From Candidatus Hermodarchaeota archaeon (GTDB lineage Archaea; Asgardarchaeota; Lokiarchaeia; Sigyniarchaeales; SOKP01), in the NCBI GenBank assembly GCA_048885925.1, contig JBHLLG010000001.1, positions 67,105-131,104 of the forward strand: 64,000 bases of DNA. Direction: 5' to 3'. Made by a program: the position numbers and the translations under genes. This document shows, in pieces, positions 1 through 64,000 of the stretch. The stretch's first letter is position 1; every line of letters begins with the position of its first letter. The notes below the pieces were generated by a model, which was not told where the DNA came from, made no database searches, and saw only the letters and a program-made list of their open reading frames with translations.

Positions 1-421
1 GATTATTTCTATTTGTTAGTATTGGATCTTTTGTTGCTTTAGCACGAGAATCATAATGTGCTCCCAATATAATTATATTTTGCTTATCCTCGTTTAATTT
101 AAATAAAACATTTTGGCATTCTATTGAAAGAACAGTAAAATTATGTAGGATATAAGTAAAATTAATATTTATCTCTTTAAATTTTGAGATAAAATAATTG
201 GCACAATTTGCCCTTTCTGGAGTCCCTGGAATTCGAAAACCAATATTTAATTGATCTTCAATATATGAAAAAGCATTTTCACCATTAAATTGTAGATCTA
301 TCTCATAATTTTGGATTCTAAGATTATTAGATGGTAAAAATAAATAGATAATAGAAAAGATTATTGTTGAAAAAAATGTTAATAAAATTAAGATTTTATA
401 TCTTTTTCTTATAAAACTCAC
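1..421 (-). CDS. M28 family peptidase / glutaminyl-cyclase-like protein, N-terminal part (runs off the window edge)
   Basis: Not in ORF track. Manual minus-strand translation gives an N-terminal hydrophobic anchor, then FNGENAF..QLNIGFRIPGT..NIIILGAHYDSRAKATKDP (M28 GAHYD motif). Start is GTG 421 or ATA 412 after GGTGA. Confidence 0.8.
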   Translation of the reverse strand, partial: MSFIRKRYKILILLTFFSTIIFSIIYLFLPSNNLRIQNYEIDLQFNGENAFSYIEDQLNIGFRIPGTPERANCANYFISKFKEININFTYILHNFTVLSIECQNVLFKLNEDKQNIIILGAHYDSRAKATKDPILTNRNN

Positions 422-496
422 CGAATTATGAAAAAAATTAATTGAGATTTTATCCTTATTGGGTTTAAAATTAAATAATAAAAATATATTTAAATG

Positions 497-925
497 TTAG
501 AGAGTCTTAAAGCCAAGATCGACCCTTATTTCTCCTCCCTTTAATTCCGTCTCTAAAAATGTAGCTTGTACTGGAGTATTTATTTTAATATTATCTGGTT
601 TAGTTTCATCAACGCCAATTAATTGTCCCGAAATCATTGGACCTTCTTCAAGTTCTATTACGGAAAAGCAATAAGGCTTTTTCATCGAATATCCTTTATT
701 CACCATAAATGTAGTTCCTACACCAATACAAGAAAAAGCTGCGATTTTACCTTTACCTGACATTTCAATCCATTCCACATCAGTTGAGCTACATTTTATA
801 CATAATTTTCTTGGAGGAACGTCAACTGCTCCACATTTTTTACACTTAGAGCCCATCAACTTCTTATTGTTAATAAATTCCAAATAATTTTGAATTGTAA
901 TTTCTTTTTCTTCTGACACTTTCAT
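497..925 (-). CDS. DUF35 Zn-ribbon/OB-fold protein (thiolase partner)
   Basis: CKKCG..PPRKLCIKC zinc ribbon followed by OB fold (IELEEGP); directly downstream of a thiolase. Confidence 0.9.
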   Translation of the reverse strand: MKVSEEKEITIQNYLEFINNKKLMGSKCKKCGAVDVPPRKLCIKCSSTDVEWIEMSGKGKIAAFSCIGVGTTFMVNKGYSMKKPYCFSVIELEEGPMISGQLIGVDETKPDNIKINTPVQATFLETELKGGEIRVDLGFKTL

Positions 926-938
926 TTTTCACCTTTTT

Positions 939-2198
939 TTACTTTTCATAAGTTGTAACCACACAAGTGGCTCCAGATCCTCCTAAATTATGAGTTAGTG
1001 CTTTTTCAACATCAAATTTAACTTGTCTATTTCTTTCAGCAATACCGCGCATTTGTTTAAAAATTTCAACGGCCATAGCGGCTCCTGTTGCACCAACCGG
1101 ATGCCCCTTTGATTTTAATCCTCCTGACGTATTAATTGGTTTAATCCCATCCCTTTTAGTTTCTCCATTTTTAATTGCTTCAGCTGCTTTACCTTTTTCA
1201 TAGAAACCTAAATCTTCTAGTGCAATTAGTTCTGCAATAGTAAAACAATCATGAACTTCAGCAATTTGTATATCCTTAGGCTTTAAACCAGACATATGAT
1301 AAGCTTGTCTAGCTGCTTCTCGAGCCGCTATAAATCCCGTAAGTTCTCCTCTATCATGTAATGAAAGAGCAGCACTCCCTTGTCCCGTTCCAGTTATCCA
1401 AATTGGTGTGTCAGTGAATCTCTTAGCAACATCTTTTGCTGCCAAAAATATACAAGCAGCACCATCAGTTACTAATGAACAATCAAATAATCTAAGTGGA
1501 GAGGCAATAATTGGATTTGATGTACTATTAAGAAAGTCCATTTCATCTTTCCAATCAGGAAGTTCTCCTCCTTGAGCTTCTAACTTCTTAATCTTACTTG
1601 TCATTATATCTTTTATACTTTGTTGCATTTGTGCATATGGATTTTCTTTTCCATTCTCATGATTCTTTATAGCAATTCTTTTCAAGTCATCGTGAGTTGT
1701 ACCAAATTTATGAAAGTGTGCTGAAGCAACCACTGCATATAAACCCGGAAAAGTAGCTCCTGCGGGATATTCAAATAAATTATCAGAAGCAGTTGCTAAT
1801 GTATCAGTTACAAGAGTAGTAGATACCTCAGTCATACATTCAACACCACTTATCGCCACAACATCATGAACTCCCGATGCAATAGCTAATATTCCCTGAC
1901 GAAATGCTACCCCGCTACTAGCACAAGCACCTTCAAATCTAGCTGCTGGCTTAGGAGTTAATCCTACTAAATCAGCCATTTGGGGACCTAAATGTCCTTG
2001 GTGATTAAACAAGTCTGAGGAGTAATTTCCTACATAACATGCATCTATATCTTTAGGCTCAATACCATTATCAACTCTATTTACCGCATCAATCCATGCA
2101 TCAACCCACATATCAGGATTACGTTTAAGAGGAAAATTTTGACCAAACTTACTCATTCCGGCACCAATTATAGCAATACTTCGAGCTAATTTACCCAT
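939..2198 (-). CDS. Archaeal/SCP-x type thiolase (acetyl-CoA C-acyltransferase)
   Basis: EGACASSG, AEVHDCF, GGLKSKGHPVGATG, HNLGG motifs. Confidence 0.93.
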   Translation of the reverse strand: MGKLARSIAIIGAGMSKFGQNFPLKRNPDMWVDAWIDAVNRVDNGIEPKDIDACYVGNYSSDLFNHQGHLGPQMADLVGLTPKPAARFEGACASSGVAFRQGILAIASGVHDVVAISGVECMTEVSTTLVTDTLATASDNLFEYPAGATFPGLYAVVASAHFHKFGTTHDDLKRIAIKNHENGKENPYAQMQQSIKDIMTSKIKKLEAQGGELPDWKDEMDFLNSTSNPIIASPLRLFDCSLVTDGAACIFLAAKDVAKRFTDTPIWITGTGQGSAALSLHDRGELTGFIAAREAARQAYHMSGLKPKDIQIAEVHDCFTIAELIALEDLGFYEKGKAAEAIKNGETKRDGIKPINTSGGLKSKGHPVGATGAAMAVEIFKQMRGIAERNRQVKFDVEKALTHNLGGSGATCVVTTYEK

Positions 2199-2300
2199 AA
2201 TTTCACCATTCTTTAATTTTAATTTATTTTTATTTTGAAAATTAATGAATTGAATTATCTAAAAATTATATTTCTTATCATTTTCCTAAAAAAATTACAT

Positions 2301-3521
2301 TTAATCCTGAAAAAATTTCAGAAGATAAATAAGCTCTATTATTACTCCTATTATACTTAAAATGAACGGTGCAATATAATGAATATTTTCAACAAGTAAT
2401 CCCCCTATTATCCCAGTTGGTAATAAGCCAATACCTCTAAAGAAAGATATTACCCCATAGGATTCAGCTTTCTGATTCTCACCTAAATTAGTTAACATTA
2501 TTTGTTCTGCAGGTACAAAAGTGACTAGGGATAGCGCTAATAGAATATATCCAATGCTAATAGTAATTAATATTGTATTGCGAATATTGTTCATCCATAA
2601 AATTACAGATAAGATATTCATTAAGAAGAATCCCATTCCAAAAAATTGGCTCAAAATTAAGGTGCGTCTCTTACCAATTTTATCTGTTATACCTCCCGCA
2701 GGAATTTGGAAAATAGCATTTGTTATATTAAACCATAACATTACGAAAGCAATGTGTTCTTTCGATATTTTGTAATAATCATTTAACCCACCAGAATAAA
2801 TTGAAAGAGAAATACTATAAACAAATATGTCTAAAATAAAGAATATTAAAATTATTCTTAATGATTTAACTTTAAAAATCTTAACCCAGATATTTTCTTT
2901 TTCTCTTTTAATATTATTACTCTGAATTTTTTTATTTTCAATGGATTGAGAGTGACCAGAAATGAAAAATATGAAAACTAACAATTCAAAAAATAATAAA
3001 ATAATAAAAAATGTAAAATAAAACCTAGATTCGAGACCTTCTCCAAGCATTATGAATAATGTTCCACCTATATTTCCACCAAAATATGAAAAAAACATAA
3101 ATCCAAATATCAATCCCTTAGATTTATTACTATTTTCGCTTACTAAAAATTGAGTATTTAGATTAATCATTGAAAAACCTAAAAAGTATAGAATTATCCC
3201 AAAAATCGCATATTGTAAACTATTTGTGTTAGCAATTATTAAAAACAAAAGTCCAATAATATAAATTGGAATGCTTAAAATTAGAACGTATTTACGATTA
3301 TTTCTATCAGAAAATTTACCAATCAAAGGCATAGGTAAAAATTGCATCGCTATTCCGATTGAGATAAATAAACCAGTCAAAAAAATCGAATTTGTAAGTT
3401 CTAGAAGATATGGTTGATAAACAACCATAAAAATACCCGTACCAAATCCATGGATTAACCTAGTTATTGCTAAAGCTATTAAATTTCTACGCTTAATTTT
3501 CTCTAGATTATTAAAAGTCAT
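2301..3521 (-). CDS. MFS transporter
   Basis: About 12 hydrophobic helices; motif A variants GKFSDRNNRK and GGITDKIGKRR. Confidence 0.9.
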   Translation of the reverse strand: MTFNNLEKIKRRNLIALAITRLIHGFGTGIFMVVYQPYLLELTNSIFLTGLFISIGIAMQFLPMPLIGKFSDRNNRKYVLILSIPIYIIGLLFLIIANTNSLQYAIFGIILYFLGFSMINLNTQFLVSENSNKSKGLIFGFMFFSYFGGNIGGTLFIMLGEGLESRFYFTFFIILLFFELLVFIFFISGHSQSIENKKIQSNNIKREKENIWVKIFKVKSLRIILIFFILDIFVYSISLSIYSGGLNDYYKISKEHIAFVMLWFNITNAIFQIPAGGITDKIGKRRTLILSQFFGMGFFLMNILSVILWMNNIRNTILITISIGYILLALSLVTFVPAEQIMLTNLGENQKAESYGVISFFRGIGLLPTGIIGGLLVENIHYIAPFILSIIGVIIELIYLLKFFQD

Positions 3522-3654
3522 TAAATTAAAAAGTAAAATCTATTCTCTTAAATATCGAATAATTTGAAAAATATATCATTAAACATGAATTTTCTGTTTT
3601 TATAAAGTCAGAAAAACCGATTTTTCAATTTAGAAAAATTCGAAATTTTGTTTC

Positions 3655-3999
3655 TTATTCTTCTTGTTCCTTCATTTTTTTAAGTATGTTTAACGCTTTA
3701 CTATATCTTTTACTAGTACTTGCTCTTTCATTGAGACCTTTACATGGGAAATCTTGGCATTGATAACAATAATCTAATTTTTTATCTTTTATACAACAAT
3801 CTCTAATCCAACATTCAGTAGTCCAACATTCCGAAATTTCACCCCTACATGTGCTACAATGAAAATCATTAGAGCTTACATTCTCCCACATTCCTTTAAA
3901 TATTCTAACTAATTTATGGTTAACTCTCTGATTATATGGCGCTAAATAGATCATACATTTACCACAGTCTAAACCACAGGGAGCAATAATATTTTTCAT
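3655..3999 (-). CDS. DUF3795 Cys-rich protein
   Basis: APCGLDCGKC ... CSTCRG ... CWIRDCC ... CYQCQDFPC pattern. Confidence 0.85.
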   Translation of the reverse strand: MKNIIAPCGLDCGKCMIYLAPYNQRVNHKLVRIFKGMWENVSSNDFHCSTCRGEISECWTTECWIRDCCIKDKKLDYCYQCQDFPCKGLNERASTSKRYSKALNILKKMKEQEE

Positions 4000-4033
4000 T
4001 TTAAGTATTATCTCTTTATTAAATTAAAATAAA

Positions 4034-4576
4034 TTAATATTCTATTCCATATCTAGATGTAATTCCTTGTGAGGAGTAATAATGCTTTATCATCCTCATT
4101 TCAGTTACAAGATCAGCAAGTTCTTTTATTTTAGGGTGCATATTTGGTCCACCTGTTAGTATTAGCTCAACTTTTTCAGGTTTATTTTTTATGAGTTCCA
4201 AAACGGGCTCTACAGAGATTACATTCATAGAGATAGCAACACCAACTTCATCAAGTATAACAATGTCATATTCATCACTCATAATAATTTCTTTTGCAAA
4301 TTCTAATGCTTTTTGACCCTCTGCTAAGTCAAATTCATTAGGCTCAGCTATAAGTTCTGGGCTACCAAACTGTTTTAGTTCAAAGTTTGAAATATTCTTA
4401 ATAGCTTCAACTTCACCATATTTATAGTTACCTTTCATAAATTGAATCATATAAACTTTAAAGCCATGTCCTGTAGCGCGTACTCCTTGCCCTATGGCGG
4501 CAGTTGTTTTACCTTTTCCTCGTCCAAAATATACTTGAACTAAACCTTGTTTTAGTCTTTTTCTTGTCGTATTCAT
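4034..4576 (-). CDS. cobO: Cob(I)yrinic acid a,c-diamide adenosyltransferase (CobO/BtuR/CobA)
   Basis: GLVQVYFGRGKGKTTAA, QFMKG, ILDEV, ELILTG, ADLVTEM..KH..GIEY. Confidence 0.92.
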   Translation of the reverse strand: MNTTRKRLKQGLVQVYFGRGKGKTTAAIGQGVRATGHGFKVYMIQFMKGNYKYGEVEAIKNISNFELKQFGSPELIAEPNEFDLAEGQKALEFAKEIIMSDEYDIVILDEVGVAISMNVISVEPVLELIKNKPEKVELILTGGPNMHPKIKELADLVTEMRMIKHYYSSQGITSRYGIEY

Positions 4577-4657
4577 CTTTTTCTAAAGTATTAATTTATT
4601 ATATTTTGAAATACTATATCATTTAATTACTTTTTATTACTAAAGATATGTGATTCC

Positions 4658-5425
4658 ATGGGTAAGTATGAGAAATTAGATAATCAATTGAATAAATATC
4701 TTAGGTTAGCCACTTTTCCAGTTGCGGTAAAATTATTAGAAGATCCAAAAGAATTAGAAAAAATAAAATTTCTTAAAAAACCAGAAAATGAAATGGTTAT
4801 ATGCCAAATTTTCAGTTTTGCGAGATATTATGGGTGGACAATGGGTTGTAGCAAAGAAGATAATTTGTGTCCACTCGCAAATATTTCTTTAGGATTTGAA
4901 GAGTCTCATAAGTTATTTGAAGAAGGTGCCTTTTTTTTAGGAAGATATAATGAAACTAAGGATGCTGCGAAAAAAACTACACAATCCATACCTAAAATTC
5001 CATTTGGGAAATATAATGCCGTTCTTTCAGGAGCTTTACATCGTATTGATTATGATCCCGATTTAATTCTAATATGGGGCAATTCTGCACAAATTATGAG
5101 AATAATTCAAGGCTATTTGTGGAAAAAAGGAGGAAGGATTTCGATGTCTACTTTTTGTGATGGTGTATGTGCAGATACTATATCAAATGCTATGCTTACA
5201 GGTGATTTACAAATTGCTTTCCCTTGTCTTGGTGATCGTCGTTATGGAAATGCAACAGATAGTGACTTAATAGCATCAATACCATTTGGCATTATAGATG
5301 AAATTTTACAAGGTATGGTAGAAACCCATAAAGCAGGTACAAGATATCCAATACCGTATCAAATTTCGAAACCAGAATATTTTGTAGAATTGAAAAAACA
5401 ATTAGACAAAGTAAAAAAAAATTAA
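4658..5425 (+). CDS. DUF169 domain protein
   Basis: LRLATFPVAVK, CQ..ARYYG, C-P, PDLILIWGN..QIMR, C-D, PCLGDR pattern. Confidence 0.85.
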   Translation: MGKYEKLDNQLNKYLRLATFPVAVKLLEDPKELEKIKFLKKPENEMVICQIFSFARYYGWTMGCSKEDNLCPLANISLGFEESHKLFEEGAFFLGRYNETKDAAKKTTQSIPKIPFGKYNAVLSGALHRIDYDPDLILIWGNSAQIMRIIQGYLWKKGGRISMSTFCDGVCADTISNAMLTGDLQIAFPCLGDRRYGNATDSDLIASIPFGIIDEILQGMVETHKAGTRYPIPYQISKPEYFVELKKQLDKVKKN

Positions 5426-5494
5426 TTCAAAATTACCAACTAGTTTATGCCAGAAAAGGTAATTATAACAATAGCCACTTTATTTTAATATATT

Positions 5495-5929
5495 TTATTT
5501 CTTACTCTTATATAATCCAATTATTTCAGCAGACATTATGGCGTGATCTTCCATTTCTTCATAGAAATTCTTTTTATTAACACCTTTTACTTTTTCAACA
5601 TCTAATGCATAAACCTTGAATTTATATCTATGTGTGCCACTTGGGGGCGCTGGACCCCCATAACCAGATTTACCAAAGTCAGTTTGTAACTGATCACCCT
5701 GAATTGGGCCTCCTTGAGGGAGTTCAGTTACATTTTTTGGAATATTGACAACAAGCCAATGGATCCAATCGCCTGCAGGAGCATCTGGGTCATTACACGA
5801 AATAGCGAAACTCTTAATGGTTGCAGGTGCTTTTTCCCACTTCAGATGAGGCGATTTATTTCCTCCTCGCAATGAAAATTTACTATCTAATAATTGGTTA
5901 TGTTTAAAATCATTACTTGTTAGTTTCAT
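5495..5929 (-). CDS. YbhB/YbcL family PEBP (Raf kinase inhibitor-like) protein
   Basis: MKLTSNDF, SPHLKW, DPDAP, HW, GYGGPAPPSGTHRY; ATG 5929 preferred over ORF-track start 5953. Confidence 0.9.
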   Translation of the reverse strand: MKLTSNDFKHNQLLDSKFSLRGGNKSPHLKWEKAPATIKSFAISCNDPDAPAGDWIHWLVVNIPKNVTELPQGGPIQGDQLQTDFGKSGYGGPAPPSGTHRYKFKVYALDVEKVKGVNKKNFYEEMEDHAIMSAEIIGLYKSKK

Positions 5930-6094
5930 AGAGATAATTAGGATCAGTTTCATATTTAATTATTTGTTTATGTTATTTTATTTAATCAAAAAGACACTAA
6001 TACTATGGAAATCTCAATTTCATACAAAATAATTTTATTTATAAAATTCATATGGATTAATTAAGATTCAAATTCAAGAAAAGGTAGTTGAAAA

Positions 6095-7465
6095 TTGAAT
6101 AATTTTTTAGAAATTTACTCAACAAATGTTAAAAATGGTATTCAGATTGAATTTCAAGGATTTCAATATCCTATTATTTATGAAGAAAAAATATGGAATT
6201 TAACACCGAATCAAACATGTGAGGCTTTAAAAGATAATTTAGTTCTTGCAACAACGATGCATTTACCATTAATATATAATAAGAAGAAAATTATTTATCA
6301 TTCAGGAAGACCTTTACTAGAACCATATTTTTTACAAAATTTTTTGCGAGATATTCCTTCTTGTACTGAAGTTGACGGTCTTAATACAGATGATATAATT
6401 CATCATTTTCTGAGTACAGAATTCCAATTTGTTAATCCAGAAATATTGGTTCCCTCTGATAAAACAGTTGAAGGAGCATATAAAGCTTTAGTAGGAATGA
6501 GTTTTGGGAAAGATAGTCTCTTGACTTATGCTGTAGCAGATGAGATTAACTTAGACCCAGAAATCATATATGTAGTAGAACAAAGCTTAACATATGAAGA
6601 AAAACATAAAAAAGATTTAGCAAACGAGTTCAAAAAAGAATTCGGAAAAGAGTTACATGTTCTTACTCATGAAACTGGAAAACTAAGGGATTATAATTAT
6701 TTAAATTTACCAAAATCTGAATTTGGGTGGGGTTTACAAAATACGGAATATGCCCTTGAGTTTATTCCTTTTGCTTATGCATTCAGCGGAAAATATATCT
6801 TTTTTGGTAATGAACAAACAACTGCAGCTTCTTATATGGATAATTCAAATAGATGGTTAATTTATCCCGCTTATGACCAATCCCATCAATGGACAGTACA
6901 TATAAATCAAATAACGCAAATGTTCTCTGGTCATTCAGTAAATACAGGAAGCTTGATTGAACCTCTAATGGATATGATGATACAACGTATTCTTGCTAAT
7001 CGTTATCCAGAAATTGCAAAATATCAGATGAGTTGTTTTACTGAAAATGAATTTGGTAAAGACTATCATTGGTGTCACCATTGTTCTGTTTGTGCGAAAA
7101 TGTATTTATTATGCGTTGGGAGTGGTATAGATCCTAAATCAATTGGATTAAAAAACGATATGTTAAGAAAAGAATTTAAAGCTTTTTATACGTTATTTGG
7201 AGGTAAATCAAATCTCACATATGCTAATACAGAAATAGCGAGGGATGAACAATTATTTGCTTTTTATAGTGCCACCAAAAAAGGAGTTAAGGGTGATTTA
7301 ATTGACGAGTTTAAAAATAAAGGGTTACTTGAAGAAGCTAAAAGTCGAGAAGATGAGCTTTTCAATAAATTTTGCTCTATTTATGAGCCAATTTCGCTTC
7401 CTAAGGAATTGAAAAATGAAGTTATGTCCATTTATAAAGAAGAATTATCATTATTTGAATTATAA
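6095..7465 (+). CDS. PP-loop ATPase resembling MurL (glycopeptidyl-glutamate epimerase)/QueC-like protein
   Basis: PP-loop-like SFGKDS, FGNEQ, YDQS, MSCF..HWCHHCSVC metal-binding motif, in the same order as in MurL. Confidence 0.6.
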   Translation: MNNFLEIYSTNVKNGIQIEFQGFQYPIIYEEKIWNLTPNQTCEALKDNLVLATTMHLPLIYNKKKIIYHSGRPLLEPYFLQNFLRDIPSCTEVDGLNTDDIIHHFLSTEFQFVNPEILVPSDKTVEGAYKALVGMSFGKDSLLTYAVADEINLDPEIIYVVEQSLTYEEKHKKDLANEFKKEFGKELHVLTHETGKLRDYNYLNLPKSEFGWGLQNTEYALEFIPFAYAFSGKYIFFGNEQTTAASYMDNSNRWLIYPAYDQSHQWTVHINQITQMFSGHSVNTGSLIEPLMDMMIQRILANRYPEIAKYQMSCFTENEFGKDYHWCHHCSVCAKMYLLCVGSGIDPKSIGLKNDMLRKEFKAFYTLFGGKSNLTYANTEIARDEQLFAFYSATKKGVKGDLIDEFKNKGLLEEAKSREDELFNKFCSIYEPISLPKELKNEVMSIYKEELSLFEL

Positions 7466-7532
7466 AATTTACAATTAAATAGATCCTAAACATTTTATTA
7501 TTAATCTGTTTTAATTAAAATTTGAAAACAAA

Positions 7533-8528
7533 ATGAAGATAGCAGTTGTATTAAACACAAGAAGAGAAGATACCGAATTTCAAATCGAATATGATCCTCC
7601 TCATACGATTCAATTAATAAAACATGGTATTGAACAAACTGGACATGATTATGAATTTATTGAAGCTGATGAAAATGTTTTTGAAAATTTGAAAAGAGTT
7701 AAACCTGATTTAGTTTTCAACAGATCTGAAGGAATAAGAGGAGAAAGTCGTGAATCTCATGTACCATCAATGTTGGAGATGTTAAAGATCCCTTATGTAG
7801 GTTCTAATGTACTCACAACAGCGATTGGGTTAAATAAAACATGGGCAAAAAAATGTTTAGCATATCATAAAATCTTAACTCCAAGATTTATTGCAGTTTC
7901 AGACGTTAGAGATATTGCCAATTTTGATTTAAGCTTCCCTGTAATTTTAAAACCAAATGAAGAGGGTTCTTCAATGGGAATAAATGAAGACAATGTTGTT
8001 TTTGATATCGAAAATTTAAAAATTAAACTTAAAAATTTATTAGAGACTTATCACCAATCGATCTTAGTTGAACAATTTATTCAAGGACGTGAATTTAGTA
8101 TAGGATTATTAGGAAGACCCAGCGAAGATCCAGAAGTATTATCAATTCTAGAAATAGATTATTCAAAACTACCTAAGGAAATAGGGAATGTATTTGGACA
8201 AAGAGCAAAAACTATGTATGATTCATTAGATCATTATATCTGCCCAGCTAAAATTCTAAAAGATTTAAGGAAAAGATTAAAGACAATCTCAATAAATATT
8301 TGGAAACATTTAGATATAAGAGATTTTGGGAGGATAGACTTTAGAATGAATACAAAAAATCAAATTTACTTTCTGGAGATAAATCCCCTCCCTGGAATGG
8401 ATTTTGACCTTGAGAATAATGATTTTTCATTTTATCCATATATGGCAATGAAATCTGGATATAGTTATGATCAATTAATACAGCGAATTTTAGAGTCCGC
8501 CTGTTATCGTTATGGTCTTAAATTATAA
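7533..8528 (+). CDS. D-alanine--D-alanine ligase-like ATP-grasp enzyme
   Basis: PYVGS, LNK..AK, FPVILKPNEEGSSMGI, VEQFIQGREF, GRIDFR, FLEINPLPG. Confidence 0.88.
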   Translation: MKIAVVLNTRREDTEFQIEYDPPHTIQLIKHGIEQTGHDYEFIEADENVFENLKRVKPDLVFNRSEGIRGESRESHVPSMLEMLKIPYVGSNVLTTAIGLNKTWAKKCLAYHKILTPRFIAVSDVRDIANFDLSFPVILKPNEEGSSMGINEDNVVFDIENLKIKLKNLLETYHQSILVEQFIQGREFSIGLLGRPSEDPEVLSILEIDYSKLPKEIGNVFGQRAKTMYDSLDHYICPAKILKDLRKRLKTISINIWKHLDIRDFGRIDFRMNTKNQIYFLEINPLPGMDFDLENNDFSFYPYMAMKSGYSYDQLIQRILESACYRYGLKL

Positions 8529-8555
8529 TTAATTTAATACTTTCTAAAGAGATAT

Positions 8556-9092
8556 ATGAATTTAAAATTAAATCCATTAAATTTGAAAAAAAATCCTTCT
8601 ATTTGGAGCTCTTTAAAGAGAGAATTGAGTAAAAAATTGAATTCTACAATAAAATTAATTTTTCCTGAAATTTGGGATAATAAATATTATGAATGGTTCC
8701 AAAATGTTGAAAATATAGCATTTCGAGAAGAATTAAGGTACTCTTTTAAAGAAGTAGAAAATAGATTACGCAATGATAATCTTGTTTTTTTATTCATTTT
8801 GTCAAATAATAAACCTGAAGCTATTCTTTTAGGTTATTCTTTTCCTGATGATAATTTAAAAGTTTTTTTCTTAGATACTATTGCTATTAAAAAGTATGGG
8901 AAAGGGATTGGGATTTTAGTACTAAAATGGTTTATTGAATGGTTGAAAAAAGAGAATTATGAGTTTATACGTGTAGAGACGGAGGAGATGGATGAGAAAA
9001 ATATTTTATTATATAATTTTTACAAAAAACTAGGATTTAAACTTAAGGAGAGAAATGATAAGGGAAATTTAACAATGATATTAGAATTATAA
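8556..9092 (+). CDS. GNAT family N-acetyltransferase
   Basis: LDTIAIKKYGKGIG acetyl-CoA binding loop; FYKKLGF. Confidence 0.8.
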   Translation: MNLKLNPLNLKKNPSIWSSLKRELSKKLNSTIKLIFPEIWDNKYYEWFQNVENIAFREELRYSFKEVENRLRNDNLVFLFILSNNKPEAILLGYSFPDDNLKVFFLDTIAIKKYGKGIGILVLKWFIEWLKKENYEFIRVETEEMDEKNILLYNFYKKLGFKLKERNDKGNLTMILEL

Positions 9093-9138
9093 GTTCATTT
9101 ATAACATTTTAATCAAATTAAAATCAAAATTTCATAAT

Positions 9139-10098
9139 TTACTTGAAATCCCTTCCTGTTAGGATTGCTACATAATTTCCTTTTAAAATAACTCTACCCT
9201 TTTTTAAATTTGATAAAACAGCTAAAGTACTTGTAGCTGCAGGTAAGGCATTTAAGCCTTGTTCTTCTCTTAAAATTCTAGATAATTCGATCATTTTTGT
9301 ATCAGATGCATAATCTGCAAATCCATTAGATTCATAAAGTGAATCTAATGCTTCTTGACCATCATAGGAATGCCAGTTTGTTAAAGGTTCATTAACTTTA
9401 CTTTCCCTAATTTCATCTGGAGATAAATCTAAGACTATCTTATTATTTAATTTATATGATTTAATAATAGGATTTCCCTTTCTAGTACTTGTAGCTATTA
9501 TTTTAGGTATTTTTGATATTTTTTTATCTTCAAATAGCTTTTTAAAACCTCTATGAATTCCTGTTAAAGTTGTTCCATTACCAACGGGACAAAAAACATA
9601 ATCTGGAGCTCTTCTCAGATTTCTATATAATTCTAAGGAGATTTTACTATATGCAAGAAAAGACAATTCTTTGACTCGAGGTATACCTGGATTTGCATTA
9701 TAATAATCCTGATCCTCTGCAACTTCAGACGACAAGGCAACAGCATCCTCATAATGACCATCAATATAGTGAATATGAGCATTAGCTTGATATAAATAAT
9801 TGATTCTATTTTTCGCTGGATGGTAATTTGTCGGGATAAATACATGAGTTTCTAACCCATAATTTTTTGCAACATATGCTAATGCAGCCCCAAAATTACC
9901 ACAGGTGGCTGTTGTTATAACCTTATATTTGTTTTTAAAAGCATCTTCAATTAAAGCTAATGCAATTCGATCTTTTTGAGTGCCAGTTGGATTACTCCCT
10001 TCAAATTTTAAATAAAGTCTTTCGCATCCTAATAAATTAGCAAGGTTTTTTGCCTCAGTAAATGTTGTATTTCCTATTAGCTTTTTAAGTTCAAACAT
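9139..10098 (-). CDS. Fold-type II PLP enzyme, threonine synthase-like
   Basis: GNT..LYLKFEGSNPTGTQKDR (PLP Lys), ATCGNFGAA, PVGNGT, ILTG. Confidence 0.85.
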   Translation of the reverse strand: MFELKKLIGNTTFTEAKNLANLLGCERLYLKFEGSNPTGTQKDRIALALIEDAFKNKYKVITTATCGNFGAALAYVAKNYGLETHVFIPTNYHPAKNRINYLYQANAHIHYIDGHYEDAVALSSEVAEDQDYYNANPGIPRVKELSFLAYSKISLELYRNLRRAPDYVFCPVGNGTTLTGIHRGFKKLFEDKKISKIPKIIATSTRKGNPIIKSYKLNNKIVLDLSPDEIRESKVNEPLTNWHSYDGQEALDSLYESNGFADYASDTKMIELSRILREEQGLNALPAATSTLAVLSNLKKGRVILKGNYVAILTGRDFK

Positions 10099-10195
10099 TA
10101 TTTAAGGCTGATAACCACCAATCAAATATGTATTCTATAATAATATAAAATTTAGTATTAATTCTTAATGTTTTTGAATTAATACTTATTTGGAT

Positions 10196-11434
10196 TTAAA
10201 GATATTCTTTTTTAATTTTTGATTTTAAAGCGAGAAATACAATTAGAATTCCAAAGATCAGATATAGAAAGTTAATATTGATCATAACTAAAATTCCAAT
10301 TAATGGATATAGAATGGCTTTTATTATTCCAGATATTACATTTATAGTACTTAAAATTGTAGCTCTGTTATTTTCTTTTATCTGTCTATTAATTCCATTT
10401 GTAAATATTATATACCTTGACAATCCTAACCCAATTACTAATAAAAATAGAAATATAATTACTGGAGCAAAGTTTATTATTGCAATTAAAATATATCCTA
10501 TTCCAGGAACAATAGTGTTTACTAAAAGTAATTTTCTTTTATCTGTATCATTACTTGTTAAGTGTGGAATTAAATTTAAAAATGTAAATTGTGAAAGAGT
10601 TAAACCAGCATCGATAAATCCAAAATAGAAGAGAGGAATACTGAATTCAATAAGAATGTAATATTGATAGGTATATACAAGAAAAATTATAATTATTTCA
10701 ATTATTATCTTTTCAAATACTAAAATCTTAAGAATTTTATTCTTCCAAAGTAATTTAAATCCTGAGTTTACAATTTGAGCGCTGCTTTTCTTAGTATCGC
10801 CTACTCCACTAATTTTATGGATAGTAAATGTAATAATTAAACATATTAAATAAGGTATAATCATTAAGAAGACTACCATTCTAATTGATATTAAATTGGC
10901 AATAATGGAACCTAATGGAGCCGACATTACTATCCCTAGTAAAAACATTCCATCATTCCTAGCCATAATTTTCATAATTAGGCTTTCTTTACCAACTTTT
11001 CTAAGATTTTCATATATTATCGCTTCATTGGTTCCAGAAATTAAAGCGTTACTAAACGCAAATAAAGTTTCTCCTACAATAAATAATAATTTGTTTGGAG
11101 CAAATCCATACACAAAGGGAATTAAAAGATACGATATTCCTGCTAATGTAAGCGCAAATTTCTTACTAAAACGATCTGCTATTATACCACATGGAATTTC
11201 GAAGATAATTACTATGATAGCATAATAACTTTGTAATAACATAAATTCAAAAAAGGTGAATCCCCCATAGATTAAATAAAAAGGAATTAAAATGCCTGAA
11301 ATGAGAGAAAATCCTATAAAGAAATTAAAGAAGTATAATTTAATGAGATTTGATTTAAATTTAGATCTTTGAATCTTGTTCTTTTCAATTATTACCAAAT
11401 TTCTTTCAGAATTACTTTCTTGGAACAAGCTCAC
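10196..11434 (-). CDS. MFS transporter
   Basis: EIPCGIIADRFSKK, SGTNEAIIYE, NRATILS; about 12 TM; AGGTGA SD before GTG. Confidence 0.9.
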   Translation of the reverse strand: MSLFQESNSERNLVIIEKNKIQRSKFKSNLIKLYFFNFFIGFSLISGILIPFYLIYGGFTFFEFMLLQSYYAIIVIIFEIPCGIIADRFSKKFALTLAGISYLLIPFVYGFAPNKLLFIVGETLFAFSNALISGTNEAIIYENLRKVGKESLIMKIMARNDGMFLLGIVMSAPLGSIIANLISIRMVVFLMIIPYLICLIITFTIHKISGVGDTKKSSAQIVNSGFKLLWKNKILKILVFEKIIIEIIIIFLVYTYQYYILIEFSIPLFYFGFIDAGLTLSQFTFLNLIPHLTSNDTDKRKLLLVNTIVPGIGYILIAIINFAPVIIFLFLLVIGLGLSRYIIFTNGINRQIKENNRATILSTINVISGIIKAILYPLIGILVMININFLYLIFGILIVFLALKSKIKKEYL

Positions 11435-11646
11435 TTAGATCACCTTTTAACAAATTAAATTTTCCTATTTTATTTATTTACAGTTCTGATTACCTTCTTT
11501 TGGTTATTAAATTAATACAAATATTGATAGAGTGAAATCTCAAGCATTTTGAGATTTACTAGTTATTATAAAATCTTTTTTCTAGACATTATTAATTTTA
11601 ATAATGATAGCAAAAAGTATAAGCCATTGAAATTTGAGGCTTAAAG

Positions 11647-11769
11647 TCATATACTACTCATTTTGGGAGATTTTATATCATCTAACTGAAAATTTATAAC
11701 TCCATGAAAGTTATAATTTTTGTATATTGCCTCAACAGGCAATTCCATACTTGAGAGGTCTTTGATCAT
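11647..11769 (-). CDS. Putative 40-aa small protein / leader peptide
   Basis: AGGTGG SD then ATG; MIKDLSSMELPVEAIYKNYNFHGVINFQLDDIKSPKMSSI*; followed by a hairpin and T-run. Confidence 0.35.
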   Translation of the reverse strand: MIKDLSSMELPVEAIYKNYNFHGVINFQLDDIKSPKMSSI

Positions 11770-12602
11770 ATGAAAATCCACCTAAGTAATACTCTTATAA
11801 TATATTTATTATTAACAATAATATTCCTATATAATATTTAATAAGGGCGCAGATATTTAAATTTTTGTATTCTTATTGATATGTAGAGGCATTTAGCCCT
11901 TAAAGGGCACTTTTAGAATCAATAAATCCGAAAAGAATCCTTTTTATATTTTATAAGTTGGTTAGATTTGTAATTATAATCCTAATTATTTTTAAATTAA
12001 TACAAGCTTTATAATATTGAATTAAATCCATAAAGACTTCTTAAAATCGCAATAAAATTTTTAGATTTAACTAAAAATCTTCGAGATTAGGAGTTTGGCT
12101 CTAATCCTAATTATCATGGAGTTAAAGTCAAAATTCCAATACTTGTGATATAAAAGTGAAAAAAATAAATGGAAGAAATTCATGTACTAAAATTAAAGAT
12201 AATTCTAGCATTTCGAATCATTTATTTTTTCATAATTAAGAAATTCTACATTAACTCTGAATCAATAGTTTAAGAGAAAACAAAATGAATTTTGAATAAC
12301 CTTCAAAAAAATAAATACTTCTTCTCACTCATTTCATTATAAATTTTCAACTAATCGCTTACTACATAATAAAAAAGTTAGATTATTAATTAAATTCCAT
12401 CAATAAGTGAGAAATTGTATCTATATTCATAATTGAAAGATTATATGAATCTTGAATTGAGTTTTCAGATAAAATTGTCAGATCTAATTTTTTTATTTTG
12501 ATATTTATTAGAATTTTTAATGTAGCAATAATTGATTCTAAATATAATTCGAATTTAATCATTATTCAAATGGGGAGAACATAAATTCGATCAAGTAAAT
12601 TA

Positions 12603-13445
12603 ATGTCTTTAGAAGAAGCTATATCTACTTATGTTCAAAATGGAGACTTGGTTGGTATTGGTGGACTATCTTTTTGGAGAAAATCAATTAGTGCTTGTAG
12701 AGAAATTATAAGGCAAAATAAAAAAGACTTAGCAATTTGTACTTTTGTGGGTGGATTTGAAGTTGATATGTTAATCGCAGGAAGATGCGTCTCTGAAGTG
12801 AGATCTTGTTTTGTTGGAATGGAAATTTTTGGTATGGCTCCACATTATCGAAAAGCTGTTGAATCTGGTTCGATTAAAATATCTGAAGAAAGCGAAGCGA
12901 CTATTGCTTTAGGGTTAAGAGCATCCTATTTAAAAGTACCTTTCATGCCCTTAAAAGGTCTTATCGGGACAGATATGCCAAAAGTTAGAAATGATATTAA
13001 GCAAATTGAAGATCCTCTTGGTTCGGGAACTCAAGTAATGGTAGTGCCTAAGATAGATTTAGATGTAGCAATAATTCATGTACCCTATGCAGATGAATTT
13101 GGTAATGGTAATATTACTGGTGCTGTATGGATGGATGCGGATATGGGAAAAACTGCGAAAAAAACAATTATAACATGTGAAAAATTAGTGGAAACAGAAG
13201 ACATTCGCTATTTACCAGGGAAGGCACAATTACCTTTACAAACTACTAGTGCTGTTGTTAAATTACCCTTTGGAGCTCACCCAACTTCATGTTTTCCTAT
13301 TTATACATTTGATCCACTTCATATTCAATGTTATTTAAAATCTAATTTTGAAGATTATAGAAAAAAGTTCATAACAAATAAAACAGATATTCAATATCTG
13401 GAAGAAAGTGGTGGAATACAAACAATATTTAACGTTTTATTATAG
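12603..13445 (+). CDS. CoA-transferase subunit A (glutaconate CoA-transferase GctA-like)
   Basis: MSLEEAI..GDLVGIGG, LGLRA..VPFMP, DVAIIHV..ADEFGN, LPFGAHPTSC. Confidence 0.88.
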   Translation: MSLEEAISTYVQNGDLVGIGGLSFWRKSISACREIIRQNKKDLAICTFVGGFEVDMLIAGRCVSEVRSCFVGMEIFGMAPHYRKAVESGSIKISEESEATIALGLRASYLKVPFMPLKGLIGTDMPKVRNDIKQIEDPLGSGTQVMVVPKIDLDVAIIHVPYADEFGNGNITGAVWMDADMGKTAKKTIITCEKLVETEDIRYLPGKAQLPLQTTSAVVKLPFGAHPTSCFPIYTFDPLHIQCYLKSNFEDYRKKFITNKTDIQYLEESGGIQTIFNVLL

Positions 13446-13457
13446 GAGGAGAACATA

Positions 13458-14336
13458 ATGAGTGAACAATCAAAGGATTATACTATAGATGAAATGATGA
13501 CTATTTTAATGGCTCGAGAAGTTAAAAATGATGATGTTATGATAGTTGGTGTTGCAACTCCTATGGTTTGGGCTGCATTTACTTTAGCAAAATTAACTCA
13601 TGCACCTGATGCAATATATCATTATATTATGGGAAACACTTTCGTGATGGAACCACGCCGAGTTTCTTTATTATATCTTGAAATGAATACCGCAAGAGCT
13701 TATCGATTTCAGGATAGTGTGGAATGTACATTAGAATCCCTCCCTTCTGATAAGTTGACTACCATTGAATTTTTTAGACCCGCTCAAATTGATCAATATG
13801 GGAATAGTAATAATATCTGCATAGGAGATTGGAATAAACCAAAAATTAGACTTCCTGGAGCTGCGGGAATACTTGATTTCAGTATGTTTTATGCTCGTGG
13901 ATCTTTCCTTTATACGCCTAGACATGATAAAAGGACCTTTGTACCAACTGAAAAACTTGATTTTATATCGGGAGTAGGGTTCCCAGAAGGTAAACCTTCT
14001 ATATGTGGAGGGGCTGGTCCTCAATGCGTAATTACTAACTTAGCATATTTGGATTTTGAAAATAAAAGAAAAATAATGAGGTTAAAAACAATTCATCCTA
14101 GTATTAACCTTGAAACTATAAAAGAATCTACGGGATTTGAACTAATTATCCCAGATAGACTTAATCAGACTGCACCTCCTACAGTAAAAGAAATCAAACT
14201 ATTAAGAGAAAAAGTAGATCCCCTAGAAATAAGAAAGTTAGAAGTCCTTGCTGGCAAAGAACGGGAAGAATTATTAAGTTATGTTATAGAAAAAGAATTA
14301 GCAATGGAAAATAGATTTCCTAAATTATTATTATAG
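13458..14336 (+). CDS. CoA-transferase subunit B (GctB-like)
   Basis: AQIDQYGNSN, PKIRLPGAAG, VITNLA, STGFEL, PPT..E..LLREKVDP. Confidence 0.88.
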   Translation: MSEQSKDYTIDEMMTILMAREVKNDDVMIVGVATPMVWAAFTLAKLTHAPDAIYHYIMGNTFVMEPRRVSLLYLEMNTARAYRFQDSVECTLESLPSDKLTTIEFFRPAQIDQYGNSNNICIGDWNKPKIRLPGAAGILDFSMFYARGSFLYTPRHDKRTFVPTEKLDFISGVGFPEGKPSICGGAGPQCVITNLAYLDFENKRKIMRLKTIHPSINLETIKESTGFELIIPDRLNQTAPPTVKEIKLLREKVDPLEIRKLEVLAGKEREELLSYVIEKELAMENRFPKLLL

Positions 14337-14420
14337 CTAATAAAACTTAAAATAGCTTTTACAATAAGATTGTGTTAAAAATTAGAAGTTTTAAAAAAGA
14401 TTTTATTATTGTTAATTTTA

Positions 14421-14454
14421 TTTACTATAAAACAAAATAATGTACTATAGTAAA
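14421..14454. promoter_or_regulatory. Inverted repeat / candidate operator upstream of the AbrB-ligase fusion
   Basis: TTTACTATA (14421-14429) and TATAGTAAA (14446-14454); palindrome TACTATAGTA at 14443-14452. Confidence 0.3.
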
Positions 14455-14474
14455 CATATTTTTAATTAATTGTT

Positions 14475-16289
14475 ATGAAAACAGCAAAAGGTAGAATTTC
14501 AGAAAAGAAATCAGGTAATCGTGGATATAAAAGCTGTTGGGTTTACATTCCAAGTAGTATATCTAAAAATGATTATTTTCCATTTAAGGATAAGGAAGTA
14601 GTCTCAATAGAGTTGAATGGAGATCAATTAATAATTAGTAAAAATTATGATCTTTATCAAATAACGAAAAGATATGGTTTAGATGACGCAACCTTGTCAA
14701 ATTTAGTAGAAAAAAAAGCATTTATTAATAAAGATCTGCCTTTTATTTACTTTGAAGATGAGCTTTTTTCTTATTCTGACACAAATAAAAATTCGAACAA
14801 GATTGCTAATGGACTTTTAAATTTAATTAGTAAGTTAAAATTAAATAACCCAAAAATAGCACTATTACTCCCAAATTGTCCTGATTTTATTTTTTGTTGG
14901 CTTGGTATAGCAAAAACTAGAAGCGTGCTAGTAGCAATAAATTATTTATTGTCAGAAGGTAGTTTGGAGTATATTTTGAAAAAAAGTAATACAGAGATAT
15001 TAATAATTGATTATAATTATCTTCCTAAAATTCAAAAAATTTATACTAAACTAACACAGATAAAGAAAATTATTATTTATCATCCTCCGAGTGATTTTAA
15101 ATTTAAGGATAATTTTATTGATTTTCAAGAGATTTTATTTGATAATGATAAAAATCCTTATATCAATATTCAAAATTTTAATCCATTAGAAATCTGCTAT
15201 ACTTCAGGTGCTACAGGAAAACCTAAGTGTGTTTTGTATAGGAATTATTTTACCTTATCAGGAATAAGTATAGGAAGTGAATTGGAAGATATTGGTTTCA
15301 GTCGAATTTCTCAGAAAATATATTGTTCTTTACCTCTAGCTCACACTTTTACACGTTATTTAGCAATAATCCCTGCATTATATTATAATGGTTCGATAAT
15401 AATAGCTAAAGAATTTAATAAATCAATATTTTGGGATGATATTAATAGATATAAGCCAGATTCCTTTATCTATAACGGTAAATTTTTATTAGCTTTAGTT
15501 AATCAACAACCAAGGAATTCAGATAGAAAACATTCGTTAAAATATGCCTTTGGATTTGGTGCTTTAAAATCAGTATGGGAAGCATTTGAAAGAAGATTCG
15601 GTTTACCAATTTTCGAAGTATGGGCAGTAGTAGAAGGGATAGGAATTACAATGAATACAATAGGTTCTAAAGGAGGCAAAATTGGTTCTATAGGAAAACC
15701 AGTGAAGGGTTATGAGTTAAAAATTGTTGATACCAATGGAAGAGAATTACCTCCAGGAAGAAATAATATTGGTGAAATTGTATCAAGGACAAAGCTTCCT
15801 TTTGAATTAGAATATTACAATTTACAAGAATTAATATCCATGAAAATAACCCAAAACAGATGGGTTCACACTGGTGATTTCGGTTATAAAGATAATGAAG
15901 ATTTTATCTACTATCTAGGTAGACAAATAGATATGATTCTTAGAGGGGATGAAACTTTTTTTTCAACAGATATTGAAAAAATAGCCGATTCACACCCAGG
16001 AGTCGCTGAATGTGCTGCATTTGAAGTATCTATTGAAAATTCAACAAAAAAGGAGATAAAAATATGTGTTGTGGTCAAAGAAGATATGGAATTGAAGTAT
16101 AATGACTTCCATTACTACCTTAAGGAGAATTTGGCATACTTTATGGTCCCAAGGTTTATAGAATTTAAAGAAGAATTACCAAAAAATCTGAATGAATTAG
16201 TTCAAAAATTTATTTTAAAAGAAGAATGGGAAGACAAAAGTTTAAGAAAAAATACTTTTGACACTATTGAGCAAAAATTTTTAGATTAA
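14475..16289 (+). CDS. AbrB/SpoVT-like DNA-binding domain fused to a CaiC-like AMP-binding (acyl-CoA ligase) domain with degenerate motifs
   Basis: N-terminal WVYIPSSI..FPFKDKEVVSIEL..LIISK; YTSGATGKPK, HTGD, LAYFMVPRFIEF. Confidence 0.8.
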   Translation: MKTAKGRISEKKSGNRGYKSCWVYIPSSISKNDYFPFKDKEVVSIELNGDQLIISKNYDLYQITKRYGLDDATLSNLVEKKAFINKDLPFIYFEDELFSYSDTNKNSNKIANGLLNLISKLKLNNPKIALLLPNCPDFIFCWLGIAKTRSVLVAINYLLSEGSLEYILKKSNTEILIIDYNYLPKIQKIYTKLTQIKKIIIYHPPSDFKFKDNFIDFQEILFDNDKNPYINIQNFNPLEICYTSGATGKPKCVLYRNYFTLSGISIGSELEDIGFSRISQKIYCSLPLAHTFTRYLAIIPALYYNGSIIIAKEFNKSIFWDDINRYKPDSFIYNGKFLLALVNQQPRNSDRKHSLKYAFGFGALKSVWEAFERRFGLPIFEVWAVVEGIGITMNTIGSKGGKIGSIGKPVKGYELKIVDTNGRELPPGRNNIGEIVSRTKLPFELEYYNLQELISMKITQNRWVHTGDFGYKDNEDFIYYLGRQIDMILRGDETFFSTDIEKIADSHPGVAECAAFEVSIENSTKKEIKICVVVKEDMELKYNDFHYYLKENLAYFMVPRFIEFKEELPKNLNELVQKFILKEEWEDKSLRKNTFDTIEQKFLD

Positions 16290-16327
16290 GGATACAAAAA
16301 ACCACAATAAATATAATTACTATGAGA

Positions 16328-17074
16328 TCAATTTGTTATGCTTTCTATATTGGGGTATAATTCTATCTTTCGACCTTTTTCTTTAAGATAGATTAAATCA
16401 TTCTCTGATAATTTATCAATATGATATTTTATTGTGTTGCGTGATAGGTTTAGAATTCGAGAGATTTTAGAAGAATTAATTCCAGGATTTTTTTGAATAA
16501 TTTCTAAAACTTTTTCAGTTGTCTCTGACTTTGTGGGTAAATTCTTGAAATGTTCAATTGATTCAATAGAGGAAGTAATTGGAAAATATATTGTATATTG
16601 GCCATAGTTTTCTTTTTTTATAATATGGTTCTTCAATAAGACATCTAAATGCCATTGTAATTGTCCTTTCTGTAAATCGCAATTTCGCAATAATTCATTT
16701 TGATGTATTCCAGGATTTTTAAGAATTTCTCTTAATATATTCAAACGATTTTCATTTTCAAATATATCAGTAAGAGTTAAATAAGAACTTCCTTTTTTTA
16801 TAAAGGGTCTTTTTATAATATATCCTCTATACTCTTTTAAAGTAAGTACTTCAAAAACAGTAATTAAAGAAATGATTGTGATTAAAATACAAATAATAAT
16901 TACTTCTATAGAAAAAATTCTTTCACGACCAAATACATCATCTTTGAAAGTTATAACTTGATATAGAATAACCGAGAGTAAGATAAGAGAAAAGATTATC
17001 AGTAAAAATTTCATTCCAAAAATTAAATAAAATTTTTTAACTCCCATTTTGCTCATTAGTTTTTTTATAACCAT
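16328..17074 (-). CDS. Membrane-anchored tandem winged-HTH (ArsR/MarR-like) transcriptional regulator
   Basis: Two N-terminal TM helices; ENENR..I..NPGIH.NEL..WHL and NPGI..S.ISR.L.LSRNTIKYHI repeats. Confidence 0.85.
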   Translation of the reverse strand: MVIKKLMSKMGVKKFYLIFGMKFLLIIFSLILLSVILYQVITFKDDVFGRERIFSIEVIIICILITIISLITVFEVLTLKEYRGYIIKRPFIKKGSSYLTLTDIFENENRLNILREILKNPGIHQNELLRNCDLQKGQLQWHLDVLLKNHIIKKENYGQYTIYFPITSSIESIEHFKNLPTKSETTEKVLEIIQKNPGINSSKISRILNLSRNTIKYHIDKLSENDLIYLKEKGRKIELYPNIESITN

Positions 17075-17083
17075 TAAATAGTA

Positions 17084-17674
17084 TTATTTTTCAGTTTTAT
17101 TTCTTTTTACCTTTAAAAAAGGAAACATAAAAGGTACATTATCAACATAATCTAAGAATTTATCTCCATATTTAGCTTTTAAGGCATACTCTTCTATCTT
17201 AGCTAATATTATGTAAGCTAAAACTTCGCCAATCCAGATATAAAATATGATGGTATACCCATTAATATTAAATGGATCAAAATTGACAATGGGATACGTT
17301 TGAAATACCACCAAAGTTAATCCAAATGTCATAAGAATGAAGGCCATATATTGAGGATGTCTGACATATTTGTATGGTCCTTTTTGAATTAATTGTTTTC
17401 TATGAATTAATTGATAGATTAATGAGTAGAAAAATAAAATGAATCCAAATATAACAAAATAGATTCCATGAGTATTAACCAAAAACAGAATATCATATTT
17501 TAGAATTCCAGGATTTTGAAAGTAGTAGCCTAAATAAGTTAAAAATGGTACGCTCATTATTCCATGCCAAATTGCCGTACAAGGTACATATTGAAAAATT
17601 GGTACTAAAAACGAAGAAATACTTGTAGAAATAGAAGTAATTTTACTTTTAATCTTCTGCTTATTAGGATTCAT
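17084..17674 (-). CDS. Isoprenylcysteine carboxylmethyltransferase/PEMT family membrane protein
   Basis: LIQKGPYKYVRHPQY, EE..L..KYGD.F..Y..VP. Confidence 0.85.
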   Translation of the reverse strand: MNPNKQKIKSKITSISTSISSFLVPIFQYVPCTAIWHGIMSVPFLTYLGYYFQNPGILKYDILFLVNTHGIYFVIFGFILFFYSLIYQLIHRKQLIQKGPYKYVRHPQYMAFILMTFGLTLVVFQTYPIVNFDPFNINGYTIIFYIWIGEVLAYIILAKIEEYALKAKYGDKFLDYVDNVPFMFPFLKVKRNKTEK

Positions 17675-17736
17675 TATCGCTATCTTTTACTTTTTAACTC
17701 TCGTTATAAAATAAGAAAAAAATCTATAAATAAAGA

Positions 17737-17758
17737 TTTAAGGTGCACTTTTCGAACA
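17737..17758 (-). promoter_or_regulatory. Conserved 22-bp upstream motif, copy 1
   Basis: + strand TTTAAGGTGCACTTTTCGAACA, 63 bp upstream of the start at 17674; 20/22 identical to 19430-19451. Confidence 0.6.
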
Positions 17759-17763
17759 ATTTA

Positions 17764-19371
17764 TTATAGAGGAATAGAAAACTCTGAGGATCCATCATGA
17801 AAGTTTTGATCTATCAATGGTGGTTTCTTCTTCATTACTTTCCTTAATGTAATTAAAGTTGTAATTAGTAATATAATTAAAATTTCGTAGAATATTAAAT
17901 TTGGAATAATATTTTCTTTAGTTATATTTTTAATGGTAATCTCAATATATATAAATGGCCCAACTCCATTTTCGGAGGGTAAAGGTGGCGTTTGGTTGAA
18001 TATATAACTGGTTATGATATACGCTTCATCAATTTCAGAACCAATGAATTTTTCATTAATTAATGTATTCCCCTCATTACTCAGGTTCTGATATACATGC
18101 CAACCCATAGTATCATGAAAAGCAATAGAGAAACCTATTGTATTATTTTGATCTTTTTTAATCTCTAAGGCAAAATTATTTGGAAGTGATTTAATTTTGT
18201 GAACATGAAAGCCATAGTAATGAAGCTTAACTTTATCTTTAATGAGTGGAAAATTAACAGAAGTGTAATTAGTAACACGAGCATCTAGATTTTCAAAACC
18301 ATAGAGGTTGTTCATAAAACCAATCTCATCTAAAGTTAATGCTGTAATCCAATTCAAATATAATTCATTGAATGAGATATCATTACCTGTACTATATAAA
18401 ACATTTTCAATCCCATAAGCTCCATCAGCAGGTTCCATTATTAAATTTCGAAGAACCTCTAATCCATAATGTTCAGCAATATAGAACGCAAACAAATAAG
18501 CACTTCCATAATCAATAGAATTTAACATATTCCAATAGAGAAGAGAATCTCCAGGATGACTAAGAAAGAGTTTTGTCTGTGGACTAAGGTTGTTATATGG
18601 AGTTAAATAATTTGCATAGAAAACTGCATATTCCGCTAAAGCTTCAAGAGTAAAATGAGGTTCATCCATTTCATTGTTAAACCAAATAAGATGATGAAAC
18701 TCATGGGCAATCGTTGGTATCCATGTCTTATAATAGATGTGGAACATCTCGCAGAGGTTAGAATATTCTAACTCTAACTCATTTCTCTGATCATAATAAC
18801 TTATGGGGTTACTTGAAAGTAAAATTATAATTCTTGGATCACCATCTATATCACCTAAAGTTCCATTGGGATGTCCAGCTAAATTAATAATCCTGGGATA
18901 AATTATATTGTCGAATTCATCACAAATATCTTCCGCTTTTTTAATTGCAGCATATTCTCCTATTTCTGCTATACAATAATCTTCCATATATATATAGCAA
19001 TTCTCTCCTACTGAGATTAATGTAGCATTCATTTTATAATATGACCAATCATTAAAGTCCCACATCCAAAAAGCTCGTTGATTGTACTTAATAAAAAAAG
19101 TTTTATTTAGAATTGAATCTTGAACTTTTATGTAAGGTTCATATAGAAAATCAGGTTGAGGAATGATATAATATTGTGAAGTATCATTCATTTTTGGGGA
19201 GATTTTAAAGTTTGTTGGTTCCAATTCTTGGTTTATTTGAGAATTTTGAGAAGATATATTTCTCGTGAAAATACAATTTGAAGTGAAGATACATGAGACC
19301 AAAAAAAAGAGGAGACCTAAATTAACAATATAATGCTTTTTAGAATGCAGTATAGTAGAGTTTAATTTCAT
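17764..19371 (-). CDS. Secreted, membrane-anchored zinc metalloprotease (M30/hyicolysin-like)
   Basis: N-terminal hydrophobic signal, GDIDGDPRI, AHEFHHLI (HExxH) with downstream E in TLEALAE, DYG, C-terminal TM. Confidence 0.8.
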   Translation of the reverse strand: MKLNSTILHSKKHYIVNLGLLFFLVSCIFTSNCIFTRNISSQNSQINQELEPTNFKISPKMNDTSQYYIIPQPDFLYEPYIKVQDSILNKTFFIKYNQRAFWMWDFNDWSYYKMNATLISVGENCYIYMEDYCIAEIGEYAAIKKAEDICDEFDNIIYPRIINLAGHPNGTLGDIDGDPRIIILLSSNPISYYDQRNELELEYSNLCEMFHIYYKTWIPTIAHEFHHLIWFNNEMDEPHFTLEALAEYAVFYANYLTPYNNLSPQTKLFLSHPGDSLLYWNMLNSIDYGSAYLFAFYIAEHYGLEVLRNLIMEPADGAYGIENVLYSTGNDISFNELYLNWITALTLDEIGFMNNLYGFENLDARVTNYTSVNFPLIKDKVKLHYYGFHVHKIKSLPNNFALEIKKDQNNTIGFSIAFHDTMGWHVYQNLSNEGNTLINEKFIGSEIDEAYIITSYIFNQTPPLPSENGVGPFIYIEITIKNITKENIIPNLIFYEILIILLITTLITLRKVMKKKPPLIDQNFHDGSSEFSIPL

Positions 19372-19429
19372 GTTTAATTCGTAGAACTACTTTTTTATAG
19401 CTATTATCTAAAAAAATTTTAATATAAGC

Positions 19430-19451
19430 TTTAAGGTGCACTTATAGAACA
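19430..19451 (-). promoter_or_regulatory. Conserved 22-bp upstream motif, copy 2
   Basis: + strand TTTAAGGTGCACTTATAGAACA, 59 bp upstream of the start at 19371. Confidence 0.6.
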
Positions 19452-19509
19452 TTTTAAAAATTCTAAGGTAGTTACAATATTAATAAAAAACATATTATAA
19501 AGAGTTATT

Positions 19510-20295
19510 ATGCCGAAAGAAAAGGTTAAAGATATTGAAATGTATTATGAATTGTCCGGAGAAGGTGAAAATTTACTTCTTATCCATGGTTTAGGTTCAA
19601 GTACACGCGATTGGGAATTCCAAGTTCCTAAATTTTCTCAAAACTATCAAGTTATTACTATTGATCTTCGAGGTCATGGAAAAACAGATAAACCTAAAGG
19701 ACCTTATACAATGGAAATATTTGCTGAAGATATTGCGGAATTACTAAAAAAATTAGGTATAAAATCAATACATGTTTTAGGGATCTCCATAGGAGGAGGT
19801 ATTGCTTTTCAGTTTGCTGTTAATTATCCTGATTTAGTAAAAAGCCTAATAGTCGTAAACGCTGGTATTGAAATACCCATGGATTCATTTAAGATGAAAT
19901 TAGAGGCTTTTAAACGTACATTTATAGTAAAATTAGTAGGAATGAAAAAGATGGGTAAGGTTCTTGCAACTAGATTATTCATTAAACCTGAACAAGAGGA
20001 ATTACGGGAAAAATTAATTGAAAGGTGGTCAGAAAATGATAAAAAAGCTTATCTTTCATCAATGCGGGCCTTAATTGGATGGAGTATCCGTGATAAACTT
20101 GATAAAATTACCTTTCCAACACTAATCATTGGATCAGACGAAGATTATGCACCATCCTCTGTTAAAAAAGAATATACAGCATTACTTCGCAATGCGAGGT
20201 TTATTGAGATCGAAGACGCTAGACATGCTGTTCCATTTGAGAAACCTGAAGAATTTAATGAAATCGTCATGAAATTTTTATTAGAACAATCTTAA
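19510..20295 (+). CDS. Alpha/beta hydrolase (3-oxoadipate enol-lactonase-like)
   Basis: LIHGLG, DLRGHG, GISIGG nucleophile elbow, catalytic D and H positions. Confidence 0.9.
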   Translation: MPKEKVKDIEMYYELSGEGENLLLIHGLGSSTRDWEFQVPKFSQNYQVITIDLRGHGKTDKPKGPYTMEIFAEDIAELLKKLGIKSIHVLGISIGGGIAFQFAVNYPDLVKSLIVVNAGIEIPMDSFKMKLEAFKRTFIVKLVGMKKMGKVLATRLFIKPEQEELREKLIERWSENDKKAYLSSMRALIGWSIRDKLDKITFPTLIIGSDEDYAPSSVKKEYTALLRNARFIEIEDARHAVPFEKPEEFNEIVMKFLLEQS

Positions 20296-20350
20296 ATGCT
20301 AAATTTAATAATTTAATTTTGATCTATATATATTTATGTGAGAATTTAAG

Positions 20351-21592
20351 ATGGTACAATCGTTTAAGATTCCTTGGGCAGCATGGTATGGTGATAAAGA
20401 TTTTATTCTGGAATTTCCAGATTCTTGGGATGTAAAAGTATTTGATATGAAAGGTGCTGATGAGTTTTCACAGAATCAAATTGAAAAGGCCATTAATAAC
20501 CCAATTGGAACTCCATCACTTATTGAACTGGCTAAAGGAAAGCAAAAGGTTGTTATCGTTGTTGAAGATATTTCAAGACCTACTCCAATGGAGAATATCT
20601 TAAATATTATTATAAATCAATTAAATTCAGTGGGCATTGAGGATGATAGAATTACTATTATTTATGCTCTTGGTTCACACCGCCCATTAAACCGAAGGGA
20701 CTCTATAAAAAAATTAGGACTAAGTATAGTAGATAGGTTTAACATCGAAAATCATCATCCATATGAAAATCTAATATATTTAGGTGAATCTCAAATGGGA
20801 ACCCCTATCTACTTGAATAAAACTTATTACGAAGCTGATCTAAAAATTGCAGTTGGAACCGTAGTTCCACATCCTTTAGCAGGATATGGTGGTGGAGCTA
20901 AAATTATTTTACCAGGGCTTTGTGGAATCCAAACCCTTGAAGCAAATCATAGAGCTGGTGTTAAGGGTAATGCAGGTGGAATAGGTTTTGTAACAGAATT
21001 GAGAAAGGACATTGAAGATGTTTGTAAAAAAGTTGGACTCGATTTTTCGATTAATATAGTATCTACAATGAGAAGAGGAATTGCAGGGATTTATGCGGGA
21101 CATTTTATTAATGCACATAGGAAAGCAATGGAAATTGGTAAAGAAGTATATTCAACTGAAATACCGCCCAATTTAAATTTAGATATCAGTTTTTTTAATC
21201 TATATCCTGAGGATACCGAATTTTCTCAAGCAATTAAAGGATTTAATTTCTATTCTAGTAGCCTTATGAAAAGAGATGGAGCAATTATTTTTCTTACAGC
21301 AGCTAGTGAAGGAAGGGGATTTCATTCATTGCAAGGTGAAACGGGAGGAAAATTGTATCAAAACTGGGGTGATTCGATTAAAATTAAATGGATCTTGAAG
21401 AACAAAAGATTTGGAATCTTTTCTCCTAATTTAAATAAAGCAGATGTTCTTCATTTTTATCCTGAAAGAACAATCTTTAAAAATGATTTCAAGGATATGG
21501 TAAAAGAGCTTGAAAGTATTTATGGGAAATTTCCAAAAGTTGGTATCTTTCCTTGCAGTATTCAATTACCAAAAGAGAACCCAAAAATGTAA
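20351..21592 (+). CDS. larA: Lactate racemase LarA family nickel-pincer enzyme
   Basis: NPIGT, EDISRPTP, ALGSHR, PHPLAGYGGGAK..PG. Confidence 0.85.
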   Translation: MVQSFKIPWAAWYGDKDFILEFPDSWDVKVFDMKGADEFSQNQIEKAINNPIGTPSLIELAKGKQKVVIVVEDISRPTPMENILNIIINQLNSVGIEDDRITIIYALGSHRPLNRRDSIKKLGLSIVDRFNIENHHPYENLIYLGESQMGTPIYLNKTYYEADLKIAVGTVVPHPLAGYGGGAKIILPGLCGIQTLEANHRAGVKGNAGGIGFVTELRKDIEDVCKKVGLDFSINIVSTMRRGIAGIYAGHFINAHRKAMEIGKEVYSTEIPPNLNLDISFFNLYPEDTEFSQAIKGFNFYSSSLMKRDGAIIFLTAASEGRGFHSLQGETGGKLYQNWGDSIKIKWILKNKRFGIFSPNLNKADVLHFYPERTIFKNDFKDMVKELESIYGKFPKVGIFPCSIQLPKENPKM

Positions 21593-21646
21593 AAAGATTA
21601 AATTGAAAAATATAGTAGAATAATTATTTCTTATTTTCTTCAATAT

Positions 21647-23317
21647 TTAAAACTCAAGAATCGCCCCTTTTGCGGCAGAAGAAACGAGTTTTTTGTATTT
21701 TAAAAGTGCTTTGTTTTTAATATCTTTTTCAAGTGGTTTCCATTTTTTTAATCGTTCTTGTAGGTCATTATTAGAAATTTCTACATCAAGATTTCTGTTG
21801 GGAATGTCAATATTAATTAAATCACCATCTTTAATTACAGCAATTGGTCCACCTACATAAGCTTCTGGGCTTATATGACCAATACATGGACCAGAAGTAG
21901 CACCTGAAAAACGACCATCAGTAACTAATGCAACAAGATCTAAATCACGCTTTCTAACTAGAGTCATTGTAATAGCTAACATTTCAGGCATTCCTGGACC
22001 CCCCTTTGGACCTTCATACCTAATTATTATTACTGAACCATTTGAAACTTGATTTGAAGTTAAGGCATCTATAGCTTCTTGTTCACCATTAAAGCATATT
22101 GCAGGCCCCTTAAACTTTAACATTTTTTGATTATTTACAGCTGATTGCTTTATTACTGCTCCTTCTGGTGCTAAATTACCTTTTAAAATAACAGTCCCCC
22201 CTTCTAGAAAAATCGGGTTGTTTAATGGTCTAATTACCTTTTCATCTAAAACTTTAATTTTTCTAATAGATTCTCCAATTTTTTTTCCAGAAACAGTTAA
22301 ACAATCTAAATGAAGAAAATCTTTTAATCTACTTAAAACCGCAGGGACTCCTCCTGCATTGTACAAATCTACAATACCGTAATCTCCCGATGGAACAACA
22401 TTTACTATTGTTGGTATCTTTTTACTATATTCGTTAAAAAGTGCCAAATCAAGATTAATTCCCATCTCATTCGCAATTGCAGGTAAATGTAAAGTCGAAT
22501 TAGTAGATCCTCCAATTGCTAAATCAACCATTATAACGTTTTCTAAAGATTTTTTCGTCATAATTTGAGATGGAGTTATATCTTTTTCTAAAAGCTCAAT
22601 AATTTTTCTTCCCGAATTTTTAGCGATCATATATTTCATTTGAGTCATTGCTGGAATCGTTGCAGCATTTGGTAAAGTCATTCCAAAAGCTTCCATTAAA
22701 CACTGAGTAGTGTTAGCTGTGCCCATTAATTCACAAGCACCATATGTTGCACACGAATGGCAACCGATAATATGAGTAGGATCAGTATAATTTTTCTGGG
22801 CAATTCCTTTATAACCTGTCATGAATCTTATTTCGTATAAATTCGGTCCACCTGGTACGCAAATTGTTGGAATATCAAGTCGAACTGCCGCCATTAAAAT
22901 TGCAGGATTTATTTTATCACAGCTAGAAATTGTGACCATAGCATCAAATTTATGAGCCTCTATCATTAATTCAATTGAGTCTGCAATTACTTCTCTCTGA
23001 GGCAAAATGTTACGCATACCTTCAAATCCCATCGCAATTCCATCACAAGGAGCAACTGTGCAGAACTCAAAAGGCACCCCACCTGCTTCAATAACTCCAT
23101 ATTTTACGGCTTCTGAAAGGATTCTTAAATGTTTATGGCCAGGATTAATTTCATTCCAAGTATTTACAACTGCAATGAATGGCTTATTTTCAATCTCTTC
23201 GTTATCAAGTCCTAATCCTTTCAATAATCCCAATTTTCCATATTTCATTGGTGTTTTTTTAATCCCTTCAAAAATACTTTTACTTCTCTTTTTTAAATCA
23301 ACTTCTTCATTAGTCAT
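21647..23317 (-). CDS. ilvD: Dihydroxy-acid dehydratase (IlvD/Edd family)
   Basis: CDGIAMG, CDKINP, GAC..MGTANT, GGSTN, EGPKGGPGMPEM, TDGRFSG, GHISPEA. Confidence 0.93.
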   Translation of the reverse strand: MTNEEVDLKKRSKSIFEGIKKTPMKYGKLGLLKGLGLDNEEIENKPFIAVVNTWNEINPGHKHLRILSEAVKYGVIEAGGVPFEFCTVAPCDGIAMGFEGMRNILPQREVIADSIELMIEAHKFDAMVTISSCDKINPAILMAAVRLDIPTICVPGGPNLYEIRFMTGYKGIAQKNYTDPTHIIGCHSCATYGACELMGTANTTQCLMEAFGMTLPNAATIPAMTQMKYMIAKNSGRKIIELLEKDITPSQIMTKKSLENVIMVDLAIGGSTNSTLHLPAIANEMGINLDLALFNEYSKKIPTIVNVVPSGDYGIVDLYNAGGVPAVLSRLKDFLHLDCLTVSGKKIGESIRKIKVLDEKVIRPLNNPIFLEGGTVILKGNLAPEGAVIKQSAVNNQKMLKFKGPAICFNGEQEAIDALTSNQVSNGSVIIIRYEGPKGGPGMPEMLAITMTLVRKRDLDLVALVTDGRFSGATSGPCIGHISPEAYVGGPIAVIKDGDLINIDIPNRNLDVEISNNDLQERLKKWKPLEKDIKNKALLKYKKLVSSAAKGAILEF

Positions 23318-23426
23318 ATTTTTTCAGACATTTTCAAAAATTTATTATTATGCAATATAAATTGTTTTAAATTATATCTCTATTCATGTACTTTTCCATC
23401 AAATAGTCAAATTGAAAGAAGAAAAC

Positions 23427-24221
23427 TTACTTGATTCTTATTTTATCAAAAGTGTTTTTTATTAATTTATTTATAGCTAAAACACTTTTTGATTTTTCAG
23501 GGATAGTAATTATAGGTTTACCTTCTAACTCAAATTCTGTTATTATGTCATCTTCTGGGACTTCTATCCACAGAGGTAAATTTAGTTCTTTAAGTTTTTT
23601 TTTAATATGATTTATATCTCCTTTAGCTCTATTTAGGACAACGCCTAATTCTTTATAATTAGTAAACTTTTTTGCACTTTCGCGTATAGCAACAGCAGTT
23701 TCAATGCTCCTAATTGAGATATCTGAAACAATTAAAACTATGTCAACAGATTCTATAACCATTCGATTAATTTGTTCAAGTCCCGCTTCACAATCAATTA
23801 AAACTATATCAAAATCTTTAGAAATTGAACCAATCACCTTTCTTAAGAGAGTATTTGAAGGACAGAAACAACCAGGTCCCTCAGGTTGTCCTATAGAGAA
23901 TAAGCTAAATTCCTTACTTTCAGTTATTGCATTATATACTTCTAAATCAATATTTTCTGCTACTTTCTCGAAATCTGTTGCTTTGGTCAGAATTTCATCA
24001 ATAACTTCTACTCTTAGTTTCTCGAGACTTTTTTCTGGGATTAAATTTACTATATGGCTCAAGTGTGGATGAGTTGGGTCAGCATCTATTAATAACATTT
24101 TAAATTTATATGATTTTGAAATACCTTTCGCTAAGAGAGCTGTTATAACCGTTTTACCAGAACCTCCCTTTCCTACAACTGAAATTGTCAATGGTTTATC
24201 AAAATGAATTACATTTTTCAT
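23427..24221 (-). CDS. cooC: CooC/AcsF nickel-insertion ATPase
   Basis: GKGGSGKT, IDADP, GPGCFCP (CxC), DCEAGLEQINR. Confidence 0.9.
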   Translation of the reverse strand: MKNVIHFDKPLTISVVGKGGSGKTVITALLAKGISKSYKFKMLLIDADPTHPHLSHIVNLIPEKSLEKLRVEVIDEILTKATDFEKVAENIDLEVYNAITESKEFSLFSIGQPEGPGCFCPSNTLLRKVIGSISKDFDIVLIDCEAGLEQINRMVIESVDIVLIVSDISIRSIETAVAIRESAKKFTNYKELGVVLNRAKGDINHIKKKLKELNLPLWIEVPEDDIITEFELEGKPIITIPEKSKSVLAINKLIKNTFDKIRIK

Positions 24222-24248
24222 CTTAAAAGTACCAAATATCCTTTTATG

Positions 24249-25031
24249 TTATTTCGCAATTTTTTCTCTTTCAACTAAGACTTGTTTAATTCCATAACAT
24301 TCTTGTTGATATGGACAAATCTCACATCCCCAATCGTATTCACAATCGATTCTTTTTTTCCACTCTTCTACTTTTTTTATCCATTTTTTATTTTGAGCAA
24401 TACTAATTTTAGAAGAAATTTCTATAATTTCATCAATTAAAGCGGGATAAGAATTTATAAAAAAAATCTCCATAGATCCAATTAAATCATTAAATCTTTG
24501 CTTATATAAATAGAAAATTGCATTTCCTAAAAATTCAAACGAAAAATATGGTCTTATGGTCTTACTTGTTCGACACCAAAATTTTCTTGGAACAGTTCTT
24601 ATTAAAAATCCCTCAACACCATTTGATATAAGATTAAATTGTTTTAAAGATTCAAAATCCTTTTCGTTAAAATTTTTTGTCCCAATTAAGATTATGATTC
24701 CAAAATCGGTAGATAAATCCAATATTTCCTTACTTTCTAGTCCAATTAGTGTAATTCTCCCGTCCTTTATGTGATTAATGAAATCTAGGTCTGAAGAGGG
24801 ATAAACTAAAGAAAAAGACTTTCTCTTGACACCTCCTAATTCAAGTGAAGTTTCATCTTCAAGAATTATATCTTTGTGCTTATCTAATTCAACTTTGATT
24901 TTCAAATGTTCAAAAAATTTGAGAGGATTTGGATTTTTTTCATAAATGATTACATTTTTCCCTTTTTGAGATTCAGAGTTTATTAAGTTTCTTAAATCAT
25001 CAAGAAATTCTAAAAATAATTTAATTTTCAT
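24249..25031 (-). CDS. Acetyl-CoA synthase (CdhC/AcsB) middle-domain-like protein with C-terminal Cys cluster
   Basis: IILEDETSLELGG..SFSLV, DGRITLIG, GVEGFLIR, W.R.SK; C-terminal C..CEICPYQQEC; adjacent to cooC. Confidence 0.55.
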   Translation of the reverse strand: MKIKLFLEFLDDLRNLINSESQKGKNVIIYEKNPNPLKFFEHLKIKVELDKHKDIILEDETSLELGGVKRKSFSLVYPSSDLDFINHIKDGRITLIGLESKEILDLSTDFGIIILIGTKNFNEKDFESLKQFNLISNGVEGFLIRTVPRKFWCRTSKTIRPYFSFEFLGNAIFYLYKQRFNDLIGSMEIFFINSYPALIDEIIEISSKISIAQNKKWIKKVEEWKKRIDCEYDWGCEICPYQQECYGIKQVLVEREKIAK

Positions 25032-25083
25032 ATAATTTCAATTATAGATCTATAAGAATAATAAAAATAGAAGATTAATAGTT

Positions 25084-26334
25084 TTAACTCTTAATTGCTT
25101 TATGTACTAATTCTGACAAATCATAAGTTTTTATTTCATTGTTTTTAATATTAGCCTTGAATTGGTTTAAACAGAAAGGGCAGCAAGATATCAATGCATC
25201 AGCAGTTGTTTCTTTCGCTTCTTTAATTCTTTCATTTGCAGCAAAACTAGATAAATCTTTAAATGCTGACCTCACACCTCCCCCAGAACCACAACACCAA
25301 GCATTATGTCTGTTTCTTGGCATTTCTATCAATTCTATTCCAGGAATATTTTTCAATACATCTCTTGGAGGTTCATAAATCCCCATGTGGCGTCCAATAT
25401 GGCAAGGATCGTGATAGGTTATTTTCATTTCTAAATTGTTCTTAAATTCTAACTTATTATTATTTAATTTCTCTAATAAAAACTCGGGTAAATGAAGTAC
25501 CTCAATACCGTGATCTAGTCCAAACTTATTAGGATATGTGTCTTTCAAGGTTCGATAGCAACCAGCACAAGAAGTAATAATCTTTTCAATTCCTTCCTTT
25601 TTGAAAATTTCTATATTATTTTCAGCAATCTTTTTTGCTTGATTAGCCTGCCCAGTCATATATACTGGAGATCCACAACAACGCTCATCCTTTAAAATTT
25701 TAAAATCAATTTGAATTAAATTTAATATTTCAGCTGTAGCCTTAGCTATGTCTTGTTCTCTATAACTGGTTGTGCAACCCACAAAGTAAGCTAATTTTGC
25801 ATTTTGATTTTGTTTAATATTGGATGTCAGCCAATTTTTGCGATCTTTATGCTTTCCTATATAAGGATTATATTCTAACGAAATATGCTCTGAATATTGT
25901 CTTTGTTCTGGCATGGGTCCTAGCCCTTTTTGAACAGCTTCTTCTCTCATTGCCATTAGCCATTCTCCTGCATAATGATGAATTTCAGGGATTTGACATT
26001 GTTGAGTACAAGCTAAGCATAGCGAACATTGATAAAATATTCTTGATAGATTTTCAGTCCAATTCAAACGATCCGAAGAAACTGCCCATGAGAGTAGATT
26101 TTTCCCTCCTAAATAGTAAGCTTCGAATTTTCCGTATTCTCCAGAGGGACAAACGCGATACCAACCTTCTTCTTGAAAACCAGTCCTACAAGTTCCACAT
26201 TTTCCACATTGATAAAGAATATCTTTATAATATTCTAAAGTTTTATTTCTTTCTAATGAAATTCGATCTGCAAATATATCTAATTCAGTTATTCCTGTAC
26301 CTTTAATATATTTCAAATTCTTTTCTTTTTCCAA
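25084..26334 (-). CDS. HdrD/GlcF-like Fe-S protein (2x4Fe-4S + 2 CCG domains)
   Basis: CGKCGTC..CP, CSLCLAC..C, YFVGC, ERCCG, SCAGC, YHDPCH.GR, CCGSGGG, CPFC; TTG 26334 after GGAGG (ORF-track start 26355). Confidence 0.9.
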   Translation of the reverse strand: MEKEKNLKYIKGTGITELDIFADRISLERNKTLEYYKDILYQCGKCGTCRTGFQEEGWYRVCPSGEYGKFEAYYLGGKNLLSWAVSSDRLNWTENLSRIFYQCSLCLACTQQCQIPEIHHYAGEWLMAMREEAVQKGLGPMPEQRQYSEHISLEYNPYIGKHKDRKNWLTSNIKQNQNAKLAYFVGCTTSYREQDIAKATAEILNLIQIDFKILKDERCCGSPVYMTGQANQAKKIAENNIEIFKKEGIEKIITSCAGCYRTLKDTYPNKFGLDHGIEVLHLPEFLLEKLNNNKLEFKNNLEMKITYHDPCHIGRHMGIYEPPRDVLKNIPGIELIEMPRNRHNAWCCGSGGGVRSAFKDLSSFAANERIKEAKETTADALISCCPFCLNQFKANIKNNEIKTYDLSELVHKAIKS

Positions 26335-26335
26335 A

Positions 26336-27811
26336 TCAATTACCTCCAATTCCATGACCCGGATTCATTATTCCATTAGGATCGAGAAGATTTTTAAGTT
26401 TTTCAATCAATTTAGTTGTAGCAGGATGGGTTTTACTTTTGTAATGTTCTACTACCCATAATGGGGCTTTATACATTATAGCACCATCTAACTGTTGGAC
26501 TGCATCATGAATTTCTTTTAATACTAGTCTTGCTTTTTTAATATCCTCGGGATCATTTTTATTAAAACAGACGTTTGTGCGAGCAACACAATAATGACCT
26601 CCAAACAGAATTCTACTGTAAAATTGAGGTGGTTTACCGTGCTTAAGACAAACTTCTCTTGATAAATTATAATATTTTACGATATCGCGTGTAGAACAAT
26701 AAGATCCGATCCATTCACCCCCCCCACCTCGTGCAAAATTCCAACAACCCCATCCTTGAAAAGGAGTCTGACCACCTGTAGCGGGAGTTAAATTCGCAAA
26801 AATACCTCTCATATCTTTTGGAAAGGTTTTTAATTGAATATCAGAAGGTAAAGGATCTATTTTGTATTCTCTACAAATAGATTCAATAGCTTTACATTGT
26901 GCTTTATGTTGATCTTCTGTGAAGGCTTGAGTAGTTATAAGTCCTAAGAAATCTGGGAGACCTAAAGCAACTGGATCAATAGCTACATTTTTTTCAGAAA
27001 AGCCTTGCATAGCTTGTGTCCATCCCATATTAAGGAAAACAAGATCACAGATTCCTAAACCAGCTTTTGAAAGTTTAAGCATCATAGGGACTCCAATTTC
27101 TACTTTGGAGCCAATAGGCATGTAATCAGTTCGATAAGGTAATTTGGGCCATAATTTAATAGCACCTTTGGTGACTATTCCTGTTGCTCCTTCCCACCCT
27201 ATAAACAATCCAGCTAAATCAGGTAATGGTTGTCTCCCATACCAATGATTTGAAAGACTACAAGAACCTACCTTTATTAATTCACCAGAACCTAACACAA
27301 CTTCCATTCCATTTATAAATTCTGCTCCAGTTCCACCTATCATTCCAAGATCAAACATCCCATAACACAAACAAGAAGGAATGACACCAGTCCCTGGAGG
27401 TGAAAAAGTAATTCCTGCTCTAAAATTAGGATGATACTTATCTAAATATCCTTTTAAATCCGCCCAAGTAATTCCTCCTTCTACGACAATATACATATCA
27501 TCTTCATTTACTTCAAGTACTCGATTCATGCGCCTTAAATCAACAACGATACCTCCTTTTCGAGGGTTTGCAATAGAACCGAAATTTATTCCAGAAACCC
27601 AAGGCACTATCGGAATTTTATATTTATTTGCAATTTTAACAATCTCTTGAACCTCTTCGGCAGCTTTTGGCATAATTGCAATATCACAATGACCTTCAGG
27701 TTCTGCAGTTATAAAGTCATAATGATAGAGAAATTGTATCTCAGGTTCATCTGAAACATATTTATTTCCAACGATTTGTTCTAATTCTGCTATAACTTTA
27801 CGTTCAATCAT
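26336..27811 (-). CDS. FAD-binding oxidoreductase (GlcD/D-lactate dehydrogenase-like)
   Basis: GGIVVDLRRMN, GMEVVLGSG, PDLAGLFIGWEGATGIVTK, DPNGIMNPG. Confidence 0.9.
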   Translation of the reverse strand: MIERKVIAELEQIVGNKYVSDEPEIQFLYHYDFITAEPEGHCDIAIMPKAAEEVQEIVKIANKYKIPIVPWVSGINFGSIANPRKGGIVVDLRRMNRVLEVNEDDMYIVVEGGITWADLKGYLDKYHPNFRAGITFSPPGTGVIPSCLCYGMFDLGMIGGTGAEFINGMEVVLGSGELIKVGSCSLSNHWYGRQPLPDLAGLFIGWEGATGIVTKGAIKLWPKLPYRTDYMPIGSKVEIGVPMMLKLSKAGLGICDLVFLNMGWTQAMQGFSEKNVAIDPVALGLPDFLGLITTQAFTEDQHKAQCKAIESICREYKIDPLPSDIQLKTFPKDMRGIFANLTPATGGQTPFQGWGCWNFARGGGGEWIGSYCSTRDIVKYYNLSREVCLKHGKPPQFYSRILFGGHYCVARTNVCFNKNDPEDIKKARLVLKEIHDAVQQLDGAIMYKAPLWVVEHYKSKTHPATTKLIEKLKNLLDPNGIMNPGHGIGGN

Positions 27812-27911
27812 TTTTGGAAACCTTATTCAAATTAAATTAATTCATTTTTTATGAAGATAATTTGTTATAATAATTATTATATTTAAAATACTTATATTTA
27901 TAATTTTAAAC

Positions 27912-29201
27912 TCACATAAGAGTTTGAGCGAATAGTTTAATTTTTTCTTTCATAACCTTCAAGGGGGTAAAACGTTTATCTCCAACATCAAATTCAATAA
28001 GAAGCATTGGAATTCCCAATTCATCCATAAGAGCTTCTCTTAATAATTGTGGAAATGATCCAAATTGTTTACATGCTAAGCTTTGAGTATAAATAAAACA
28101 ATCAGCACTAAATTCTTTTGCCATTCTTAGACAATCTTCGAGTGTGGTATAATAAAAATCAGTAGATTGTTTAACCATTGGCCACCCCATCGATTTTTTC
28201 GCCATATCATAAAACATTTTATCTAAATCTGATTTAGTATTAATTGGATCAGAAAAGTTATAATTAAAAATATCAAAGAGGATACTCATACCTAATTCTC
28301 TATCTAACCATTCACAAAGAGAAATATCGAAGTAAGTAACCATATAAGGCCAAATAGATCTTATCTTTTCTTCTCCACCATAATGCTCTTTTGCTTTATA
28401 TCTTTTTTTTGTGATTTTAAGCATTTCCTCATAAAAAGATAAATTTTCATATGTTCCAGAAATTTGAATGGATATCCCCGCAGAGACTGCATTATACATA
28501 TTTGAAATAGGACTAGGTATTGCTTTTGTTAATTCAAATATTTCTAATCTAATCTGTTGCACTTGATTTTCTATTTCAATAAATTTTTTCATTTTTTCAA
28601 AATCTGGTACTTGTCCAATGATTTTTCCAAGATCAATTAAACCATTTTTGATCTGCTCACCATGATATCTAAAACTACTTTCATCTTTTCGAAAAGGCAT
28701 ATCTGCAATAATTAAAGGAATCTTTTTCTCATACATGAAGAAAGGATATGAAGCACATGTATTATCACAAGGTCCAGTTGGGATAAAAATTGCATCAAAT
28801 TTGAAAAGATCATCTAATGTCATCCCCATTGGACCTTTTTGAGCTGTACAAGTATGAAATGGATGCCCCCAATTTTCCATTAAATCATAATATTTTTCAA
28901 TACCATTCAATAACATAGTTGCTAAATAGTATCCCGTTCCTTCAAGACATACAGGCATACAGTCAAAACATGAAAGATATTCAGCAGGAAGGGCAAAATG
29001 ATATCCAACTATTGGAATGCCATCTCTTGCCTTTTTAAGACTTCTTTCCAAAGCAGATCTCACTTTTTCTAAACCAATCCTCAATACAGGCATCCCATTT
29101 TCTGGAAGAATTCCCTTAACTAATTGTTCTGTTGTTGAGACAGCTTCATATAGCATCCTGACTGGTATTACTCTATTCTCTTGATTATAAGGTTCTCCCA
29201 T
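27912..29201 (-). CDS. 2-hydroxyacyl-CoA dehydratase subunit (HGD-D family, alpha-like)
   Basis: HTCTAQK, GPCD, LACK, GIPMLLIEFDVGDKR. Confidence 0.85.
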   Translation of the reverse strand: MGEPYNQENRVIPVRMLYEAVSTTEQLVKGILPENGMPVLRIGLEKVRSALERSLKKARDGIPIVGYHFALPAEYLSCFDCMPVCLEGTGYYLATMLLNGIEKYYDLMENWGHPFHTCTAQKGPMGMTLDDLFKFDAIFIPTGPCDNTCASYPFFMYEKKIPLIIADMPFRKDESSFRYHGEQIKNGLIDLGKIIGQVPDFEKMKKFIEIENQVQQIRLEIFELTKAIPSPISNMYNAVSAGISIQISGTYENLSFYEEMLKITKKRYKAKEHYGGEEKIRSIWPYMVTYFDISLCEWLDRELGMSILFDIFNYNFSDPINTKSDLDKMFYDMAKKSMGWPMVKQSTDFYYTTLEDCLRMAKEFSADCFIYTQSLACKQFGSFPQLLREALMDELGIPMLLIEFDVGDKRFTPLKVMKEKIKLFAQTLM

Positions 29202-29237
29202 TCTCTTTCACATCTTTTTTAATTAAATTTTTATGAT

Positions 29238-30389
29238 TTATGATATCATTTCAACAAAAGCCTCTATCCTAGTCTGTAACCTTTTTGTATCTACTTGAAA
29301 AAATTCTCTATCGATATTTAGAATCGGTATATCTAATTCTTTTAATTCATGTGCTAACATCATATTGTCACAGCCTACTAAATCACAGTTATTGATTCTT
29401 TGCAATATTATTCCATCAATATTTGCTCTTTTAATCTCATTTTTCATAAATTCTAACCTTCTAATATGATCATTCATCATTCTCGGGCATGACACTCTGT
29501 AATAAAGCCTTTTCGCAATACATTCTAATAGATTATTACTATTGTTGATTATTACATCATCTAAGAAATTACGGGTTCCAAAACATAAGAAATCTGATAT
29601 TATTATAGCGCCAGATTTCTCTATAAGCTTAGTGAAAGTAATGTCATCAATTTCGCTCCCAATTAATATTATTCTCTTTGCATCAGTTTTTATTCCTTCA
29701 CTTTCTTTTAAAATATTAAAAATTCTACTTAATTCCTTATTAGCAAGATCTTTCGGAACTGAGGCATTTGCTATTGACAATTTTAAAGCTTCAGTTCCAT
29801 TTAATTTAGGAGAGTCTAAAATCTGTAATTCATGAATACATCTTAAAAGTTTCCGATTCATATTGTGAAGTTCTATGGATGATCGAAGTTTCACTTCTGT
29901 AATTGACTTTTTGATGAAATTTTTCTCAATATTCTCTCTGAATTCTTTAATCTCTTTTTTATACCATTCAAAACCTTCATCTGTTATAACATGGGGCATA
30001 GAGAGATAAAATCTTGGAACTTGTTTTATAAAATTCTCTCGTTTGAACACTTTTAAATCGAATAATTCAAACATTCTACGAGAATGATCACATGAATTAC
30101 ACACGAATAGAGCATCTAAAAAATCATAAATACCTCTTAAAGCCATATCCAATGTTGCTCTAATAAATGAACAAGTAAATCTGACCATATAAATATCAGC
30201 TAAATCAGTATGTTCATGTCCAGTTGCTCTAATTCTAAAAGGTAATAAATCAGCTGCGTACAATAATTCTTCAGGAATATAAGTACAATAGTGACCTATA
30301 ACCATCTTGTTATTCTCTTGCCATTCAGTTATATATGGATTGATTATCGTGTGTGAAATATTCAAAAAGGGATCATTTTCTAAACTCAT
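29238..30389 (-). CDS. 2-hydroxyacyl-CoA dehydratase subunit (HGD-D family, beta-like)
   Basis: CTYIPEELLYAA, CSF, NSCD, DFLCFG.R, NCD, QTRIEAFVEM. Confidence 0.88.
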   Translation of the reverse strand: MSLENDPFLNISHTIINPYITEWQENNKMVIGHYCTYIPEELLYAADLLPFRIRATGHEHTDLADIYMVRFTCSFIRATLDMALRGIYDFLDALFVCNSCDHSRRMFELFDLKVFKRENFIKQVPRFYLSMPHVITDEGFEWYKKEIKEFRENIEKNFIKKSITEVKLRSSIELHNMNRKLLRCIHELQILDSPKLNGTEALKLSIANASVPKDLANKELSRIFNILKESEGIKTDAKRIILIGSEIDDITFTKLIEKSGAIIISDFLCFGTRNFLDDVIINNSNNLLECIAKRLYYRVSCPRMMNDHIRRLEFMKNEIKRANIDGIILQRINNCDLVGCDNMMLAHELKELDIPILNIDREFFQVDTKRLQTRIEAFVEMIS

Positions 30390-30398
30390 TTAAGAACC

Positions 30399-30884
30399 TC
30401 AATTATTTTTATAAATAATATGCTTGCCTATCATTATGGTTCTCGCCCATTTTAGTGCACTAAAATATGATCCCTTAATTTTTATTTTTCGAGGAATAAT
30501 GTACTTTAATAATTTGATTAGTCCAAAAAGATTACTTTTAGAACGTATAATCTTACTAAATACTTTAAGAATTTTATCTTCTTTAACAGCTATAGTAACT
30601 TTAGAGACAGGATTCTTAGCTTTTTCAACATAACAATCAAAATTATTTCTATCTCTAGTTAAAATAAAAGTAAGATATTCATCCAATTCTTTAAAATAAA
30701 TTTCAATTTTCTGTCCTTCACACTTCCCAATTTTCTTAAAAGTGTCATCAGAGCCAAATAAATCAACTAACATTTTAGCTAATCTAGCTAATGTAAGAAC
30801 TTTTGTTTCTTTTATTAAATTACTTGCTCTTATCGTTCTATCCTCAGTTTCTATTTCTTCTGTTTGGCTAATAAGGAGCACCAA
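30399..30884 (-). CDS. Hypothetical protein, possibly SCP2 (sterol/acyl carrier)-like fold
   Basis: 161-aa ORF in operon; C-terminal KIKIKG..ALK resembles SCP2 domains. Confidence 0.55.
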   Translation of the reverse strand: MVLLISQTEEIETEDRTIRASNLIKETKVLTLARLAKMLVDLFGSDDTFKKIGKCEGQKIEIYFKELDEYLTFILTRDRNNFDCYVEKAKNPVSKVTIAVKEDKILKVFSKIIRSKSNLFGLIKLLKYIIPRKIKIKGSYFSALKWARTIMIGKHIIYKNN

Positions 30885-31015
30885 TAATATAAATTTTCGA
30901 TAATTATAATTTGAAATTTCAAATTATTTAAAAATTCTTTTTAAACTTTAAAATATCTTAATATAATAAGGTAAAACATGATTTAATGAAAATAAAAAAT
31001 TTGAATTAAGAAAAT

Positions 31016-31993
31016 TCACTTATTCTTTTTTATTTCAAAATTCACATCTTCGAATTTATTATGAATTGTACGATAAATTTTAAACTTACCATCATCTACA
31101 GCATGTTTGACAATTTCATTAATCTCGTTTTCATTAATGAAACTTTCTGAAATTAGTTTTTCAATTTTTGAGTAAATAAGTTCCTTGATCTTGTATGTAA
31201 ATCTACTTTTTTTTTTCTCATTAATCGCATCTGATAATTCAATATGTTCCTTATGATCCCATATATTTTGGATAAGTTCATCAACACCCTCTCCAGAAAT
31301 GGCATCAGTCATAGAAACAGGTGGTCGCCATCCACTTTGGAAGATAGTATCATCAAGCATCATTTCAACTTGCACCGCAATATCTTCTCCACCCAGATCT
31401 TTCTTATTGATAATATAAATATCTCCGATTTCAATTAATCCAGCTTTTTGCATCTGTATAGCATCACCATAACCAGGTACTAATACAACAACAACAGTAT
31501 AAGCAAGATTATAAATATCGAATTCAGATTGTCCAACACCAACCGTCTCAATTATTATAATATCCATTCCATACGCTTCATACAATAAACTAATGTCAAA
31601 AACTGCTCTTGAAATTCCTCCTTTATATCCCCTTGAAGCAAGACTTCGCATAAATACATTGGGATGTAATGAGATGTTTGTCATGCGAACTCTATCGCCA
31701 AGAAAGGCACCACCACTAAAAGGTGATGTTGGATCAATACATATAATACCTAAACTTTTTCCATCATCTAACAACTTTTTACAAATTGCTCCAGTTAGAG
31801 TACTTTTTCCAACTCCAGGAGAACCCGTAATTCCAATAATATAGGAATCGTGTTTTATATCTTCAAAATGCTTAAAAATCTCATGAGCTTTTTCTGGTTC
31901 ATTTTCTATTATTGTAATTAATTTAGCTAAGGCAATTTTATCCTTCTTTTTAAAATTGGTAATTAGTGTATTTATGTCATATCCAGTTTTCAA
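31016..31993 (-). CDS. meaB: MeaB/ArgK G-protein chaperone of B12 mutase
   Basis: GITGSPGVGKST, DPTSPFSGGAFLGDRVRM, ETVGVGQSE, NKKD. Confidence 0.95.
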   Translation of the reverse strand: MKTGYDINTLITNFKKKDKIALAKLITIIENEPEKAHEIFKHFEDIKHDSYIIGITGSPGVGKSTLTGAICKKLLDDGKSLGIICIDPTSPFSGGAFLGDRVRMTNISLHPNVFMRSLASRGYKGGISRAVFDISLLYEAYGMDIIIIETVGVGQSEFDIYNLAYTVVVVLVPGYGDAIQMQKAGLIEIGDIYIINKKDLGGEDIAVQVEMMLDDTIFQSGWRPPVSMTDAISGEGVDELIQNIWDHKEHIELSDAINEKKKSRFTYKIKELIYSKIEKLISESFINENEINEIVKHAVDDGKFKIYRTIHNKFEDVNFEIKKNK

Positions 31994-32065
31994 ATAAAAG
32001 CATCCTCTAAGAAAAAATAAGTAATAAATTTAATAATTTGAGAAAAAAAATTTAACAAGGCTTTT

Positions 32066-32464
32066 TTATTTTTTGACATGGGATTTAATAAATTCGACAA
32101 TATCAGATGTCATTGATCCAGGACCATATATGTTTGCAACACCCATCTCTTTTAATTTAGAGAAATCTTTAGCTGGAATAACGCCACCAAGAAGTATTAT
32201 AATATTATCCAGAACTCCGCGTTCTTTTAATAAATCAATAACTTGCTGGGTATAAGCAAAATGAGCTCCTGAATGGATACTTAATCCAATTACGTCAACA
32301 TCCTCTTGAATTGCGGATTCAACGATTTGTTCAACATTTTGAAATCCTCCAAATATAAGTTCCATTCCAGCATCCCTAATAGCTCTTGATACAACGATTC
32401 CACCGCGCCAGTGTCCATCAATACCCGGTTTAGACATTAACACCCTTATCTTCTTTTCACTCAT
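32066..32464 (-). CDS. Acyl-CoA mutase small subunit (cobalamin-binding domain)
   Basis: KPGIDGHWRG (DxHxxG), AIQEDVDVIGLS.HSGAH, GGVIP; ATG 32464 after GAGGTG. Confidence 0.93.
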   Translation of the reverse strand: MSEKKIRVLMSKPGIDGHWRGGIVVSRAIRDAGMELIFGGFQNVEQIVESAIQEDVDVIGLSIHSGAHFAYTQQVIDLLKERGVLDNIIILLGGVIPAKDFSKLKEMGVANIYGPGSMTSDIVEFIKSHVKK

Positions 32465-32481
32465 ACGTCCCACCTCATTAA

Positions 32482-34158
32482 TTAGATTGCTAATGGAGGA
32501 TCCCAAGTTCCCCATATTTCTCTATAGATATTACATACTTCTCCGATTGTAGCACCTTCCTTTGTTGCTTCCATCACTACAGGCATAACATTTTCTTCTT
32601 TCTCGCAAACATTTCTTAGCTTATCCAAAATCCTTTCTAATTTCGCATTGTCTCTTCGGGCTTTTAATTTTTCAATTCGACGGACTTCAATATCTATTGC
32701 TTCTTTATTAGTTCTAAAAACATCAGTAACAGTATCATAAGGGACCGAATATTTATTTACTCCAAGCATTATTTCATCTCCGGATTCAATACGCATTCTT
32801 CTCTTATGGAAAGCATCCCTCATTTCTTTATATAAGAAACCTGTAGAGAGTGCTTTATCAATAGTACCAACTTTTTGGATTTTATCGATATATTTCCATA
32901 CTCTATCTTCAACTTCATCTGTTAACCATTCAATAAAGTATGAGCCTGCGAGAGGATCTATTGTATTATGAATTCTGGTTTCATCTGAAATTACTTGTTG
33001 AGTTCTTAGAGCAACTAAAGCTGCCTCTTCAGAAGGTAAACAAATAGCTTCATCATACGAATTTGTATGTAGAGATTGGCATCCACCTAAGTTTGCTTCT
33101 AAGGCTTGAATTGCTGTTCTTACTATATTTATTTTAGGTGATTGTGCTGTTAAAGAAGATCCTGCAGTTTGTACATGGAATCGAAAACCTAAATTTCTTG
33201 GATCCTTAACTTCATATTTATCCTTCATTAATTTGTACCAAATTCTTCTAGCTGCTCTGAATTTTGCTATTTCTTCGAAAAAATCTTTATGTGCTGCTAA
33301 ATGAAAGGCTAAACGCCCTACAAAATCATCAGCTTTCCATCCTCTAGCGATTAAATTCTCAATGTGAGAACATGCACTTGCAAATACAAAAGCTAATTCC
33401 TGAACAGCATCTATTCCACCTTCTCTATAATTATATCCTGTAAAATTTATTGGATGCCATTTCGGAACATTATTCTGCGCTACTGTCCATTCAATGAAAT
33501 CACACGCTAAACGAAGTATATGGTTAGGAGGGCTATTCTTGTAGGGAATATAACCTACTGTCATTGTTAAAATATCGTTTTGAGTTGTTCCCATCAGTTG
33601 TTTGATATCATATCCTCTCATTTGAGCCATATTAAAATACATTGAACATACCGGAGCGGATGTAAAAGGTTCTACAACTAACGCTACACTAATTTTATCT
33701 ATAGGGATATCTTCAGTTAAAGCAAAAAGGCTGTCAATACAATAAAGTGGCACTCCAGATGTTCCTACCTCTGGAGCTCCATCCTTTTCAGTTGGGTCAA
33801 TACCATTAAATGTTAGAGCATCAACAGCAGCACTAAATCCTGTTTCCCCATTTTCAAAAAGAAACTTCCATCTTTTATTAGTTTCTTCTGGAGTACCATG
33901 ACCTGAAAACAACCTCATAGTCCATAATTGTCCCCTGTACATAGAGGGATAAACGCCTCGAGTATATGGTGCTACTCCAGGAAAGCTGATATCATTTAAA
34001 TAATCTTTTTCTTTTATATCTAAAGGAGTGTATAGTGGTTTAATTGGAATTTCAGAATCTGTAACAAATTTTACATTACGTTGTTTCATTCTTTCACTTA
34101 ATTTGTCCCATTTCTCTTTTTGTTCTTTGATCTTTTCCAAATAATTTTTATCAAACAA
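32482..34158 (-). CDS. B12-dependent acyl-CoA mutase large subunit (methylmalonyl/isobutyryl-CoA mutase family)
   Basis: PYTRGVYPSMY, GTTQND, FFEEIAKFRAARR, HVQTAG, QSLHTNSYDEA, DPLAGS. Confidence 0.93.
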   Translation of the reverse strand: MFDKNYLEKIKEQKEKWDKLSERMKQRNVKFVTDSEIPIKPLYTPLDIKEKDYLNDISFPGVAPYTRGVYPSMYRGQLWTMRLFSGHGTPEETNKRWKFLFENGETGFSAAVDALTFNGIDPTEKDGAPEVGTSGVPLYCIDSLFALTEDIPIDKISVALVVEPFTSAPVCSMYFNMAQMRGYDIKQLMGTTQNDILTMTVGYIPYKNSPPNHILRLACDFIEWTVAQNNVPKWHPINFTGYNYREGGIDAVQELAFVFASACSHIENLIARGWKADDFVGRLAFHLAAHKDFFEEIAKFRAARRIWYKLMKDKYEVKDPRNLGFRFHVQTAGSSLTAQSPKINIVRTAIQALEANLGGCQSLHTNSYDEAICLPSEEAALVALRTQQVISDETRIHNTIDPLAGSYFIEWLTDEVEDRVWKYIDKIQKVGTIDKALSTGFLYKEMRDAFHKRRMRIESGDEIMLGVNKYSVPYDTVTDVFRTNKEAIDIEVRRIEKLKARRDNAKLERILDKLRNVCEKEENVMPVVMEATKEGATIGEVCNIYREIWGTWDPPLAI

Positions 34159-34292
34159 TCTTAAATCACTCTAAATAGCTAAATATCTTTAAGTAATTAA
34201 ATAAAATATAATTATAATAATTAACTAAACCATTTAATCTTTTAAAATAGAATCATTAAAATAAAAATACATCATTATAGGTCAAGATTAAA

Positions 34293-35102
34293 ATGATTTT
34301 TCAAAACATTATTGATATTATTTTAGGATGGATATATGATAATGTATTCAATATATTAGCTGTTGCTCTAGCAGTAATAATTGGATGGTTAGTTTATATA
34401 ATTTTTAGAAAGCAAATTAAAAGACTACAAAAGCAGGAAAAATTAGAAGAACAGACGGCAAGAAATTTACAGCGAATTGTAAAAATCATAATAGTACTAA
34501 TAATTATTAGTATGATTTTAGTCCAATTTGTTGAAGCAATTGGTTTAATCACATCATTATTTACACTTGTTGGAGGTACGATTATAGGTTTCGCAGCGAT
34601 TAACACATTTGGAAATGCAATTGCTGGCATTATAATAATGACAAGTAGACCTTTTGTCGCTGGAGATTATCTCTTCTATAAAGAAAGAATGGCAGAAGTT
34701 CATGAAATAAAATTAATTTATACAATATTAATAGATTTTGATGGGATAAGGATCTCTGTTCCTAATCAGAAGTTGCTATCAGAAGAAGTAGAAGAACTAA
34801 GCAAAAAAGCAATAATTAGAAGAAGGATTAAAATTACAGCAGATTACAATGAGGATAATAAAAAAGTAGAAAATGCTTTATTAGAATCAACCAAATCAAT
34901 TCCTGGAATTTTAAATGATCCAAAACCATTTGTAGCAATAACGGATTTTCAAAGTTTTGCTGTTGAATACACTCTTTTTGTGTTTATTAAGGAGATAAAA
35001 TCAATGTTAAGGATAATGGCTGAATTACGGTCATCTATACTTGCCACGGTACATAAATATAACATTGATATAAGTACCCCCAGTTTGGTTAAAAGGATTT
35101 AG
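34293..35102 (+). CDS. mscS: Small-conductance mechanosensitive channel
   Basis: N-terminal TMs, IGFAA..GNAIAGI..RPF..GD, SVPN. Confidence 0.88.
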   Translation: MIFQNIIDIILGWIYDNVFNILAVALAVIIGWLVYIIFRKQIKRLQKQEKLEEQTARNLQRIVKIIIVLIIISMILVQFVEAIGLITSLFTLVGGTIIGFAAINTFGNAIAGIIIMTSRPFVAGDYLFYKERMAEVHEIKLIYTILIDFDGIRISVPNQKLLSEEVEELSKKAIIRRRIKITADYNEDNKKVENALLESTKSIPGILNDPKPFVAITDFQSFAVEYTLFVFIKEIKSMLRIMAELRSSILATVHKYNIDISTPSLVKRI

Positions 35103-35211
35103 TCTTGAAAATAATAAAAATTTATCATTTTTTTTGATTTATGGTTATTTAAGAATGATAGTAATAATAGATGTTATAGATCTATAAAAAAAGTTTATTT
35201 GAGGTGAATAA

Positions 35212-36297
35212 ATAATTAGATCTCTTTCAAGTAAAATTGTAAGAACTAAAAAGAAATTAAAAAAAATAGGTGAACCTCCAGGAACATTAGTATATACTGG
35301 AGAAAAGCCTATAGTAAAGACTAAAATAAAGATAATTGATTATAACAAAGATTCCTATACTATTCGTGAAGATATAAAGATTGATGAGAAATTAGTAGAG
35401 ATAAAAAAAGGAATACTTAGATGGATTGATATTACAGGATTAGCAGATGTAAAGATAATTGAGGAAATAGGAAACCAATTTAATATACATCCTTTGATTT
35501 TGGAAGATATTTTAAATACTAATCAACGTCCAAAATTCGAAGATTATGAAAATTATATATTTCTCGTTTTAAAACTACTTTTATGGAATGAATCTCATGA
35601 AATTTTTGAAAGTGAACAAATTAGTATACTTTTTGGATCAAATTATGTGATATCATTTTTAGAACAGGAAAGTGATATTTTTAATCCAATATTTGAAAGA
35701 ATAAAAGGTTCTAAAGGGAGAATAAGAATAATGGGAGCAGATTATTTGGCATATTCTTTAATGGATGTAATCGTTGATCATTACTTTCTAATTCTAGAAA
35801 CTATTGGAGATATAATTGAAGCTTTAGAGGAAGATTTGGTAAAAAATCCTGAACCTGCAGTTCTTCAATCAATATATCGTTTAAAGCGGAATAGTATTGA
35901 ACTAAGAAAATCAATTTGGCCATTAAGACAAGTAATTAATAGTTTACAGCGAGAACAATCCGATCTTATAAGCGATGGGTTACAAATTTATTTAAGAGAT
36001 ATATATGATCATATTTTTCGTATAAGTGAATTATTAGATAACTATCGTGATATTATTTTTGGGATGATAGACATATATCTATCAAGTATTAGTAATAGAA
36101 TGAACGATATTATGAAAGTACTCACCATTATCTCAACTACATTTATCCCTATTTCCTTTCTAGCAGGATTTTACGGGATGAATTTCATTTACATGCCAGA
36201 GCTTTCAAATCCAGTAGCTTATCCTATACTAATCTTTGTAATGATATCAATATTTAGTATAATGTTATTGTTCTTTAGGAGAAAAAAATGGATTTAA
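35212..36297 (+). CDS. corA: Magnesium/cobalt transporter CorA
   Basis: GEPPGTLVYTG, HPLILEDILNTNQRPK, GFYGMNF..MPEL. The frame is open from ATA 35212, well upstream of ORF-track start 35494. Confidence 0.93.
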   Translation: MIRSLSSKIVRTKKKLKKIGEPPGTLVYTGEKPIVKTKIKIIDYNKDSYTIREDIKIDEKLVEIKKGILRWIDITGLADVKIIEEIGNQFNIHPLILEDILNTNQRPKFEDYENYIFLVLKLLLWNESHEIFESEQISILFGSNYVISFLEQESDIFNPIFERIKGSKGRIRIMGADYLAYSLMDVIVDHYFLILETIGDIIEALEEDLVKNPEPAVLQSIYRLKRNSIELRKSIWPLRQVINSLQREQSDLISDGLQIYLRDIYDHIFRISELLDNYRDIIFGMIDIYLSSISNRMNDIMKVLTIISTTFIPISFLAGFYGMNFIYMPELSNPVAYPILIFVMISIFSIMLLFFRRKKWI

Positions 36298-36298
36298 A

Positions 36299-36967
36299 TT
36301 AACCACTCACTATAACTCCAGGATGCCTAATCTTTTCTCTATCTGAAAATTTAAAGGAAAGATCCCTCTTTAAATCAGCAAGTTTATTTTCTTTTCTTTT
36401 TATATCTTTTTCCTTCTCAAGTACATCATTTTTTTGTTTTAATAATTCATCTTTTTGGTTTTTTGATTTGTTTTTTACTTTCAAAATTTTATCTTCAGAT
36501 GCTTTTGCGCGTATTACTTTTATATAAATATATTGCATATTAGCTAATTTCTCTCGAGCTTTTGCTACATCCATTTTTTCTTTAACTAGTTTTAATTTTT
36601 GTTCAGCAATTTGTTTCTCAACTGAGGCAATTTTTTTGTTAATTTCGGCAATTTCCTTTTGATTTTTTGCCAGTTTCTCATTATAAATGGCATATTCATT
36701 TTCAATCCTTAATTCTTCGTCTGAAAAATCTAAAATATGACTCTCTTTTATTTCTTTTTTTTCTTTTGCTAATACATTCCTTTTTTCGGCTAAATCCTTT
36801 TTTATATCTGCTAATTCGTATTCAATTTTAAGTAAATTCTCTCTGGCTTTTGCTTTCTTAATCTCCGCTATAGCATTGATTTTTAGCTTTTGGGCAAGTT
36901 CTTTCTCATGTTGAGCTATTTTCTGATTTTTTTGAGCTTCATTCTCAATTAAGCTTAAATTCTCCAT
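36299..36967 (-). CDS. Coiled-coil hypothetical protein
   Basis: K/E/A/L-rich heptad-like pattern over nearly the entire 222 aa. Confidence 0.7.
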   Translation of the reverse strand: MENLSLIENEAQKNQKIAQHEKELAQKLKINAIAEIKKAKARENLLKIEYELADIKKDLAEKRNVLAKEKKEIKESHILDFSDEELRIENEYAIYNEKLAKNQKEIAEINKKIASVEKQIAEQKLKLVKEKMDVAKAREKLANMQYIYIKVIRAKASEDKILKVKNKSKNQKDELLKQKNDVLEKEKDIKRKENKLADLKRDLSFKFSDREKIRHPGVIVSG

Positions 36968-37226
36968 ATCGTTTTACCTTTATAATTATTAATTAAAAAT
37001 AGGTTTTAGGAACGATTAATAGCTAGAACAATTAATATTTATATTTTTCTGGCTAGTAATTTCTAATTCTAGTTGAAAATAACTTTTTAGTTTAAATTTA
37101 AGTAAAAAATTACTATTTAATAATAATCACTAAGTGTTTGTTATTTCTTTGTTTAAGCTAAAATTTTAAATATTTAAAGTAATAATTGTGACAAAAAATA
37201 AATGTTGAAAATAGGAGAACTAAAAA

Positions 37227-37388
37227 ATGAAAAAGGATAATGATGATGAAAATGATGATGAAAATGATGGTGATTACGAAGAATATGATTCTGAAGATGA
37301 GGATGACTGGGAAGAGGATGATTGGGATGAGGAAGATGATGAAGACTACGAAGAGGATATAACTGATTATGATGAGATTTATAGTTAA
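37227..37388 (+). CDS. 53-aa extremely acidic small protein
   Basis: AGGAG SD at 37213-37217, ATG 37227, MKKDNDDENDDENDGDYEEYDSEDEDDWEEDDWDEEDDEDYEEDITDYDEIYS*. Confidence 0.65.
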   Translation: MKKDNDDENDDENDGDYEEYDSEDEDDWEEDDWDEEDDEDYEEDITDYDEIYS

Positions 37389-37505
37389 TTCTGAAATTTC
37401 TAAAAAAGACTATTAATAAAAGTAGTTAAAAATATTTTTGATTTTTACATTTCTTTTTTTAATTAATTCACGTTTTATGAAAAAAGAAGATCATTTAATC
37501 TAAAA

Positions 37506-39182
37506 TTAGAATAAGTGGTAGAACGCACCAAGTCCTATCACATTTGAAATTACTGCCGAAAAAAATAATTGGATAACATCAAAAGAACTTAACAATACTG
37601 CGCTAAAGGTCCTAGTATGTTCATAAATAATAGTATTACCAATAGTTACAATTAAAAAAATAATGAATGTAAACAAGACAGATGGTAAATATGTGTAATT
37701 TCTAGCTAATACCATTAATATAGCATAGATTATAAAAGCAGAAACAATTATGATTTTTGCTTTATTTTTTTCGGATTTAATAAAATTTAACCTTGGATAA
37801 AGTATTTTTCTAAATAGAATCTCAATGGAAAAATAAATTGGAAAAATAGCTATACTTATAATGATATTTAAGAGACTAGAAGGCCACATAAATGCAAAGG
37901 GATAGTAGAATGAAAAAAGCAAATATACAATAATAAAATACCAAGCACAGATGGTTGTATAAACAAGAATACTAACATTAAATTCTTGCTTTAAAACTCT
38001 TTTTAACTTTTCTTTATTAAATCGAATCCTACGCTCCTTAAAATGTAAGCCATATGCGATAAATTTGATGGTTAAATAGCTACCACTAAATACTAAGGAG
38101 GCATAAAATATTCCTATTAATCCAAATTCATTACTAAAATAAAACCAATTTAACATAAAAAAAGATGAATAAAATAGAATTTTAAGAATATCAATAACTT
38201 CAAGAATTTTTTTTTTTCTAGAAGATTGATTTTTTTGATCTACAGTATTCTTATTATCATTAGAGTGAGTTTTTAGTCGAAAGAATTTAGCAGAATAAGA
38301 CACTAAAAGAAAAATTATTGAAATGAGTAAACCTAAATTCAAGAATATTAAAACATAATTCCAAATATATGTAATAGTTATTGATCCATTAATCGAATCA
38401 GAACCGAAAAAATTTAACTCAAACCATTTTATTGAATCTATAAGAACCTTATTACTAAACAATTGATGTCCTCCACCAATTAATGGTTTTGTTACATTAA
38501 TTAATGTACAATTAGTCAATTCTTTAGCTTTTAATGCATTATCATCATAATCAAGAACCTCATCCTTCACGTGCATTATTATTAATAGGTTTTCACTGTT
38601 AGTACTATTCAATAAATTTACAGGAATATAGTGCTCATAGTTTTGCCATTTAAGACCGAAACGAGGTGGAGTGAAATTTACAAGTGGCGCCCATGCGACA
38701 GTAACTTTAAAATCGGGATTTAAAGCTTGATTCATAAGTACAACCATACCTCCAAGTGAATGACCAATGAGTCCTATTTGAGATTCATTTACATTCGAGA
38801 AAAATGACAAAGTTTTTAACTTTTCAAGTAATTTTGTGCAATCTTGAGCAAGAGCAGGTGTATTGGTTGATTCATCAATATTATTAATTGTACCAGTACT
38901 CTCGCCATGTCCCTGATAATCTAAGGCAGCTACATAAAATCCGCGCTTAGTAAATTCAATAGGTATTCTGAGATCGAAATCTCGCTTACTTCCAATCCCA
39001 TGACAATAAATAATTAATGGCTTTTTTTCTTGAAAAGATAATGTTTTGGTTGGGTAATACAAATTAGCAAAAAGTGTTGCACCAGCTGAGCTAAACTGAA
39101 CTCTCTTATATCTTTGATAACTTAAATTTCTATTAAATTCTAAACCGATTAGGGTAAAAACTAAAAGTATAACTAAAAGCAC
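37506..39182 (-). CDS. Membrane-bound alpha/beta hydrolase with multi-TM C-terminal domain
   Basis: HGIG, DYQGHG, GHSLGG, several C-terminal TM helices; frame stays open upstream to about 39305. Confidence 0.85.
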   Translation of the reverse strand: MLLVILLVFTLIGLEFNRNLSYQRYKRVQFSSAGATLFANLYYPTKTLSFQEKKPLIIYCHGIGSKRDFDLRIPIEFTKRGFYVAALDYQGHGESTGTINNIDESTNTPALAQDCTKLLEKLKTLSFFSNVNESQIGLIGHSLGGMVVLMNQALNPDFKVTVAWAPLVNFTPPRFGLKWQNYEHYIPVNLLNSTNSENLLIIMHVKDEVLDYDDNALKAKELTNCTLINVTKPLIGGGHQLFSNKVLIDSIKWFELNFFGSDSINGSITITYIWNYVLIFLNLGLLISIIFLLVSYSAKFFRLKTHSNDNKNTVDQKNQSSRKKKILEVIDILKILFYSSFFMLNWFYFSNEFGLIGIFYASLVFSGSYLTIKFIAYGLHFKERRIRFNKEKLKRVLKQEFNVSILVYTTICAWYFIIVYLLFSFYYPFAFMWPSSLLNIIISIAIFPIYFSIEILFRKILYPRLNFIKSEKNKAKIIIVSAFIIYAILMVLARNYTYLPSVLFTFIIFLIVTIGNTIIYEHTRTFSAVLLSSFDVIQLFFSAVISNVIGLGAFYHLF

Positions 39183-39355
39183 AATTTTCTCGAGATTTTT
39201 AAGATCTTCAGTTTTAATATCTTCTTTAAAAAATGAATTAAGCTTTTGAAATACTTTTTTTTTTATTGATAATAATATTTCTTTTAATCTTTTTGATTGA
39301 ATAATAAATCACTAAAAGTTTCAAAATTTATTAGATTTTTTTAGCATAATAGGTT

Positions 39356-40165
39356 TCATTCTTTTGAAATATAGTATCTAAATTTATCGTCATCAATTTG
39401 CCATGTATCAAAAAAATCAAATTGCTTTTTAGTATTCCACAACTTTTCAATATTAATAATGCCATTGTATAGATCTGTTAAAAGTGTCTTATCGCAGGGA
39501 TATTTTCGGTGTGATGGATAAATTTCAATGATTTTTTGCTTCTCATATAATTCTATCAATTTTGAGAGAGTTTTAAGAACTATTGGAATTTTTTTTCTAG
39601 AAGGTAAAAAAGTGTCTCCATAGTAGGCTACATCACCAGTGAAGAGTTCACCTGTACTAGTAAGAAGGCATATAGAGCCAGGAGAATGTCCTGGAGAATG
39701 AATTATATTAATATTTATTTCACCTAAATCAAAAAAATCTCCATCTTTTAACGGTTTTATATTTCGTGCTGGAGTAATTAAAAAGTTCTTTTCTTTATAG
39801 CGATTTACAATCTCACAAGGTGAATCTTTCAAAAACCAAAGATCATAGGGCTTTGAAATAATTTCTATTTCATATTCATGCACATATACTTCTTCAAATT
39901 CATTATTTCCTAAAACATGATCCCAATGTACATGAGAGTTCAATACTAATAATTTTCTATTGCCTATGAGATCATCAATAATTGGTTTCAAAGGGTAAAG
40001 TCCACACCCCGTGTCAAGTAAAAGAGCGGTATGAGCCCCTAAGATTAAATACATATTAAGAGGATCATTTGTATATACTGGATGAACTAAAGAGATATTT
40101 TCTTTTATTGCATATAAATAATCTTTTTCTTTTGAGATTTCAAAATGTGGAATATCTACGCTCAT
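39356..40165 (-). CDS. MBL-fold metallo-hydrolase
   Basis: LLDTG, SHVHWDHVLG, PGHSPGS, FTGD, PSH. Confidence 0.9.
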   Translation of the reverse strand: MSVDIPHFEISKEKDYLYAIKENISLVHPVYTNDPLNMYLILGAHTALLLDTGCGLYPLKPIIDDLIGNRKLLVLNSHVHWDHVLGNNEFEEVYVHEYEIEIISKPYDLWFLKDSPCEIVNRYKEKNFLITPARNIKPLKDGDFFDLGEININIIHSPGHSPGSICLLTSTGELFTGDVAYYGDTFLPSRKKIPIVLKTLSKLIELYEKQKIIEIYPSHRKYPCDKTLLTDLYNGIINIEKLWNTKKQFDFFDTWQIDDDKFRYYISKE

Positions 40166-40254
40166 ACTTCAAATTAAGCATATAATAGATTTAAAGTTAA
40201 GGTACCATTAGAAAAATTTTAAGAAAAAAACTGCTCTATATATTAGATATTAAA

Positions 40255-41520
40255 TTACTTTCTATAATCAACTTGAGGAAGTTTGTTTATAGGGTAAGGT
40301 AAGTAAGCATCATCAGGAATAGGATCTATATAGATATTTCTAAACTCTTTATTTTGCATTCTACAGAAAGGACTCCTATGATTGAAGGCCGGGTGTTTCA
40401 CCATTCGCATCCATATCTTCTTTAAAGGTTCTTTACGTACATTCCCGAAAGAGAGAGGTGAAAAATCGCAAGGAGAAATATCCCCATAAGCAGAAGCGTA
40501 ATATTGAATATTTGCAGCAAGACATCCGATTCCTGAAAGATATGCTTCTACAGAATTCTGCCACGATTGAGATGAAAGAGGAGGTACAATCTTTTTCCTA
40601 AAAGCCTCAGCAGAATATTTATGAAGTTTTTCTCGTAATTTAAATGTTAACATCTCACTCGTATCATGCAGTAAGTGTCCAGTAGGTACACAATCGAAAT
40701 AGATTATATTTTTTAAACCAAGATCACTAGCTAATTTATGGAGCTTTTTATAATAGCCTTTTTCTGTTCCAGAACGAGTAGCATAACCAGAAAATCCTCC
40801 AAAGATCCCTTTTTCTTGTGCTCTCTTAACTCCTTCGATAGCAGTCTCAAAAAGACCAGGCATTCCTCTTAATTTGTTATGTTCTTCAGCATAAGGTGAA
40901 TCTATACTCAAAAATACCGAATAGAGTCCCGCTTCTGATAGTTTGTTTACATTTTCCTCCGTGAGGAATTGTCCATTTGTGAACATAACAGGTAATGCTT
41001 TTTTCTTATTTACATAAGAAACAAGCTCGAAAAGGTCTTCACGTAGTAGAGGTTCTCCTCCTGTAAATGCAATAATTGTTACTCCTAGTTTTTGAGCATC
41101 ATCAATTAACTTTTTTGCCTCATCTGTAGTTAATTCTATCTTATCCTTTTGAAGATGCCTTCCAGCACTGCAATGAACACATTTACACTGACATCTATAA
41201 GTTATAGCAAATGTCATTGCAATTGGGAGCGGATACGGCATCAGTTGAGACCTCACTAGACCTTTTAAAGCACGTATCATAGGTCTACTTCCAACTGGTG
41301 GAGCAAAAGTATTTGAAACGATTTTTCCTTTCCATCGTCCAACCTCCATATTTTTATAAAAATTAGACTGTAAGAGAATCATGAAAATTAGCCGGTAAAT
41401 ACTTAACCTATCAAGAATTGGATTGAGAATACCTGAACCTACAACTTGACCATTCTCAAGCTTTTTGTAACTTATGAGATTTCTCCCAAAGAGTTTTAAA
41501 AAAACTTGTTCAGTTTCCAT
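40255..41520 (-). CDS. Radical SAM/SPASM-domain protein
   Basis: CQCKCVHC (CxxxCxxC), FTGGEPLLR, GCLA..G.ISPC..GNV..C; ATG 41520. Confidence 0.9.
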   Translation of the reverse strand: METEQVFLKLFGRNLISYKKLENGQVVGSGILNPILDRLSIYRLIFMILLQSNFYKNMEVGRWKGKIVSNTFAPPVGSRPMIRALKGLVRSQLMPYPLPIAMTFAITYRCQCKCVHCSAGRHLQKDKIELTTDEAKKLIDDAQKLGVTIIAFTGGEPLLREDLFELVSYVNKKKALPVMFTNGQFLTEENVNKLSEAGLYSVFLSIDSPYAEEHNKLRGMPGLFETAIEGVKRAQEKGIFGGFSGYATRSGTEKGYYKKLHKLASDLGLKNIIYFDCVPTGHLLHDTSEMLTFKLREKLHKYSAEAFRKKIVPPLSSQSWQNSVEAYLSGIGCLAANIQYYASAYGDISPCDFSPLSFGNVRKEPLKKIWMRMVKHPAFNHRSPFCRMQNKEFRNIYIDPIPDDAYLPYPINKLPQVDYRK

Positions 41521-41825
41521 AGTTATTTTTTTCCAAAAAATTATTTTAATTAAAAATAAAAACAATTAATAAATAGGCTTTTAATTCATTTCTTATTTGA
41601 TTTTTTTTTGTTTAAAAACGTATTTATTTAATTAACTAATTTATAGATTAAGTTTAAAATTATTTAAGAATTGTGAAAAAAAATATCTAAGAATTTAGGT
41701 AAATTAAGATTTATATTTTCCAATTTCTCACAGAGATAAAAATTTAATAAAATATAATTAGGATTGTTAACTAATTCTTAAAAATAGATTATTTAAAAAA
41801 CCAAAAATTAATTGTTGATTTTATT

Positions 41826-42983
41826 ATGGATTTTTCCTTAACTGAAAAACAAAAAATGTTGAAAAAAATTACAAGAGATTTTGCTGAGGAATATATTGTA
41901 TCTGTAGCGAAGGAAAGTGATGATAAGCAAGAATTAGATCCAACTGCCTTCAAAAAAATGCAAGAAATGAATTATTTTGGTGCTTGTTTACCAGAAGAAT
42001 TTGGAGGAGCAGGGCTTCATAATGATACAATAGGATTTAGTATAGTTGTTGAAGAAATCTCGCGTGCAGATGCAGCCTGGGGAATCACCATTGCTGTTCA
42101 TAATGGCGTCGTAGCTTATCCGATTTATAAATTTGGGACTGAAGAGCAAAAGAAAAGTTATTTAGAAGATTTAGCAAGAGGTAACAAAGTTGGAGCTTTT
42201 TGTTTAACTGAACCAAATGCTGGTTCAGATGCGGGTGGAGTTCAATTAACCGCAATTAAAGATGGAGATGAATATATCTTAAACGGGACAAAAATCTTCG
42301 CAACATCAGGAGGTATAGCTAAAACACTGTTAGTTGTAGCGAAAACGGGAGAAAAAGAAAGTAGAAGAGAACTAACAGTGTTTATTGTAGATGGTAATAG
42401 CCCTGGATATTCAGTTGGAGTAAAAGAAGATAAGTTAGGTGTTAGAGCCTCAAATACTTCAGAACTTGTATTTGAAGATGTTCGAGTACCAGAAGAGAAC
42501 ATTTTGGGAGGGTCTGGAGAAGGTTTTAAAATGGCAATGAAAATTTTAGATTTCGGAAGAATAGGTATTGCTGCTCAATGTGTGGGTCTAGGACAAGCAG
42601 CATTAGAAGCTTCAGTTAAATATTCAAATGAAAGAGTACAGTTTGGACAACCTATAGGGAGGTTTCAGGGCGTACAATGGAAAATAGCTGATATGGCTTG
42701 TGCAGTAGAATCAGCTCGATTATTCACATATAAAGCAGCTTATTTACATGATAAGGGAGAAGATTTTGGAATGGCTAGCTCAATGGCAAAATTAGTTGCC
42801 TCCGAAGCTGCAATGCTGGCTGCCCATGGTGCTGTTCAAATCCATGGAGGATATGGTTTAATGAAAGCATATCCCGTAGAAAGATATTTCCGTGACGCTA
42901 AAATGGGTGAGATCTATGAAGGAACGAGTGAAATCCAAAGATTAGTAATTGCAGGTAACCTTTTACGAAAGGGAGTGCAATAA
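41826..42983 (+). CDS. Acyl-CoA dehydrogenase (butyryl-CoA dehydrogenase-like)
   Basis: FCLTEPNAGSD, KLGVRAS, R.QFG, QIHGGYG, EIYEGTSEIQR. Confidence 0.95.
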   Translation: MDFSLTEKQKMLKKITRDFAEEYIVSVAKESDDKQELDPTAFKKMQEMNYFGACLPEEFGGAGLHNDTIGFSIVVEEISRADAAWGITIAVHNGVVAYPIYKFGTEEQKKSYLEDLARGNKVGAFCLTEPNAGSDAGGVQLTAIKDGDEYILNGTKIFATSGGIAKTLLVVAKTGEKESRRELTVFIVDGNSPGYSVGVKEDKLGVRASNTSELVFEDVRVPEENILGGSGEGFKMAMKILDFGRIGIAAQCVGLGQAALEASVKYSNERVQFGQPIGRFQGVQWKIADMACAVESARLFTYKAAYLHDKGEDFGMASSMAKLVASEAAMLAAHGAVQIHGGYGLMKAYPVERYFRDAKMGEIYEGTSEIQRLVIAGNLLRKGVQ

Positions 42984-43132
42984 TGAGAAGACAATTAATA
43001 ATTATAAAATAATTGCATAATTTTCTAATTTTTAATTTTGTTATCGGAAAATTTATTTTTCTAGCATGTTTTATTCGTTTCAAAAGAGATTATTAAATTA
43101 TCGAGTTAAGCTAATGAGGTAGTAATTTCGGA

Positions 43133-43939
43133 TTGAAAATTTTTGTGTGTATTAAACAAGTACCAGGGGTTTCAGAGGTAAAAATTGACCCAAAGACAAA
43201 TACACTTGTAAGAGAAGGTGTTATGTCAATTGTTAATCCAAATGATCGAAATGCTATTGAATTAGCTTTAACGCTTAAAGAAAGTCAAGGAGCAGAAGTT
43301 ATAGCTTTAAGTATGGGACCTCCACAAGCAGAAGAAATATTACGACAAGCTCTAGCAATGGGAGTAGATAAAGCATTTTTATTAAGCGATAAAGCTTTTG
43401 CTGGGGCAGATACTTTAGCTACATCACATACTCTTGCTTTAGCAATTAAAAAAGTATTAAAAGAATCTAATTCTGAAGAGAAATATCTTATAATTTGCGG
43501 TACCCAAGCTATAGATGGAGATACAGGGCAAGTTCCTCCAGAATTAGCAGAAGAATTAGGAATTCCACAAATTACTTATGTTCAACAAATTGAATTAAGT
43601 AAAGATAGAATTATCGTAGAGAGAAAATTTAGAGCAACAGAGATAGTAATTATTGAAACGAAATTACCTGCATTAATTTCAGTTTTACCCGAAATAAATA
43701 AACCTAGATATCCAAGTGTGTCAGGAATTATGAGAGCTTATGAAAAAGCAAATGTGATATATTTAGATTCAAATACTTTAAATGCTGACAAATCAAAAAT
43801 AGGATTACACGGATCGATGACTGAAGTTAAGAAAATTTTTTTCCCTGAAAGAAAGGTAAATCCTATTATGTTAGAAGGGTCCAGTGAAGAAGTAGCTAAA
43901 AAATTATGTCAATATTTAAAAGAAGATAAAATTTTCTAA
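43133..43939 (+). CDS. etfB: Electron transfer flavoprotein beta subunit
   Basis: VCIKQVP, NPND, SMGPP, FAGADT, QAIDGDTGQV, PRYP. Confidence 0.95.
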   Translation: MKIFVCIKQVPGVSEVKIDPKTNTLVREGVMSIVNPNDRNAIELALTLKESQGAEVIALSMGPPQAEEILRQALAMGVDKAFLLSDKAFAGADTLATSHTLALAIKKVLKESNSEEKYLIICGTQAIDGDTGQVPPELAEELGIPQITYVQQIELSKDRIIVERKFRATEIVIIETKLPALISVLPEINKPRYPSVSGIMRAYEKANVIYLDSNTLNADKSKIGLHGSMTEVKKIFFPERKVNPIMLEGSSEEVAKKLCQYLKEDKIF

Positions 43940-43952
43940 GAGGACTATCTAT

Positions 43953-45152
43953 TTGAGCATTAAGATTGATGAAGATTCATGTACTGGTTGCGCTAGTTGT
44001 ATGGAAAGCTGCATGTTTGATGCTATTAAATTAGATAATAATATAGCAAAGGTTCTTCCAAGTTGTACTCTATGTGGAGCATGCATAGAAGCTTGTCCTG
44101 AAGAAGCGATTTCATTGGAACGGGATGATATTAAAGAACATAAAAGAGATATTTCTCAATTTAAAGGAGTCTGGGTAGTCGCAGAGCATTATAAAAATAA
44201 AATTCAAAACGTATCATTTCAACTACTTAGTAAAGGAAGAGAATTAGCAGATCTATTGCAAGTAAATTTATCTTTTATTATTCTAGGAGCAGATTTCGAT
44301 GATAAATTAAAAGAATTTAGCCAATACGGGATGGATGAGACCATCTACATTAAATCCCCGATTTTGAAAGATTATTATTCAGATTTATATACAAAAATAA
44401 TTACAGAATTAGTATTAGAAAATAAACCTGAAATTATATTAATTGGAGCGACCCCTACTGGAAGAGATTTTGCTCCAAGAGTGGCAAAAAGACTGAATGC
44501 AGGGTTAACAGCAGACTGTACAGGATTAGAGATAAATAATGAAACTAGAGATCTACTTCAGACTCGTCCAACATATGGTGGAACGATTATGGCAACTATT
44601 AGAACTCCTTCTAGTAGACCACAAATGGCAACTGTAAGAGCTGGTATTTTTAAAATGCCCGAGAAAGTAAAAAAGAATGTAGACATTAGGATACTTGATT
44701 ATGAGTTTAAAGAAAAAGATTCTGTCTCAAAAATTGTAAAAGTGATAAGCAAAACTAAGAATAGTGTAAATCTTGAGGATGCTAAAATTATTGTTGCGGG
44801 AGGTCGTGGTGTTGGTTCAAGAGAAAAATTTCGGATTATTGAAGAATTAGCTGAAGTATTAGAAGCTGAACTTGGAGGATCAAGAATAACTGTTGAATTA
44901 AATTGGTTGGATCCAGACCGACAAATAGGCCAAACGGGTAAAACTGTAGCTCCAAAATTATATATCGCATGTGGAATTTCAGGTGCGATTCAGCATATAG
45001 TTGGAATGCAAAATTCAGAAATTATAGTTGCAATTAATAAAGACCCGAATGCTCCAATCTTTAACTGGGCTCATTATGGTATTGTTGGAGATCTTCATGA
45101 AATAGTTCCAGAACTTATTCAAGAATTTAAAAAACTAAAATCTGAAGAATAG
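43953..45152 (+). CDS. etfA: Electron transfer flavoprotein alpha subunit with N-terminal 2x4Fe-4S ferredoxin
   Basis: CTGCASC..C, CTLCGAC..CP, GLTADCT, QIGQTGK, GISGAIQH, AINKD. Confidence 0.95.
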   Translation: MSIKIDEDSCTGCASCMESCMFDAIKLDNNIAKVLPSCTLCGACIEACPEEAISLERDDIKEHKRDISQFKGVWVVAEHYKNKIQNVSFQLLSKGRELADLLQVNLSFIILGADFDDKLKEFSQYGMDETIYIKSPILKDYYSDLYTKIITELVLENKPEIILIGATPTGRDFAPRVAKRLNAGLTADCTGLEINNETRDLLQTRPTYGGTIMATIRTPSSRPQMATVRAGIFKMPEKVKKNVDIRILDYEFKEKDSVSKIVKVISKTKNSVNLEDAKIIVAGGRGVGSREKFRIIEELAEVLEAELGGSRITVELNWLDPDRQIGQTGKTVAPKLYIACGISGAIQHIVGMQNSEIIVAINKDPNAPIFNWAHYGIVGDLHEIVPELIQEFKKLKSEE

Positions 45153-45890
45153 CTTGATAATGGGAAATTAATATAACTAATTTTTTACTTTTTTAACATT
45201 TAACCTAATTATTTTTAACTTAGAACATTAAAACTCCATGAGAGTGATAGGTTAAAAAAGATAAGGAGTAATGGAATGTTATTTTAGTATTATTCGTGGA
45301 GGAATAAATTATGGGCTAAAAACAAACATTCCACTACCAGAAAAAAAATAATTTTTTTTCCTAATATGCATCTAGTCACCCCTCCTAATAAATCTTATCT
45401 CAAATTTAATGAACGTTCTATTCTATTATTGCGTGAATTGTATTGCTATGGTATAATTATGCGTTTATAAATTTATTATTTCTCTCATACATCCTTATTT
45501 TAAAAATAAAAGTGAAAAGAATTCATAAACTTAATTTAAAAAAAAAAATTTTCTCTAATTTCATGTGAAAAAAATTAATTAGTTTAAAAACTATCATCCG
45601 AATTTTATAACAAAGTTTTGATCAACATACTTTTCATAAAAATGATTGTGGATTTTATTAAGATCTTAATAAGAGCAAAATATTAATATGAAGGTTGAGT
45701 TGTTAAATGCTTAAAGATTTAATACCCGTTTTATTACTTTATTTACATTTTATTATTAATGATTATTTAGAGAAAGGTATTTAAAATAATAGTATAAATG
45801 TTTGAAAATTTTTACTTTAAAATAGACAGTATATTATAAAGGCGATATTATTAAGAAATTAATTAAAAAAAAAAGATTAGTTATTTGAAT

Positions 45891-48800
45891 TTATGTAGGA
45901 CGTTTTGTTAAAATTTTACCTTTCTTCTTTAAAACATATATAACAACAACAGCTCCGGCCGCTGCTGGGATGCCAATTACTAAAGCAAGTACTAATGCGG
46001 GATCTAGTGGTGGAGTATATGATGCTTTCACATCACTAGTTGTCAATGGAACAGTATTATATTGACTTAGAGAGAGATAAAAAGTGACATTTTCTTCAGA
46101 TGACAATACTTCAAATAGTAATATAAAGGAATCAGAGAAAACTCCAAATTCAAAAGTTCTATTAGTATTAACAGTTGTTGCTATAGTATTCCATTCAGCA
46201 TTAGGTCCAGCATTACCAATCCAAGGAAGATCTTGAAGTATGTAAAGTTCGTAATCTCCTGTGCCTAAACCTTCTACGGTAGCAACTAATTGTGTCCATT
46301 GATAGGGTTCACCAGAACATTCAAGAACAAAATAACTTTCGCCACCACCATAGGGAAGAGTACTTTCAGTATGGTTATATGTTGTGGTTAAATTGTAAGT
46401 ATAAACCGTACCAGTAATATTAGAATATCCCGATAATGTATAGTTTGTAATATCTCGTGCATGAAGAATTGGAGTCTGGACTCCGATATCATAAGTTTCG
46501 TGGTGGGCGTAATCCCAATAATTTTCAACAGCTAATCGAACACTTACCACACCTGAGTATGTCCACATTTCAGGAATAATCAAGAGTTTATAAGTTCCAG
46601 CTTCAAAACCAATAGTCATTGGATCAGTACCCCTAATAATAGATGATACTCTACTATCATACTCAGGATAATAATCATCCAAACTGATTACTAAATTTGT
46701 AATATCAGCTGGTTGAGTTATACCAGATGGACCCCAATAATTATCAAATTCATATCCAGATTCTCCAATAAGGAAATATTGTAAGTTTCCCTTAACTGTA
46801 GCATTTAATAACGTTAGTTCTTGTAATACAGGTACAGTTGCATAATTTCCAGTGCAATCTAGTCTCATCCAGAAATAATCTGTTTCTGTTATATTTGGAT
46901 CTATATCTAGACCTCCAGTTCCCCTTATCCATTGATTAAAATCGACATCTCCTAAATTAAATTCAATTGTACCATCTGCTGTAAGTTCGCTTGTACCATC
47001 GTTAGTTTCTGATAATACTGCCCATCCTCCATCGTATATGTAACAAGCCATAGTTCCACCAGCTCCGAGAACTGAAAAATCGAATGTCATACCAGTCCAT
47101 ATAGTTGGGGCTCCTATATAAAAGAAATCGCTTGTTGTAGAATCACCATCTAATGAAAAAACAGGTTGAGGGTAACCAAAACTATAATATTCTGAATCTG
47201 TTCCATTATATGTATAGAGATATGTAGGAGAGATTGTAGCAGTTGCTCCAGAATTATTTGCGAGTAACATGGTGGTATTTAATCTAAATTGGCCAATATC
47301 TGGAATTTCTATGTTAAGTCCTATGGGATCTTTTAGACCACCGAATTCAGAATCAGGTTGTAAATTAATAGTGGCAAATTCTGAGGGATAATCTGAAGGA
47401 TAGGTCATTGTATTAATCGGTATTGAATCTTCAGATAAATCATATACTTGCGAACTGATTTTAAAAAGTCCATTTGCTGATGGATTCATGTTTATGATGA
47501 AAGCTTTATATGTTCCTGCAGGCATGTAATGCCAATAGAAATTTGTTGAATCTACAGTTCTTGTCAAGATGGCAATATTAAGAGCACCATATGTAATTTC
47601 TTTTGAATCTCTATAAATAAAACCAATTAAAGCTGGCGCTCCAAGAGGGCTAGGCAAACTAGTATAATTAAAACGTACAATCGAATCTTCTTTAACTGAA
47701 AACTGTACTGTTGTTGGTTCATCCATATAAATACTAAATGTTGTGGTATCGCCTAATTCATATTTATAATTATTAGCCTTTCTTAAGAGTAATGAATATC
47801 TATACCAATCTTCAAACACGACGTCTGTAAAGGAAACATAAGCAGCACCAGTTTTAGGAAAATATACCACACGAGATCCTTCACCAACATCATGATCAAG
47901 AAGGTAACCATTTGCGCCTGGAACCCAGATGTCTATTGTTGGAAGAGATCCCGTTGAAAAATCTTCAAAAATATCTAATACAAATAATTCTCCTTTTTTC
48001 CCTGTAATTTTAAACCAATTTGATTGCCACATAGCAGTTTTAGATATATCAAGAGTTGCAAAATCATCAAAATTTGCTGCAAATTTTGCTGTATTTAAAG
48101 GTAAGGAAGAAATATCAATGTCTAAAAATTCTAAGTTTAAAGAGGCGGGATCAGAAGCACTTGTTACTTCGATAATTAGGCGATAAGCACCTACTTCACT
48201 TGCGGAAAAAATCAGATATTCATAAAGTACATTAATTCCCATAAAATTTGCGTCTTCAATATAATAATGCATGCCATCCTCAAGAAGCTTTCCTGAAGGA
48301 GATGCTAATAAATAATCATAATTAACAAAACCAGGTGTTAACCAATCTATTTTTAAGACCTTTGGACCTGTGCTTTTAACAATTAGATCAATCTGCATAG
48401 GCTGATCAAAATTGAACGGTTTAGTAAAAACTCCACCTTCTCCCATTGCATAATAATCAAAGACAGTACTTACAGTAAAAGGTGATAGAATCTCAGCTTC
48501 AGCGTTATAAGCAGAAATATTTAACCATCTAACTTCATTCCAAGGGTCAATATCATCAGTAGATGACTCACTCTCTGTCAAATAACCATCTAAATCTGTT
48601 GGATAATATAAAGAAATATCTTCACCAGGAAAACTAACTATTTCTTCTGCGACAGTACTAGTTCCTAACCAATTGGTTACTGTGAATTTACCTTGATTTG
48701 TTCCATCAACATATAAAGCACCCTTTGTATTAGGAGATGGAATTATTGCTCCATAACCTTCAGGACCTAGAGGATCTTCTTTATTAAGATTAAAAACAGC

Positions 48801-48914
48801 ATCTTCTTCTATAGCTGTTGCTAATCCGTTAGTTAGAGTAAAAGTATTTAGTAAAAAGAAGAAAGATATCGCTAAAATTACGACTAACTTTCTGTTTTTC
48901 ATCAACGATTTCAT
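45891..48914 (-). CDS. Large secreted, membrane-anchored cell-surface (S-layer-like) glycoprotein
   Basis: Signal peptide, beta-rich acidic body, many NxS/T sequons, C-terminal TM followed by KKKGK. Confidence 0.75.
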   Translation of the reverse strand: MKSLMKNRKLVVILAISFFFLLNTFTLTNGLATAIEEDAVFNLNKEDPLGPEGYGAIIPSPNTKGALYVDGTNQGKFTVTNWLGTSTVAEEIVSFPGEDISLYYPTDLDGYLTESESSTDDIDPWNEVRWLNISAYNAEAEILSPFTVSTVFDYYAMGEGGVFTKPFNFDQPMQIDLIVKSTGPKVLKIDWLTPGFVNYDYLLASPSGKLLEDGMHYYIEDANFMGINVLYEYLIFSASEVGAYRLIIEVTSASDPASLNLEFLDIDISSLPLNTAKFAANFDDFATLDISKTAMWQSNWFKITGKKGELFVLDIFEDFSTGSLPTIDIWVPGANGYLLDHDVGEGSRVVYFPKTGAAYVSFTDVVFEDWYRYSLLLRKANNYKYELGDTTTFSIYMDEPTTVQFSVKEDSIVRFNYTSLPSPLGAPALIGFIYRDSKEITYGALNIAILTRTVDSTNFYWHYMPAGTYKAFIINMNPSANGLFKISSQVYDLSEDSIPINTMTYPSDYPSEFATINLQPDSEFGGLKDPIGLNIEIPDIGQFRLNTTMLLANNSGATATISPTYLYTYNGTDSEYYSFGYPQPVFSLDGDSTTSDFFYIGAPTIWTGMTFDFSVLGAGGTMACYIYDGGWAVLSETNDGTSELTADGTIEFNLGDVDFNQWIRGTGGLDIDPNITETDYFWMRLDCTGNYATVPVLQELTLLNATVKGNLQYFLIGESGYEFDNYWGPSGITQPADITNLVISLDDYYPEYDSRVSSIIRGTDPMTIGFEAGTYKLLIIPEMWTYSGVVSVRLAVENYWDYAHHETYDIGVQTPILHARDITNYTLSGYSNITGTVYTYNLTTTYNHTESTLPYGGGESYFVLECSGEPYQWTQLVATVEGLGTGDYELYILQDLPWIGNAGPNAEWNTIATTVNTNRTFEFGVFSDSFILLFEVLSSEENVTFYLSLSQYNTVPLTTSDVKASYTPPLDPALVLALVIGIPAAAGAVVVIYVLKKKGKILTKRPT

Positions 48915-49167
48915 ATTTAATCGTATATTTTTTTTTAGATTGATCAAAAAAAATTGATCTGTAAGCTAATAATGAGTAATTTATATATTTAAATCAACGT
49001 GTACAAATATCCGTATATTAATAATCGTTTATCCTAAACAATTGCAGAATAGAAAATTTAAAAATATCATCGATCAATAATATCACTTAAATTTATTAAT
49101 TAAATGAACTGTTGTTATATTATCAAATCTGTTTGAAATCTATTTAAAAAAAGTGATATGATTTATA

Positions 49168-49686
49168 ATGTCAAGTAAGGAATCAGAAAAAAAACATTAT
49201 GTACCATTTATTGGGCGTCTTGAAGATTATGTTGGTCGATCACCTTTGGATTTCTATAGTTGGGGCCACATTGCCTTTGGAATTGCTGCTTTCTCTATTT
49301 TTTCATTAATTATAACTCTCTGGGAACTTTTTATTGGACCTGCTACTATGCCATGGTTTTATATTTTGATTTTTGTTCTCGTTGTTGGTGTTGGATGGGA
49401 ACTAATTGAAAATACCATTATTTGGAAGTTAGGATTAAAATATGAAAATAGGAAGGATTCTCTTATTAATGCATTATTCGATATTATCTTCGTTGTTGGG
49501 GGTGGTTCGGCAACATGGCTAATGAAATGGATAATTATGGATGTTATGGGTCATCTTGGTAGATGGTTTTATTTATCAGCATTAATTCTATTTTGTCTTG
49601 TTTTAATCGCTTATTTAATTGGATTCTATATTACAAATGAAAACACAAAAAAAGCAAGAAAAGAGCTTGGTAGTGTTATTAGTTAG
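49168..49686 (+). CDS. Hypothetical membrane protein
   Basis: About 4 TM; D..SWGH..FG, WELIEN, DS..N..D motif resembling membrane metal-binding DUF families. Confidence 0.75.
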   Translation: MSSKESEKKHYVPFIGRLEDYVGRSPLDFYSWGHIAFGIAAFSIFSLIITLWELFIGPATMPWFYILIFVLVVGVGWELIENTIIWKLGLKYENRKDSLINALFDIIFVVGGGSATWLMKWIIMDVMGHLGRWFYLSALILFCLVLIAYLIGFYITNENTKKARKELGSVIS

Positions 49687-49730
49687 AATTTATTAAGAAA
49701 TCTTAAACTTCTAATTTTTTTTATCATTTA

Positions 49731-50522
49731 TCAATTACTCTTTAAATCATAACTTTCTAATGCAAATAAAGCAGCTCCTATCGCTCCGATTAGTTGTGGA
49801 TAAGGTGGTATTAAAATTTCTCCATTAATTTCCTTTTGTAAAATTTCACTAATAATACTATTATAAGCAATAAGTCCTCCCGTTAAAACAATTGTACCAT
49901 CTAATTCTGTCATTTCGATTATTCTCTTTATAACAGACCCAAAAGCACTCTTTATTAAATCTTCAACTTTTTCTCCCTCTTTTATTCGAGTAAGAATTTC
50001 AGTTTTAGCAAAAACAGTACAAAAGCTTGCAAGAGGAATATTTGAAGTGGATCTAGCTGCTAAAGTATTTAGTTCTAAAAGTGGGATATCTAGTTTATAT
50101 GCAATTTCCTCGATAAAGGCACCTGTACCCGCAGCACATTTTCTATTCATTTTAAACCGAATAATTTTGCCAGCTTCATCCAGCTTAATAACCTTTGTAT
50201 CTTGTCCTCCAATATCGATAACTGTAATTTTCTTTGGAAAGAAATGATATGCACCTTTAGCATGACAGCTAATTTCAGTTTTATCCATATCAGCAAAATT
50301 TACTTTATTCTTTCCATACCCCGTAGCTGTAATATGCTTTATATCAGTCTGCGGTATTGATGCATCTAATAGTACTTTTTCAAAAACAGTTTTACTTGAA
50401 TCCTCAATAGAAACTCCAGTACGCTTAACAAATGAACTAATTATCTCCATTGTATCGTTAATAAGAACTGATTTTACATAGGAAGTACCAACATCAATCC
50501 CAACAAAATATAAATTAGCCAT
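49731..50522 (-). CDS. 2-hydroxyacyl-CoA dehydratase activase (HgdC/BadF-G/BcrAD ATPase)
   Basis: GIDVGT, TGYG, EISCHA.G, DIGGQD.K, MNRKCAAGTG, CTVFA. Confidence 0.93.
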   Translation of the reverse strand: MANLYFVGIDVGTSYVKSVLINDTMEIISSFVKRTGVSIEDSSKTVFEKVLLDASIPQTDIKHITATGYGKNKVNFADMDKTEISCHAKGAYHFFPKKITVIDIGGQDTKVIKLDEAGKIIRFKMNRKCAAGTGAFIEEIAYKLDIPLLELNTLAARSTSNIPLASFCTVFAKTEILTRIKEGEKVEDLIKSAFGSVIKRIIEMTELDGTIVLTGGLIAYNSIISEILQKEINGEILIPPYPQLIGAIGAALFALESYDLKSN

Positions 50523-50547
50523 AATTGAATAGAAATCTTAACCTAAA

Positions 50548-51495
50548 TTAATCACGATTAATTGGAGGTAATTCACATCCTTTAATTAATGAAACAAATA
50601 TTTTATTATATGGTGTTGGAATCCCCTCGATTTTCCCATATTCTACAATTTTTCCATTGAGAAATCCTATTTCTGAAGGATTTCCAGCATTAATATCTGC
50701 TTCCATTGAAACTCTATGGTGTCCTGCTTTATCCAAATAATTCATACATTTATCTAAAAAGTCCGGTTCGAACTTAAGACCTCGAGCTCGAGCAACTTCT
50801 ATTCCCTCACGTAGTATTTCTCTGCAAATTTCTCTCGTTTCTGGAAATTCCATTGTTTGTTTCATAGTTGTACGGGTAGTAACACAGACAGGACTTATAG
50901 TGTTAAGTATACATTTTGTCCATTCATACTTTTTGATATCCTGAGTAAAAATAGTTTCTAAATCAGATGAATTTATAATATCTGCTAATTTTTTGGCTTT
51001 TTCTTCAGCGTTGGTTGTTAAGACGCCTAAATAATTGGGAGGATTGAAAAATGACATACGAATTACTCCATCCTCTATAATATTTCCCGCATAGTTAACT
51101 ACAATACGTAAAGAATTTTCTTCGCCCACAAATTCTGCAATAAGTTCCTCTGTATCAAAACCATTCTGCAGACTAATTAAAGTTGTGTTTGGCTTCGCTA
51201 TTTTTTTAAGTTGTGGTAATATTTTTTCAAGATGTGATGCTTTTACAGCGATAAATATAGTGTTTAAATTTTTATTTTCCAATTCATCTATAGAATAACA
51301 TATATTCTCATTTGGAAATTTTACATTGAAATTCTTGAGGTGGGTTAAGGTTAACCCTTTCTTTTTTATTTTATCCATGCGACTCTTATTAATATCAACA
51401 AGAACCACATTGTGTTTTGCTTTAGCAAGATGAGACGCTAAAATCCCACCAGTTGGACCAATACCAATAATGCCAATTCTAAATTCTTCACTCAT
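50548..51495 (-). CDS. panE: Ketopantoate reductase family protein
   Basis: GIGPTGG, AVK, LQNG, W.K..N, SM..D..E..NG, GIPTPYN. Confidence 0.88.
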   Translation of the reverse strand: MSEEFRIGIIGIGPTGGILASHLAKAKHNVVLVDINKSRMDKIKKKGLTLTHLKNFNVKFPNENICYSIDELENKNLNTIFIAVKASHLEKILPQLKKIAKPNTTLISLQNGFDTEELIAEFVGEENSLRIVVNYAGNIIEDGVIRMSFFNPPNYLGVLTTNAEEKAKKLADIINSSDLETIFTQDIKKYEWTKCILNTISPVCVTTRTTMKQTMEFPETREICREILREGIEVARARGLKFEPDFLDKCMNYLDKAGHHRVSMEADINAGNPSEIGFLNGKIVEYGKIEGIPTPYNKIFVSLIKGCELPPINRD

Positions 51496-51528
51496 ATTGA
51501 ATTCTCTTTAATTATTTATAAAAAGTAT

Positions 51529-52017
51529 TTAAATTGATACCTCTAATAGTTTTTTCATTAATTCTGATAGTTTTTCTGCTGCAATTCGCCTTTTTTTAAG
51601 ATTAATTGTATTTGCATCAAGAAATTGAAGTGCCCCAGGAATGCAAAATTTGACACACAATGGGTCACCCTCACAAAGATCGCATTTTAAAATTTTTCTA
51701 TTCTTATCAATTCCTATTCCGCCAAGCGGACAAAACATTACACAAAGTTTACACCCTACACATAAATCTTTATCGATAAGAACTGCGCCTGTCTTCTCAT
51801 CTCTACTCACAGCACCCATAGGACATACTATCTCACAGATAGGAGTTTCACAATGTTGACAGATCATTGGTACGTATAAACCAGCGTTTTCCCATTTCAC
51901 AATATGAATTCTTGCTCGGGAAGGATTGCTAACTTTTTCATGAAAAAGAGAACATGCATTTTCACATAACCTGCAGCCTGTACATTTTTCTGGATCAACA
52001 AATAATAATTTTTGCAT
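51529..52017 (-). CDS. 4Fe-4S dicluster protein (AOR electron-transfer subunit)
   Basis: Four Cys clusters: CTGCRLC..C, CQHC..C..CP, CVGCKLC..CP, KCDLC..C..C. Confidence 0.92.
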   Translation of the reverse strand: MQKLLFVDPEKCTGCRLCENACSLFHEKVSNPSRARIHIVKWENAGLYVPMICQHCETPICEIVCPMGAVSRDEKTGAVLIDKDLCVGCKLCVMFCPLGGIGIDKNRKILKCDLCEGDPLCVKFCIPGALQFLDANTINLKKRRIAAEKLSELMKKLLEVSI

Positions 52018-52033
52018 TTGATATCTCCCGATT

Positions 52034-53923
52034 TTAAATGATATGAGTTGGTTCCTTTTTAATTCCTAGTCTTTGGAGTGTTTCTTCTTTAGGAACTCCG
52101 TTTTTATCCCAACCATGGAGGTTATAATAATCATTGAGCATTTGTTCAAATTTCTCTCTGTCGATTTTTAAACCTTTTACTCGTGGTAATCCTATAGGGG
52201 TTGGTTCTTCGAAATATCTTTCTGGTAATATATCATCTTTTCTTGAAAAACCTTCTCTTATATTAAACATTCTTTCAAGAGTGTAAATCCTTTCACCAAT
52301 ATCCATAAGTTGAGAGCTTGAAAACAGCATACCAGTAGCTAGATGGATTAATTTTGAAAATTCCTTCCATTTTGGAGCATGAACAGCTAAAAATACTGTT
52401 TGAAATTTACATGTACCAATTGAATCAGTAACTGCATACAAGAGTTCTTGCCACCATACCATACGACTCTTCCCTTCATATGATCGATAATCTGAAGACA
52501 TTTTTCCTCCGTATATTTCCTCTAAAAAATCCTCTGGGAGCCCATATAGATCAATAGCTGGGCGTCCTCTCAAATGATCTGCTCCTCTAGTTGATGTAGC
52601 AATATTTAAAGCTAAACTGGGTGTAGGACGTTCATCTGAATGTAAATTACTCATACCTTTTACTTCAATAGCATAATACCTCGACTCTTCCCCTAGTTTA
52701 GGGATAGCAATCTTGAATCCGTCAGCCAGTATATCACCGAAGCCTTCACGATAAGCAATTTTTCGAATAAGTTCATAAAGAACCTCTTCATTACCCCATT
52801 CAAGTTTAAGTCCATCTGTCACTTTTTCAGTTAGTATTCCCTTTTCATACAATTCCATTGCCCAAGCAATAAGTCCTCCAGTTTCTAATGTATCCAAACC
52901 ATATTTGTTAACTAAATGATTTGCTATAAGAATAGTCTCCATATTTTTGCAATCCACCATCGTACCAAATGCTCCTAAAGAAGTATATTCCGGTCCTTCT
53001 GCAAAAAAAGGAGCAAAAGTACCTTCTTTCAAAGTATATCGATGGCGACAACTTACTGGGCACCCATAACAACCCGACATTCCAATTGTATATTTATCCA
53101 TTTCTTCAGGTTCGATATCCCAACCTTGTTCTAATTGATTTAATTGAAAATTTTTAGTTCGAATCAATCCTGTAGTATTTGTTGTACTATATATTACAAG
53201 AGTACCCCACTTAGATGCTGCTCTAGAATATCTGTTCTTCATTACCATGTCAATCATTTCTTTACAATAAGTTAAAAGTTCCTCGGGGTAAGCAAATGTG
53301 ATATCCATAGTTCCGCGAGCTGCTATTGCTTTTAGATTCTTTGAACCCATAACGCAGCCCATACCAGTACGTCCAGCAGAATTTTTCATTCCCGTTCTTA
53401 TATTAGCAAAACGTACAAGATTTTCTCCCGCACATCCTATTACTATAGATTTGATTTCTTCGTCTCCATGATCTGAACGTATCAAATTTTGTGTTTCAAA
53501 TGTATCTTTTCCCCACAGATGCTTTGCATCTAATATTTCTATTTCTCCATCATGTATCCAAAGATAACTCGGTTTCTCCGCTTTTCCTTTAATAACTAAA
53601 TGATCAAATCCAGCCATTCTCATTTCTGGTGCAAAGAATCCTCCTATATTTGAATCACCTATAGCACCTGTTATAGGGGATTTTGCTGCAATATCACATC
53701 TTCCACTCCCCATTGCGGGGATTCCAGTAAGTAAACCTGCACCTATGAGTAATACATTTTCAGGACTCAAAGGATCAATTCCAGGTGAAAGATGATTATA
53801 GAGAAGATACATATTTATCCCTCTCCCTCCTAAAAGTTGCTCTCGAATTGATTTTGGAATTGATTTTTTTGTTACTTGCCCAATGGATAAATCAATATAA
53901 GCAATTTGTTTATTCCAAACTAT
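52034..53923 (-). CDS. aor: Tungsten aldehyde:ferredoxin oxidoreductase family protein
   Basis: KSP.TG, AGRTGMGCVMGSKNLKA, GCYGCPVSC, GPEY, GLDT, RGADH; conserved N-terminus WNKQIAYIDLS..LLGGRG lies upstream of ORF-track start 53812, beginning at ATA 53923. Confidence 0.93.
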   Translation of the reverse strand: MVWNKQIAYIDLSIGQVTKKSIPKSIREQLLGGRGINMYLLYNHLSPGIDPLSPENVLLIGAGLLTGIPAMGSGRCDIAAKSPITGAIGDSNIGGFFAPEMRMAGFDHLVIKGKAEKPSYLWIHDGEIEILDAKHLWGKDTFETQNLIRSDHGDEEIKSIVIGCAGENLVRFANIRTGMKNSAGRTGMGCVMGSKNLKAIAARGTMDITFAYPEELLTYCKEMIDMVMKNRYSRAASKWGTLVIYSTTNTTGLIRTKNFQLNQLEQGWDIEPEEMDKYTIGMSGCYGCPVSCRHRYTLKEGTFAPFFAEGPEYTSLGAFGTMVDCKNMETILIANHLVNKYGLDTLETGGLIAWAMELYEKGILTEKVTDGLKLEWGNEEVLYELIRKIAYREGFGDILADGFKIAIPKLGEESRYYAIEVKGMSNLHSDERPTPSLALNIATSTRGADHLRGRPAIDLYGLPEDFLEEIYGGKMSSDYRSYEGKSRMVWWQELLYAVTDSIGTCKFQTVFLAVHAPKWKEFSKLIHLATGMLFSSSQLMDIGERIYTLERMFNIREGFSRKDDILPERYFEEPTPIGLPRVKGLKIDREKFEQMLNDYYNLHGWDKNGVPKEETLQRLGIKKEPTHII

Positions 53924-54262
53924 TCTTATTCACCTTTATCTCTTAAAATCGTTTTGTTGCAAATCAGTGTGCTTTTCGATGAGATGGGAATATGTACCCA
54001 CATATACTTCAGAATTGAAATCAGAATTAATTTTAATATTAGAATTCACTTGTAAAATTAAAAAGTTTTTACTTTTTATTTAAGTTATCCATTAGTTTTA
54101 AATATTTCAACGAAAACTAATAAGTAATGAATTATATTAAAATAACATAAGAGAACTCATTTAACTACAATTTTACAATTAAGAAATCATTAGAATGAGT
54201 ATTTAATCCTTAAACACAACTTAATTAACAAATAATACTTTACATTTAAATGTGATTTTTAT

Positions 54263-54418
54263 ATGACTGAAGAACCTCAATGTAGGTGCATGAATTGTCT
54301 TGAACGTTTTCCAGTTCAACCAAATGCCAAAGAAGCAACTTGTCCTCACTGTAATGTTAAATATAGAATATCTTGGCCATGGCCAGGTCAACCAAAAGTT
54401 CGAGGATTAGCAAAGTAA
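54263..54418 (+). CDS. 51-aa zinc-ribbon small protein
   Basis: MTEEPQCRCMNCLERFPVQPNAKEATCPHCNVKYRISWPWPGQPKVRGLAK*; CxxC..CPxC; GTGA upstream. Confidence 0.75.
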   Translation: MTEEPQCRCMNCLERFPVQPNAKEATCPHCNVKYRISWPWPGQPKVRGLAK

Positions 54419-54425
54419 GGCTAAA

Positions 54426-55985
54426 TCATTTAAAATTCATTGATAATTCAAGTAATTCTGTAATATCATAGATTTTTAATAATTTATTAGTAAGGCCTTT
54501 AGTTCGAGAAGCAAAACGGAAATTTAGCTGGCATTGCGGGCATGCTGTTGTTAGAATGTTAACATTTGTAGGAATAAAATCCTCTTTTATTTTTGTTTGA
54601 GTTGATTCTATACTTACTTCATTATTAAATGTCCAAAGTCCACCTCCACCTCCACAACACCGAGCACAATTTCTATTTAATGGCATCTCTATCAGCTTAA
54701 GTTTGGGTATTGCTTTTAATATATTACGAGGAGGATCGTAGACATTACTATGTCTTCCAAGTGAACAGGGATCATGATAAGTAACACTTAGATCCAAAGG
54801 TTTAAGCTCAACGTTTTCACATTTTATCAACTTCTCAAAAAATTGAGTGGTATGTAATATTTTGCAGGGCATCTCAATATCTAAAATCTCAGGAAAAAGT
54901 CTTGTAAAAGTGTAATAACAACCAGAACACGGAGTTATAAGAGTCTCTGCTTTAGTTTTTTCAACTCTTTCAATAACACTTAACGCAACTTTTTTTGCTT
55001 GTTCCCATAAGCCTGCAGAAATTAAAACATAACCACAACATCCCTCTTTTTGTCCTAACATTGAAAAATCAATGTCAATATGATTTAAAATATTGACAAG
55101 AGATAGAGCTGTTTTAGGAGTCCGAGTTGCAACAGTACAACCTAACCAAAAAAGATTTTCTGCTTTTTCTGGTAATTTCAAATTAGAATAATTTTTTACC
55201 CTTGAAAGTCGACGGGTAGCAGGTATACCACTAGGATCTCCATGCCTAAAAATGTTGCTAGAAGCTGTATGAAAAATTTGTGGAACTAAATTATTTTCAG
55301 CTATTTTACACCTTATAAAAAGTATAGCTTCATGAAATTCTAAATCTTGATAGCATTGAGCAAAACAAAGACCACATTTCGTGCAATTGTATAAAATGTC
55401 AACAATCTTCTGCGTAAGATTTAAATCACCTTTCATTATACCTCTAGTTACGAGCATTCTTCCTTTCGAGGAATACGTTTCAACGCCATTAAAAGATGGA
55501 TTTACTGTGCAATAGCCACTACATGTTGTACACTTTTGACATTTATTTAAGATTTTCCCTAATAGTAAATTCTGGGCTGCTGATGCAAGGTTTCTATATG
55601 TTCCATACCCTCTTATAGGAAACATTTTTAAAGTTGTGATATAATCCTCTTTTTGATCGGTTTCACTCAAACAACTTTCGAGTCGAGGTATTTCCACATT
55701 ATCTAATAAAATTATAGGTTTAGAAGCTCCGTTTATATTTTGTTTAATTTTTTTACCTCTCTCAATTAAAATTAGGTCCTCTTTTTTGGCGAATTTTTTT
55801 AACTTATTTTCTTCAGATAAAGAGGAAGTTCTAACCACAATATCAGGTTTTACGTAATTCTGATCTAAAAATAATTTTTCAAAAGAATACACATAGAGAT
55901 CCTCTAAATCTGTTAAAATTTGGCCCTCTTCTAAAATCCGATTTATATTTTCGATAATTTCATTTTTAGAATTCATTCGTTTCAC
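54426..55985 (-). CDS. HdrD/GlcF-like Fe-S protein with a short FAD-oxidase-like N-terminal segment
   Basis: CTTCSGYC, CTKCGLC..C, EGCCG, PCSGC, YHDPCSLGR, CCGGGGG, CPQC. Confidence 0.88.
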   Translation of the reverse strand: MKRMNSKNEIIENINRILEEGQILTDLEDLYVYSFEKLFLDQNYVKPDIVVRTSSLSEENKLKKFAKKEDLILIERGKKIKQNINGASKPIILLDNVEIPRLESCLSETDQKEDYITTLKMFPIRGYGTYRNLASAAQNLLLGKILNKCQKCTTCSGYCTVNPSFNGVETYSSKGRMLVTRGIMKGDLNLTQKIVDILYNCTKCGLCFAQCYQDLEFHEAILFIRCKIAENNLVPQIFHTASSNIFRHGDPSGIPATRRLSRVKNYSNLKLPEKAENLFWLGCTVATRTPKTALSLVNILNHIDIDFSMLGQKEGCCGYVLISAGLWEQAKKVALSVIERVEKTKAETLITPCSGCYYTFTRLFPEILDIEMPCKILHTTQFFEKLIKCENVELKPLDLSVTYHDPCSLGRHSNVYDPPRNILKAIPKLKLIEMPLNRNCARCCGGGGGLWTFNNEVSIESTQTKIKEDFIPTNVNILTTACPQCQLNFRFASRTKGLTNKLLKIYDITELLELSMNFK

Positions 55986-56106
55986 TTCAATTAAGAGGAA
56001 ATAATGCTTTACTTGAAAATATTAATTAAAAATTTTTAAACTTGTGATTAATCTTTATAATTCTATTGAATAAAATTTTTAACACCAATAGAATATTAAA
56101 GACTTA

Positions 56107-56388
56107 ATGGCAAATGTCATATTAAAATTAATGACCATTTTTTCTACTGATGTTGGAGTATCAGAGATTCAATATTCCGGTGTTGATAAATTAGGTGATG
56201 TAATAGATCTATTTATGAATAAGTATGGAAACAAAATACGTAAAAGTTTTATAAACAAAAAAGGAAAATTAGAAAGTCATGTTGTGATTTTGGTCAATGG
56301 GAGGAATTATTTATTTTTAGAGGAGTTAAACACAAAATTAAAAGATGGAGATCAAATAGTTATATCTCCTCCTTTAGTTGGGGGATAA
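56107..56388 (+). CDS. MoaD/ThiS/SAMP ubiquitin-like sulfur carrier
   Basis: ILVNG..LKDGD..SPPLVGG C-terminal GG. Confidence 0.9.
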   Translation: MANVILKLMTIFSTDVGVSEIQYSGVDKLGDVIDLFMNKYGNKIRKSFINKKGKLESHVVILVNGRNYLFLEELNTKLKDGDQIVISPPLVGG

Positions 56389-56418
56389 TATCTAATAAAG
56401 AAATCCCAAAACGTTTAA

Positions 56419-56889
56419 TTATAGAATCAGCAAATTTACCCAATCTGCCACGAGAGCTGGTTTTGTCTGGCCCTTAATTTCGATCGTATGATGTGAAGTA
56501 AATTTCATACCTTGTTTTACTAATTCAACTTTTGAGATATATGACACATCTCGAATATACGCTCCAACAGGAACAGCGGATATAAATCTAATTTTATCAA
56601 ATCCATAATTAAGAATTGCTTTCGCATCTGTAACGTAAAATTGCATTGAATCTCTTTGACCATCTTGTAAAGTAAAGAAACCTAACATAGACAAAACAAA
56701 GAATCCATGAGCCACAGTTTCCCCGTAAATTGACTTTTTTGCTTTTTCAGGATTTATATGAATATATTGATGATCTTTAGTGAGATCAGCAAACTTATTT
56801 ATTTCTTCCTGAGTTACTTGGTACCAACTTGTAACAAACTCTTTTCCAATATAATTTTTTATCTCAATGGCTTTTATCTGATTTACCAT
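56419..56889 (-). CDS. MaoC-like dehydratase
   Basis: FADLTKDHQYIH, TVAHGF, NYGFDKIRF..V. Confidence 0.9.
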   Translation of the reverse strand: MVNQIKAIEIKNYIGKEFVTSWYQVTQEEINKFADLTKDHQYIHINPEKAKKSIYGETVAHGFFVLSMLGFFTLQDGQRDSMQFYVTDAKAILNYGFDKIRFISAVPVGAYIRDVSYISKVELVKQGMKFTSHHTIEIKGQTKPALVADWVNLLIL

Positions 56890-57022
56890 GATTTTTCTCT
56901 CAATATAAGATATTTTTTATTCATTTGCTTTTTTATTCTAAACTCAAGTTTCAAAATCTTTTATTAACAATTCTTTAAAAATTATTCTTAACAAATTTGA
57001 GATTTGTTTTTGATAGCGCAAA

Positions 57023-58249
57023 TTAACCTTCTTCAAGTTGTTCTATAAAAGCCTCTATACTTGTTCTTGATTGTTCATCAGAAACACACCTTAGATCATT
57101 TAGATCTCCATTTATGATTAGATTCGGAATATTTATCTCTTTTTCAAGTCTTTGTGGCATTCCATAGCGAGAGTTTGTATTATGCGGACAAGTTTTAGCA
57201 TCATGGAAAATGATACCATCAACTTTAAAGAAATCCGTCATCCTCCGAATATATTTTTCTTTATATTCATCTGAGCGGACGATAAATAATTCAGTATAGG
57301 CTTTTGCCATGCTCCTAAAAGGATCATTTTCACTAAAAGCTGAAAATATCCAACTATTGCAGTAAGTTGAAGCAACTACGCATGTTTTAAGACTAGCAAA
57401 CAATTCAGAATAGTGTTTTAATCTTCCCCAAATTGGCATTCCTTCCCAATAAAGCCTAAAACGTTCGTCTTCAACAGCTCCAACGTTGCTTTCTATTCTT
57501 TGTTGAAGTTCTGCTAATAAAATATTGTAATAATCTACCGCCTGTTGAGTTCCTCTCATAACGACAGCAGGAGCCATATGAATAGTTCCATCAAAGAATG
57601 TAAATGGCGAAGGTATAGTAGCTGCAGTGTCTAAAACTTTTTTCCAAAGCTCCGAACATTCACGAGAAAGTGATACAACTTCTCTTAGTTTATTAAGGTC
57701 AAATTTAATTGTTGAAAATGGTTCCAATTGTTGAACCAGCTGTTCCATCTGCTGTGATATAAACATCATATGTCCATCTGTAATTTCACCTATAGTTCTT
57801 GGTGTAGAAATACCCATAAGTGGTACTTTAAATTCATTAGCAAACCAGTTAAACCAATCTTGAACCTCTCGACATTGGTTTGTGTTGAAAACTAATACAT
57901 CTGGTTTTGGGATGCTTTTAATATCTGGATATACTTTAGATAATGGAGTTAATTGTTTTAAATAAGCACCTATGTCAGCAGTAAGATAAGAACAGATTTC
58001 AGGTGAATATCCTATTGCATTAGCATAAGGAATTAAATCTGTAGCCATTCTAGAGGCACCTAACATCGCACTATGGTTCTCTGGGAAATAAACTTTAAAA
58101 TCTAGACTTCTTAATATTTCTGCTGGACCAACACTGGAACACCAAGCAACCTTCTTATTATCACTTTTAGAAGCTTGATCTAATTCATGATAATAATCAG
58201 ACATTATTTGTCCTAATTGTTTCGCAGCCTTTATTTCCTTTCTAAGCAT
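57023..58249 (-). CDS. 2-hydroxyacyl-CoA dehydratase / benzoyl-CoA reductase family subunit
   Basis: FPENH, EICSY, NQC, RLYWEGMP.W, KTC, GDLND.R, IEAFIE. Confidence 0.88.
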   Translation of the reverse strand: MLRKEIKAAKQLGQIMSDYYHELDQASKSDNKKVAWCSSVGPAEILRSLDFKVYFPENHSAMLGASRMATDLIPYANAIGYSPEICSYLTADIGAYLKQLTPLSKVYPDIKSIPKPDVLVFNTNQCREVQDWFNWFANEFKVPLMGISTPRTIGEITDGHMMFISQQMEQLVQQLEPFSTIKFDLNKLREVVSLSRECSELWKKVLDTAATIPSPFTFFDGTIHMAPAVVMRGTQQAVDYYNILLAELQQRIESNVGAVEDERFRLYWEGMPIWGRLKHYSELFASLKTCVVASTYCNSWIFSAFSENDPFRSMAKAYTELFIVRSDEYKEKYIRRMTDFFKVDGIIFHDAKTCPHNTNSRYGMPQRLEKEINIPNLIINGDLNDLRCVSDEQSRTSIEAFIEQLEEG

Positions 58250-58308
58250 TCAAGAAACCTAATATTTAATTTAAATAAATGCGAAAAAAATAAATTTAAG
58301 ATTATACT

Positions 58309-59517
58309 TTAATCTACTTTTACTTCTAAAATTAGGGCCGCACCAGTATCACCAGCAGCACAACCATCTGCGAGACCGTATCCTCCGCCTTTCTCCACAA
58401 GTTCTTCAATCAATTCTATTATAATTCTCAACATTGTAGGTGCTTGAGGATGACCGAATATTAGGGAGCTTCCATAATTATTCATATTCTTCCAATCAAC
58501 ATCCATCTCTCTAGAGAAATATATGTCGTTGACTGCAAAAGGATTATGTGTTTTAATTACAGATATATCAGCTATGGAAATCCCCGCATTTTCTAATGCT
58601 TTCTTTGCAGCAGGAACTATCGCCATAGCCATATAGCCTTTTTTTGTTTTGTGATCTCCGTATGAAACAACTCTAATTTCAACATTTTCTCTCTTCCTTA
58701 ATTTTTCTGCTTTTTCTTTTGTAGTTACAATGATGCCACAATTACCATCTGCTGGATGGGTTTGAGTTCCAAAAGTTATTGTACCATTTGGGAGTACCGG
58801 CTGAAGTTTAGTAAGTCCTTCCATGGTAGTAGGGTAAATACCTTCATCTCCTTTTACAGTAGCTAAAACCTTTCTACCAGATCGATCTTTTACCTCAATT
58901 GGTAATATCATATACTTTTTTTGGAATGCTTGATCATCTTTCAATGAATCTTGATATTGATTATAACGAAATAGAGTGAGCTTATCTTGTTCTTCTTTGG
59001 TAATTCCGACTTCTTTAGCAACATTCTCACCTGTTTCGATCATCGCATTTTTAGCATAAGGATCATAACCAAAATTATCCCATACCCAATTTTCTGAATC
59101 TAAAGTGCTCCCAGGTGCTTGAGGATTGGGATATGCCAGATGAGGTCCATTGGAACATCGGTCTGCACACACTACAAGAACATTATGATTAATTCCTGTC
59201 TCTATATGTTGAGCTGCTATTGAGACAGAATTGGTTCCAGTAGCACATGCTTGACTGATAATTGGTCCCGTAGTTACTTCTGCTCCAATCATACTTGCTA
59301 ACCATGGCCCTCCATAAAAACAATTAAGTTGTGGGATTGTTAAACCAAATATAAGTTGATCGAATTCTTTAGAAGAAATCTTTCTTTCATTTAAAAATCG
59401 AGTAGTAATTTCTGCCGCAAACTTTATAGCATGGAGATTTTGAAAACTCATTTGCCATCTTGAAAAAGGTGTACTCCAATACTGTCCATAAGGAATATAA
59501 GCTTTTTTAAAAGACAT
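58309..59517 (-). CDS. Thiolase family protein (HNPF variant)
   Basis: SQACATG, HPADG, KTHNPFAV, GHPQ, GCAAGDTG; ATG 59517 (ORF-track start 59532). Confidence 0.88.
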   Translation of the reverse strand: MSFKKAYIPYGQYWSTPFSRWQMSFQNLHAIKFAAEITTRFLNERKISSKEFDQLIFGLTIPQLNCFYGGPWLASMIGAEVTTGPIISQACATGTNSVSIAAQHIETGINHNVLVVCADRCSNGPHLAYPNPQAPGSTLDSENWVWDNFGYDPYAKNAMIETGENVAKEVGITKEEQDKLTLFRYNQYQDSLKDDQAFQKKYMILPIEVKDRSGRKVLATVKGDEGIYPTTMEGLTKLQPVLPNGTITFGTQTHPADGNCGIIVTTKEKAEKLRKRENVEIRVVSYGDHKTKKGYMAMAIVPAAKKALENAGISIADISVIKTHNPFAVNDIYFSREMDVDWKNMNNYGSSLIFGHPQAPTMLRIIIELIEELVEKGGGYGLADGCAAGDTGAALILEVKVD

Positions 59518-59564
59518 TTTTCTAATAACCAAATTTATTATTTAATTAATATTTTGAAACTTTC

Positions 59565-61142
59565 TTATTTATTATTAATTTGAATATTAAATCGTTCTCT
59601 TAATTTTCGGTGTATGACTTTTCCAGAACCAGTTCTAGGCATCTCTTCGGAATGAATGCATAAAAATTTTTTTGGTATCTTAAATCTGGCTAACTTATCC
59701 TCACAATATTGGCGCATTTCTTTATTAAAAGTATCTAAGTCAACTTCTTTATTTAAAACACAACAAGCTGTTACACTTTCTCCCCATTTGTAATCATTCA
59801 ATCCAACTACAGCACATTCTACAACTGAAGGATGTGAGACAACTACTTCCTCTACTTCAGAAGGATAAACATGTTCTCCCCCTGTTATAATCATATTAGC
59901 TTTTCGATCTACTAAATAATAGAATCCATCTTCATCCTTCTTCGCCATATCACCTGCGCTAAAATACTCCCCTTTAAACGACTCCTTAGTTTTTTCTGGT
60001 AGTTTATAATACTTATCAAACATTTGTGGACCACGGGAATAGAGTTCACCAATTTTTCCTATAGCTACAGGATTTCTGTCCTCATCCAGTATTTTTATAT
60101 TATCAGTTCCAATGCATTCTTTTCCGATTGAACCTAATTTATTCATTTGATCTTCAGGTCTAAGAAGTGTTACTAATCCTGCTTCAGTTGAGCCATAGGC
60201 TTCAAAAAGTTTAGTTTTGCTAAAAAGTTTCATAACATCTAATTTCATTTGTTTTGTAGCAGGAGCAGATGAGGTCAATAATGTTGTTATGCTGCTAAGA
60301 TCATATTTTTGTTTAATTTCATCTGGAAGGCTTAATATTAAATTATAATGAGTAGGTATCATTGAAGTAAATGTTATTTTCTCACGATCAATTATTTTCA
60401 ATACCTCCTCAGGTTCAAATTTATATTCTATATGAATATAAACCGGAGCTCCAAGGTAAGTAAATACAAATGAATAAAAAGTAGAATTTACATGAGATAA
60501 TGGCATTAAAATCATACCATAATCTTGAGGAGTGAAAGAAAATTCTGCTTCATTAATTAAGAAAAAGGAGATATAGGAACGATGTGAACGTATAACTCCC
60601 TTTGGTTTCCCTGTTGTGCCAGAAGTATATAGAATTACCCATGTATCCTCTGGATCAACTTTTATAGAAGGATATATATTTTCACCCATTTCTACAAGAT
60701 CTTCAAAATATTTCCAACCTTCTGCCGGTTTATCGGCAATCAAAACGCGTTCTACATCCTCAAATCCCAATTCTATAGCTCTCTCCCATATTTTTTCTGT
60801 CGCTTCATAGAATCTGGATTCTATAAATAACCATTTCGCATCTGAATTATTAATAATAAATGAAATATCATCTGGATGTAAACGAAAATTTAATGGTACA
60901 ACAATAAATCCTCCCTTAGCTGCTGCTACATATAATTCCATAAATTCAATGCAATTATTAGATAATATCGCTACTTTATCCCCTTTTTTTATTCCACTTT
61001 TAAGTATTCCATTAGCAAGTTTATTAGTCCTTTCATTTAATTCTTTAAATGTTAATTGACGTTTTATATCTTTCAGAGCAAGTTTGTTTGGATATTTATT
61101 AGCATTTACATTAATAATTTCGCCAATATTAAGCCATGTCAT
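59565..61142 (-). CDS. Long-chain fatty acid--CoA ligase (AMP-binding)
   Basis: YTSGTTGKPKG, YGSTE, AGD, DRK, PRTGSGK all intact. Confidence 0.93.
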   Translation of the reverse strand: MTWLNIGEIINVNANKYPNKLALKDIKRQLTFKELNERTNKLANGILKSGIKKGDKVAILSNNCIEFMELYVAAAKGGFIVVPLNFRLHPDDISFIINNSDAKWLFIESRFYEATEKIWERAIELGFEDVERVLIADKPAEGWKYFEDLVEMGENIYPSIKVDPEDTWVILYTSGTTGKPKGVIRSHRSYISFFLINEAEFSFTPQDYGMILMPLSHVNSTFYSFVFTYLGAPVYIHIEYKFEPEEVLKIIDREKITFTSMIPTHYNLILSLPDEIKQKYDLSSITTLLTSSAPATKQMKLDVMKLFSKTKLFEAYGSTEAGLVTLLRPEDQMNKLGSIGKECIGTDNIKILDEDRNPVAIGKIGELYSRGPQMFDKYYKLPEKTKESFKGEYFSAGDMAKKDEDGFYYLVDRKANMIITGGEHVYPSEVEEVVVSHPSVVECAVVGLNDYKWGESVTACCVLNKEVDLDTFNKEMRQYCEDKLARFKIPKKFLCIHSEEMPRTGSGKVIHRKLRERFNIQINNK

Positions 61143-61372
61143 GCAATTATCCTCCTATCATATCCCATTTTGTTTAATTAAACAATTTCTCAGTTTTAAC
61201 GATTTAGAACGATTTTAAAAATATTTTAATCTTATTTTAAACATCAAAGTTATATAAAAAATTTTACCTTTTCCCATATTTATGGGAAATTTCACTGAGA
61301 ATTAATAATCATAAATTTTATTTTAACTAAATATATAATTTCAGTTAAATATGAAAAAGAAATGATAGAAAA

Positions 61373-62650
61373 ATGAGTTTACAAGGATGTTTATCAAGTC
61401 GAAAAGATTGTTCAGGAGAAGGTAAAATATTATCATTTTCAGAAATCTTGGATATTTGTAGATCAACCAACCAAGCAGCGCCATCAAAATCTTTATTTGT
61501 TGTATTGCCAGATGCGGAGGATTATTCGGGAGGGATATATTTGTATAAGGATGAAGAGTTAAAATTAATTACAGATAAAGAGAAAACCCAATATTCGTTA
61601 GAGCTTTATCCAGAATTGATTAGGAAAGAATCAATTGAATTAAATGAATTAGTGGATGTGGGCCTTATTTGGCAATATCTTTCATTAAAAACAGAAAGTA
61701 AGGGACTTGGAGTATCTCAACGAGCGAGAGTTCCGAAAAAATATAATAAACTCATTAATAATACACTTAATCAAATTCATGCTCTATTATATTCAGTGGC
61801 GGTTCGTGAGAGGGATAGGGGAACTTTAGTAGAAGATACTTTAGAACCTCTCCAAAAAGAAAAAGAGGAAGGTATTATTTTACTAGAAACACCAACATGT
61901 TACAAAAATCGCGCAATCTATAAGAATGAATATGAAGGTATTCCATTAGAGTCCGTTATCTTTAACAAAATAGAAAAAAAGAACCCAAATTTTACGAATT
62001 TGCATGAGATCTCTCAGTTATTATGGGCTTGCCAAGGTGAAAATGATCATGCTACTCATGGAAACAGAGATGATTTGGAGAAAAATGGGTATGGTAGGGT
62101 CCACGCTTCTGGATGCGCAGGGTACGCTGTTTATCCAATAGTTATTGTAGATGATCTTGCTAATCTGCAAAAAGGATCATATATATATAACCCTGTGGGA
62201 TATTCCGCATTAAATCGATGGATTAAGGTGAATAATAAGATTACTTATGACCATTTTCTTAAATATTATGCATCAGACAATCATAAAGATGAAATTGAAA
62301 AAGATTTTAACATTAATTTCTCAAATTATGCTATTCTATTATGCATTGACAGAAAGAAACCATGTGCTGGATTTATGCACAAAATCATTAATTTACAATA
62401 TTGGGCTGAAATTGAAGCAGGAATGTCATTAGCAGGTTTACAATTACAGGCAAACGCTTTAGGCTTAAAATGGCAAAAATGTATATTATTAAATCCTGAT
62501 GATTCGAAATATCGAAAACTATTCAATCTGGATTCTGCTGAAGAATCAATAAATAAATTAGCATCTAATCTCGTAAATCGCGCAAAAAATGAGAGAATAT
62601 CCCTTAAAGGGAATTTAGTTCCAGCAATTTTGTTTTTCCTACAAACCTAA
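61373..62650 (+). CDS. Divergent nitroreductase / SagB-ThcOx-like protein
   Basis: SLQGCLSSRK, AAPS, ISQLLWACQG, ASG.AGY, IEAG..LQLQANALGL; appears to be a tandem fold. Confidence 0.6.
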   Translation: MSLQGCLSSRKDCSGEGKILSFSEILDICRSTNQAAPSKSLFVVLPDAEDYSGGIYLYKDEELKLITDKEKTQYSLELYPELIRKESIELNELVDVGLIWQYLSLKTESKGLGVSQRARVPKKYNKLINNTLNQIHALLYSVAVRERDRGTLVEDTLEPLQKEKEEGIILLETPTCYKNRAIYKNEYEGIPLESVIFNKIEKKNPNFTNLHEISQLLWACQGENDHATHGNRDDLEKNGYGRVHASGCAGYAVYPIVIVDDLANLQKGSYIYNPVGYSALNRWIKVNNKITYDHFLKYYASDNHKDEIEKDFNINFSNYAILLCIDRKKPCAGFMHKIINLQYWAEIEAGMSLAGLQLQANALGLKWQKCILLNPDDSKYRKLFNLDSAEESINKLASNLVNRAKNERISLKGNLVPAILFFLQT

Positions 62651-62760
62651 TTTTGCTATTTATCAAAAAAAAATAATCGAAATAATATATGTTAATTTCA
62701 TAAATGATTTAACCTTAAATCATTATTCATATAGGAAAATAAAATTAAAATAAAAAAAAA

Positions 62761-63201
62761 TTACATAATTAATACTTGGGCTTCTCCATCTGTTACAATT
62801 TCATTTTTCTGGTTTAGTACTTTAGTTTCTACATCTAAAAATTGTAAAGTTCCACTTTTACCTTCTTTTGTATATTTCTTGGTTACTGTTGCTACTGCGG
62901 TTAAAGTATCTCCAATAAATACTGGTTTTTTAAAGACTACCTTTTGAGAAGCATAAAGCGCTCCCGGACCAAATAAGTGAACACCAAGTACTGCTGAAAT
63001 TAATGCTGAACTAAATGCTCCATGAACTACCCGCTTACCGAACATTTGAGTTTTTGCGAATTCTTCATTTACATGAAGAGGATTAAAATCTCCACTAATG
63101 CCTGCAAATAAGGTTACATCTGCTTCAGTAATAGTTTTACTACAAGAAGCAGAAGTTCCTTCTTCATAATCGTCAAATTTAACGATTCCTGTTTTTGACA
63201 T
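62761..63201 (-). CDS. MaoC-like (R)-enoyl-CoA hydratase
   Basis: FAGISGDFNPLH, HG, GPG, F.KPVFIGD. Confidence 0.92.
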   Translation of the reverse strand: MSKTGIVKFDDYEEGTSASCSKTITEADVTLFAGISGDFNPLHVNEEFAKTQMFGKRVVHGAFSSALISAVLGVHLFGPGALYASQKVVFKKPVFIGDTLTAVATVTKKYTKEGKSGTLQFLDVETKVLNQKNEIVTDGEAQVLIM

Positions 63202-63300
63202 AAATTAAACTAATGAAAAGATAGATAAAAATATTGACTAATTAGACTTAATAAAAATCTATATTTGCTAATATCATAAATGATTATAAGGTGAGATTAT

Positions 63301-63387
63301 ATGGTACTTTCTCTTGAAGGTTGGATTAATGGGATTTTATCATGGATGATACAAAAAAGAAGAAGGACCTATGCTCGAAACATTTGA
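63301..63387 (+). pseudogene. Short ORF / probable truncated gene remnant
   Basis: GGTGA SD then MVLSLEGWINGILSWMIQKRRRTYARNI* (28 aa). Confidence 0.3.
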
Positions 63388-63432
63388 AAAAGATAAAAAT
63401 GCATAATTTAATAGGGAAAAAGTTTTTGATTT

Positions 63433-63813
63433 TTACTTTTTGTTTTGAAACGCTGAATAGGCTAAACTAAGCCATCCTAAAACAAATGCTATGCCTCCAA
63501 ATGGTGAAAATATTTCAAACCATTGTAAACCAGTTAAAACAATTAAATATAAACTCCCACTAAAGAGTAATATTCCTGCTAAAAAAAGCCAACCTGCTAA
63601 ATCTAAAGCTTTTCCTAGATTTTGAGAAGATAAAAGAGCCACAAATATTAACGCAAATGAATGATACACCTGGTATCGTACAGCTTTATTAAATGTTATG
63701 AACCGTGCTTCACTTATTATATCTTGTAGTAAATGAGAACCAGCTGCACCAGCAGATACTCCTATTGCGGCAAGAATAGCCCCCAATATTAACCAATAAT
63801 TTCTTTCAGTCAT
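63433..63813 (-). CDS. DUF423 (YgdD/TMEM256) membrane protein
   Basis: GAAGSH, AVRYQVYH, G..LFSGSLY, PFGG..GW. Confidence 0.92.
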   Translation of the reverse strand: MTERNYWLILGAILAAIGVSAGAAGSHLLQDIISEARFITFNKAVRYQVYHSFALIFVALLSSQNLGKALDLAGWLFLAGILLFSGSLYLIVLTGLQWFEIFSPFGGIAFVLGWLSLAYSAFQNKK

Positions 63814-64000
63814 TTTCTTTATAAGATTTTTATTAGTTTTGTTTGATTATTTCTTTTTTGATTTTGGAATTAATTAATTTTATTCCTATATTTTAAAATC
63901 ATATACATTCAGAAGGATTAATAACTAATTTTGAATGAACAAAGAGTTGGAGGAGATTTTAATAAATATCTTTTATATTTAGATTTAAAATAATACCATA

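Follow-up and report, generated by a model that had tools for sequence, protein, structure and literature searches.

The window analysed here (the whole stretch of DNA, 64,000 nucleotides) contains an open reading frame for a protein of 604 amino acids in which an AbrB-like domain precedes an ANL-type adenylating enzyme body. Two candidate operator sites lie immediately upstream. The features are as follows:

14421 to 14434, no strand assigned: candidate operator site A, half-site TTTACTATA, whose start is 20 bp upstream of that of site B
14441 to 14454, no strand assigned: candidate operator site B, TGTACTATAGTAAA, one mismatch to TTTAC-N4-GTAAA, ending 20 bp before the ATG
14475 to 16289, plus strand: AbrB-like/ANL fusion open reading frame, 604 amino acids, stop codon included (ORF call, Pfam)
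14475 to 14648, plus strand: residues 1-58, predicted AbrB/MazE/SpoVT-like swapped-hairpin domain (AF2, hhalign, dimer prediction)
14649 to 14729, plus strand: residues 59-85, helical linker (AF2 helices 60-66 and 74-85)
14730 to 15899, plus strand: residues 86-475, ANL N-terminal subdomain (Pfam AMP-binding, residues 84-439, E 2.8e-49)
15900 to 16199, plus strand: residues 476-575, ANL C-terminal subdomain (Pfam AMP-binding_C, residues 500-571)
16200 to 16286, plus strand: residues 576-604, C-terminal tail specific to the family, with nearly invariant K578, W585 and D596

A preliminary description of the locus had placed the gene start at position 14421. This position is upstream of the gene, with three stop codons in that frame between 14421 and 14684, and is the first base of an inverted repeat 5' of the open reading frame. 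The amino acid strings quoted in the same description were all present in the 604-residue protein.

The identity of the ANL body was determined using Pfam (AMP-binding 168.4 bits, cut-off 29.9; AMP-binding_C 36.6 bits, cut-off 24.5) and Foldseek, which gave E-values down to 1.5e-37 and TM-scores of 0.80-0.87 normalised to the target. Among PDB sequences this body matched AuaEII (4e-35) and FATP2 (6e-35) best, and all NCBIfam scores were far below the cut-offs of their families (best three 258.4 vs 476, 254.7 vs 722 and 235 vs 651). Homologs of the complete fusion form a conserved family in Asgard archaea, with more than 100 full-length members of about 600 amino acids and 42-94% identity. An alignment of 111 family members was used for counting residues in the motif columns; the motif definitions and the role of the A10 Lys followed an excerpt of PMC8388817. 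The patterns compared were A3 (S/T)(S/T/G)G(S/T)TGxPK, A5 YGxTE, A7 (S/T)GD, A8 Rx(D/K)x6G and A10 Px4GK.

As described initially from the sequence, the A3 P-loop was kept as YTSGATGKPK (residues 242-251; A3, residues 242-252, at 15198-15230) and the A7 motif as TGD (residues 466-468). These columns were nearly invariant (K251 in 111/111, G245 and P250 each in 110/111, D468 in 109/111). The A5 motif YGxTE reads WAVVE (residues 383-387); its Glu (E387) was conserved in 110 family members, Trp replaced Tyr in all 111 and the Thr was kept in 23. The A8 region at residues 483-494 reads RQIDMILRGDET and is degenerate, as is the A10 motif in the same C-terminal subdomain (A8: GRQIDMILRGDET). At the R483 column 72 members had R and 27 had K. 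The window protein has Ile at the hinge position, column 485 (family counts S58, T16, N15, M5, I4, K4, D3, E3), and G491 of the A8 loop was kept in 58/111. Bacterial relatives, by comparison, carry K or R in column 485, R-x-K-D and an A8 loop of the RRGENIS type. The A10 motif reads PKNLNEL (residues 569-575, 16179-16199) with Leu575 at the position expected for the catalytic Lys. Alignment of the homologs, which the preliminary description had proposed, revealed this loss to be systematic, the Lys being missing in 105 of the 111 members (column composition L39, F27, E23, K6, R6, T3, Q3, M1). A paralogous ligase in the same window (59565-61142, minus strand) had YGSTE, DRK and PRTGSGK all intact, as previously noted, and in the alignment it stops about 25 residues before the end of the fusion protein. 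From the losses of the A8 hinge Lys/Asp, the A8 Gly-Glu-Asn and the A10 Lys we infer that catalysis was lost, and turnover of the window protein as a CoA ligase is probably absent or very slow. K578, present in 104/111 members, could conceivably stand in for the A10 Lys.

The conserved part of the active site is relevant for a different reading of the protein, namely a bifunctional enzyme-repressor similar to BirA or PutA, which would be an active ligase by means of an Arg or another Lys and would bind the operator with an acyl-adenylate or substrate as corepressor. The near invariance of the P-loop, the A5 Glu and the A7 Asp is in its favour, and the P-loop in particular may indicate that ATP chemistry, beyond binding alone, is still relevant. 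Further, the AF2 model fits the adenylate-forming conformation (rmsd 3.4-4.3 A, vs about 10.5 A for entries in the thioester conformation). In 8 of 33 bacterial relatives, all without a DNA-binding domain, Arg takes the place of the A10 Lys; this clade may therefore adenylate without the canonical Lys. The early-branching Helarchaeota member P0074 likewise has Arg at A10, together with a canonical RRRGENIS A8. Because of the Arg in P0074 and in the nearest bacterial relatives, residual or bifunctional activity is possible. Against this reading, the window protein and most of the family have Leu, Phe or Glu at A10, Ser, Thr, Asn or Ile at the hinge, and a degenerate A8 loop; moreover, column 575 is variable and thus appears unconstrained. 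We consider a bifunctional enzyme-repressor unlikely, though deserving of serious attention.

The preliminary description had also proposed that the N-terminus resembles AbrB/SpoVT, and this was supported by profile-profile comparison, fold search and dimer prediction. The quoted segment YKSCWVYIPS...LIISK corresponds to residues 18-56. AF2 predicted a beta-beta-alpha-beta-beta topology (strands 7-13 and 18-24, helix 27-30, strands 43-48 and 51-56), and the same arrangement was obtained from the whole-protein model (pLDDT 68-86 over this region) as from a model of the isolated domain (mean pLDDT 70.5). Comparison with 22 Asgard PF04014 domains in hhalign gave 83% (E 9e-6) for the N-domain profile A3 and 90% (E 1.5e-6) for the profile A4, each over 42 columns, and 0.7% for residues 61-132 of the same proteins as a control. 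In other searches residues 1-70 had no PF04014 match in Pfam even at E <= 10, hmmsearch of profile A3 against the PDB sequences returned no match, and profile A4 returned only insignificant rows there, with MazE at E 0.56-0.9. The sole Pfam match of residues 1-70 was a sub-threshold one to pNTSase1. The domain has a 2-residue insertion, and an FPF signature replaces the usual Leu-Gly-hydrophobic turn.

A homodimer model, suggested as a check in the preliminary description, scored an ipSAE of 0.52 (best of three controls 0.00), a score that may partly reflect resemblance to solved AbrB-type dimers; among proteins solved as pairs 20 of 30 reached the mark for a dimer, and among those solved as single chains 1 of 23. 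The predicted dimer has 155-166 contacts, at least 97% of which agree between runs, and a pLDDT of at least 69. Its cross-chain contacts (beta4-beta4', beta2-beta2' and beta1-beta3') are those of interleaved hairpins. The Foldseek search proposed at the same time had no matches at E <= 0.001, but the best ten rows were all MazE, VapB, C56, C68 or 5itj, with weak E-values of 0.4-2.2. C56, C68 and 5itj are here taken to have the AbrB-type fold; 5itj and 5itm were deposited as 'histone-like protein', and the title of 2l66 states an AbrB-type fold for Sso7c4. In a second look using VIA, all six entries with Z >= 2 were 5itj/5itm, Sso7c4 (2l66), VapB or C68 (Z 2.1-2.5), and in a wide VIA-align search, where the top Z was 2.7, chains of MCE domains (Z 2.6-2.7) were equal to or above the AbrB-type chains. 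On the basis of these models and profile comparisons we assign residues 1-58 to the AbrB/MazE/SpoVT type of domain; two copies are predicted to intertwine into a homodimer with a single barrel.

The N-domain is a member of a separate family of small archaeal proteins, most of which Pfam does not recognise. Among 85 small homologs there were 13 weak matches to PF04014 (MazE_antitoxin), one of them over the cut-off, and one weak match to SymE_toxin. In the protein atlas these small standalone homologs were in clusters of 'hypothetical protein', most commonly from Bathyarchaeota, and a cluster with PF04014 was at rank 12 with a score of 0.85. The antitoxin and SymE matches would fit a domain that binds RNA or another ligand in the manner of SymE or an antitoxin, with a post-transcriptional role or as one half of a pair resembling a toxin-antitoxin system. 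No conserved toxin-like partner gene was found beside the fusion gene, and such a role leaves the conserved DNA palindrome described below unexplained; we therefore regard it as highly improbable.

The inverted repeat noted initially upstream of the start was confirmed, with TTTACTATA at 14421-14429 pairing with TATAGTAAA at 14446-14454, 21-54 bp before the ATG and within a longer 30-nt repeat that is 70% complementary (14405-14434 and 14441-14470). On its own this repeat is unremarkable in AT-rich DNA, since the window has 7 matches to TTTACNNNNGTAAA with one mismatch vs 6.3 expected. The orthologous loci were more informative. In most orthologs a 14-bp palindrome, TTTAC-N4-GTAAA, is present, mostly 18-41 bp upstream of the start codon, and site B is usually preceded, at a distance of 13 or 20 bp, by a second element, TTTAC/TTACT. 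When the 200 bp upstream of 26 orthologs were compared with TTTACNNNNGTAAA, the closest match was exact in nine, with one mismatch in eight, two in six and three in three. Matches with at most one mismatch were thus present at 17 of 26 loci, compared with a mean of 0.89 and a maximum of 4 loci in 500 shuffles, and of 934 stretches of 200 bp drawn at random from these loci 0.5% had an exact match and 2.2% a match with one mismatch. All 20 aligned sites shared TTAC. Three of the 26 loci (L005, L019 and L024) had no convincing site before the gene and L011 had a poor one only; among 28 loci of bacterial homologs without the N-domain none had the palindrome at up to one mismatch. The palindrome is conserved in the orthologous loci far beyond chance.

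The distribution of exact sites was also calculated for larger regions. Across 28 Asgard loci the intergenic DNA (43.8 kb) contained 18 exact sites and the DNA called coding (about 334 kb) contained 2, one of which is the site upstream of the fusion gene at L025. The whole genome (3.9 Mb) had 10 exact sites, 2 of them intergenic, a rarity that argues against a general promoter element. The flanking genes vary between loci and the fusion gene is the sole constant neighbour of the palindrome. An operator-like palindrome thus travels with the gene, which is consistent with a DNA-binding regulator.

These observations bear on another account of the locus, an ordinary metabolic ligase whose N-domain only dimerises or binds protein and whose upstream palindrome is the site of another factor or a promoter element. 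AbrB-type barrels are first of all dimerisation modules, the structural matches of the N-domain are weak, and the neighbouring genes are metabolic (CoA-transferases, thiolases, enoate reductases), all of which agrees with such a ligase. It is harder to reconcile with a palindrome that is rare in the genome and tracks the fusion gene across differing neighbourhoods in which no other candidate regulator is constant, or with the degenerate catalytic motifs. In addition, no other part of the protein is as well conserved as the N-domain (mean pairwise identity 58% vs 50-53% for the ANL subdomains), and the domain is basic in its first half (residues 1-31, mean net charge in the family +7.6) and acidic in residues 32-58 (-3.2); the basic half and the high conservation would fit a nucleic-acid-binding surface. 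We judge an ordinary ligase to be very unlikely, and from comparative genomics we infer that the N-domain binds DNA.

The genes that might be controlled in addition to the fusion gene were examined using the palindrome. Control of the adjacent CoA-transferase genes, as proposed initially, was not supported: 12400-12602 had no site with up to two mismatches, and CoA-transferase genes were close to the fusion gene at only 4 of 28 loci. Among these genes at other loci no palindrome was found upstream at L011 and L024, L001 had one match with one mismatch 157 bp upstream, and L005 had four matches with two mismatches. In relatives the palindrome was also present before neighbouring operons, namely those with DUF2284, a corrinoid protein and RACo, a gene for a 170-residue protein and a gene for a solute-binding protein. 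Its presence before the operons for the corrinoid protein and RACo suggests that methyl transfer or acid catabolism is under regulation in these archaea. In the genome of the window no further regulon member was identified by the palindrome search. Matches with one mismatch numbered 359 genome-wide (73 intergenic) and are uninformative since they are too common in DNA of 29% GC. Elsewhere in this genome, homologs of the neighbour genes (DUF6125-like, RACo and others) had no palindrome match at up to two mismatches, the DUF6125 homolog on contig C39 lying 98 bp from the contig end. The exact intergenic sites at C6:46162 and C116:6001 were considered as regulon members and set aside, the genes downstream having no obvious relation.

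The predicted DNA-binding domain, the lost catalytic residues and the palindrome upstream in most relatives together make a metabolite-sensing regulator the most likely function of the fusion protein. We propose, with a probability of roughly 0.6, that the gene encodes an autoregulated one-component transcription factor with an ANL-derived sensor in Asgard archaea. The AbrB-like dimer would bind the palindrome with one half-site per helical turn and, bound near the start codon, would presumably act as a repressor of its own gene and of a small local regulon. As sensor, the ANL body would bind ATP or AMP together with a carboxylic acid, or the derived acyl-adenylate or acyl-CoA, and this binding would change the affinity for DNA, possibly by movement of the C-terminal subdomain. 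A more far-reaching version is offered only tentatively: in a family of transcription factors from several Asgard lineages a whole ANL enzyme would serve as allosteric sensor of an AbrB-type dimer, the large rotation of the C-terminal subdomain, no longer needed for catalysis, would couple binding of ATP and carboxylic acid or acyl-adenylate to release from TTTAC-N4-GTAAA, and the regulon would include the corrinoid-dependent methyl-transfer genes (DUF2284, corrinoid protein, RACo). Early-branching members, in which A10 is Arg and A8 is intact, would then represent bifunctional stages between enzyme and sensor.

To our knowledge there are very few Asgard-archaeal transcription factors for which both binding site and sensor are predicted. 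The fusion family has a candidate 14-bp operator and a well-understood ligand-binding fold, and is therefore directly testable in vitro without a cultured host. If the proposed function is correct, the ANL superfamily joins the enzyme folds that were recruited as sensors of one-component regulators. The family also appears to record successive steps, with the replacement of the A10 Lys by Arg in bacterial relatives, the fusion to AbrB, and then the loss of A10 and A8, and is thus a useful case for the conversion of an enzyme into a pseudoenzyme sensor. In the literature searched, most subscription journals being outside its scope, no description of an AbrB-ANL fusion or a TTTAC-N4-GTAAA operator was found, which is not proof of absence.

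Several known systems share parts of this architecture. Archaeal regulators with AbrB domains include Sso7c4 and PhaR of haloarchaea, and SpoVT of Bacillus combines an AbrB-type N-domain with a C-terminal GAF sensor domain; SpoVT (2w1t) and chains of the Sso7c4 type were among the rows of the N-domain fold search. As in SpoVT, a swapped-hairpin DNA-binding dimer (predicted here) is followed by a larger modulating C-terminal domain, but in the fusion family this C-terminal part spans about 520 amino acids and has the complete fold of an ANL adenylating enzyme. BirA is both biotin protein ligase and repressor, with an acyl-adenylate as effector, and PutA combines a ribbon-helix-helix domain with a proline catabolic enzyme. 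They have the DNA-binding domain at the N-terminus of the enzyme, as the fusion family does, and the ligand state of the enzyme controls operator binding; their DNA-binding and enzyme folds are different, and they are fully active whereas the fusion family is without the A10 Lys and the A8 determinants. The acyl-CoA synthetases related to CaiC, PRK06155 and FATP are homologous over residues 65-591 (NCBIfam 235-258 bits), but the fusion family has in addition the predicted N-terminal DNA-binding domain and the C-terminal tail, and has not kept the A8 hinge, the A8 loop and the A10 Lys. BzdR is a regulator with an enzyme-derived, non-catalytic sensor domain. In PspR of Haloferax, according to an excerpt of PMC10948481, an enzyme fold likewise turned into a regulator. 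The same conversion is proposed for the fusion family, the folds being shikimate-kinase-like or PEP-synthetase-like in BzdR and PspR and ANL here, with DNA-binding domains that also differ.

The fusion gene joins an AbrB-like N-terminal domain (N-domain, residues 1–58) to a body of the AMP-binding (ANL) type, and its main features were as follows.

14475–16289, + strand: fusion gene, 604 aa
Fusion protein residues 84–439: AMP-binding (Pfam, E 2.8e-49)
Fusion protein residues 500–571: AMP-binding_C (Pfam, E 9e-9)

The preliminary description had placed the gene start at 14421, which lies outside the gene, as there are three stops in that frame before 14684; position 14421 is where the inverted repeat ahead of the gene begins. 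The peptide strings it quoted were all found in the protein at the places it gave. The nearest NCBIfam ligases to the body were PRK06187, PRK06155, and the CaiC type, with scores of 235–258 bits that fall far under the curated cut-offs (476–722). Of 324 relatives retrieved with a word-indexed search, the 120 best were mostly ~600 aa long, covered the query from residue 1 at 42–94% identity, and carried the source names Promethearchaeota/Lokiarchaeota and Thor-, Hel-, Hermod-, and Hodarchaeales, with one “miscellaneous Crenarchaeota group” bin also among them. For the loci with homologues in other genomes, L001–L028 were labeled as Asgard-type (Promethearchaeota, Thor-, Hel-, Odinarchaeota) or “uncultured archaeon” and most align from residue 1, L011 and L014 being two paralogues in one Thorarchaeota bin. 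The alignment of L029–L079 (n = 51, nearly all with bacterial labels) begins at residue 44 or later, and the N-domain is thus absent there. The N-domain profile was found once in the source genome and in 8 of the 21 related genomes searched, source genome counted (6/12 other genomes of the genus, 1/8 others of the order), so that the distribution of the fusion gene is patchy.

The fusion protein was modeled with AlphaFold2 using a 111-sequence alignment (mean pLDDT 88.9), which gave residues 1–58 as strands 7–13 and 18–24, a short helix 27–30, and strands 43–48 and 51–56; the topology was unchanged when the domain was folded by itself (pLDDT 70.5). The N-domain was unrecognized by Pfam, and HMM searches against PDB sequences returned nothing significant. 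Profile-profile comparison with an alignment of 22 PF04014 domains from related Asgard genomes gave 83% probability (E 9e-6), or 90% (E 1.5e-6) for a broader N-domain alignment with small homologues, the match in both cases spanning 42 columns that begin at strand two and run through strand four; residues 61–132 of the same proteins, used as a control, gave 0.7%. Foldseek produced no match at E ≤ 0.001, and its ten best rows, all above this value, were MazE or VapB, C56, C68, and the “histone-like protein” 5itj, of which we take the last three to be of AbrB-type fold; this fold is given for Sso7c4 in the title of PDB entry 2l66. In a second look with VIA all six entries with Z ≥ 2 were of the same kind (Z 2.1–2.5), and in a wide VIA search MCE-domain chains scored equally (Z 2.6–2.7), so that these structural scores by themselves do not single out the AbrB-type fold. 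Low structural scores are expected when one chain of an intertwined dimer is compared as a monomer. The predicted dimer of residues 1–68 reached an ipSAE of 0.52, whereas the best of three controls stood at 0.00; the mark set for this comparison is reached by 20/30 proteins solved as pairs and 1/23 solved as single chains. Likeness to solved AbrB-type dimers may partly account for this result. Contacts agreed between runs to at least 97% (pLDDT ≥ 69), and the predicted cross-chain strand pairs (beta1-beta3', beta2-beta2', beta4-beta4') are the interleaving expected of a swapped-hairpin barrel. Profile similarity and predicted dimer both support the AbrB-like N-terminus first proposed from the sequence. 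Mean pairwise identity is highest in the N-domain (58% versus 53 and 50% in the two ANL subdomains), and mean net charge is +7.6 in residues 1–31 and −3.2 in residues 32–58.

An exhaustive search with the N-domain profile retrieved 314 proteins at E ≤ 0.001, and the 150 listed among them were mostly standalone proteins of 50–130 aa sharing a ..IYIPS..DS.FPF..GE.V.I.. signature.

P0137–P0269: standalone N-domain family, 50–130 aa, mostly unrecognized by Pfam

When 85 small homologues were scanned with Pfam, 64 had no match, 13 had a weak PF04014 match (one above the cut-off), four a weak Peptidase_A4 match, and one a SymE_toxin match; one AMP-binding match was a fragment of a fusion protein, and the multi-repeat protein P0171 matched several unrelated families below threshold. 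Tandem N-domain copies, from two to eight, were seen in P0151, P0205, P0208, and P0171. The atlas clusters nearest to the standalone proteins were archaeal “hypothetical proteins,” most commonly of Bathyarchaeota.

Residue columns of the ANL body were counted in the 111-sequence family alignment. The N-subdomain motifs were kept (K251 111/111, G245 and P250 110/111 each), as were E387 of A5 (110/111), D468 of A7 (109/111), and G482 (111/111). Loss of the A10 Lys proved systematic in column 575, with Lys in only 6 of 111 sequences (L39, F27, E23, K6, R6, T3, Q3, M1). The A8 hinge column (residue 485) held S58, T16, N15, M5, I4, K4, D3, and E3, and the A8 glycine (residue 491) was present in 58/111. 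The motif definitions follow passages of PMC8388817, according to which the A10 Lys touches the alpha-phosphate when the enzyme is in the adenylation conformation and is strongly conserved among aryl-, acyl-, and fatty-acyl-CoA ligases. As described before, the in-window paralogue (59565–61142, − strand) has canonical YGSTE, DRK, and PRTGSGK. Among 33 aligned bacterial relatives, L055 was unreadable at the A10 region and the remainder had Lys (24) or Arg (8), with R-x-K-D and a RRGENIS-type A8 in nearly all. K578, three residues past the missing Lys, is conserved in 104/111 family members and likewise in the bacterial relatives, and is therefore not a family-specific replacement.

In a FastTree phylogeny of 47 sequences rooted with the in-window paralogue, the fusion family formed a single clade within bacterial sequences, many of which have Arg at A10; its deepest branches carry Arg (P0074, P0109) or Gln at this position, with Phe, Leu, Glu, or Thr found in those that arose later. 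This suggests that Lys may have changed to Arg before the fusion and that constraint on A10 and A8 was lost afterwards. The early-branching P0074 (Helarchaeota), with Arg at A10 and a canonical RRRGENIS A8 loop, is a candidate enzyme-regulator intermediate that may still be active. The whole-protein model superposed at rmsd 3.4–4.3 Å on adenylate-conformation structures versus ~10.5 Å on thioester-conformation entries. Judged by motifs, nucleotide binding looks preserved and the mobile C-subdomain determinants for both half-reactions are gone. This pattern supports a protein that is not a canonical ligase and falls short of proving inactivity; we consider the chances roughly even that ligase turnover has been lost.

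Alignment of the 160 bp 5' of orthologue start codons yielded the palindrome TTTAC-N4-GTAAA. The inverted repeat of the preliminary description was recovered, being formed jointly by two putative operator elements:

14421–14429: site A, TTTACTATA
14441–14454: site B, TGTACTATAGTAAA, one mismatch to TTTAC-N4-GTAAA

The 200 bp upstream of 26 orthologues (window and 25 loci) were scored, and the best match was exact in nine, with one mismatch in eight, two in six, and three in three. Among the 17 loci at ≤1 mismatch, all but L012 (78 bp) and L025 (51 bp) have the palindrome ending 18–41 bp before the ATG. Exact copies were present in 0.5% and one-mismatch copies in 2.2% of 934 random 200-bp windows drawn from the same loci, and when the upstream regions were shuffled 500 times, ≤1 mismatch was reached on average in 0.89 loci (maximum 4) versus the 17 observed, these loci being related and hence a non-independent sample. 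In 20 aligned sites TTAC was invariant and the other half read G17, T19, A20, A20, A17; the central four bases (TATA, GGTA, AATA, GGTC, TTAA, ATAT, AGTA, GGCA) and the flanking genes vary between loci. The palindrome is preceded, 20 bp upstream in one clade and 13 bp in the other, by a second TTTAC/TTACT element. Seven more loci from related genomes, some probably repeating earlier ones, added three exact sites (L115, L117, L118), each with site A 20 bp upstream. The palindrome was found at ≤1 mismatch in 0/28 loci of bacterial homologues, and the best matches of three Asgard paralogues without the N-domain had 1, 3, and 3 mismatches. Upstream of one orthologue (L018:6360–6440) a unit ATTACT-N7-ATTACGTACGTA occurs in two tandem copies, suggestive of a duplicated operator.

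The palindrome is not a general promoter element, since the source genome (G000, 3.9 Mb) holds only 10 exact copies, two of them intergenic, both of which are possibly chance occurrences:

G000, contig C6:46162–46175: 23 bp before a 182-aa gene
G000, contig C116:6001–6014: 88 bp before a gene for a 333-aa membrane protein

Counted over all 28 Asgard loci, intergenic DNA (43.8 kb) held 18 exact palindromes and called coding sequence (~334 kb) two, one of the latter being in fact the upstream site of the L025 gene. Copies of the palindrome also stand near other genes:

L003:1153–1231, L005:4245, L008:4173 and 4258 (two exact), L009:4111 and 4196, L011:4236, L012:1922 and 1989, L024:4244: upstream of a DUF2284/B12-binding corrinoid protein/RACo operon, often TTTACGNNCGTAAA
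L013:9821, L015:4538, L016:9816, L017:9816, L026:9822: exact, just 3' of the fusion gene

The former are 63–155 bp before the operon's first gene; in these relatives the operon is immediately 5' of the fusion gene. DUF2284 was Pfam-confirmed in L001, L003, L005, and L008, and B12-binding and RACo in L001, L002, L003, L005, L008, L009, L011, and L024; the L012 genes were identified by position alone. The site is absent before the DUF2284 gene of L001, and the whole block is absent from the window. The 3' palindromes of L013, L015, L016, and L017 are ~100 bp upstream of a conserved ~170-aa gene without Pfam family, replaced by a DUF6125 gene after the fusion gene in L008 and L009; L026 differs, its next ORF (113 aa) beginning ~275 bp further on. 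One-mismatch sites were also found between an SBP_bac_5 gene and the gene adjacent to it (L013, L014, L016) and 79 bp upstream of gene 13174–14805 in L023.

In the window the fusion gene comes straight after two CoA-transferase subunit genes, and control of these genes by the fusion protein had been proposed as a possibility. This was not upheld: the 1.17 kb before them (11435–12602, following an MFS transporter gene) holds no palindrome at ≤2 mismatches except at 11446, which adjoins the MFS gene. Such genes occur ≤5 kb upstream of the fusion gene in only 4/28 loci, with no upstream palindrome in L011 and L024, a single one-mismatch copy at 157 bp in L001, and four two-mismatch copies in L005. 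No further regulon member could be named from the source genome. The 1.17-kb stretch contained no ORF ≥60 aa and no Rfam match at E ≤ 1. On the 3' side of the fusion gene, 16328–17074 (−) encodes a 248-aa protein whose N-terminal part is hydrophobic and which contains two winged-helix domains (HTH_HVO_0163_N 5.8e-21, HTH_24 1.6e-20). This protein looks like a membrane-anchored regulator and neighbors the fusion gene elsewhere only in L010 and L024.

We consider the fusion protein to be an operator-binding autoregulator with a probability of roughly 0.8; the computed part of this mechanism comprises the domain homology, the predicted dimer, the lost motifs, and how the operator is conserved and placed. 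The half-sites, with centers 9 bp apart, would be read by a twofold-symmetric AbrB-like dimer. Sites A and B, 20–54 bp before the ATG, would lie over or near the promoter or transcription start, a position that suggests repression without fixing the sign of regulation. The ANL body may bind ATP/AMP together with an acid, or else acyl-AMP or acyl-CoA, and such binding would alter operator affinity. Neighborhood genes encode corrinoid methyl-transfer components, enoate reductases, thiolases, acyl-CoA dehydrogenase, and CoA-transferases, which suggests an organic acid as the sensed ligand.

Full-text literature searches, whose coverage leaves out most subscription journals, turned up neither an AbrB-ANL fusion nor a TTTAC-N4-GTAAA operator. 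By fold and homology the fusion protein belongs to the ANL superfamily, and its residues at A8 and A10 set it apart from canonical ligases. It resembles SpoVT, which combines an AbrB domain with a sensor domain, as well as BirA and PutA, in which a DNA-binding domain is carried on an enzyme. If catalytically dead, it would further resemble BzdR, a regulator with an enzyme-derived sensor, and likewise PspR, described as such a regulator in PMC10948481. We rate the fusion protein as a probable one-component regulator with an enzyme-derived sensor, a class that is already known.
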